A stretch of DNA of 30,176 nucleotides. It comes from Candidatus Nanoarchaeia archaeon. GTDB lineage: Bacteria > Patescibacteriota > Saccharimonadia > UBA4664 > DATIHE01. Under the pieces are notes generated by a model that saw nothing but the letters and a program-made list of their open reading frames with translations, was not told the DNA's origin and did not search any database. Position numbers and translations under genes: made by a program. Each line of letters opens with the position of its first letter. The stretch's first letter is position 1. Shown in pieces: positions 1 through 30,176 of the stretch. The stretch is taken from contig DATIHE010000026.1 of the NCBI GenBank assembly GCA_035481015.1, positions 1-30,176 on the forward strand, in the 5' to 3' direction.

Positions 1-294
1 GGCGTCTTGCGAGGCCTGATTTTGACCCAGGTTGGTCAAGATAACGATCTTGGTATTGGCTAGCCCTATGCCGTCATCACCGCGCAGTTGTTTCAGAACA
101 TCGATGCCTGTGACCTCTGGCATCATGATATCCAACAGAATTAAATCGTAATCGCCGCCCTTGGCTTTTTGCAGGCCTTCTTTGCCGTTTACAGCAAAAT
201 CAACTTTGTAGCCATGGCCAACTAACAGCTTGGCGTACATTTCGGCTATAAACTTATCATCCTCGATTATGAGTATTTTCTTTGATCCAGCCAT
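1..294 (-). CDS. Response regulator receiver-domain protein (3' end runs off the window; absent from ORF track)
   Basis: Manual translation from ATG at 294: MAGSKKILIIEDDKFIAEMYAKLL...YDLILLDIMMPEVTGIDVLKQL...KIVILTNLGQ. Has the acidic EDD pocket, phospho-acceptor Asp in LLDIMMP and the conserved Thr. Confidence 0.92.
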   Translation of the reverse strand, partial: MAGSKKILIIEDDKFIAEMYAKLLVGHGYKVDFAVNGKEGLQKAKGGDYDLILLDIMMPEVTGIDVLKQLRGDDGIGLANTKIVILTNLGQNQASQDA

Positions 295-1801
295 GGGCTC
301 CCTTCAGAACTGCATTAGTTTCATTATCATCTTTACTTATCTTGGAAGCAATTTCTTTGTGCAGTGGCAGGCTAAAACCAAAGGTGGCTCCTCTACCCTT
401 ATCGGACTGGACCCAAATGTAGCCGTGGTGGGCTTCAACGATCGATTTGCTGATGTATAAGCCTAAACCCGTGCCACGGCCGCCTCGCATACCTTCGGCG
501 CGGTAGAACTTGGTAAATAGTTTGTCCTGAGCGGCCTTGGGGATGCCCTCACCATCATCGCTGACGCTTACGTGCAGTTCTTTTAAGCCAGCATCAACAA
601 ACAGGCCAATCTGGCCGCCTTCACTGGTGTGCTTGAAGGCATTGTCCATTAAGTTATTAATAACTTCGGTTATAGCCAGGTGGTCCATAGCCACGATGGC
701 TTTTTTCTTGGCTAGTTTCAGCGTTAGTAGTCTGTTCTGCTCTTTGGCTCGGGATTCAAGGTCTGGCAAGATGTCAGACATAAATTGGCTGAACTCAACA
801 GGCTCGAAGGCGTAGTTCAGTTCGTCATGTTCAATGCGGGCGACGTTTAGCAAGTTGTTCACCAGCCCAGATAACTGGTTGGCGCTTAGTATGCTACGTC
901 GCAGATAGCTGCGCTCAGTGGTGCTCATTTTCTTGCTAACCTCTAGTTGCATTAAATCCATGTAGCCCTTGATGGTAGCTAGCGGCGTGCGTAACTCGTG
1001 GGCGGCCAAAGCCACAAAGTCGACCTTCATGCGCTCGAGTTCGTGGCTAGAAGTCACATCGCGCATGGTAACTAAGGTTTTCATGCCGTTGGGATCGTCG
1101 CCAATGCGGACGGCGTGGATGTCAAAGTACAGCAAACCGTCGTCGTGCTCAAGGTCGAGACCGATGCCATGCCATTCGCGGCTGCTACCACCCTGACGGC
1201 TAGGTGATTTCAACCAGTCGTGTACCTGGTAGCCGTGCTCAAGTTTGAGGACATCATCAAAAGGCTTACCGGCGACGTCAGCTAGGCTGTGCCCGGTCAA
1301 ACTCATAGCAGCTTTGTTAAACAGCAAGATGTCATTATTGTTGTCCAGCGCGAAGACGCCATCACTCATTGAGTCGAGCACGACGCGCATTTTGTTACGT
1401 TCGGCGGCAACAATCTTATTTTCGCTGTCTAACTGGCCCAAAACTTGCTGCAGAGTTTCGGTAATATCGTTCAAGGTCTTACCCATTTCACTAAATTCGG
1501 TGTGGTCATCGGGTTTAAGACGATAGGCAAAGTTACCAAGTGCAACCTGGTGCAGCGCGGCTTCCAGGGCGCGAATAGGTTTAGCCAAAAGGTTGGCAAA
1601 AATGACACTTAGCACCAGGGCCGGTAAAAGGCCATATAGTGCCGCAGGAATAAGAAAAGCGCCGATGGCAACAAGTTCGCCACCAGGCGTCTGGCCGCGC
1701 GTCATCAAGTACCAGGCAAGGCTGACGGTTAGTGCCGGCACTAGCGAAACGACGAAGAATAAGTACAGTGCCCGCCGCTGAAAATGATTATGTAAGCTCA
1801 C
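257..1801 (-). CDS. Membrane sensor histidine kinase (2 TM, HAMP, PAS, HisKA, HATPase_c; WalK/PhoR-like)
   Basis: H-box AAHELRTPL, N-box NNLMDNAFKH, G1 DDGEGI, F-box LFTKFYR, G2 GTGLGLYI; PAS start VLDSMSDGVFALD. Confidence 0.95.
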   Translation of the reverse strand: MSLHNHFQRRALYLFFVVSLVPALTVSLAWYLMTRGQTPGGELVAIGAFLIPAALYGLLPALVLSVIFANLLAKPIRALEAALHQVALGNFAYRLKPDDHTEFSEMGKTLNDITETLQQVLGQLDSENKIVAAERNKMRVVLDSMSDGVFALDNNNDILLFNKAAMSLTGHSLADVAGKPFDDVLKLEHGYQVHDWLKSPSRQGGSSREWHGIGLDLEHDDGLLYFDIHAVRIGDDPNGMKTLVTMRDVTSSHELERMKVDFVALAAHELRTPLATIKGYMDLMQLEVSKKMSTTERSYLRRSILSANQLSGLVNNLLNVARIEHDELNYAFEPVEFSQFMSDILPDLESRAKEQNRLLTLKLAKKKAIVAMDHLAITEVINNLMDNAFKHTSEGGQIGLFVDAGLKELHVSVSDDGEGIPKAAQDKLFTKFYRAEGMRGGRGTGLGLYISKSIVEAHHGYIWVQSDKGRGATFGFSLPLHKEIASKISKDDNETNAVLKGAHGWIKENTHNRG

Positions 1802-1807
1802 GTTATT

Positions 1808-1813
1808 ATTCTA
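1808..1813 (-). promoter_or_regulatory. -10-like hexamer TAGAAT 6 nt before the kinase GTG (leaderless-type start)
   Basis: Minus strand TAGAAT-AATAAC-GTG; no SD motif. Confidence 0.5.
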
Positions 1814-1852
1814 ATGCTTATGGATTGATGTTGGAAGCAGTACCCGAGAAGA

Positions 1853-2458
1853 CTACTTGGCTTTCTGACGGTTGTCTTCACAGTACTGGGCACTAAACTG
1901 GTCGTGACAAACCTGATAACCAACGATAGTGGCCAAGGTTTGCGATAAACGCAGGTTGATTCCGAGTTGCGGCGGCACGACTTTGATGATCACTGGCACC
2001 GTGCCGGCGCCCAGGTCTTCAATTACACGAAAAGCGCCGCGCGACAGATCTAGCTGTCGGCCAGTCCAAGCCTCGGGCCCATAATCGTTAACCAAGCAGA
2101 TAACTGAGCGGCCATTTCGGCGATTAGTTATCTGTAAGTAAGTGCCGCGCGGAAAGGTTGTCGAGGCACAAGTTAGCGCATCGGGTGCCGGTAAGCCAAA
2201 GGCGTACCAAGATGCCACGCCTACCTGGTCGGCACCGCTGACAGGTGAAATATCAGTAACTTTGGTAGTACTCGAGTTAGGCTGGATCTTTATGTTAACC
2301 GTCGGCTTGGTGGTGGTGATGGCAAAGGCTAACGAACCAGTAGCAACGGCGCCAACCACTATAAACACTCCGCGCAACAAATGCTTAGAATGCCTCTTGT
2401 GCAGAATTTTCTTGCGAGTTAGTAGGTGTTTTATTTTCTTTTTGGTTTTAGTTCGCAT
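1853..2458 (-). CDS. RlpA-like double-psi beta-barrel protein (septal ring lytic transglycosylase family), membrane anchored
   Basis: GVASWY...TCAS..FPRGTYLQITN..NGRSVICLVNDYGP...RQLDLSRGAF; basic N-terminus followed by a TM helix. Confidence 0.85.
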   Translation of the reverse strand: MRTKTKKKIKHLLTRKKILHKRHSKHLLRGVFIVVGAVATGSLAFAITTTKPTVNIKIQPNSSTTKVTDISPVSGADQVGVASWYAFGLPAPDALTCASTTFPRGTYLQITNRRNGRSVICLVNDYGPEAWTGRQLDLSRGAFRVIEDLGAGTVPVIIKVVPPQLGINLRLSQTLATIVGYQVCHDQFSAQYCEDNRQKAK

Positions 2459-2506
2459 AAGGTTAGCGTTGACTGTAGATACTATAACATAAGAAGTTTG
2501 TATTGA

Positions 2507-3712
2507 CTAGTAGCTGGCGGCCCGATCGTCGGGTACGATCGAATACCAGGTGTTGCCGGCATTCAGGGGGATCTCTTTGCCAGCAGCATCAACTAGCTTA
2601 GTACGATCGGTGTTGGACGGCTTGTTCCAGGTGCCTTCAACTGCGCCACCGTCGCGGAAAACGACCGCCCTACCGCTGCCAATCGGCATGCCACTAGCCC
2701 CCATCCGTACGGTTTGCTCGCCAATGCGCGTTAACCCATAAGCCGTTGGCATATACTCAACTACAATGTTTTTAACTTTGATCTGTTGGTTGTTGTTGCG
2801 GTCAATGTGTGGCGCACCGGCCAAAAAACGCAAGTAAGAATTGCTGGCTGCTTCGTAGTGATACTCGACTTGGTAGCCATTGTACGAATAATTGATGCCT
2901 ATGGTTGGGTGGCTTGGCGTGGCTTCGGGGCTATCAGCCTTACGAAGTGATGGCGCAAAAGTGGCAGCTTGATTGTAGCCAAGCAGATTTAGCAAAGAGT
3001 CGAGCTTGGCAGCGTCGGTGTACAAATTATGCGGTGCGTAGCGGTCGTTAGCTCGGTAAAAATAGTTGCCGTAGGAAAACTGATTCAAATCTTTTAGGTG
3101 TAGCGGGTTAATTAAATCAAGCGCATCAGCGTTACCGCCGGCGTGAGCGACCGGCGCATTGTACTCCAGTCCCCAGCTGACAAAGTAGGTACGAATACTT
3201 CGCACCGGGCCGTACTGAGGCGGCTTAGTCTCTAAAAAGAAAGCCAAAAAGCGGGTAATGCCGCCTTCGGCTAGGGCTTCATAAACTACGCCGGCGCTAG
3301 ACAAGCCTGATTGCGGCCTGGCATCGATCTGGTTTTCGATTACCACGGCGACGACCGGTTTGGCGGCATCGGCGGCCGAAACCTCCAAACCAGTCAACGG
3401 CGACAAGATTGGCGCCGGTTTAGCCGGTTCTGGGGCAGGAGTGGTTGGCTTGGCCGCGACGGGGGCAGGCTTCGCTTTGTGAGTTAATTTGTAACCGATG
3501 GCGCCCCCGGTTGCTAGCACTAGGATAGTTATTCCAGCGACAATCATCCAATGCTGCTTAAACCAGGCCTGCCAGTCTTGGCTCAGCTTGGGGCTAGATT
3601 GTGCGATGGGTGCCGGCGCAGGTGGTGGAGCAATCGTTGGCGTGGGAGCTACTGCCGCATCATCTGGCTTTACAATCTCACCAGGTTTTGGACTTGGAAT
3701 TATATCGGGCAT
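2507..3712 (-). CDS. DUF3048 (YerB-like) membrane-anchored protein
   Basis: VVIENQIDARPQSGLSSAGVVYEALAEGGITRFLA, GPVRSIR, RYAPHNLY motifs. Start moved to ATG 3712 because TGTTATAAT lies 6 nt upstream. Confidence 0.88.
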   Translation of the reverse strand: MPDIIPSPKPGEIVKPDDAAVAPTPTIAPPPAPAPIAQSSPKLSQDWQAWFKQHWMIVAGITILVLATGGAIGYKLTHKAKPAPVAAKPTTPAPEPAKPAPILSPLTGLEVSAADAAKPVVAVVIENQIDARPQSGLSSAGVVYEALAEGGITRFLAFFLETKPPQYGPVRSIRTYFVSWGLEYNAPVAHAGGNADALDLINPLHLKDLNQFSYGNYFYRANDRYAPHNLYTDAAKLDSLLNLLGYNQAATFAPSLRKADSPEATPSHPTIGINYSYNGYQVEYHYEAASNSYLRFLAGAPHIDRNNNQQIKVKNIVVEYMPTAYGLTRIGEQTVRMGASGMPIGSGRAVVFRDGGAVEGTWNKPSNTDRTKLVDAAGKEIPLNAGNTWYSIVPDDRAASY

Positions 3713-3718
3713 AAGACG

Positions 3719-3727
3719 ATTATAACA
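3719..3727 (-). promoter_or_regulatory. Extended -10 promoter TGTTATAAT
   Basis: TGTTATAAT-CGTCTT-ATG on minus strand. Confidence 0.7.
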
Positions 3728-3756
3728 AATCAAGCTTATGCTTAACTTAAAGGCAC

Positions 3757-3783
3757 AAAAAAAGAGCCCGGAGGCTCTTTTTT
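3757..3783. terminator. Bidirectional intrinsic terminator
   Basis: A7-GAGCC-CGGA-GGCTC-T6, just downstream of the small minus-strand gene at 3800-3958. Confidence 0.8.
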
Positions 3784-3799
3784 AGAGTCAAAAATTAGA

Positions 3800-3958
3800 C
3801 TAAGCGGCGTTCTTGCCTAAGATGCGGTACATCTTGGTGCCACAAACTGGGCAGGTGCCTTGGGCGGCCTTGCGGTCGGTCTTACCCATGTCAACAACTT
3901 GACCTTCGAAGTCGCGCTTGTCGCGGCACTTGACGCAGTAACCATTGTAAGTTGCCAT
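3800..3958 (-). CDS. Small zinc-ribbon protein, DUF5679-like (52 aa; absent from ORF track)
   Basis: MATYNGYCVKCRDKRDFEGQVVDMGKTDRKAAQGTCPVCGTKMYRILGKNAA*. Two CxxC motifs, SD AAGGAG/GGAG upstream, TATAGT -10 further up, terminator downstream. Confidence 0.85.
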   Translation of the reverse strand: MATYNGYCVKCRDKRDFEGQVVDMGKTDRKAAQGTCPVCGTKMYRILGKNAA

Positions 3959-4010
3959 TAACTCCACTCCTTATTTGATGTTTGCACTATAGAGGCTCGG
4001 GGCTAGAGTG

Positions 4011-5435
4011 TCAACTTGCAACCGACTTTAAGGCATTTTTTAGTCGCTCGGCAACGCGGGTTTTACCCAGTACAGCCATGGTTTCAAACAGTGGCGGCGT
4101 AGCAACAGAACCGGTGATCGAAACGCGGACCAGGCTAAACAAATCGCCAGTTTTAATCTGTAGGGCTTCAGCTAAATCGCGATAGGCCTGTTCTAGTTTT
4201 TCGGCCATAAAGTCGGTTTTTTCGGCAATTTCCAGAGATTTTTTTAACCATTCTTTAGTCTCTTTGGCTGCGGGGGCTTTCTTGAGAATAGTGAGGTCGA
4301 ACCGTGGTTCGTTGAAAAAGAACGAACTCAGTTCTGGCAGTTCGGAAAGGATTTTGAGGCGCTCTTGGAGCAAGCCCAGAACGGCCTTTTTGTAGTCATC
4401 TGGGCTGGAAGCCGCTTCTTTCGGCCAAAATGGCTTACAGACAGCTAGGAGCGCGTCTAAGGACAACGAGCGAAGGTATAAGCCGTTCATCCAGATCAGG
4501 CGTTCAGAATCAAACACGGCCGGACTTTTTTGTATACGCTCTAATGAAAAAGCTTTGATTAACTCATCCCTGGTGTAGATTTCCTTAGTGCTGCCGTCGC
4601 CCTCGTTCCAGCCTAGGGCTACCACAAAATTAATAATGGCGTCGGGCAGGTAGCCTTCATCGCGATAGTCAAGTACAGGTTTGGCGCCGTGGCGCTTGCT
4701 AAGTTTGGCCTTGTCTGGGCCTAATACCTGCGGCAAATGCGCAAAGACTGGCGGCTGCCAGCCAAAGGCTTCATAAACCAGTAGAAACTTTGGAGTGGTA
4801 GAGATAAACTCGTCGCCGCGCAGAACGTGCGAAATCTCCATTAAATGATCGTCAACAATGTTGGCAAAGTTGTAGGTCGGGAAGCCATCGGATTTCATAG
4901 CCACAAAGTCGTCCTGGTCATCGCTGCTAAACTCCAGCGGACCACGAACAGCGTCATTCCAGCTAATGGCTCGACCTTCTGGCACCTTGAAACGTAGCAC
5001 GTGGGGCTCGTCGGGATCGCCTAGGTTAGTTAGGCAGTGGCGATCGTATTTAAACGCTTTATGCTCGGCTTGCGCCTGCTTGCGCAGGTTATCCAGTCTC
5101 TCAGTGCTGCACCAACAAGGGTACAAACTTCCCTGCTCGACTAGTTGGTCGGCATATTTCTTATAAATGTCGAGTCGTTCGGATTGCACGTAAGGACCGT
5201 GTTTGCCACCAACGACAATCCCTTCATCCCAATCCAGCCCCAGCCACTTAAGGCTGTCCTGTATCTGGTTAACAGATTCGGGTACCAACCGCTCGCGGTC
5301 GGTGTCTTCGAGGCGCAGTATAAAACTGCCCTGCTCTTTTTGGGCATAAAGCCAGTCGAACAGTGCCGAGCGCACACTGCCAAGATGCAGCATGCCGGTG
5401 GGACTGGGAGCGAATCTAACGCGCACTTTACTCAT
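4011..5435 (-). CDS. gltX: Glutamate--tRNA ligase
   Basis: RVRFAPSPTGMLHLG (HIGH motif), LRLEDTD, SHVLRGDE, KLSKRHG (KMSKS motif). Confidence 0.98.
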   Translation of the reverse strand: MSKVRVRFAPSPTGMLHLGSVRSALFDWLYAQKEQGSFILRLEDTDRERLVPESVNQIQDSLKWLGLDWDEGIVVGGKHGPYVQSERLDIYKKYADQLVEQGSLYPCWCSTERLDNLRKQAQAEHKAFKYDRHCLTNLGDPDEPHVLRFKVPEGRAISWNDAVRGPLEFSSDDQDDFVAMKSDGFPTYNFANIVDDHLMEISHVLRGDEFISTTPKFLLVYEAFGWQPPVFAHLPQVLGPDKAKLSKRHGAKPVLDYRDEGYLPDAIINFVVALGWNEGDGSTKEIYTRDELIKAFSLERIQKSPAVFDSERLIWMNGLYLRSLSLDALLAVCKPFWPKEAASSPDDYKKAVLGLLQERLKILSELPELSSFFFNEPRFDLTILKKAPAAKETKEWLKKSLEIAEKTDFMAEKLEQAYRDLAEALQIKTGDLFSLVRVSITGSVATPPLFETMAVLGKTRVAERLKNALKSVAS

Positions 5436-5465
5436 AGTAGTAGCTTATCTAAATTAGCGGCCGAG

Positions 5466-5813
5466 CTAAAGAGCTAATTGGTCGGGCGAAATTTCTTCCC
5501 ACTCGTCACCGTCGCGTTTTAACAATCTGGTCTTAAAGCTGACTGCCTCTGGGTCGTAAACATTTTCGTAGCGGACGCCCGACCCAGCCGCTTTGTGATA
5601 GTGAGTTTTGCGGTCTAAAATGGCTGGACTGGCGATGCGCTCCATCATAAACTCCTCGCCATCTTTCTCGAACTGAATAAACGAGACTTGTTGTTCAAGC
5701 TCAGTATTGTCTTCGAGGGGTTCGGTGCGTTTGCCATGCTTAGTGATACCAAATTTAGCATCGATGGCATCGGCAATTCTATCCCAGCCGGGATCGTCTT
5801 GGTAGTTAGGCAT
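5466..5813 (-). CDS. Hypothetical acidic protein
   Basis: 115-aa ORF filling the gap between flanking minus-strand genes; no recognised motif. Confidence 0.75.
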   Translation of the reverse strand: MPNYQDDPGWDRIADAIDAKFGITKHGKRTEPLEDNTELEQQVSFIQFEKDGEEFMMERIASPAILDRKTHYHKAAGSGVRYENVYDPEAVSFKTRLLKRDGDEWEEISPDQLAL

Positions 5814-5827
5814 TAATTTATGAGCAG

Positions 5828-6994
5828 CTAAAGACTGTTAACGATCTTTAAGATCTGCTCCCTGTTAAGTTGGTTATTGCCTTCAATAGTGTACCAGATG
5901 CCCTTATTGATCCAGCTGGCTTGGTTACCGTTGTAAAGGTAAACAGTTAGTCCCTGGTCTTGAACAGCTAGGTATTTATCGGTTTTTTGATTCACAAAGT
6001 TTTCGAGTAACGAACGGGGGTCCCAGTTGGTTTTGGCCTGCGATAAGGTCAGGGCGTCTCCATTGGCGGAGTTGAAGTGGATGGTGACTTGACCCGGGCT
6101 ATATGAAACTGGACCGGCTAGAGCAAAGCTGGGCGGCACATAGCTAGGCAAGCTGGCTTCGATACCAGCCTTAGCGCTGGCTAGTTTTAGAGTCATTGCC
6201 GGATAATTAGCAGCCCAAATCCAGCCCGCCATGACTGCCAAGGCAACTGCAGTAATAGCCACACTGGAGGGCTTTAAAGTGGCTGCTAAGTTGGCTGGGG
6301 CCTCTGCTGGCGGCACTAGTTTTTGCAGGTTATCAACTTGGGTCGCGGCAGCGTTTGGAAGCGCAACGGTTGGGGTTGGAGTCGGAGTGGACGCTACTGG
6401 GGGTATCGGAGTTGCTAACACGGGCTCGGCCGCTGGAGCTGGCTGAGACTTGGGCTCCTCTGGCGGCGCCGCGACTGCAGGCGTGACAAATTTATTAATG
6501 GCGCTGCTCTTTGGCATATCACTTGCCTTTGCTAGGCGGGCAGACTGTCGGCTGGCGTCTATAGCCGCTGCCGGAGCCGACGTCGTTGGTGCTGGCTGGG
6601 GTGTAATTGCGACAGAAGGCTTAATAACGGCGTCGATCACGGTTACAGCTTTTTGTGTAGGTTCAACTGACCTATCCGAGCCGGTTGGCGGCTTGTGGAA
6701 TTGATTCGAAGGATTGATAGTAACTGGCGCTACCGTAGCCGGTATCTGGGCTGGTTCTGGTTCGACCGACTCACTAGTTTCAGGAACAACTGGTTCAGGA
6801 GTTGGTGGTAGTGGTTCTGTAGCAGCGACCGAAGCGCTGGGTGGCCGGATATCCATCATAGCGACGGGCCGCGCACCCGAGGTAGCTACCTGACCACCAC
6901 CGGCGTCATCACTAACAACTGCGCCACAACTGGCACAGTATTGGCGGTTCCCGATGGTTACTCGGTCGGTTTTGCCGCAGCTAGGACACTGCAC
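5828..6994 (-). CDS. Bitopic protein: N-terminal zinc ribbon, long Pro/Ala/Thr linker, TM helix, C-terminal DUF4367-like domain
   Basis: CPSC..CASC at N-terminus; TM VAITAVALAVMAGWIWAA; C-terminus PSYVPPSF...WINKGIWYTIEGNNQLNREQILKIVNSL is typical of DUF4367. Confidence 0.8.
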   Translation of the reverse strand: MQCPSCGKTDRVTIGNRQYCASCGAVVSDDAGGGQVATSGARPVAMMDIRPPSASVAATEPLPPTPEPVVPETSESVEPEPAQIPATVAPVTINPSNQFHKPPTGSDRSVEPTQKAVTVIDAVIKPSVAITPQPAPTTSAPAAAIDASRQSARLAKASDMPKSSAINKFVTPAVAAPPEEPKSQPAPAAEPVLATPIPPVASTPTPTPTVALPNAAATQVDNLQKLVPPAEAPANLAATLKPSSVAITAVALAVMAGWIWAANYPAMTLKLASAKAGIEASLPSYVPPSFALAGPVSYSPGQVTIHFNSANGDALTLSQAKTNWDPRSLLENFVNQKTDKYLAVQDQGLTVYLYNGNQASWINKGIWYTIEGNNQLNREQILKIVNSL

Positions 6995-7049
6995 TTATAA
7001 TCTCACTTAACTTAAGCCTACGATACAAGAAGCGTAAGCGTTTTGCAAG

Positions 7050-7886
7050 TCAGTCTAAACGCTTCCCCTCCTGATATACGCGCCACATAAATCGGGGGAT
7101 GGCTAGTTGTCGCTTGAGGCGCCAGGGCTGCCTAATAAGTCGCCACAGCCATTCCAGGTTAATTTTCTGCACCCAACCAGGCGCTTTGGGCAGTTTGCCA
7201 CCAAATTGTTGGTAATCGAACGTGCCACCCTCGCCTATCATCACACCGTGAGTTAACTTTTCTTGCAGCCGGGCCATTAGCTGCTCTTGTCTCGGGAAAC
7301 CCATGCCAACCAAAATAATATCCGGGCGGGTTTGATTTAGGATGAGTTCCAGGTCAGTTTCCACACCTGGCGGGAAGCTGCCAGTGTAATAGCCAGCAAC
7401 ACGTAGGCCGGGTATTTTTGAACCCAACTGCTCGGCAGTTTGCTTGATAGTCTGACTGGCCGGCGTGCCAATTAAGAAAAGCTTCAATCCTTCAGCTGTG
7501 GTTCGTTGCAGTAGCGGCCAGGTAAGGTTAGTGCCCAGGATTCGATCCGGTAGTTGATGCTTCATATTGTCGGGTCGAAGAACAATTTCGGTGATTGATT
7601 TTAGCCAACGACCAAAACTGCGCTCTCCGCCATACAGGTAGTAAGCTGCCCAGTTAAGTGCGATGCCGTCGGCTAAACAAAGGCTAGATCCGTTTAGTAA
7701 GTCTCGCGTCTTACTGTCAGTCGCGGCCCGTTCGATGAATTCAACATAAGGCTTAACTACATAAGTAGCCGGACTATTTGGGTCCTTAGCTCGCTCGATA
7801 ATTTCATCAATCGCCTGCTCGATCGTCAGGGCGTCAACTTTGACGCCAAACAAACTGTATTTAGCGTCCCTAATGTCTACTGGCAC
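7050..7886 (-). CDS. WecB/TagA/CpsF family glycosyltransferase
   Basis: LCLADGIALNWA, RILGTNL, PDIILVGMGFPRQE, IGEGGTFD, KAPGWVQKINLEWLWRL..QPWR. Confidence 0.92.
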   Translation of the reverse strand: MPVDIRDAKYSLFGVKVDALTIEQAIDEIIERAKDPNSPATYVVKPYVEFIERAATDSKTRDLLNGSSLCLADGIALNWAAYYLYGGERSFGRWLKSITEIVLRPDNMKHQLPDRILGTNLTWPLLQRTTAEGLKLFLIGTPASQTIKQTAEQLGSKIPGLRVAGYYTGSFPPGVETDLELILNQTRPDIILVGMGFPRQEQLMARLQEKLTHGVMIGEGGTFDYQQFGGKLPKAPGWVQKINLEWLWRLIRQPWRLKRQLAIPRFMWRVYQEGKRLD

Positions 7887-7887
7887 G

Positions 7888-8895
7888 CTAGCGAACTCCA
7901 GCCAGACTGCGTTTGTACTCGTCTAGGTTGTCGAGGGCAATGCCGGTGCCCCGGGCAACACATAGCTCGGCATCGGCGGCAACTACGCAGGGTACGCCGG
8001 TAACGTTGGTTAACAGTTTATCCAAATTCTTAAGTAACGCGCCGCCGCCGGTCATTATCATGCCGCGGTCGATAATGTCACTAGATAGCTCGGGCGGTGT
8101 TTGCTCTAGAACGGCCCGGATAGCCAGAATTATTTTTTCGAGTTCATCGGCCATGGCTTCGGTGGTTTCGTTAGAGCCAACCTGGATGGTTTTAGGCAGT
8201 CCGGCTACGATGTCACGACCCCTGATCTCCATGTTGCGGTCTTTAGTTAGCTTTAAGGCGCTACCAAGCTCTTTTTTAACCTGTTCGGCCGTCCGATCGC
8301 CAATCGCCAAGCCATATTTGCGTCTGATGTAATCAGCGATGGCTAGATCAATTTTATTACCGCCAACCCGTACGCTGTTTTGGGCGACAATGCCACCTAG
8401 TGACAAGATGGCGATTTCGGTGGTGCCGCCGCCAATATCGACCACCATATTGCCAGCGGCGGAGGCTATCGGGATACCGGCACCGATGGCGGCGGCAACT
8501 GGCTCTTTGATGATATAAGCGGCCTTGGCGCCAGCCGCTAGCGTAGCGTCGATGACGGCACGGCGTTCGGTCGAAGTTGCGCCGACCGGTACACACACCA
8601 TCACATCTGGTCTGGCCAAACGAAAACCACCTGACACCTTGGATATATAGTGGCGGATCATAGCCTGGGTGACTCGATAGTCAGCGATGACGCCGTCCTT
8701 TAGCGGTCGGCTGGCCACAATGTTGTCTGGCGTGCGGCCGAGCATCTCTTTGGCCTCGGCACCGATAGCCATAATTCGGTTATCGTCAGTGTTTAGGGCC
8801 ACCACACTTGGTTCGTTAATGACAATGCCGCGTTTTGGCAAATAAACCAGCACGTTAGCAGTGCCTAAATCGATCGCAATTCTTTTAGAAAACAT
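7888..8895 (-). CDS. mreB: Rod shape-determining protein MreB
   Basis: IAIDLGTANVL, NEPSVVA, RPLKDGVIADY, IKEPVAAAIG, VVDIGGGTTE, MTGGGALL; start ATG 8895 or 8898. Confidence 0.97.
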   Translation of the reverse strand: MFSKRIAIDLGTANVLVYLPKRGIVINEPSVVALNTDDNRIMAIGAEAKEMLGRTPDNIVASRPLKDGVIADYRVTQAMIRHYISKVSGGFRLARPDVMVCVPVGATSTERRAVIDATLAAGAKAAYIIKEPVAAAIGAGIPIASAAGNMVVDIGGGTTEIAILSLGGIVAQNSVRVGGNKIDLAIADYIRRKYGLAIGDRTAEQVKKELGSALKLTKDRNMEIRGRDIVAGLPKTIQVGSNETTEAMADELEKIILAIRAVLEQTPPELSSDIIDRGMIMTGGGALLKNLDKLLTNVTGVPCVVAADAELCVARGTGIALDNLDEYKRSLAGVR

Positions 8896-8987
8896 CATTA
8901 GTAGTATAACGGGGTAGGCCAAGGCGTGCTAGCTGCCCTACCTGCGGCTGGTAATTTAGCTCGTGGTAGTCTATATTGCACGCTAGA

Positions 8988-10379
8988 ATGCTGCGCCGAA
9001 TACTCACGCCCTTAGCTTATTTATCGCTGGCAGTCCTGCTTGTCGGGGCTACCATTGTTTTAGTGGCTTATGGTCGTGGCTATAGTTACGATATTAAATC
9101 TAACCGCTGGTTGATAAATGGCTTGCTATTGGTTAACAGCTCGCCGAGCGGCGCCACTGTTAAGATTAACGGCAAGGCATTACGTCGAAAAACCCCTTAT
9201 CGCAACACGTTAGAAGCTGGTGATTACTCGGTAGAAGTTAGCAAGCTAGGTTACCGCAGCTGGGCTAAGACACTTAGTATCGTAGCCTCGGGGGTCACTT
9301 GGGATCAATATATTTTGTTATTTCCTCTGGAGATACATACCCAGCAGCTGCAGAACACCTCACCGGTGGTTGGGATGTACTCCAGCCCAGATCGTCGACA
9401 CATTGCCTACCTGACAAGCGGTAACGACGGTGCGCTATGGGCTCTGGTTGGCGACGGTCATCAGTCTACCAAGGTTTACACACCCAAGACCGCACTGGGC
9501 GACCAGCCAGCCGAAGTTTTAAGCGACGTCGTCTGGTCGGATGATGGTAGTCATCTGCTGGCCCATAGCACGATTGGCCCCAAAACCAGCTATATTTTAT
9601 TACCAGCCAATGGTAATGGCGACCCGATTAATTTATCGGATTTGTTCGGCCTAAGTCTGGCCAACCCGCGGTTTAACCCGTCAAACTGGCGAGAGCTCTA
9701 CTTTGTCGGACCCGAGGGCTTGCGACGGTTAAATGTTGAGGCTCAAACAGTATCGGCAGTTTTGGCTGACAAAGTAGCGGCTTATAACTTCGCGCCCGGC
9801 GACAAGATTCTGTACATCCAAACTACCCCACTGGGTAAATCGGTCTGGAGTCTTGACCGTAGTGGGCATAAACAAGAGTTGATTCAATCGCTTGCCGAGA
9901 GCGACGCCTATGCCATGGAGTATAGCAACTACTTGGGGCGCGACTATTTGGCCGTTATACCAGCTCAAGCACACACTCTAACGCTTTACCGCGATATTTT
10001 TTCACCCACCCCAATCGCCAAGGTCGTGTCCAAGTCGGCTGATCAGATCACCTTTAATGACGAGGGTCGGTACTTGATACTGCGTAATGATGCAGAGTTC
10101 ATGGCTTACGATGTCGATCGGGACAGCTTGGCTACACCGGTGCAGTTTGGTGGTAAACTCAGCTTCTTTGGTTGGTTTGATAACTACCATTTACTGACAA
10201 CGGTTGATGGCAAGCTGCGGCTAATGGACTTTGACGGCACGAATTCGATCGAGGTCGATGGCTCAGCAGCCGGTTTGGGGCAGGCTTATGGTGCGCAGGA
10301 TGGTAAACGGTTGTTTTGGATTAGCCAGTCCGATCCCAAAGGCAATCCACAGCTATTCTATCTAGAGCTTAAGAAGTAG
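8988..10379 (+). CDS. PEGA domain-containing membrane-anchored protein with C-terminal beta-propeller-like repeats
   Basis: N-terminal TM; GLLLVNSSPSGATVKING...LEAGDYSVEVSKLGYRSW (PEGA); SPD/WSDDG/FAPGD TolB-like repeat starts. Confidence 0.82.
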   Translation: MLRRILTPLAYLSLAVLLVGATIVLVAYGRGYSYDIKSNRWLINGLLLVNSSPSGATVKINGKALRRKTPYRNTLEAGDYSVEVSKLGYRSWAKTLSIVASGVTWDQYILLFPLEIHTQQLQNTSPVVGMYSSPDRRHIAYLTSGNDGALWALVGDGHQSTKVYTPKTALGDQPAEVLSDVVWSDDGSHLLAHSTIGPKTSYILLPANGNGDPINLSDLFGLSLANPRFNPSNWRELYFVGPEGLRRLNVEAQTVSAVLADKVAAYNFAPGDKILYIQTTPLGKSVWSLDRSGHKQELIQSLAESDAYAMEYSNYLGRDYLAVIPAQAHTLTLYRDIFSPTPIAKVVSKSADQITFNDEGRYLILRNDAEFMAYDVDRDSLATPVQFGGKLSFFGWFDNYHLLTTVDGKLRLMDFDGTNSIEVDGSAAGLGQAYGAQDGKRLFWISQSDPKGNPQLFYLELKK

Positions 10380-11357
10380 CTACAGATTTGAAGGCAGGCC
10401 CGAGTTAGTCGGAGCAGCCGGCTGGTTTTTGTGTTTGAACAGGCCTGTGAAGCTATTCCAGACTTGAAGCATCTGGTCAGTAAAGCTCGGTGCGTTGCTC
10501 GGCAGCGGCTGGGTCGAGCCGGTTGTCGCCGGCGTGGCGCCCTTGAGCTGTTCGGCGGTCGGGTTAGTCTGTTTAGCCTTAATGATCAGCCGCTTCCAGC
10601 TGGTTCCAGGCGGCGTACAGGTGATCAGGGTCATGGTCGGGTCGCTGGTTTGCGCTAGAACTGTTAAATCGGTTGGCTCGACAATTTTGACCTCACTGAT
10701 TTTGTAGTTCAGCTGCTTGCCCTGGTAATCCACCTGGAATTCGTCACCAACCGCCAGCTTGTCGAGCAGCACAAACACAAATTTATAATTACCTGGTTCC
10801 CACCAGTCGTTCGATGAATGCCCAACGATAACGCTATTGCCCGGCTGGCCCGGGTTGGGCGTATTACCATAGTGTACAACCCCGTTCTCGAGCGCTTTCT
10901 GGATTCTAGTTTCATCAAAGCTTGGCTCAAAGACGATTGGCGCATTAACGTTAATCTTGGGGATGATAATAGTGGACTGGGTGCTGACAGGCTGGGCTAC
11001 CTGTGTGGTCGGAGTAGTCGGCTTATTGGTTAAGTACTGCAACTGACTCAGTAGTACCTGCGATTTAAAGAAAGCCAGCAGGAATAAGAAAGACATAATG
11101 GCCGAAACGATTGGCCGTAATTTGCTAGATTTTACCTTACGGCTACGTCTGGCGTTCTCGGCGGCTGGTGAAACTGGCTTCACCGGCAGTGTCGGTGTCG
11201 CCTGTTGGCCCTGGACGTCAGTCTGAATGCTAAGGGCAGCTATCTTGGCGCGGGCTGCTGCCGCTGACTCTGGCTGATTCTCGCCACCATATGAAACACC
11301 ACCCGGGCCAAGTGGCCGGATGTCTAGGGTATCGCCTGTGGTGTCGTTGGGTTTCAT
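10380..11357 (-). CDS. Sortase
   Basis: LENGVVHY..TPNPGQPGNSVIVGHSS (catalytic His), TLITCTP (catalytic Cys) and Arg in WKRLII; single TM. Confidence 0.92.
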   Translation of the reverse strand: MKPNDTTGDTLDIRPLGPGGVSYGGENQPESAAAARAKIAALSIQTDVQGQQATPTLPVKPVSPAAENARRSRKVKSSKLRPIVSAIMSFLFLLAFFKSQVLLSQLQYLTNKPTTPTTQVAQPVSTQSTIIIPKINVNAPIVFEPSFDETRIQKALENGVVHYGNTPNPGQPGNSVIVGHSSNDWWEPGNYKFVFVLLDKLAVGDEFQVDYQGKQLNYKISEVKIVEPTDLTVLAQTSDPTMTLITCTPPGTSWKRLIIKAKQTNPTAEQLKGATPATTGSTQPLPSNAPSFTDQMLQVWNSFTGLFKHKNQPAAPTNSGLPSNL

Positions 11358-11390
11358 TTTCTACTAGCCTTAGGTATTATTATACAGTTT

Positions 11391-11592
11391 AGGTGGTCGC
11401 TTGCCGCCTGCGAATCGAGAATTATAGCCGATTTGAGATTGGCTGGCAACATCTGGGCACCTTAACCATGTTCCCTTCGCCCCGGCACGTCAAACCAAGC
11501 TTTAGCTGTTTGGCGGGCCGAGAGGAGAAACGCGACGAAAGCCGGAGTAAGTTTATCAGAACTTATGCAGGCTGCAGTGCGCGTTTCGACGA
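11391..11592 (+). ncRNA. Candidate structured non-coding RNA upstream of tRNA-Leu (identity unknown; 6S-like length)
   Basis: End-to-end stem 11398-11411/11567-11581; hairpin CGGC-A-CGTCAAAC...GTTTGGCG-G-GCCG (11483-11520); TAAGTT/AACTTA hairpin; G-U pairs favour the + strand. Confidence 0.5.
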
Positions 11593-11679
11593 GCCGCTGT
11601 GGTGGAATTGGTAGACACGCGGGACTCAAAATCCCGTGTCAGCAATGACGTGTCGGTTCGAGCCCGACCAGCGGTACCA
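11593..11679 (+). tRNA. tRNA-Leu(CAA)
   Basis: Acceptor GCCGCTG/CAGCGGT, D-loop TGGTAGAC, anticodon arm CGGGA-CT-CAA-AA-TCCCG, long variable arm, GGTTCGAG T-loop, encoded CCA. Confidence 0.97.
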
Positions 11680-11680
11680 A

Positions 11681-11712
11681 AGAAAAGGCCCGACATTTAT
11701 CGGGCCTTTTCT
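11681..11712. terminator. Bidirectional terminator between tRNA-Leu and the convergent CDS
   Basis: AGAAAAGGCCCGA-CATTTA-TCGGGCCTTTTCT, perfect 13-bp inverted repeat. Confidence 0.85.
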
Positions 11713-12583
11713 AGAAATCATCCTGTCGCAAAGTATTATCAATAGCTTTGACCAGTCCGCCTACTAATAACACTTCATTGTCCGATTGGGCGACGGTTTC
11801 TCTAGCCTGTCTCAGTGCGTAGGCTCCGGCTGTCAAGGCTTCAAACGGCTTGGAGGGGTTCTGAATCCAAAAGACGCTCGTCAGGCCGATGGCGGCTGGC
11901 AAGAAGAAATCCATGGCGCTAACGCTGGTGGTTAAGCTGATTTTGTCTTCGGCGGCGACGATCAGCTCACGCGAGACCAAGGCATAGTCAGCTTTGCTTG
12001 CTTGTGCCAGTTCCTGCATAATCTCGATCTTATTGGTCACATCGCCGCTTTTGATGCGGATTGGTACTCCGGCGGCTTCGCTAAGGACGAAAATCTGCGG
12101 CATTGTGGCAACTATCAAAGTATTCGGACGATCAATCAGTGCTTTTAAATTGTGCTTCATACTCGTAAACGCGTCACCAAAAGCCACCACGCGGGCCTCG
12201 GCTGATCTGGTAACTAGTGCTTCAGCTAAGATCGAGGTTTCGCTAGAGTTCGACAGATCAGCTCCTAGTGCCAAGGCGTCCGAATCCCCCGCCATTCTAA
12301 GCAACTCACCCAACGCCCCATTGCCCAAAGATCCGGCCGGTGTCGAAGGTAGGAATCGACTGTCAGGGATCTCAGCTAAAAGCGCGCGCAAGCTATCTGG
12401 TAAGGCAAGCGTGCACTGCCCTATGCCAGCAGCTTTAGCGATCTGATAAACGGCTTGGATAACTGAAAAGTGGCCCGGATGCCCGCCTGGGAGCAACAGC
12501 CTGCCGGCTCCGCTCGACCGCAAAGGCCGGTTCCACAAAATCTTAGGGAACAGTGGCTGGTCGGTTTGCTTCAGATAATCCAA
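11711..12583 (-). CDS. Divergent NnrD/YjeF-C (carbohydrate kinase, ribokinase-like fold) family protein
   Basis: GRLLLPGG..., KAAGIGQCTLALP, DSDALALG resemble the NnrD N-terminal half; TTG start 2 nt after the xth stop. Confidence 0.6.
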   Translation of the reverse strand: MDYLKQTDQPLFPKILWNRPLRSSGAGRLLLPGGHPGHFSVIQAVYQIAKAAGIGQCTLALPDSLRALLAEIPDSRFLPSTPAGSLGNGALGELLRMAGDSDALALGADLSNSSETSILAEALVTRSAEARVVAFGDAFTSMKHNLKALIDRPNTLIVATMPQIFVLSEAAGVPIRIKSGDVTNKIEIMQELAQASKADYALVSRELIVAAEDKISLTTSVSAMDFFLPAAIGLTSVFWIQNPSKPFEALTAGAYALRQARETVAQSDNEVLLVGGLVKAIDNTLRQDDF

Positions 12584-12585
12584 GA

Positions 12586-13389
12586 TTAAATGTCCAGTGT
12601 AATACTAACCGGGCAGTGATCTGAGCCAAACACGTCGCCGTGAATCTTGGCTTCTTTGACGTGAGGTACTAGAGCTTTAGAAACCATCATGTAGTCGATG
12701 CGCCAGCCGACATTATTGGCACGGGCGTTGGCCCAGTGTGTCCAGTAAGTGTAGTGGTCGCCTTCTTTGGTAAACAGGCGGAAGGTGTCAGCAAAGCCAC
12801 CGTCAACGAAATTCTGAAAGCCTTCGCGCTCTTCATCGGTAAAACCCTTCTTGCCGACGTTGGTCTTGGGCCGAGCCAGGTCTATCTCGGTGTGGGCGAC
12901 GTTTAGGTCGCCACAAAACACCACCGGCTTCTTCTTCTCTAATTGCTGGCAATAAGCCAAAAATGCCGGGTCCCAATGCTTGTGCCGTAGCGGCACGCGA
13001 CTCAAATCATCTTTGGCATTGGGGGTATATACAGTGACGACATAGAATTTCTCGAATTCAGCGGCCTGCACGCGTCCCTCGGCATTGGGGTCGCCGTATT
13101 CATCGCCTGTCACGTCAAATTTCTTAATAATGTCTTGCGGCAGACCATTAATGGTTGCTAGCGGTTTGGTCTTAGTAAATATGGCTGTGCCAGAGTAGCC
13201 TTTCTTAACTGCCGAGTTCCAAAACTCAATGTAGTCTGGCAAATCTACCTCGGCCTGTTCGGGTTGAGCCTTGGTTTCTTGAATACACAAAATGTCGGGC
13301 CGGTGTTCTTTGACGAATGGCAAAAAATTATCCTTGTTAAGGACGGCCCGAATGCCGTTAACGTTCCAGGAATAGATAGTTTGCTTCAC
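12586..13389 (-). CDS. xth: Exodeoxyribonuclease III (AP endonuclease)
   Basis: SWNVNGIRA, ILCIQETK, GYSGTA, VFCGDLNVAH, GWRIDY, GSDHCP. Confidence 0.97.
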   Translation of the reverse strand: MKQTIYSWNVNGIRAVLNKDNFLPFVKEHRPDILCIQETKAQPEQAEVDLPDYIEFWNSAVKKGYSGTAIFTKTKPLATINGLPQDIIKKFDVTGDEYGDPNAEGRVQAAEFEKFYVVTVYTPNAKDDLSRVPLRHKHWDPAFLAYCQQLEKKKPVVFCGDLNVAHTEIDLARPKTNVGKKGFTDEEREGFQNFVDGGFADTFRLFTKEGDHYTYWTHWANARANNVGWRIDYMMVSKALVPHVKEAKIHGDVFGSDHCPVSITLDI

Positions 13390-13396
13390 GCGTACG

Positions 13397-13405
13397 ATTA
13401 TAACA
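13397..13405 (-). promoter_or_regulatory. Extended -10 promoter TGTTATAAT for xth
   Basis: TGTTATAAT-CGTACGC-GTG, located just after a terminator. Confidence 0.7.
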
Positions 13406-13410
13406 GGCTA

Positions 13411-13439
13411 AAAAAGAGAGCCGCTTATTCTAGCGGCTC
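13411..13439 (-). terminator. Intrinsic terminator overlapping the stop of 13425-13643
   Basis: Minus strand GAGCCGCT-AGAATA-AGCGGCTC-TCTTTTT. Confidence 0.7.
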
Positions 13440-13643
13440 GTCTTCTTCGTCGAACTCCAGGCGCTCGTAATAAATTGGCGCCATTTGGCCGATTTGGTAT
13501 CTTTCGACGATTTCGTGGGCCTCTTCTTCGTCGATACCCAGGCCCATGATCTTTTTGACTTTGCTGACCGGGTCTTGCTCGCTCAGCAGGATTTGCTCCA
13601 TGTCCCGCTCGCGTTGCAGGATGTCCTCAAACCTCTCTGCCAT
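13425..13643 (-). CDS. Small acidic hypothetical protein
   Basis: 72 aa; strong SD AAGGAGG upstream; terminator at the stop. Confidence 0.8.
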   Translation of the reverse strand: MAERFEDILQRERDMEQILLSEQDPVSKVKKIMGLGIDEEEAHEIVERYQIGQMAPIYYERLEFDEEDEPLE

Positions 13644-13844
13644 CTTACCGCCTCCTTTTCAATTGAGCTTAGCTTAAGCCAAGAGTTTTATTGCTGCATT
13701 GGTTCTTTTAACAAGCTTGTTGGATTTTACTAGACATTTTTTTAGCAGTTGGATTGCTTCAGTCCCGCGGTGATGCGAGTAGTATTTTGACTTGTCGTGT
13801 AGTTAGCCGTCCTTGACGAAATTGACATCCCTACAGGAGCCGCC

Positions 13845-14033
13845 GTGGATTTCAACCCGTTGCATTCCCCACTTCTCCGCCGCACCGCCGCCTCGCTGGG
13901 CAACCCCGGGGCGCTCGCCAACTGTCGCCGCGTCATCGAACAACGCGAACGGCAGGAAGCAGCAGTCACGCGACAACTCGCCCCCCACCTTCCTCTGACC
14001 AACCCCTCCCTCTTCCGCCACCAAGTCGGCTAA
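13845..14033 (+). CDS. Small GC-rich orphan protein (62 aa)
   Basis: SD AGGAG 6 nt before GTG; third codon positions strongly G/C; long hairpin immediately after the stop. Confidence 0.65.
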   Translation: MDFNPLHSPLLRRTAASLGNPGALANCRRVIEQRERQEAAVTRQLAPHLPLTNPSLFRHQVG

Positions 14034-14042
14034 CCCACGACC

Positions 14043-14074
14043 GCCCTGGCTCGGACACACGTTCGAGCCAGGGC
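14043..14074 (+). terminator. 14-bp GC-rich hairpin without U-tract after the orphan gene
   Basis: GCCCTGGCTCGGAC-ACAC-GTTCGAGCCAGGGC (one G-U pair). Confidence 0.55.
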
Positions 14075-14113
14075 AAGCCGCTAGTGTATACTACCTTTGA
14101 AGTAAGGAGCGGC

Positions 14114-14485
14114 ATGGACAAAGAAACTCTACAATCTATCCACACAGTAATGCAGGAAATCAGTGAAACACGCGGCAAAGTTAAGGCTATGCGCGACGAC
14201 TCGAATGACGTATTAGAGCAAAATGACGAGTATCGAACCTTGCGTGATGAGCTAAAAGAAGCCACTGAAAAGCGCAGAAAAGCTAAGCAAATTATGGCCG
14301 ATGACAAAGATTACCAAGCGTTGGCCAGCGAGCTAGAAGAATTAAAGTTTAAACTCAAAGACCTACAAGAAATTCTAAGCCATCATTTAGTTACGTATTA
14401 CAACCAGACCCAAAACAACGAGTTCACTGACCCGAACGGCGACGTGCACCAAATTACCCTGTCGGCCAAGATCGGCCGAGGTTAA
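14114..14485 (+). CDS. Coiled-coil hypothetical protein
   Basis: SD TAAGGAG before ATG 14114, TGTATACT -10 upstream; heptad-like E/K/L-rich sequence. Confidence 0.8.
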   Translation: MDKETLQSIHTVMQEISETRGKVKAMRDDSNDVLEQNDEYRTLRDELKEATEKRRKAKQIMADDKDYQALASELEELKFKLKDLQEILSHHLVTYYNQTQNNEFTDPNGDVHQITLSAKIGRG

Positions 14486-14514
14486 AAAAACTTCAGGCAG
14501 CTAAGCGCCTGAAG
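14484..14514 (-). terminator. Intrinsic terminator at the end of the HIT gene
   Basis: Minus strand CTTCAGGC-GCTTAGCT-GCCTGAAG-TTTTTTT. Confidence 0.7.
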
Positions 14515-14908
14515 CTCCTAGCTGCCTGATGTATGGATCGTCGGGGAAAATTCGACGAATGCCGCCGCGTGGGTCGTCAACATCGCCGATATAGCGCGGG
14601 ATGAGATGGATGTGCAGGTGGCCTACTGTTTGGCCTGCCACCGGTCCGTCGTTGATGCCAATGGTGTAGCTGGCCGGCTGGAACTGTTGTTCGACGGCGT
14701 ACTTCGCTTCACGTAATAGCTCAAACAGGTCGACCATTTCACCCATTGTGAGCTCGAACATCGACGCGATGTGCCGCTTGGGAATGATCAGCGCGTGGCC
14801 TGATGCGGCCGGGCTTTGGTCCCACTTGGCGTAGCCCAGCGACACCTGACGGATGATTTGTTCGGGGAACGACTTAGGCTGACAGAACGGGCAAGGTTTG
14901 CTCACCAC
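14501..14908 (-). CDS. HIT family nucleotide hydrolase (Ap4A hydrolase-like)
   Basis: CPFC, GHALIIPKRH, GINDGPVAGQTV, histidine triad HLHIHLIPR; start GTG 14908 or 14905. Confidence 0.93.
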   Translation of the reverse strand: MVSKPCPFCQPKSFPEQIIRQVSLGYAKWDQSPAASGHALIIPKRHIASMFELTMGEMVDLFELLREAKYAVEQQFQPASYTIGINDGPVAGQTVGHLHIHLIPRYIGDVDDPRGGIRRIFPDDPYIRQLGASGA

Positions 14909-14937
14909 CAGATTATGGCACAGATTTCGATCTGGAG

Positions 14938-15348
14938 TTAACCAATAAGGGCTAAGTCGCCATTTATTACTAACGGCTCCATGCCTAGTAGCTCATCTCG
15001 TAGTATGTTGTCTGGGATGGGATTGAGTAAGAATATTTTTCGATTCATCTCGAAAGCTTTAAAGATCTCAAGAAAAGTTGCTCCACCGATATAGTTGGGC
15101 TGTCCGTCTTTTTCGAGATTCAGGACTAAGATGGCGTCGTTAGCCTCGATCTTGCGATTTTGCTCGCGGATCATTTCGGCCTTCCAGCTGCTGTGAGCCT
15201 TGGCGCTAACTGCGCGCACTTCGTCTTCGCGTCCTGGGTTATCAAAGCTATTGGGTAAAGTTATCGTATGCCCTGCCGCCTCAAGGGTGCGTTTGACGGC
15301 CTCAACCTGGGGGTAAAAGGCTTTGCTGCAACAGATAAAGATCTTCAT
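14938..15348 (-). CDS. Nucleoside 2-deoxyribosyltransferase-like protein
   Basis: MKIFICCS..., KIEANDAILVLN..., YIGGATFLE (catalytic-type Glu), RKIFLLNPIP. ATG 15348 overlaps the nuclease stop (ATGA). Confidence 0.7.
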   Translation of the reverse strand: MKIFICCSKAFYPQVEAVKRTLEAAGHTITLPNSFDNPGREDEVRAVSAKAHSSWKAEMIREQNRKIEANDAILVLNLEKDGQPNYIGGATFLEIFKAFEMNRKIFLLNPIPDNILRDELLGMEPLVINGDLALIG

Positions 15349-15956
15349 GATTTTGCCCCGGCTGTTTGCTTGATGTCTTTTGATTCGTCGACATTGCAAC
15401 CGGCCCACAGCCCTAAGTTTTGCTCTCTGGCCTGAAGTTCTGCGGCCTTGAAACCCTCGAGCTTAGAATTCGGGAAGATCGTGTAGGCGAAGGCGTAACC
15501 TTGTTTGACCAGCTCCATGTTCACGAATGTGCCATCGGGCAGGTAAACGTAGCGCAATAAGCGGTGGTATTTGTCGCGGTCGCTATCTAGTGGATCGGCC
15601 TCCAGGCGCACACTTTTTCCGCCCACTAACGATTCAGTTTTCTGGTGAGCCGTTTCGCCAAAGCACTGTACTGGCTTGCGAGGATCTTTGGTTTCTGGCG
15701 TATCCATGCCAATCAGTCGAACAGTCTCTGTTTTGCCATTGCTATCCACCTCTATTGTGTCGCCGTCTACCACCTGTTTTACCGGATACAGCCCGGGCTG
15801 GTGATTCTGGATTGTTGTAGCGGCTCCGGTTAGCTTTTCTGGATAGGTTTTGCCAGCAACCAGTGCGCCAATCAAGAGCAATATTAACCCTGCCAAACTA
15901 ATGTGGCGTCGTCGTGGGAATCGTCGGAGTGGCTTAATTGGTTCTAATTCGTCCAT
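15345..15956 (-). CDS. Thermonuclease (SNase) family protein, membrane anchored or secreted
   Basis: VVDGDTI, VRLIGMDTPE, DKYHRLLRYVY, NMELVKQGYA, AREQNLGLW; N-terminal TM. Confidence 0.93.
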   Translation of the reverse strand: MDELEPIKPLRRFPRRRHISLAGLILLLIGALVAGKTYPEKLTGAATTIQNHQPGLYPVKQVVDGDTIEVDSNGKTETVRLIGMDTPETKDPRKPVQCFGETAHQKTESLVGGKSVRLEADPLDSDRDKYHRLLRYVYLPDGTFVNMELVKQGYAFAYTIFPNSKLEGFKAAELQAREQNLGLWAGCNVDESKDIKQTAGAKS

Positions 15957-16004
15957 TAGGCAGTAATTATATCTGATGGTGGCATAAAAGTGATTATAAC
16001 GGTT

Positions 16005-16038
16005 ACGAGCCCGTCCCAGTATATCGGGACGGGCTCGT
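16005..16038. terminator. Perfect 13-bp hairpin without U-tract after the orphan ORF stop
   Basis: ACGAGCCCGTCCC-AGTATATC-GGGACGGGCTCGT. Confidence 0.6.
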
Positions 16039-16043
16039 TAGTG

Positions 16044-17177
16044 CTAGGCCGCTACACGATGCCAGTTGGGGTCGTTGTAGGGCCGATAACGTAGCCAGAA
16101 GCGGGCCTCGTCGGCCATCGTTTTGGCCCGCATGATGGCCGGCTTCGGGTTGGCCCTCGTCGTCTGCGACTCGAGCACAAGACGCAGGTTGTTCTGGATG
16201 GCTCGCATCGCGCTGGTGACATGAGCGATGACGACCGCCGTTGGTTCGAGCGGCTCGTAGGTGCCCAGCAGGCGGATGCGGCGATCGAGGCGGTTAATGA
16301 CCTGGGGGGCGTTGGTAACTAGCCAAGGCTGGCTTTCACGCAGCACAGTGCCGATTACGCGCAGGCAGTAGCCCTGTGTACCCTCGAAGCCGTAACTTTC
16401 GGCTAGCCGCCGGGTGAAGCCTCTGTCGCCCATGTTATAGCCCTGCTCGGCCATGCGTTCTTGCAGTCTGACGACGAAGCTCCAGGGCTTGTCGTAGCCA
16501 ATGCCGCCGGCGGCCCGCCACAGCTTGCTCATGGCGTTGGTTGCCGACAGTCGTGATGACGTCAGCAGCTCGTAGACGGCGTTGGCGTGTCGGTTGTCGT
16601 ACTCGAACCGGTCGGTCCAGCTGGTTTGCTGAGCATTAGAGATGCCGGCGATCCGTCCAGCGATTTGCTGCCGGTCGCGCAGGTCCATGGCAGCTAGCTC
16701 ACTTTGCCGAGCGGCAGCCCGCATAGCGTCGTCGTTTGGCTCCAGTACGTCGATCGCCTGGCTGATGTGGTCGATAGCGTCGATCTTCTCCAGGCTGCGG
16801 GCGCGGCCCATGCCGCGACGGGTTGTCCGCAGTAGCCGTCGCTGACGAGCTAGCTCGTCTTGCCGCAGATCGAACAGCCTGTCGGCGACGTTGGTCATTA
16901 CCCAACGACGCTGGCCGATGGCGTGGTAGTCCAGTATCTCCCAGTCGATCTGGACGCGCAGCTTGGCTACCAGTAGCTCAACCGTCAGGAACTGGTCGGT
17001 ACCGGCTGTGACGTTGGGCGCCCACAGCTCGCCGAACAACGGTGACCACCTGGGCTCGCGAACATGCGTTGGGTGATAGCCGTGGGCCCTGACCGTGTAG
17101 GTCGGTCCCTCGGGCAGTCGCATCTCGGCGACTTTGTCTTCGCGCAGAGTGATAGTGGTGACCTTTTGCCTAGCCAT
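16044..17177 (-). CDS. GC-rich, Arg-rich orphan protein (377 aa)
   Basis: SD GGAGAG before ATG 17177 (MARQKVTT); a sampled 60-nt block is 63% GC; no recognisable motif. Confidence 0.8.
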   Translation of the reverse strand: MARQKVTTITLREDKVAEMRLPEGPTYTVRAHGYHPTHVREPRWSPLFGELWAPNVTAGTDQFLTVELLVAKLRVQIDWEILDYHAIGQRRWVMTNVADRLFDLRQDELARQRRLLRTTRRGMGRARSLEKIDAIDHISQAIDVLEPNDDAMRAAARQSELAAMDLRDRQQIAGRIAGISNAQQTSWTDRFEYDNRHANAVYELLTSSRLSATNAMSKLWRAAGGIGYDKPWSFVVRLQERMAEQGYNMGDRGFTRRLAESYGFEGTQGYCLRVIGTVLRESQPWLVTNAPQVINRLDRRIRLLGTYEPLEPTAVVIAHVTSAMRAIQNNLRLVLESQTTRANPKPAIMRAKTMADEARFWLRYRPYNDPNWHRVAA

Positions 17178-17225
17178 TGCTCTCCAATCGGGGAAGTAAC
17201 TCAAGGTGCACGGATGGTTGGTAAC

Positions 17226-17249
17226 AAAAAACGAGCCAAAATTGCTCGT
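17226..17249 (-). terminator. Terminator-like hairpin inside the 5' leader of the orphan gene
   Basis: Minus strand ACGAGC-AATTTTG-GCTCGT-TTTTT. Confidence 0.5.
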
Positions 17250-17300
17250 ACATTGCCCGAGAACCCACCCAACCAACCGTCGAACTATTCCGATGCGCCG

Positions 17301-17329
17301 ATTTTAGCCAAAAACTGCTAATTTTTCAA
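17301..17329 (-). promoter_or_regulatory. Sigma70-type promoter for the orphan gene
   Basis: TTGAAA-17 nt-TAAAAT on minus strand, ~120 nt upstream of ATG 17177. Confidence 0.7.
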
Positions 17330-17352
17330 GCATAAGAACGCTCACCCGCTCC

Positions 17353-17361
17353 TGTTATAAT
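17353..17361 (+). promoter_or_regulatory. Extended -10 promoter TGTTATAAT
   Basis: TGTTATAAT-GAGCCA-ATG. Confidence 0.7.
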
Positions 17362-17367
17362 GAGCCA

Positions 17368-18207
17368 ATGAAGCTTATTGGAACCCTTGGCCTGGCAGTT
17401 GCCATATTTTTCGCTAGTCTAGCCTCGCTGCCCGCCTTTGCCCACCTGGGTGGTGGTTCGCCGTTTGTGCTGTTGAACCAAGAGTACGCTCAAGCCAATC
17501 CCCTTACCGGCCTCGACCCAGATATTTCGCTCGATGCACCGCCGTCGGTTTATACGGTTGGTCAGCCGATTAATTTCTCGATTGATCGCAACATTTTTGG
17601 CTCACCCGATCTGCAGTTCCGTTGGATTTGGGACAAAGGCGGCCAGCCCGAATTGGGTGACAACCTGAACCATACCTACAACCAGGTCGGCATGCACAGG
17701 CTTACCTTGGATATTAAAAATGACCCCACGACCGACTTTAGTTTGATCGACAGCATTAATGTGCCGGTGACACCGACCAGCGGCTATAAATTACCCACCA
17801 CCAAGGTCGCTATCCGTAATTCCAAGCAAAACGCCAAAGGTTTTGTGGCTACTTTTGAGGCTGTTGCCGAGGCGGACAAATCGTCCAAAATTACCAAGTA
17901 CCAATGGAAGTTTGGCGATGGCCAGAGCGCCGAAGGCCAGGTAGTGACCCATCAGTTTGAAGGCAAGGAATTCCGGCTCTTCCCTATGCTGCACCTGGAA
18001 GACTCTAACGGTTTGACTGCCGATGCTGCTTTTGAGGTCGATAACGGTAACAACGCCCTGCAGTCCTTTGACATTCAGGGGTTAACTGTTCTGGTCTCTC
18101 CTACTTCATCCCATCGTGATCGGCCTAAGCCTGTTTGGCTAATCGCTGCTGTCGTTGTAGGTGGTGGTATTTTATTCGGCTTCTTGGAACTGGCAAAAAG
18201 AAGCTAG
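17368..18207 (+). CDS. Surface protein with PKD domains, signal peptide and C-terminal TM anchor
   Basis: Signal peptide ending AFA|H; PKD signatures FRWIWDKG...HTYNQVG and YQWKFGDG..EG..VTHQF; C-terminal hydrophobic helix followed by KRS. Confidence 0.8.
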   Translation: MKLIGTLGLAVAIFFASLASLPAFAHLGGGSPFVLLNQEYAQANPLTGLDPDISLDAPPSVYTVGQPINFSIDRNIFGSPDLQFRWIWDKGGQPELGDNLNHTYNQVGMHRLTLDIKNDPTTDFSLIDSINVPVTPTSGYKLPTTKVAIRNSKQNAKGFVATFEAVAEADKSSKITKYQWKFGDGQSAEGQVVTHQFEGKEFRLFPMLHLEDSNGLTADAAFEVDNGNNALQSFDIQGLTVLVSPTSSHRDRPKPVWLIAAVVVGGGILFGFLELAKRS

Positions 18208-18209
18208 CG

Positions 18210-19661
18210 CTACTGAGTACGCAGAATACGGGTTTGGGGCAATGCGCTTGGCGCCACAGCTATCGGCTGTGCGATTATCCACAGGCTCAGCATGGTATAT
18301 AAAACCATTAAACCCAACATTGGATATTGGCTAACCAGCGCTTTTTTAGTATTCGGATATATCTTTAGCGCCTCAATGTGCGCCACGTATACCGCCGCCA
18401 TGTGGCCGATGACGATTAGGGCAACTTGGCTGTACCAAACTGTTGCCGCGCCGATGATGCCGATATTCAATTTGTAGCCAGCGGTGCCAAACAAGTTCCA
18501 GCCAAAGCCAAATGGATCAGACAGCGGTCGTATAATGCTTTGGCCCTGCACGAGCAGCAGCGTGAAGTAGTGAGCTACGTTATAGACAACGGCTATAGGC
18601 ACTAATGAGAAGGCAAAGACCTTAGCTAGCTGGCCGGTTGTCTCTTTGGCGCTGGTGACGCGCCGCATCAGCCAAATAAAACACCAGTAGAGGGTCAATA
18701 ATACGAATGGCGACAGGGCTAGGAATGTAGAATCTAGCAGCTGCGTCTTGCCGTGTAACCATACTGGCAGGGAGGCCACAAATCGCCCCCACGTCGAGGT
18801 TTCTTTTAGCCCGTCGAAGCCGGTCGATGACAACATAAACATTATGAAAACCACAAGGCTAAAGTGATCGGCACTGTCTTTGAGCAGGCCGACAAATGGC
18901 AGTCGCAGTTTTATCTTGCCGCCTTGGTACTCAAGCGGCGCCACTTTACTCACCAGGCCAAAAAATACGCTAAAGAATTCACCATATTTGAACCATGCCT
19001 GACGGCCGTACCAATAAGCAAAGGCAATAGTTATAAGCCCGTAGCTAAGTAGTAGTACCGAAAGGTTGCGTGGCACGATCCCCGCTCCGCCAGAAAACAG
19101 CTCGAGCCAGACGATAATGTAATAAGTGGCCAGCGCTGGCCAATAACCCAGCGTTTTGGCTGGATACGGCTCAACCCCCGTAAAGTGCCTGCCGGTTAGG
19201 CGCTCTAGCCACCCGACGCCTATCTGTAGGGGATTAATGATCGGCCAAATGTTGCCGATGATAGCGATTAAGTAGGTTAGGCCAAGCATGAATATTATCC
19301 AGAAAAATGGCACGTTAAAGTTTAGATACGGCTGCTGCACGCCAATGAACCCGGCAATAATGGTTAGTACGAACAGTAAAACGCTAAGGATTTGCAGGAC
19401 CTGTACGGCCCAATGCGAGCTGGCTAAACTGCTCACCAAATCGGTCGTAGTATAACCTTGTCCTGTCGGCTTTTTGTTGACCGCCAAGCCGATAATTAGG
19501 AACGATACTATTACCGCCGCCGCCGCGCCATACATAAATAGCCATAGCGGCACCGGTAGTGTATAGGTCTGGCCAAAAGCATGGGCCGACGCAGCCTGTG
19601 GTACCAGAGCGGCCAGAACGGTTAATAAGGTCCACAGGCTGGTCTGCTTACTTAGGCGCAA
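18210..19661 (-). CDS. Multi-pass membrane protein of the uncharacterised family often annotated as fenitrothion hydrolase
   Basis: ASA|HAFGQTYTLPVPLWLFMYGAAAAVIVSF, FSLVPIAVVYNVAHYF, SDPFGFGWNLFG, IVIGHMAAVYVAH, SQYPML..MVLYT; about 11 hydrophobic segments. Confidence 0.75.
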   Translation of the reverse strand: MRLSKQTSLWTLLTVLAALVPQAASAHAFGQTYTLPVPLWLFMYGAAAAVIVSFLIIGLAVNKKPTGQGYTTTDLVSSLASSHWAVQVLQILSVLLFVLTIIAGFIGVQQPYLNFNVPFFWIIFMLGLTYLIAIIGNIWPIINPLQIGVGWLERLTGRHFTGVEPYPAKTLGYWPALATYYIIVWLELFSGGAGIVPRNLSVLLLSYGLITIAFAYWYGRQAWFKYGEFFSVFFGLVSKVAPLEYQGGKIKLRLPFVGLLKDSADHFSLVVFIMFMLSSTGFDGLKETSTWGRFVASLPVWLHGKTQLLDSTFLALSPFVLLTLYWCFIWLMRRVTSAKETTGQLAKVFAFSLVPIAVVYNVAHYFTLLLVQGQSIIRPLSDPFGFGWNLFGTAGYKLNIGIIGAATVWYSQVALIVIGHMAAVYVAHIEALKIYPNTKKALVSQYPMLGLMVLYTMLSLWIIAQPIAVAPSALPQTRILRTQ

Positions 19662-20025
19662 CTTCTACCGCCCCTAACTCTGTTTTGGAACCTTCTAGCT
19701 CGAACGGAAAGCGCCCGCTGGTGTCGGCTGTGAATTTTATCTCGCCCGGCTGGTTCGGCTCTAGCTCGACTGACTTGTCGTAGCCGTGCAAATGGACTTC
19801 GTCAGTTGCATCGAGCGTAATTTTTATCGTGACCTCATCGCCTTGATTGACCTGAATGGTTTCGGGGCCTGAAATCAGTTTTTTGTCCTTAATCTCGAGC
19901 GTAAACGTTTTCTGCTGTACGGTTTGTTGCGGCGTAGTTTGCGTCTTAGGTTTCGGCTTAAGCACAACAAAAGCACCGATTAATGCCAGTACTGCGACGC
20001 CGATAACCAAGCTTTTCCTATCCAT
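19648..20025 (-). CDS. Membrane-anchored cupredoxin-fold protein (no type-1 Cys)
   Basis: TIQVNQGDEVTIKI...DEVHLHGYD...FTADTSGRFPFE; SD AAGGAG. Confidence 0.8.
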   Translation of the reverse strand: MDRKSLVIGVAVLALIGAFVVLKPKPKTQTTPQQTVQQKTFTLEIKDKKLISGPETIQVNQGDEVTIKITLDATDEVHLHGYDKSVELEPNQPGEIKFTADTSGRFPFELEGSKTELGAVEVAPK

Positions 20026-20074
20026 CTTGCTCCTTGTTCTTAATTATACTTTTTCAAGTGGCGACCAGAGGTTG

Positions 20075-20467
20075 TTACGGTTTGTCTTTATTTAGCTTTT
20101 GCAATTCGTGTAAAATCTCTAGCTGCTCATCTTGCAGATTGGATATATAGGTCAGAGTTTGGTGGTCGACCTCAGCTTTAGCATCGTTTTGTGCCTGCGT
20201 TTTATTTTGGCTGCGCTGCAGCGCCGGCAGCGCCCATAGCTGGATCCAGCTGCCCGAGATCACGCCCAGAGTGATCTTAAAGCCTTCCGGGGCCGGAATG
20301 GCTAGTAATGGCACGATCAAGGCCAGATCGAAGAATATCACCGAGGCTAAAATATGTGATGTTATCCATTCCAACACACTGTCGTTTAGCCTGAGTAGCG
20401 GCGATTCTTGAGCTCGTTTTTCCTTGAGTACCTCTTTGGGATGCCTAACTTTGGGATGTGAGTCCAT
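20075..20467 (-). CDS. DUF1003-like small membrane protein
   Basis: Two TM helices followed by LQRSQNKTQAQNDAKAEVDH and a coiled coil, resembling the DUF1003 SQNRQ...RAE.D motif. Confidence 0.6.
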   Translation of the reverse strand: MDSHPKVRHPKEVLKEKRAQESPLLRLNDSVLEWITSHILASVIFFDLALIVPLLAIPAPEGFKITLGVISGSWIQLWALPALQRSQNKTQAQNDAKAEVDHQTLTYISNLQDEQLEILHELQKLNKDKP

Positions 20468-20542
20468 ATTAAGCCTAGTTTAGCATGTCGCCCGCCTGTC
20501 ATTGCTTTTTCGCTTGGCAGAGAAGATATTAGTATTGAACTA

Positions 20543-21433
20543 ATGTTGAGGCTCGGTTTGAATGCCCTCGCTATCTCGAAATTAAAAAAGAGCTACGGTA
20601 ACAAACCCGCCTTACGCGGAGTTTCGCTGACCGTCGAAGCCGGCGAAATTTATGGCTTTTTGGGACCGAATGGCGCTGGGAAGACCACTACCATCCGGTG
20701 CATCATGGACTTTATGCGACCCGACGGCGGCGAGATCAAAGTTCTTGACAGTGACGCCCAGAAAAACTCCGTGGCGGTCAAAAAGTTGATTGGCTTTTTG
20801 CCGGCCGACAACCAGTTATACGAAAAATGGACCACCCGTGATCATATAAACTTCGTCACCTCTATTCGCGGTGCCGCCAATGTCGACAAGCTGGTAAAGC
20901 GGCTTGATCTCGATCCCAGAAAACAAGTAAGGCACCTTTCTACAGGCAATAAGCAGAAAGTTGGCTTGATCTTGGCGCTGCTGGGCGATCCAAAGCTGTT
21001 GATACTGGACGAGCCGACCCGTGGTCTTGATCCGCTGCTGCAGCACGAGATATATGCCATCCTAAAAGAATATGTGGCCGGCGGTGGTACGGTTTTTTTG
21101 TCATCGCACAACCTGGCCGAAGTGGAGCATATTTGCAGTAATGTCGGAGTTTTGCGAGCCGGCGAGATCGTAGCTTCCAAGAGTATGAGCGAGATACTGG
21201 CTATGAACGTTCATATAGTTACCGCTTCTTTTCGTGGCGACAAAAAGCCTGCTGATTTAAAAATCGTTGGCGCTGAGACGATCAGCTCTGCCAATGGGCA
21301 TGTGGTCTTGAAGGTGCGCGGCGATATAAATCCGGTCATCGCTAAACTAGCAGCCTACGAGCTGGCTGATGTTGAGATAGCTCACGCACCATTAGAAGAG
21401 ATCTTTATGGAATACTACCGAGGCCCGTCATGA
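20543..21433 (+). CDS. ABC transporter ATP-binding protein (ABC-2 exporter type)
   Basis: Walker A GPNGAGKTT, signature LSTGN, Walker B LLILDEPT, H-loop SSHNL. Confidence 0.96.
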   Translation: MLRLGLNALAISKLKKSYGNKPALRGVSLTVEAGEIYGFLGPNGAGKTTTIRCIMDFMRPDGGEIKVLDSDAQKNSVAVKKLIGFLPADNQLYEKWTTRDHINFVTSIRGAANVDKLVKRLDLDPRKQVRHLSTGNKQKVGLILALLGDPKLLILDEPTRGLDPLLQHEIYAILKEYVAGGGTVFLSSHNLAEVEHICSNVGVLRAGEIVASKSMSEILAMNVHIVTASFRGDKKPADLKIVGAETISSANGHVVLKVRGDINPVIAKLAAYELADVEIAHAPLEEIFMEYYRGPS

Positions 21434-22230
21434 TGTCGATTATCAAAAAGGAGTTTTTGGCCAAACGTACTTCCCTTTTGGTCTACTGCTTAGTCGTCTT
21501 TGGCTTGTTGTGGATGTATATTGGCATCTACCCTTCTATTCAGGCTCAGTCGGCGGCCTTGTCGAAGGTTTTGGAGGGGCTAGGCCCGGCTGTCAGGGCT
21601 TTCGGCGTCAGCCAGATCAGCTTTGACACACTTGAAAAGTATTTGTCGCTAGAGCTATTTGGTATCACTTGGCCGATTCTAATGATTACCTTTGTCGCTG
21701 CGCGCGCCGGTCAATCGATTGCCGGTGAAACCGAAAAAGGCACTCTGGGCACGGTGCTGTCGCTGCCAATCTCCCGCTATAACATCTTTTTATCCAAGTA
21801 CCTGGCCGGACTAACAGCGCTTATTATATTTGTCGCCGTCACTGTTTTTAGTGGCATCCCGATTGCTCAAGCCTTTCATATCGCCCACAACTCGGCCAAC
21901 TTCGCCAGTCTGTCGGTGTTATGTCTGTTGTTTAGTTGGTCGCTATACAGTCTAGGCATGTTGTTTTCGACGGTCTTCAACGAAAAAGGCCATGTTTACT
22001 TGGCTTTAGGCGGGATACTCATGGTGATGTATGTGGCCAATATCATTGCTGGCATTTCCAGCAAGTTTAGCTGGCTACGGTTGATCTCGTTGTTCCACTT
22101 TTTCAACGCGGCAGAAGTGCTAATAAACAACCAAACTAATTCGGCGTCTTACATCGTCTTTAACGCCGTAATTGTATTTGCTACCTTGGCCGGTTTGTTT
22201 TGGTTCGCGCACAAGGACGTTATCGTTTAG
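21430..22230 (+). CDS. ABC-2 type transporter permease
   Basis: Six TM segments, IAGETEKGTLGTVLSLPISR..IFLSKY; ATGA overlap with the ATPase. Confidence 0.93.
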   Translation: MMSIIKKEFLAKRTSLLVYCLVVFGLLWMYIGIYPSIQAQSAALSKVLEGLGPAVRAFGVSQISFDTLEKYLSLELFGITWPILMITFVAARAGQSIAGETEKGTLGTVLSLPISRYNIFLSKYLAGLTALIIFVAVTVFSGIPIAQAFHIAHNSANFASLSVLCLLFSWSLYSLGMLFSTVFNEKGHVYLALGGILMVMYVANIIAGISSKFSWLRLISLFHFFNAAEVLINNQTNSASYIVFNAVIVFATLAGLFWFAHKDVIV

Positions 22231-22250
22231 CTAACCGGATCTAGGCAGTG

Positions 22251-22598
22251 CTAGTCTGCTTGCGGGTAATTCGCGCCGGCAACATCAATCGCCACATAGG
22301 CCTCATCGCCCACCACCCAAGCGTCGTGTCCAGCCGGAACATCGACTACTTCATCAGGACCGGCCTCTATCTCACTTCCATCATTCAACACGACTTTCAG
22401 ATGACCTGACAGGCCAATCAGAACGTGGTGATTAGGGCAGGTATCGGTGCCGACAACTGGTTTTAAGTCGACCGACCATTTCCAGCCTGGCTCAAATTTG
22501 GCATGCATTATTGTTCCACCGCCAACCTCCACGATCTCGACCTTCATTTTTGGTGGAGTCATAGTTTCGTCGGGGGTATTAAAGCTCTTTTTCTCCAT
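22251..22598 (-). CDS. Cupin domain protein
   Basis: FEPGWKWS..., CPNHH...SGHLKV, PAGHDAWVVG. Confidence 0.88.
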   Translation of the reverse strand: MEKKSFNTPDETMTPPKMKVEIVEVGGGTIMHAKFEPGWKWSVDLKPVVGTDTCPNHHVLIGLSGHLKVVLNDGSEIEAGPDEVVDVPAGHDAWVVGDEAYVAIDVAGANYPQAD

Positions 22599-22675
22599 GC
22601 TGTCGTCCTTATGTAAATTATCCCCAGCATAGGTTAGCGGGCGAGCAATGTGATTGGCGAAAGTTCTAATTAGGT

Positions 22676-23104
22676 TTAGGTCTGGGCCTGTAAAATGGAA
22701 AAACGATTATCCTCGGTGTCCATGGCCGATATCCATAAGCCGACGCCAGGGATCATTTGTGGCTCCATTGTGTGCTCGCGTTTTTCGTTCAGTCCCCCGA
22801 GGATTTTACCGCCGGCATCTTCCACGGCTTTCATTGCCACCTTGATGTCGTCAACTGAAATTACAACTGACGGAGGTTGGCTCAAAGGGTCGTCGTTTTT
22901 TTCATAGAAGCCGCCATTGATGGCGCCTTTGGTCTGCACCATACCATCTGCATCGGTTTCTGTGGTCTGAGCGACTACATAATTACCCATCTCCTCGCCC
23001 ATCGGCTGGGCCTTCCAGCCAAAGGCTGTCTCATAAAACTTAACCATGCGAGCTTGATCGTTATACCCCATCTCGAAATGTACTACCGGATTCATTTTAC
23101 TCAT
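22676..23104 (-). CDS. VOC (glyoxalase/bleomycin resistance) family protein
   Basis: NPVVHFE...FYETAFGW...GAINGG...ISVDDI...GG...IPGVG....DTEDN; SD AGGAG before ATG 23104. Confidence 0.92.
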   Translation of the reverse strand: MSKMNPVVHFEMGYNDQARMVKFYETAFGWKAQPMGEEMGNYVVAQTTETDADGMVQTKGAINGGFYEKNDDPLSQPPSVVISVDDIKVAMKAVEDAGGKILGGLNEKREHTMEPQMIPGVGLWISAMDTEDNRFSILQAQT

Positions 23105-23173
23105 TTGACGACTCCTACTTTTTACCATTATACATTCTGGGTGTTGCCGGTCGGATTTTCAAACTATACCGTT

Positions 23174-23629
23174 TTAGCTTTTGAGTTCCTCTGCCAATCC
23201 GACAAGAATCTGTTCTGGTCCTCGCATATAACACAGGCGGTAAAGGTTCTCATACTTTACGATCTCCCCAATGAGCTCTGCCCCATGTTTTTTTAGCCGA
23301 GATACCGTATTATCTATATCTTCAACTGTAAACATAGCTCGTAAGTATCCTAAAGCATTCACTGGGGCATTTCGATGGTCGGCAATTACCGGTGGAGTGA
23401 TAAAACGGGATAATTCGATGCGACTATTGCCGTCAGGCGTAACCATCATGGCAACTTCTACTTCCTGATTGCCTAACCCTGTAACCTTGCCAGCCCATTC
23501 GCCTTGCACAATAGTACGACCTTCGAGCTGCAGCCCAAGTTCTGAAAAGAAAGCAATAGCCTTGTCGAGAGACTCAACAACGATGCCGATATTATCCATT
23601 CTTACTAGATTGGATCGCCTAGTGCTCAT
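23174..23629 (-). CDS. VOC family protein
   Basis: RMDNIGIVVESLDKAIAFFSELG, SRIELSRF, LGYLRAMFTVEDID, RLCYMRGPE. Start trimmed to ATG 23629 because the longer ORF overlaps tRNA-Gln. Confidence 0.92.
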   Translation of the reverse strand: MSTRRSNLVRMDNIGIVVESLDKAIAFFSELGLQLEGRTIVQGEWAGKVTGLGNQEVEVAMMVTPDGNSRIELSRFITPPVIADHRNAPVNALGYLRAMFTVEDIDNTVSRLKKHGAELIGEIVKYENLYRLCYMRGPEQILVGLAEELKS

Positions 23630-23664
23630 AGGATAATTATATAACGAATTAAGCATAAGTACTT

Positions 23665-23739
23665 TGGCTGGGGCGGTAGGATTCGAACCTACGAATGACG
23701 GAACCAAAATCCGTTGCCTTACCACTTGGCCACGCCCCA
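23665..23739 (-). tRNA. tRNA-Gln(TTG)
   Basis: TGGGGCG/CGCCCCA acceptor, ACGGA-TT-TTG-GT-TCCGT anticodon arm, GGTTCGAATCC T-arm, encoded CCA. Confidence 0.97.
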
Positions 23740-23872
23740 TCGTCGAAGTCTCGCTTCAGCCTACATAATACGCTTATGTTCAGCTTGCTAGGAATAACTG
23801 ATATATTTTAGCTGATTTAAGCCAAACCGTCACTCAATCTGTCTAGGTTGCGGTATTATTAAACCAAGCAAG

Positions 23873-25333
23873 ATGCCAGACGAAGCACCCAAGATTTCCA
23901 TCATTATCCCCGCATACAACGAAGCGACTTTGTTGACGTTGTGCTTGGAGTCGATCGAGGAGCAAGATTACAAAGGTACCTACGAGGTAATCGTTGTCGA
24001 TAACGGCTCTAGTGATCGCACCGCCGGCATTGCCAAGCTTTACGGTGCGCGGGTTATTAGTGAAACCGACCACCAGGGGCCGGTGTTTGCCCGCATAGCT
24101 GGTTTTAAAGCCGCACGCGGCGAGATATTGGTTTCGACCGACGCAGATTGTGTTGTGCCCCCAGACTGGCTGACAAACATCGCCAGGCACTTTCAGCGCA
24201 AGCGGGTGGCTGGGCTAATCATGGCCTTTGAATATACCACCGTAAATACCATTGCCAAGCGCACCGCCAGGTTACTACTACCATTAGCCATCTTTTTGGA
24301 CCGCTTGAGTGGCGGCCATTTTTCGGGTGCCAACTTCGCCGTTCGCCGTGAGGCTTATGATGCGGTTGGCGGTTTTGACCCTAAATTTACCACTTTCGAA
24401 GATGTTGATTTGTCGAATCGTTTGCGGCGAGCTGGCTACAAACTGAAGGTCGATAACAGTATCAGGGTCGCCACTTCGGCGCGCCGCTTCGGCGAAGGTT
24501 TCTTTGGCACCACCTGGAAGTATGTACTTTCCAGCTATGTATCAGCCGTGTTTTTCAAAAGGCCTTACCTGAAGGGGCTTGCCACGGTGCGCGAAAAGCC
24601 TTTTGATATAACCAGGAGAATTATTAAGCGTCCCGTGCTACTAGCAAGCGTCATTATTATTGTTGGCCTAGCGGTTTATCTGAGCTTCGACCCGCGTTTT
24701 AGTATTTACTCGATCGATCGGGCTAAAACCGACAAAAAAGTCATTGCCCTTACTTTTGACGACGGGCCCAGCGAGCCAGCGACAGATCAGGTGCTGTCAG
24801 TGCTGGCGCAAAATAAGGTTAAGGCTACCTTCTTTATGGTTGGCGACAATGTTGCCCGTCACCCCGATGTCGCTAAACGTGTCTTGCAAGACGGGCATGT
24901 CATCGGCAATCACAGCGATAGCCATAGCTACTTTATGGTTGGCTCGACCAGGCGTATTCTAAAAAATGTTGACGACGGCCAGCAGGAAATTTATCAAGCG
25001 ACTGGCGTTAAACCTCACTTTTACCGACCGCCGTTTGGCTTTAGGACTTTTTGGGGTGGACGAGCTATTGTCAAGGCCGGCTACACCGTGGTGACCTGGG
25101 ATGATATGACAACTGACTACTGGGGGCTGTCACCAGATCGAATCACTCAAAACATCGTCAAACACGCCAGACCTGGTGGTATTATCGTGCTGCATGACGG
25201 TCAAGAAAATAAAGCCGGTGCTAAACGCGATAATGTCGTCGCTGCTCTGCCGGAAATTATTCAACAACTACAGTCTCAGGGTTATAGCTTTGTAACGCTC
25301 GATGAGTTACTGGGTCAGACGGCCTACCGCTAA
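23873..25333 (+). CDS. Fusion of family-2 glycosyltransferase and NodB-type polysaccharide deacetylase
   Basis: GT2: ISIIIPAYNE, VVDNGSSD, STDADC, EDVDL. TM RPVLLASVIIIVGLAVYLSF. NodB: LTFDDGP, NHSDSH, YRPPFG, WDDMTTDY, LHDG. Confidence 0.93.
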   Translation: MPDEAPKISIIIPAYNEATLLTLCLESIEEQDYKGTYEVIVVDNGSSDRTAGIAKLYGARVISETDHQGPVFARIAGFKAARGEILVSTDADCVVPPDWLTNIARHFQRKRVAGLIMAFEYTTVNTIAKRTARLLLPLAIFLDRLSGGHFSGANFAVRREAYDAVGGFDPKFTTFEDVDLSNRLRRAGYKLKVDNSIRVATSARRFGEGFFGTTWKYVLSSYVSAVFFKRPYLKGLATVREKPFDITRRIIKRPVLLASVIIIVGLAVYLSFDPRFSIYSIDRAKTDKKVIALTFDDGPSEPATDQVLSVLAQNKVKATFFMVGDNVARHPDVAKRVLQDGHVIGNHSDSHSYFMVGSTRRILKNVDDGQQEIYQATGVKPHFYRPPFGFRTFWGGRAIVKAGYTVVTWDDMTTDYWGLSPDRITQNIVKHARPGGIIVLHDGQENKAGAKRDNVVAALPEIIQQLQSQGYSFVTLDELLGQTAYR

Positions 25334-25869
25334 ATGGTCGCGAGTTCGGCCAGCTTTTGGACCACCTGCCAGTTTCTAGTGGTAGCATCGTGGCCGATGA
25401 TCTTTTCGACCAGATGGTTGTCGAATACTGGCTTGGGGGAGTCTTTGCGCAAGCTGGTGTAGATAATTTGCACGCCGGGGTGGTAGGTTACATAGTCGTC
25501 GCTTCGCTCGGCCAATAATTGGCCAGCGGAGTCAGTCAGCTCACCGGCCAGAAAAGTTACATACCGTTTATAGTCTTCGCCCAATTCCTTGCCGCTAAAC
25601 GGATTATTGTCGACTATAGCCCGTAGCTGTTTTGGAGTTTTAATAAAAGCCACGATTTTATAGTCAAGCTGATCAGTAAGCTTGTCCTCTAGCAGCTGCT
25701 TGAGGTCGGTTGAGCTAAGCTCGGATTCAAAGATGATGTTGCCAGTTTGAATATAGGTACTGATGTTCTGTAAACCAAGTGTTGTGCACAATTCGCGCAA
25801 ATCACTCATTTTGATAATGCTGTGGCCACCAACATTGATCGCCCGCAGCAAGGCCACGTATTTCGCCAT
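25330..25869 (-). CDS. DUF1697 domain-containing protein
   Basis: YVALLRAINVGG..IKMSDL, TYIQTGNIIF, TTRNW; SD AAGGAGG. Confidence 0.92.
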   Translation of the reverse strand: MAKYVALLRAINVGGHSIIKMSDLRELCTTLGLQNISTYIQTGNIIFESELSSTDLKQLLEDKLTDQLDYKIVAFIKTPKQLRAIVDNNPFSGKELGEDYKRYVTFLAGELTDSAGQLLAERSDDYVTYHPGVQIIYTSLRKDSPKPVFDNHLVEKIIGHDATTRNWQVVQKLAELATI

Positions 25870-25958
25870 CCTGCCTCCTTGCGCTTAATTATAGCGGCAT
25901 AGTTGACGTTAAAGCTGATTGCTTTACAATTTAGGCTAAATATTATATAAAATAACCA

Positions 25959-27005
25959 ATGAATATGAATAACATTAGCAACCGAACGATTCTGCGCATC
26001 CTGGCCGTAACCGCCGGCTTTTTTGCGGCGATTTACGTAGCCTTCGTTTTGCGTCACGAATTAGTTTTGGTGGGTATCTCATTTTTCCTGGCTATAGCTA
26101 TAAATCCCCTGATAGAACGCTTGACGCCACGTATGCCACGTCAAAAACGACCCTTGGCCGTACTGTTAATTTATTTCTGTTTACTTATTGCCATCGGGCT
26201 AATGTTATCGGCGGTTTTACCGCCGCTGGTCGCCCAAACTAATGCCTTGGCGCACGACTTGCCTTCGTATGCCAACCGACTCGAGAGCTCCAACAGCCTA
26301 GCTGGTCAATTGCAAGTCCAGTCTGGGGTGGTCGACAAGCTCAGAACCAACCCCAACGGGGCATTGCAGTCGCTATTATTTAGCCGCGGCGCGTCGGTGC
26401 TCAACCTGGTCCAGAAGTTTTTCAGTAGCCTAGTGTCGGTATTAACCGTCTTTACGCTGACTCTGTTTATGCTGATCGAAGGACCGATTTGGCTGAAGCG
26501 TTTTTGGCAGTTCCAGGACAAAACCAAGCGTGCTCATCAGCAAAAACTAGCCGATGAAATGTACCAGGTGATTGCCAAATATGTCACAGTTAACTTGTTG
26601 TTTGCCCTGCTAGCCGCCTCGCTGGTAGTCCTACTGTTGTTTGCCTTCCGTATCCCGTTTGCCATTCCGCTAGCTGTTGTTGTTGGCGTGCTAGAGCTGG
26701 TGCCGCTGATCGGCGCCATTATTGGCGCAGTTATTGTTGGTCTGGTTTGCTTGCTAAATTCGGCGTTCGACGCCGCAGTTGCCATGACAGTTTTCTTCTT
26801 GGTTTATCAACACGTTAAAGGCAACTTTTTACACCCTCTAGTATTGGGAAAAACCATCGATCTGTCGCCTCTTTTGATTTTGATGAGCATCCTGTTGGGA
26901 GCTTCGTTTGCCGGCATCCTCGGGGCTTTGATCGCTGTGCCAGTCGGCGGTTGTCTGCAGATTCTAATTAAGGATTACTTGGCTAGCCATCGACGCGCGG
27001 GTTAA
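25959..27005 (+). CDS. AI-2E (PerM/UPF0118) family transporter
   Basis: FLAIAINPLI, LELVPLIGAIIG, GNFLHPLVLGKTIDLSP, GILGALIAVPV. Confidence 0.93.
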   Translation: MNMNNISNRTILRILAVTAGFFAAIYVAFVLRHELVLVGISFFLAIAINPLIERLTPRMPRQKRPLAVLLIYFCLLIAIGLMLSAVLPPLVAQTNALAHDLPSYANRLESSNSLAGQLQVQSGVVDKLRTNPNGALQSLLFSRGASVLNLVQKFFSSLVSVLTVFTLTLFMLIEGPIWLKRFWQFQDKTKRAHQQKLADEMYQVIAKYVTVNLLFALLAASLVVLLLFAFRIPFAIPLAVVVGVLELVPLIGAIIGAVIVGLVCLLNSAFDAAVAMTVFFLVYQHVKGNFLHPLVLGKTIDLSPLLILMSILLGASFAGILGALIAVPVGGCLQILIKDYLASHRRAG

Positions 27006-28482
27006 TTCGTCGCCAGCGCGGTCCATCAGCCGTATCTTCTAGCTCGATACCTTGGGCAAGCAGTTGTTTGCGGAGCTTGTCGGCGCCTTCGAAGTCCTTG
27101 TCTTGGCGCGCTCGTTCACGTTGTTCGACTAGAGACTTTTGTTTATTGGTCAGTTGCGATGCTTCGATAATAACGTTGGCTTCGGCCTGGGTCTTGGCGG
27201 CTAGCTCGATGTTGATTTTAGCCGTTATGCCTAGTACCTCTCTGACATGGGCAAAGAATTCCAGCAGGCCCGCTGCATCATCTGACTTCAGGTTTTCGGC
27301 GCCAAATTTTTCGACTTCCTTAATAGTTTTAAACATAACGGCCAATCCGCCAGGGGTATCTAAATCGTTAAGCAGTCTATTATCAAATTCCTCAGTTGAA
27401 GTAGAAACTAGGGTTGTTATGTCGCTGCTGCTCCCGCTGGGCAGATTCTCTAACCCGGCGAGGCGTGAAAAGAAGCTATTAATACCTTTGTAGGTGTTTT
27501 CGGCTGCTCGCAGTGATTGCCAGGTAAAGTTGAGCTCTGAACGATAATGAGCTTGCAGCATCAAGATCTTCAGGGCCATCGCCGAGTAACCTTTTTCTTC
27601 TAACTGCTCGAGTGTATACAGATTGCCAAGCGACTTACTCATTTTTTGACCATCAACCAGCAAGAACTCGTTGTGCAGCCAGATGTGTGCCAGCTCTTTA
27701 CCATAGGCCGCCTCGCTTTGGGCGATCTCGTTGGTGTGGTGGGTACCGATGTGGTCGATGCCACCGGTGTGAATGTCGATCGGCTCGCCTAGAGTGGCGT
27801 GGATAATGGCTGAGCACTCGGTGTGCCAACCCGGGAAACCTTCTCCCCATGGGGAGGGCCAGTGCATCGTGTGGTCTTTAAAGTGGCCGACCGTAAAGAA
27901 CCAAACTGCAAAGTCAAAGGGGTGTTTCTTGGCTGAGTCGGTGACGACTTCATCGCGGGCGCCTTGCAGCTTTTCATCCAAAGACTGCCCGCTTAGCTTG
28001 CCATAGTCATCCAGCTTAGTAACGTCAAAATAAATGGCTTGCTTGGTCTTGTAGGCGTAGCCTTTGTCGATCAGCAATTTAACAAGCTCGATTTGGTCGG
28101 CAATGCGATCAGTGGCTTTAATAAACTTGCCGGGGGGCAGTACATTTAGTCGCTCGGTATCTTCGACGTATTTCTTGGTGTAAAACTCAGCAACCTCCCA
28201 GACCGTCTTGCCTTCTCGTTCGGCACCCGTCTCAAGCTTGTCCTCGCCCTCGTCGGCGTCACTAACCAAATGCCCAACATCGGTGACGTTCATGACGTGG
28301 TTTAGTTTGTAGCCGGCTAATTTAATCACCCGGCGCAAAGTGTCGTTAAAGACGGCGTTGCGGAGGTTGCCAATATGGGCGTAATCGTAGACGGTCGGGC
28401 CACAGGTATAAAGTGAAACCTGGCCAGTTTTGATCGGCTTTAATTCCTCGAGTTTTTTGCTGGCAGTGTTAAAAAGTTTCAT
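26983..28482 (-). CDS. cysS: Cysteine--tRNA ligase
   Basis: YTCGPTVYDYAHIGN, GFPGWHTECSA, DIHTGGIDHIGTHHTNEIAQ, KMSKSLGN. Confidence 0.98.
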   Translation of the reverse strand: MKLFNTASKKLEELKPIKTGQVSLYTCGPTVYDYAHIGNLRNAVFNDTLRRVIKLAGYKLNHVMNVTDVGHLVSDADEGEDKLETGAEREGKTVWEVAEFYTKKYVEDTERLNVLPPGKFIKATDRIADQIELVKLLIDKGYAYKTKQAIYFDVTKLDDYGKLSGQSLDEKLQGARDEVVTDSAKKHPFDFAVWFFTVGHFKDHTMHWPSPWGEGFPGWHTECSAIIHATLGEPIDIHTGGIDHIGTHHTNEIAQSEAAYGKELAHIWLHNEFLLVDGQKMSKSLGNLYTLEQLEEKGYSAMALKILMLQAHYRSELNFTWQSLRAAENTYKGINSFFSRLAGLENLPSGSSSDITTLVSTSTEEFDNRLLNDLDTPGGLAVMFKTIKEVEKFGAENLKSDDAAGLLEFFAHVREVLGITAKINIELAAKTQAEANVIIEASQLTNKQKSLVEQRERARQDKDFEGADKLRKQLLAQGIELEDTADGPRWRRINPRVDG

Positions 28483-29501
28483 GGTATTAGACTAGTGTAC
28501 CGCAAATTGGGCTTGGCCGCTTGAATCAGTCGCTCAGTCTGGCCAATAGAGCGCTTGGCGGCGTCAGATTTGGCAAAGTGCGCCAGGTCGGCCGCGTCGT
28601 GTGCGTCAGAGCCAATAGTCTGCAAGCGCTCATGTCGTCCGGCCAGCTGACGCAAAAACAGCGACTCGGCCTCAACGTCGCGCTCAGTAATCATATTAAC
28701 TACGTCAGTCTCGATACCATCCAGCCGGCCGCTAGACAATAGCTCTTCGAGTTTGCTGGTTGGTAGCTTATTTTGGTCGAACCACCAGTGTGCCAGCACC
28801 GCCACTCCCCCAGCCTGTCTAATAAGTTCGACGTTAGCGTCTAAATCGAGCAAGGCGCCGCCAAAATCAGCCGGCGGCATCGAAATGAAAGAGCTTTTCT
28901 TCATAAACAACACATAGGGATAGCCGCGCGGGCCTTCCTTGATCATGCGGTCATATAAGAATTTAAGGTTCTCGTCCTTTTCGCCAGCTGCCTTCATATC
29001 GTCCATCATTTTTTGCATTAACTTGTGGTTCTCGGGGTATTTTTCGATGGCCTTGACGATATGAGGCGAACCAACGAAATCATTACCGGAAAACTCTAGA
29101 CAGTCGGCCTCGGTTAATTTGAAGCCTAGTCCAGTTAAATGGACTACAAAGTGCTTCATCCGTCGAATCCGGCTAGCGGCTAGTTCTTGGCAGCGGTCTA
29201 AAATGGCCTGGTTGGTAGGGTCAATAAATAAGCCCAGAACATGTAATGCAGCATGCGCCCCTTCTTGCTCGGTAATTTCCTTTGGCAGGTCAGAGGAGAG
29301 CTCGATGCCGACTAGCCAGCGCACCGGTCCCTGGTATGTCCTCAGCTGTTTTAATGTTTCAGCGTCGGGGAGCTGGTCGTGGTCGGTGAAGGCCACTACG
29401 CCGATATCGTACTTCTCGGCGCTGTCTAATAATTCCAAGTGGCTTTCGTGGCCATCAGAGTCCTTGGTGTGATTGTGTAGGGATTCGAATTGGAGGCTCA
29501 A
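28479..29501 (-). CDS. PHP domain phosphoesterase (YciV/TrpH-like)
   Basis: LHNHT..SDG, AFTDHD, GIELS, HVLGL, SPHI, VLAHW, GSDAH metal-ligand motifs. Confidence 0.9.
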   Translation of the reverse strand: MSLQFESLHNHTKDSDGHESHLELLDSAEKYDIGVVAFTDHDQLPDAETLKQLRTYQGPVRWLVGIELSSDLPKEITEQEGAHAALHVLGLFIDPTNQAILDRCQELAASRIRRMKHFVVHLTGLGFKLTEADCLEFSGNDFVGSPHIVKAIEKYPENHKLMQKMMDDMKAAGEKDENLKFLYDRMIKEGPRGYPYVLFMKKSSFISMPPADFGGALLDLDANVELIRQAGGVAVLAHWWFDQNKLPTSKLEELLSSGRLDGIETDVVNMITERDVEAESLFLRQLAGRHERLQTIGSDAHDAADLAHFAKSDAAKRSIGQTERLIQAAKPNLRYTSLIP

Positions 29502-30097
29502 AATACCTGCCTGCCTTCGAGGGCTCTGCCCAGGGTGATTTGGTCGGCATACTCCAGGTCGCCGCCGACCGGCAGGCCACGCGCAAGTCGGGTGATTTTA
29601 ACCGGCATGCCTTGCAGCTGCCGCCTAATATACATAGCCGTCGTCTCGCCTTCGGTTGATGGGTTGGTAGCTAGAATCACCTCTTGAATATGCTTGTCGG
29701 CAATGCGTTTCTGTAAACTATCAATTTGTAGCCGGTCGGGACCAATACCATCAATCGGCGAAATCACGCCGCCTAGCACATGGTATAGCCCTTTGTATAA
29801 GCCGGTCTTCTCAATCGCCACCACGTCGAGCGGCTCTTCAACCACAGCCACCACCTCGCCGTCACGATCTGACTGCTGACAGACAACACAAGTGGCTTCG
29901 TCACTTAGATTAAAACAAATCTGGCATTGCTGGACGTGGGTATGCAGATCTTGGACAGCCATGCCTAAGCGCTCCGCGGCAGCCTGGTCGCCACGCAGCA
30001 AATAAAAAGTCAGCCGCTCGGCCGAACGTGGCCCGACTCCGGGTAGCTTAGAAAATTCTTCGATCAGCTTAGCGACTGATTCGGGGATTATCTGCAA
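29498..30097 (-). CDS. recR: Recombination mediator RecR
   Basis: LPGVGPRSAERL, CQIC..C..C zinc finger, VVEEPLD, YHVLGG.ISP, ATNPSTEGETTA, ARGLPVGGDLEYAD. Confidence 0.98.
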   Translation of the reverse strand: MQIIPESVAKLIEEFSKLPGVGPRSAERLTFYLLRGDQAAAERLGMAVQDLHTHVQQCQICFNLSDEATCVVCQQSDRDGEVVAVVEEPLDVVAIEKTGLYKGLYHVLGGVISPIDGIGPDRLQIDSLQKRIADKHIQEVILATNPSTEGETTAMYIRRQLQGMPVKITRLARGLPVGGDLEYADQITLGRALEGRQVF

Positions 30098-30107
30098 AAA
30101 ATCTCTC

Positions 30108-30176
30108 CTACAGTCCTGGCAAGCCCAGTCCGCCGGCTACTGACTTCATGCGTTCCGCGGCGACTTGTTGTGACTG
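30108..30176 (-). CDS. ybaB: 3' end of YbaB/EbfC nucleoid-associated protein (partial)
   Basis: ...QSQQVAAERMKSVAGGLGLPGL*, the typical YbaB C-terminus, directly upstream of recR (conserved gene order). Confidence 0.85.
   Translation of the reverse strand, partial: QSQQVAAERMKSVAGGLGLPGL

Follow-up and report, generated by a model that had tools for sequence, protein, structure and literature searches.

The window, by which we mean the whole 30,176-nt stretch of DNA analysed, is contig C26 of G000, a 0.64-Mb, 70-contig, 86%-complete assembly from the Saccharimonadia, and DNA of the window occurs in soil metagenome runs. The region of interest lies between a sortase-domain gene and a tRNA-Leu(CAA) gene on opposite strands (Table 1). 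The tRNA gene had been named in a preliminary description of this DNA and was confirmed by both ARAGORN and Rfam. We take the GC-rich hairpin between the tRNA and the convergent ORF to be a probable terminator that works in both directions; it gave sub-threshold matches, on both strands, to the terminator portions of several Rfam models.

Table 1. Features at the tRNA-Leu(CAA) locus, in window coordinates.
Feature	Position	Strand	Basis or remark
Sortase-domain gene	10380-11357	-	Pfam Sortase; adjoins the flagged region (11391-11592) on its 5' side
Start codon of the sortase gene	ATG at 11357	-
AT-rich patch, -10-like on both strands	11375-11388	both	TATTAT on +; extended TGTATAAT on -, ~22 nt before the sortase ATG
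Non-conserved 5' part of the intergenic region (86 nt)	11391-11476	+
Promoter-like TTGCCA-17-TATAAT	11449..11421	-	Promoter scan
Conserved structured module (116 nt)	11477-11592	+	Full-length match to covariance model R1 (1-113), 98.8 bits, E 3e-24
P1 hairpin	11483-11520	+	Alignments, pair counts
Single-stranded purine linker AGAGGAG between P1 and P2	11521-11527	+
P2 rod	11527-11587	+	Covariation, pair counts
P2a	11527-11536 with 11577-11587	+
P2b	AGCC 11540-11543 with GGCU 11570-11573	+
P2c	11547-11554 with 11559-11566	+
3' tail GACGA	11588-11592	+	Ends at the predicted RNase P cleavage site
tRNA-Leu(CAA), CCA encoded	11593-11679	+	ARAGORN; Rfam tRNA model, 55.9 bits
GC-rich hairpin between tRNA-Leu and the convergent ORF	11681-11712	both	A-run before, T-run after
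Convergent ORF (290 aa)	11711-12583	-	No Pfam match

The preliminary description had treated 11391-11592 as a single structured RNA of ~200 nt, favouring the forward strand. Compared with shuffled sequences the forward strand of this region did fold unusually well (z -3.55, with 0/200 shuffles as good), and the fold of the reverse strand was unremarkable (z -1.12). The 3' 116 nt folded alone gave a z of -5.28 (0/200 shuffles as good) compared to -1.76 for the 5' 86 nt (9/200 as good), so that the fold signal was assigned to the 3' part. A similarity search with 11358-11700 as the query, covering the window's own genome and 40 relatives, found the tRNA part in all relatives searched. Besides the tRNA, only positions 130-263 of the query (window 11487-11620) gave matches, which lay elsewhere in G000 and in five other families of the order, and blastn likewise returned paralogous copies of 11477-11592 within the same genome. 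Sequence similar to 11391-11476 was absent from the own genome and the 40 relatives, although this segment may be transcribed as leader. The claim of a structured RNA was therefore retained for the 3' 116 nt, where it is also backed by covariation, and dropped for the 5' 86 nt, which are not conserved. A coding reading was rejected as well: the 73-aa ORF at 11393-11614 runs into the tRNA, and between paralogues there are indels that break the frame as well as paired substitutions.

Members of the family are 105-135 nt long and consist of two hairpins, and the two ends of a single module are unlike. P1 has a variable, covarying basal stem below a conserved upper part made up of AAAC, a CA bulge, AGC, the loop, GCU and GUUU. 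The linker AGAGGAG, which resembles a Shine-Dalgarno sequence, holds the most conserved unpaired columns of the family (A 93%, A 97%, G 90%, G 96%, A 91%). The P2 consensus in a 17-copy alignment pairs GAAAC plus N4 with N4 plus GUUU, followed by AGCU with AGCU and a last, variable hairpin. Two 3x3 internal loops with GNA opposite GRA interrupt the rod, giving it a near two-fold symmetry around P2b. The tail reads GACGN and stands at distance 0 from the tRNA +1 in most copies.

Covariation was assessed on an alignment (A1) of 17 hand-picked copies from 9 genomes, with a structure of 31 pairs. RNAalifold found a compensatory change in 20 of the 26 pairs that it predicted on this alignment. Across the 17 copies 89.8% of the cells of the 31-pair structure were paired, compared to 28-42% when the partners were slid, and 22/31 pairs change on both sides; the observed values were reached by 0/500 shuffles. 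An alignment of 94 distinct copies, which was fitted to the covariance model and is to that extent somewhat biased towards the structure, had 93.9% of cells paired (34-38% in the slid controls) and compensatory changes in 30/31 pairs. Helices 1-3, which make up P1, were 94-98% paired with compensatory changes present, and helices 4-6 of P2 were 91-94% paired with a compensatory change in every pair. The forward strand folded better than its complement in 91/94 copies tested and was the more stable one in 69/71 co-directional and 22/23 inverted copies. It is strongly supported that 11477-11592 is a real, strongly covarying structured RNA element, and the covariation among relatives that the preliminary description had proposed to look for is strong for this module.

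All the sequence elements listed for the 200-nt candidate are present where they had been placed. The hairpin described as long and apical is P1, the GTAAGTT/AACTTAT hairpin is P2c, and a helix given merely as an alternative, GAAACGCG/CGCGTTTC (11527-11534 with 11580-11587), is P2a; each of the three covaries in relatives. The proposed TTGGCT/AGCCGG helix is incompatible with P2b, and the AATCG/CGATT and AACAT/ATGTT hairpins both fall within the non-conserved 5' part. A 13-bp closing stem (11398-11411 with 11567-11581) can be drawn, but neither the MFE nor the centroid fold contains it. The sequence of its 5' arm is not conserved anywhere else, and the 3' arm shares bases with the covarying helices P2b and P2a.

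This stem had been used to suggest a divergent 6S RNA, an identity that we now regard as next to untenable. 6S RNA is a closed rod with a large central bubble, encoded by a free-standing gene that is usually present once or twice per genome. The whole 200-nt region fits in length and a closing stem can be drawn, but RF00013 was unmatched even at E<=10, the closing stem is neither conserved nor compatible with the covarying helices, and the module forms two independent hairpins with no central bubble and has five full copies in G000 that are each fused to a tRNA gene. The likeness to 6S RNA comes down to the size of the region originally flagged.

A search of 11300-11720 against Rfam 15 left the module copy unmatched at the gathering score and also at E<=10, and seven diverse copies had no match at E<=0.1. 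Neither this copy nor the seven matched Rfam ribozymes (hammerhead, twister, pistol, hatchet, HDV-like) or riboswitches, and the Rfam matches around the copies examined were to tRNA and tmRNA only. A full-text literature search found no description of the module in the papers covered.

G000 holds five full copies by model R1, located before tRNA-Leu(CAA), tRNA-Pro(UGG), tRNA-Pro(GGG), tRNA-Gly(GCC) and tRNA-Tyr, and additionally one partial, P1-only copy before tRNA-Trp; about a fifth of its tRNA transcription units carry the module. On contig C50 of this genome (3283-3521) tRNA-Thr and tRNA-Trp flank an L33-like short ORF (rpmG; named from its translation). Behind the ORF a solitary P1-type hairpin ends 5 nt before tRNA-Trp, so P1 can be present on its own. 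At tRNA-Leu(CAA) loci without a full module (L002, L012, L020, L021, L023, L026-L029) the leader has a conserved TATGATAAT-like box and, just behind it, a small hairpin with the CCAAGC signature of the upper P1. P1 may be a leader hairpin of its own, older than the module.

Within the order the module was found in 15/53 genomes with 1-13 copies each and was nearly absent from families f4 (1/26 genomes) and f9 (1/10). Within the class it was present in 54/151 sampled genomes, reaching a maximum of 14 copies in a 0.5-Mb genome, and a 151-genome sample of the phylum added 19 genomes from other classes of Patescibacteria. Copy number differs inside one genus (1 compared to 5). The module is a phylum-wide, multi-copy RNA element that has no family in Rfam 15. 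Carriage by phages was considered and discarded; one pattern was tried and gave three matches in viral contigs, none of which was a model match. The covariance model likewise did not bear out pattern matches in MAGs labelled Nomurabacteria, Oscillospiraceae, Pseudomonadota, Sphingobacteriales and Chitinophaga.

We placed 134 distinct copies against ARAGORN tRNA calls. More than half (71/134; 57 in Saccharimonadia and 14 in other classes) abut the +1 of a same-strand tRNA, and the 57 in Saccharimonadia end 0-4 nt from it, before tRNAs of almost any identity. A further 23 copies (9 in Saccharimonadia, 14 in other classes) abut the CCA end of an opposite-strand tRNA, where the junction outside Saccharimonadia reads GACGT|GG. 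Eight of the 134, all in classes other than Saccharimonadia, sit 0-3 nt before an ATG, and the genes behind them include L27 (rpmA; three genomes), S8 (rpsH), RNase III (rnc) and MraZ (mraZ). Another 14 copies, in Saccharimonadia, are followed by a further module, and one Saccharimonadia copy ends at distance 0 before a tmRNA (Rfam tmRNA). The neighbouring gene is touched by the P2/tail side in every arrangement.

Several local variants of this docking were observed. Tandem arrays in genus g75 (L084, L085, L088-L090, L095) contain 2-3 modules 13-22 nt apart before one tRNA and keep the GACGA tail in the last copy only. Before tRNA-His the module ends 3 nt earlier, giving GACGA, CGU and G(-1) (L078, L081, L083, L088, L090, L093, L099). 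Inverted modules were located at L050, L061, L066, L071, L076, L077, L093, L100 and L101 in Saccharimonadia and at L137, L143-L145, L149, L164, L165, L167, L172, L173 and L177-L180 in other classes, and outside Saccharimonadia they are as frequent as co-directional ones. Most inverted modules in the window's order are a distinct variant with linker AAGUGAGGCUUUG and a tail ending in CAAAAYGAAC.

The exactness of these junctions could be read as the work of an end-defining cassette, either an undescribed self-cleaving ribozyme or a target recognised by a dedicated nuclease, with the cut immediately after GACGN. Such a cassette would create mature tRNA and tmRNA 5' ends as well as leaderless mRNAs starting at AUG in Patescibacteria, with the conserved unpaired purines and the exactly docked tail as a catalytic or recognition core. 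We consider this highly improbable.

The window copy is most likely the 3' part of the tRNA-Leu(CAA) 5' leader, removed by RNase P. The module ends at 11592 and the tRNA starts at 11593 on the same strand, and the genome encodes a bacterial type A RNase P RNA (RF00010; C12:11212-11616, 219.7 bits). A comparison of two genomes of one genus, G002 and G013, points to transcription from the promoter of the tRNA. The -10 box and first leader bases before tRNA-Lys(UUU) are common to both, and after these shared bases the tRNA follows at 11 nt in G002, compared to ~170 nt that end in a module in G013. -10-like boxes were found within 50 nt upstream of 29/69 same-strand copies compared to 15% of random windows. 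The AT-rich patch at 11375-11388 could mark the start of a ~200-nt leader, near 11390, and may be a promoter region shared by the divergent genes; G006 and G010 have a similar patch before their orthologous tRNA-Leu(CAA). Position and the congeneric comparison suggest that the module would be co-transcribed with tRNA-Leu(CAA) as the last 116 nt of its leader. The transcript would then fold, as the covariation shows, into P1, an exposed AGAGGAG tract, the P2 rod and the GACGA tail, and RNase P would cut between 11592 and 11593.

The preliminary description had also offered an undescribed CPR ncRNA released by RNase P cleavage at the tRNA 5' end. This agrees in outline with a unit that ends at the tRNA +1, in a genome with RNase P RNA, and that lies downstream of a shared promoter in the congeneric pair. 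The unit, however, measures 116 nt and not 200 and is not confined to tRNA-Leu, and release by RNase P leaves both the inverted copies at tRNA 3' ends and the copies before start codons unexplained. A stronger form of the idea is a family of trans-acting small RNAs, in which the downstream tRNA serves only as a 3'-end processing signal and the ~120-nt RNA acts elsewhere, for example by binding the 30S subunit through AGGAG or by titrating a protein. The RNase P site would define the 3' end exactly in 71/134 copies, several copies per genome would give a high dosage, and one G000 copy, which starts 9 nt after tRNA-Thr and ends at the tRNA-Tyr +1 and is an internal spacer of a tRNA operon, would be freed by tRNA processing on both sides. 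The copies before start codons, by contrast, remain joined to their mRNA, and on their own strand the inverted copies at tRNA 3' ends lack a processing signal, nor are promoter-like boxes enriched before them. CsrA is the usual partner of GGA-rich sponge RNAs, and a role as a CsrA sponge was dropped with CsrA found in just 1/53 genomes of the order. We rate a trans-acting family as improbable.

Inverted copies often lie inside tRNA operons of the other strand. Only 4/23 have a promoter-like box, which is no enrichment, and in the model-fitted alignment they show 15 G-U pairs compared to 4 A-C mismatches on the strand of the forward fold. That they keep the forward fold without promoter enrichment is explained by neither a leader nor a repeat model. 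A long duplex between back-to-back or flanking copies was considered and rejected, since paired copies have unlike variable stems and each therefore folds on itself.

Taken over the whole family, we lean slightly towards a reading in which 11477-11592 is the RNase P-removed end of a tRNA leader and the family is a portable cassette copied between loci. In each place the 3' tail of the cassette would meet the end of a gene product exactly. In tRNAs the repeat would be tolerated since RNase P removes it; in mRNAs AGGAG would act as the ribosome-binding site, as the closed P2 would bring the tract to ~7-10 nt from the AUG. The 0-3 nt before the ATG leave no room for another Shine-Dalgarno sequence. 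That the family is in addition a self-propagating structured repeat, broadly akin to pneumococcal BOX or Neisseria Correia elements and persisting because it does little harm where it is placed, appears to us an evenly balanced proposition.

Movement is suggested by a filled and an empty site in the same two congeners. Two tRNA-Ser genes are 10 nt apart in G002 and 225 nt apart in G013, where an inverted and a forward module stand back to back in the spacer and meet the CCA of the first tRNA and the +1 of the second to the nucleotide, with neither a duplication nor a remnant of the G002 spacer. In 57 cases compared, the nearest relative of a copy was at the same tRNA in another genome for 8, at another tRNA in the same genome for 13 and at another tRNA in another genome for 36, counts that come from incomplete sampling and short sequences. 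Neither of two filled-versus-empty sites (G002/G013) showed terminal inverted repeats or a target-site duplication. The junction GACGT|GG, which looks as though a tRNA CCA end had served as a primer on the leader, had suggested a retro-element origin; this was rejected, as reverse transcriptase (RVT_1) is absent from G000 and from 11/15 module-bearing genomes of the order. Single-strand transposition of the IS200/IS605 type was likewise set aside; Y1 transposase does not track the module, being absent from the four module-richest genomes (G001, G007, G019, G013), and there is no constant flanking target. Across the 53 genomes RVT_1 and Y1_Tnp, the enzyme families covered, showed no association with the module. 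G000 has a weak Y1 (IS200-like) transposase-domain match in an ORF of ~210 aa (C4:12714-12944; 31.5 bits), and some relatives have similar ORFs of 200-220 aa, a size that would suit a REP-associated tyrosine transposase.

Other observations weigh against a repeat. AGAGGAG, GNAAGCUGRAG (twice) and GUUUGGACGN are kept across classes of the phylum, which is uncommon in a selfish repeat and more in keeping with a host function. In genus g75 turnover is not fast, because several species have the module at the same tRNAs (Pro, His, Lys, Trp). The module could then be a host-selected, cis-acting signal that governs how tRNA, tmRNA and ribosomal-protein transcripts are processed, stabilised or translated, which we regard as possible but rather unlikely. 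P2, as a rod of ~25 bp with symmetric GNA/GRA loops and a palindromic AGCU helix, would be a site for a dimeric dsRNA-binding protein such as RNase III, and P1 together with the AGGAG tract would shield the 5' end from RNase J. Both RNase III and RNase J are present in G000, in which no RNase E/G was found. In Gram-positive bacteria a 5' hairpin with a Shine-Dalgarno-like tract is a classical stabiliser against RNase J, and Bacillus subtilis, with RNase III and RNase J but without RNase E, is the setting where such stabilisers act. Conservation of both sequence and loops across classes, the retention at the same loci in g75, downstream genes that belong to translation and RNA processing (tRNAs, tmRNA, L27, S8, RNase III, MraZ) and the lack of any other Shine-Dalgarno sequence where an ATG follows the tail within 0-3 nt also speak for a signal. 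Against it, only about a fifth of the G000 tRNA transcription units and few genomes of f4 and f9 have the module, a congener manages without it at the same loci (G002/G013), and inverted copies would present a different RNA to any protein.

As unannotated bacterial RNA structures go, the module is one of those better supported by covariation, and a covariance model of it would clear many false calls of 'novel sRNA', '6S-like' or 'leader' in CPR genomes. Genomes of Patescibacteria are very small, yet some carry up to 14 copies of a 120-nt non-coding module at tRNA and ribosomal-protein loci. Should the module serve the host, it would point to an unrecognised layer in the way this lineage, which lacks RNase E, handles its tRNA and ribosomal-protein transcripts. 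Should it be selfish, nucleotide-exact docking on mature tRNA ends in both orientations would be a new way for small elements to choose their sites, and we know of no mechanism for docking of this kind.

Like an ordinary bacterial pre-tRNA 5' leader, the module would lie between a promoter or upstream tRNA and the +1, be co-transcribed and be removed by RNase P. Ordinary leaders are, however, short, unstructured and locus-specific, whereas the module is a 116-nt, covarying element found phylum-wide at many unrelated tRNAs. Early genes of phage T7 are separated by repeated RNase III processing hairpins that form a family with internal loops, and the STAB-SD of cryIIIA is a Shine-Dalgarno-like 5' stabiliser of Gram-positive mRNAs whose purine tract, near a 5' hairpin, is not a local start signal. 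The module, known here from sequence alone, may resemble these systems in its possible working and is not a member of either.

Small RNAs from spacers of tRNA operons exist, such as 3'ETS-leuZ of E. coli (as cited in PMC8144298). Repeated units next to tRNA genes are also known from the E. coli tRNA-linked repeats (TLRs; RrA, RrB and RrF), found downstream of tRNA or 5S genes, whose last 18-19 bp they duplicate (PMC8144298). TLRs and the module are both multi-copy, located in tRNA or rRNA operons, contain GGA motifs and have a largely unknown function. TLRs are co-transcribed and processed (PMC8144298), as the module would be. In contrast to TLRs the module has no copy of a tRNA end in our alignments, is mostly upstream and occurs in organisms without CsrA.

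The pneumococcal BOX and Neisseria Correia (NEMIS) elements are small and contain no genes; they are present in many copies, vary in presence/absence between relatives, and form a stable RNA fold when transcribed. Correia elements have inverted ends and a target duplication, their hairpins are RNase III substrates, and BOX and Correia elements both insert at loosely defined intergenic places. The module is like the BOX, Correia and REP kind of element in its many gene-less copies and in the presence/absence differences between close relatives. It differs from BOX and Correia elements in its nucleotide-exact docking, in having neither inverted ends nor a target duplication, and in a conservation that reaches far deeper.

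Follow-up and report, generated by a model that had tools for sequence, protein, structure and literature searches.

The window, i.e., the whole stretch of 30,176 nucleotides that was analyzed, corresponds to one entire contig (C26) of genome G000, an 86% complete assembly of 638 kb in 70 contigs. On its minus strand it carries a gene for a protein of 377 residues, P0001 (CDS 16044–17177), whose reading frame runs from the ATG at position 17177 to position 16047 and is closed by the stop codon at 16044–16046. The identical start of a relative of the protein, P0002, decides for this ATG over a longer frame opening with TTG. P0001 is rich in arginine (12.5%) and has a pI of 9.97. Its surroundings are made up of ordinary chromosomal genes. 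The upstream neighbor is a divergent gene encoding a secreted PKD protein, while SNase, an NDT-like gene and HIT follow downstream. Elsewhere on the contig, Pfam assignments of the larger ORFs comprise MreB, a sortase, GluRS, CysRS, a histidine kinase and ABC transporter genes. The 377-aa gene is monocistronic, with no co-oriented gene upstream of it. No integrase, transposase or phage genes were detected among the window ORFs scanned against Pfam, and no direct repeats were found flanking the gene. When the SNase/PKD surroundings were compared in relatives in search of an empty site, synteny was not conserved.

Several signals surround the coding sequence on the same strand. A sigma-70-type promoter-like site (TTGAAA-17-TAAAAT, 17301–17329, minus strand), recovered by a consensus scan with 10 of 12 matches, is the sole candidate 5' of the gene; from it, the transcript is predicted to start at ~17294 and to carry a 5' leader of ~117 nt (17178–17294, minus strand). 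A Shine-Dalgarno (SD) motif, GGAG, can be read 4 nt 5' of the ATG (17182–17185, minus strand). Six nucleotides past the stop codon, a repeat finder located a perfect 13-bp hairpin without a U-run (16005–16038, minus strand), which folds at -29.7 kcal/mol (z -7.0 against shuffles) and probably marks the transcript end or serves as a 3' stabilizer. The original prediction, which had described a promoter, a leader hairpin with an outer helix, an SD motif, an Arg-rich ORF and this 13-bp hairpin, placed every one of these features correctly. It had also called the promoter strong; the motif is indeed present at 10 of 12 positions, but the single such site observed in 2.4 kb compares with 1.3 expected by chance. 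Its view of the locus as a self-contained unit holds, as the gene comes with a promoter-like site, an SD motif and a hairpin after the stop of its own, lacks a co-oriented upstream gene and shares this build with its relatives.

The predicted leader contains a terminator-like hairpin (ACGAGC-7-GCTCGT followed by T6, 17225–17249, minus strand) with a 6-bp stem including four GC pairs, a 7-nt loop and six U. A stem-loop and U-run are thus present between promoter and coding start, the arrangement of an intrinsic terminator or attenuator. As a 28-mer the hairpin is more stable than shuffled sequences (z -3.5), while its -7.9 kcal/mol is weak for an intrinsic terminator. Since no co-oriented gene lies upstream, it is not the terminator of another gene. 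The hairpin is enclosed by an outer helix identified by a repeat finder, whose 5' arm (17269–17280) and 3' arm (17210–17221, both minus strand) are 12 nt long and 92% complementary. This helix forms in the minimum free energy (MFE) structure of the 81-nt piece that holds both elements, the nested structure reaching a marginal z of -1.9 with 9 of 200 shuffles as good. The outer helix does not compete with the hairpin it encloses, and a search for a competing antiterminator pairing found none, MFE and centroid folds showing only the nested helix. The structured leader of the original prediction stands as far as hairpin and outer helix are concerned, but the entire leader (136 nt) is no more stable than its shuffles (z +0.40), and terminator-like matches occur frequently, with 40 found in 20 kb against 23±5 expected, so that ~58% of them are expected by chance.

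At ~117 nt, the leader has roughly double the length seen in relatives with a recognizable promoter (35–59 nt), and the extra length corresponds to the nested hairpin region. Between hairpin and start codon there are no TAnnnT hexamers. An upstream ORF of 27 codons (MYEQFWLVFCYQPSVHLELLPRLESNG, 17170–17253, minus strand), noticed on reading the sequence, starts 1 nt 5' of the hairpin and has a stop that overlaps with the start of the main ORF (ATGGCTAG). Such an ORF might link translation with read-through or, having no clear SD motif, may be a chance occurrence. Comparison of the leader with Rfam 15 returned no family even at E ≤ 5, and for the locus as a whole the sole Rfam match was a chance miRNA (E 1.6) on the 3' hairpin. 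By blastn, G000 contains no second copy of the leader; derivation from a multi-copy tRNA-docked RNA module at 11477–11592 was also considered and rejected for want of similarity. Likewise, the leaders of 13 distant relatives contain no comparable element, and the upstream hairpins that occur in relatives lie before the promoter or are part of upstream genes. Neither Rfam nor these 13 leaders thus supported the attenuator or leader RNA that had originally been envisaged. The hairpin with its U-run is probably a weak, leaky terminator, and would act as a leaky terminator at most. Together with the enclosing helix it may form a 5' stabilizing structure, which would be particular to G000. Overall, the leader does not appear to be a conserved regulatory RNA.

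P0001 had been described as an orphan, which is what single-sequence searches suggest. A word-indexed search of 5.8 billion proteins returned one relative, P0002, which is 57% identical over the full length, and an exhaustive phmmer search against 1.84 billion representatives yielded only four, contributing three new ones at 26–33% identity. P0003–P0006 are 26–33% identical to P0001, and a third word-indexed search added only one further sequence. The source labels of the relatives' proteins are Saccharimonadales or Parcubacteria MAGs, which places G000 among the CPR/Patescibacteria bacteria. In contrast to the single-sequence searches, profiles reveal a phylum-wide family. A profile of the first relatives recovered a copy in G012, the nearest genome, which belongs to the same order (E 9e-18), and gave a weak match in G412, a genome of another class. 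The G412 copy (P0013, 395 aa) matches the G012 protein in BLASTP (2e-8) and has the motif DSLGR[IL]NPS in common with it; used as a query, it matched seven more genomes. Finally, a 15-sequence profile identified the family in 16 of 401 genomes sampled across Patescibacteria, the phylum to which the profile searches for the range of the family were confined. Alignments of the two subfamilies match each other in hhalign with 86% probability (E 5e-6) over 262 collinear columns. P0001 therefore belongs to an undescribed, phylum-wide protein family of the Patescibacteria (CPR).

Family members are usually ~380–400 aa long, some reaching ~615 aa; all are basic (pI 9.5–10), and none has a signal peptide or membrane segment. 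P0001 aligns with them collinearly over its full length, has the same N-terminal beta domain and helical bundles, and carries all four near-invariant residues of the family, K131, A134, R169 and P231 (the "KPW/F" motif). A D-x-x-G-R-x-N-P loop between the third and fourth long helices is present in G012, G412 and most other copies, whereas P0001 and P0002 lack it, the aligned loop reading LEPN or LEPS. Given its absence from the P0001/P0002 subfamily, this motif marks a subgroup rather than the family. The ORF at 16047–17177 (minus strand) is a genuine protein-coding gene, and 20 relatives, with identities as low as 11–15%, keep an intact ORF of comparable length. Family genes change very fast. 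P0001 and the G012 copy are only 21% identical, while SNase, LigA and GatA of the same two genomes are 62–72% identical. Within the order, 51 of 53 genomes lack the gene.

As a rule, a gene of this family forms a cassette by itself, with an SD motif and a strong hairpin right after the stop. An SD-like motif is present in 11 of 14 family loci, and 10 of the 14 have a terminator-like or strong hairpin within ~25 nt past the stop. Promoter-like sites matching at least 10 of 12 positions lie within 200 nt upstream at five of the 14 loci, as compared with 10% of random 200-nt pieces. An all-against-all comparison of neighbors revealed that only ligA and gatA/B/C recur beside family genes. The ligA-gatCAB slot holds a family gene in G012, G412 and G406, corresponding to three of the ten family copies with sufficiently long flanks, and the adjacency to ligA, at three copies in ten, may be without functional meaning. 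In G000, this slot (on contig C28), whose content is variable, instead encodes a secreted protein of 451 aa and a small excisionase-like helix-turn-helix protein. The G000 family member is located outside the slot, between the PKD surface-protein gene and the run of SNase, NDT-like and HIT genes. Relocation or transfer is a plausible origin of the G000 copy, given its position outside the slot, the absence of the family from 51 of the 53 genomes and the low identity to the G012 copy relative to that of the housekeeping proteins.

The coding part of the locus is unusually GC-rich, with 62.8% G+C as opposed to 50.8% for the genome, which makes it the second-richest 1.1-kb stretch of the 638-kb assembly. 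The jump in GC is confined to the coding part. By codon position, the GC content is 0.65/0.47/0.77, and the GC3 of 0.77 exceeds that of 369 long ORFs (0.553±0.054) with a z of 4.0. This excess recurs in the family, as GC3 is higher than in surrounding ORFs in 13 of 15 genomes (mean +0.126, Wilcoxon p = 0.002) and total GC in 14 of 15. The compared genomes belong to different families, and the cases are therefore largely independent. Copies resident in the slot are among those with the excess. Since it is common to 13 of the 15 members, composition alone is no proof of recent import.

High expression was rejected as a cause of the elevated GC3, as the ribosomal-protein genes of G000 have values of ~0.56 and MreB, GluRS, CysRS and S20 of 0.52–0.58. 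The native mRNA compared with synonymous-codon shuffles gives a z of -1.65 (2/30), against +0.65 and -0.41 for two control genes, so that the GC excess, as judged from predicted folding, would not clearly represent an RNA-structure signal. Candidate causes are GC-biased repair that accompanies frequent exchange, and selection acting on the mRNA. G000 has further GC3-rich accessory ORFs. Other GC-rich islands of this genome are not paralogues of the 377-aa gene (one encodes an NAGPA-domain protein, and the others are unrelated), and an apparent tendency of GC3-rich genes to be SD-led turned out to be a composition confound, as a control motif rises too.

The structure of P0001 was predicted with AlphaFold (AF2). 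With five sequences in the alignment the pLDDT was 63.5, and with 20 it rose to 87.1 at a pTM of 0.77; this gain in confidence with alignment depth is evidence for a co-evolving protein. The model comprises a small N-terminal beta domain of four short strands (residues 6–64), helices at 66–103, 106–123, 129–144 and 149–206, and a second helical bundle extending to residue 363. The protein had been called helical-looking and without recognizable motif; the model is mostly helical, and no Pfam family matched. Foldseek, proposed at the outset as a check on a predicted structure, found no match at E ≤ 1e-3, either against the PDB with poor as well as good models or against BFVD. In an exhaustive VIA-align search, residues 65–191 superimpose on flagellin/FlgL-type bundles with Z of 10.2–11.5 and rmsd of 2.0–2.6 Å over 122–127 residues, which lies within helical-bundle noise (Z under ~13), a level that such bundles can attain through their arrangement. 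Otherwise, this wide search returned generic helical bundles only.

Database searches at the sequence level were similarly silent. Pfam, PHROGs, NCBIfam and PADLOC returned nothing specific for P0001 and its relatives; no member matches any Pfam family, CamS included, and none of six members was matched in PADLOC-DB 2.0 at E ≤ 1. A sequence profile search of the PDB gave FlhF as the best match (E 0.019), which was judged to be chance, and a search of the ESM Atlas gave nothing specific. No match to the family was obtained in the viral contigs searched, and scans of collections of metagenome, genome and viral contigs for the DNA of the relatives yielded no confirmed locus. A toxin-antitoxin module was rejected, as the gene is monocistronic both in G000 and in relatives, and apart from ligA and gatCAB no neighboring family recurs. 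The same applies to a target of a diversity-generating retroelement, as nowhere in the 638-kb, 86% complete assembly is any part of the gene repeated; no reverse-transcriptase family was found among the larger window ORFs scanned against Pfam. With low confidence, the protein is probably a cytoplasmic accessory factor that would bind nucleic acids, a role suggested by its charge, the conserved lysine and arginine residues and the repeated proximity to the gene for DNA ligase.

Taken together, these observations are best explained by a real single-gene cassette of an undescribed CPR family with an inferred accessory role, probably present in G000 as a relocated or xenologous copy and preceded by a leader hairpin that would be a leaky terminator at most, a reading which we hold with somewhat better than even confidence. 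The principal alternative concerning its origin is that suggested by the original prediction, in which a foreign unit coding for a toxic, anti-host or defence protein was recently brought in by horizontal transfer. The GC3 of 0.77 (z 4.0), the restriction of the GC jump to the coding part and the other GC3-rich accessory ORFs of G000 would fit such an import, as would the position outside the usual slot, the absence from 51 of 53 genomes of the order and the 21% identity to the copy of the nearest genome as opposed to 62–72% for SNase, LigA and GatA. However, a GC excess that is found in 13 of 15 members of unrelated genomes, slot-resident copies included, is not a mark of recency, and neither integrase, transposase and phage genes nor flanking direct repeats were found. 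As for the nature of the product, there is no match in viral contigs, PADLOC, PHROGs or BFVD and no partner gene. A recent import of this kind is therefore rather unlikely. Of the original wording, "probably acquired" retains the location outside the slot and the low identity in its favor, while its compositional argument is weaker than it looked; the toxic, anti-host or defence-type character found no backing in PADLOC, Pfam, PHROGs or NCBIfam, nor in partner genes, mobile genes or flanking repeats. The G000 copy would instead be a long-established accessory gene of CPR in a relocated or xenologous form.

The leader and the GC-rich stretch allow for RNA-centered alternatives. If the leader were a true attenuator or riboregulator, most transcripts would end as an RNA of ~70 nt, with conditional read-through into the gene. 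This is suggested by the order of promoter, hairpin with U6, SD motif and ATG in the absence of an upstream co-oriented gene to terminate, by the z-scores of the hairpin (-3.5) and of the nested 81-nt structure (-1.9), by a leader about twice the length of those of relatives and by the 27-codon upstream ORF, which extends from 1 nt 5' of the hairpin to the main start codon. The stem, however, has only 6 bp at -7.9 kcal/mol, the whole leader is not unusually stable (z +0.40), no competing antiterminator pairing was found, and ~58% of terminator-like matches are expected by chance. In addition, the leader has no Rfam family at E ≤ 5, is unique in the genome and finds no comparable element inside the leaders of 13 relatives, and the upstream ORF is without a clear SD motif, which leaves a true attenuator rather unlikely. 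Far less probable still is that the GC-rich 1.1 kb are mainly a large structured RNA gene with an incidental or secondary ORF. Although the GC richness, the own promoter and terminator and an mRNA slightly stabler than its synonymous shuffles (z -1.65, 2/30; controls +0.65 and -0.41) are what such a gene might display, the reading frame is preserved at similar length in 20 relatives with identities as low as 11–15%, it is the amino acids that are conserved, with K, R and P residues invariant, AF2 confidence gains with alignment depth, GC varies by codon position (0.65/0.47/0.77), and no Rfam match exists. Finally, there is a slim chance that the family is a phylum-wide "resident cassette" whose one-way GC3 excess stems from a process acting on the gene and not from its product, while the protein serves DNA or RNA maintenance. 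Two processes may be proposed for this reading, namely frequent recombination or exchange at sites such as ligA-gatC with GC-biased repair, and selection favoring an mRNA that is long-lived, highly structured and endowed with a second role.

Taken alone, the locus is an uncharacterized accessory gene and moderately interesting. The small genomes of CPR/Patescibacteria contain many genes that lack an explanation, and a supposed one-off orphan has here become a family traceable across Patescibacteria. The analysis provides a confident structural model without known counterpart, a recurrent ligA-gatCAB address and a reproducible GC signature. The latter warns against equating GC-rich with recently imported in CPR genomes. 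Should the cause of the GC excess or the partner molecule of the protein be found, an entire class of CPR accessory cassettes might be accounted for.

Several known systems resemble parts of this locus. Attenuators in 5' leaders include trp-type leader-peptide, riboswitch and T-box expression platforms. As in intrinsic-terminator attenuators, a leader stem-loop and U-run are placed between promoter and SD motif and a short upstream ORF abuts the leader stem; in contrast to them, the leader has no recognizable aptamer or T-box and no regulatory codons in the upstream ORF, its stem is weak, and neither an antiterminator alternative nor a match in Rfam was found. The D1 bundles of flagellin and FlgL (PDB 9ygu, 4nx9, 5ziy, and 2d4x) share the long helical bundle with residues 65–191 of P0001, whereas identity is 7–10%, only one third of the protein is covered and a Pfam flagellin match is lacking. 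Membership in a flagellin or hook-associated family was therefore rejected, as Z does not exceed 11.5 and is confined to residues 65–191; the likeness is one of shape.

At the level of gene location, CamS/YerH-type genes occupy the ligA-gatCAB interval in Bacillota, and CamS proteins are secreted lipoproteins. Similarly, a CPR gene of ~395 codons fills the same interval in three genomes, but the CPR family has neither a signal peptide nor a CamS Pfam match. A broader parallel is provided by phage "morons" and other accessory cassettes, a concept of hot spots between conserved core genes. Like these, the 377-aa gene stands singly with its own promoter-like site, SD motif and terminator hairpin among unrelated conserved neighbors, and its family is compositionally distinct, fast-changing and patchy and recurs in ligA-gatCAB. 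In contrast to moron cassettes, the CPR family persists across many CPR classes outside any phage or mobile context, and its compositional offset is always toward higher GC, a one-way shift which is not what simple import from random donors would give.

In the genome from which the window derives (G000), the interval between ligA and gatC, which holds the family gene in three other genomes (G012, G412, and G406), lies on contig C28 (locus L027, 188–2640). In place of the family member, two other genes occupy it, one encoding a 451-aa secreted protein and the other a 63-aa excisionase/MerR-like helix-turn-helix protein (C28 1996–2187, minus strand). Two genes of this region are interrupted in the assembly, ligA across the contig ends C29/C28 and gatA across C28/C6.

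Two members of the protein family, encoded at L051 (G618:C1, 1204–3033) and L052 (G402:C15, 274–2127), measure 610–618 aa and both come from one CPR family. They carry an additional N-terminal region of ~230 residues, for which Pfam returned no matches. In the leader of a very distant relative (L039, G519:C1), the 12-mer GTTTTTTGTTAC follows a weak hairpin ~30–55 nt upstream of the family gene. The same 12-mer occurs in the window leader, likewise 3′ of the hairpin, and since its T run is of low complexity, the match is possibly due to chance.

Upstream of the window family gene, the divergent PKD gene has its promoter and start region at 17346–17370 (plus strand), where 6 nt separate the end of an extended −10 element (TGtTATAAT) from the ATG at 17368, and no Shine-Dalgarno sequence precedes this start. 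The arrangement suggests that the PKD mRNA may be translated as a leaderless transcript; in an uncontrolled count, ~35% of the long ORFs of G000 have a TAnnnT motif 5–9 nt ahead of a candidate start. Elsewhere in the window, a perfect 8-bp palindromic hairpin (13418–13439) separates genes that are convergent or adjacent. It receives a terminator score on either strand and is probably a bidirectional terminator.

Further strongly GC3-rich ORFs or islands (GC3 0.77–0.91) are found at five sites in G000, namely C22:2481–3011, C36:1532–2002, C44:8000–9100 (an island corresponding to L004 3000–4100), C58:1079–1732, and C68:882–1625; those tested gave no Pfam match. A second HIT gene lies immediately downstream of the C44 island, as a HIT gene lies two genes downstream of the window family gene. 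The window NDT-like gene (14938–15408) is related to one in G640 (L036, C5 1724–2182), which lies ~5 kb from the family member there. Apart from ligA and gatCAB, the NDT-like gene is the sole neighbor in common when the surroundings of the family genes are compared.
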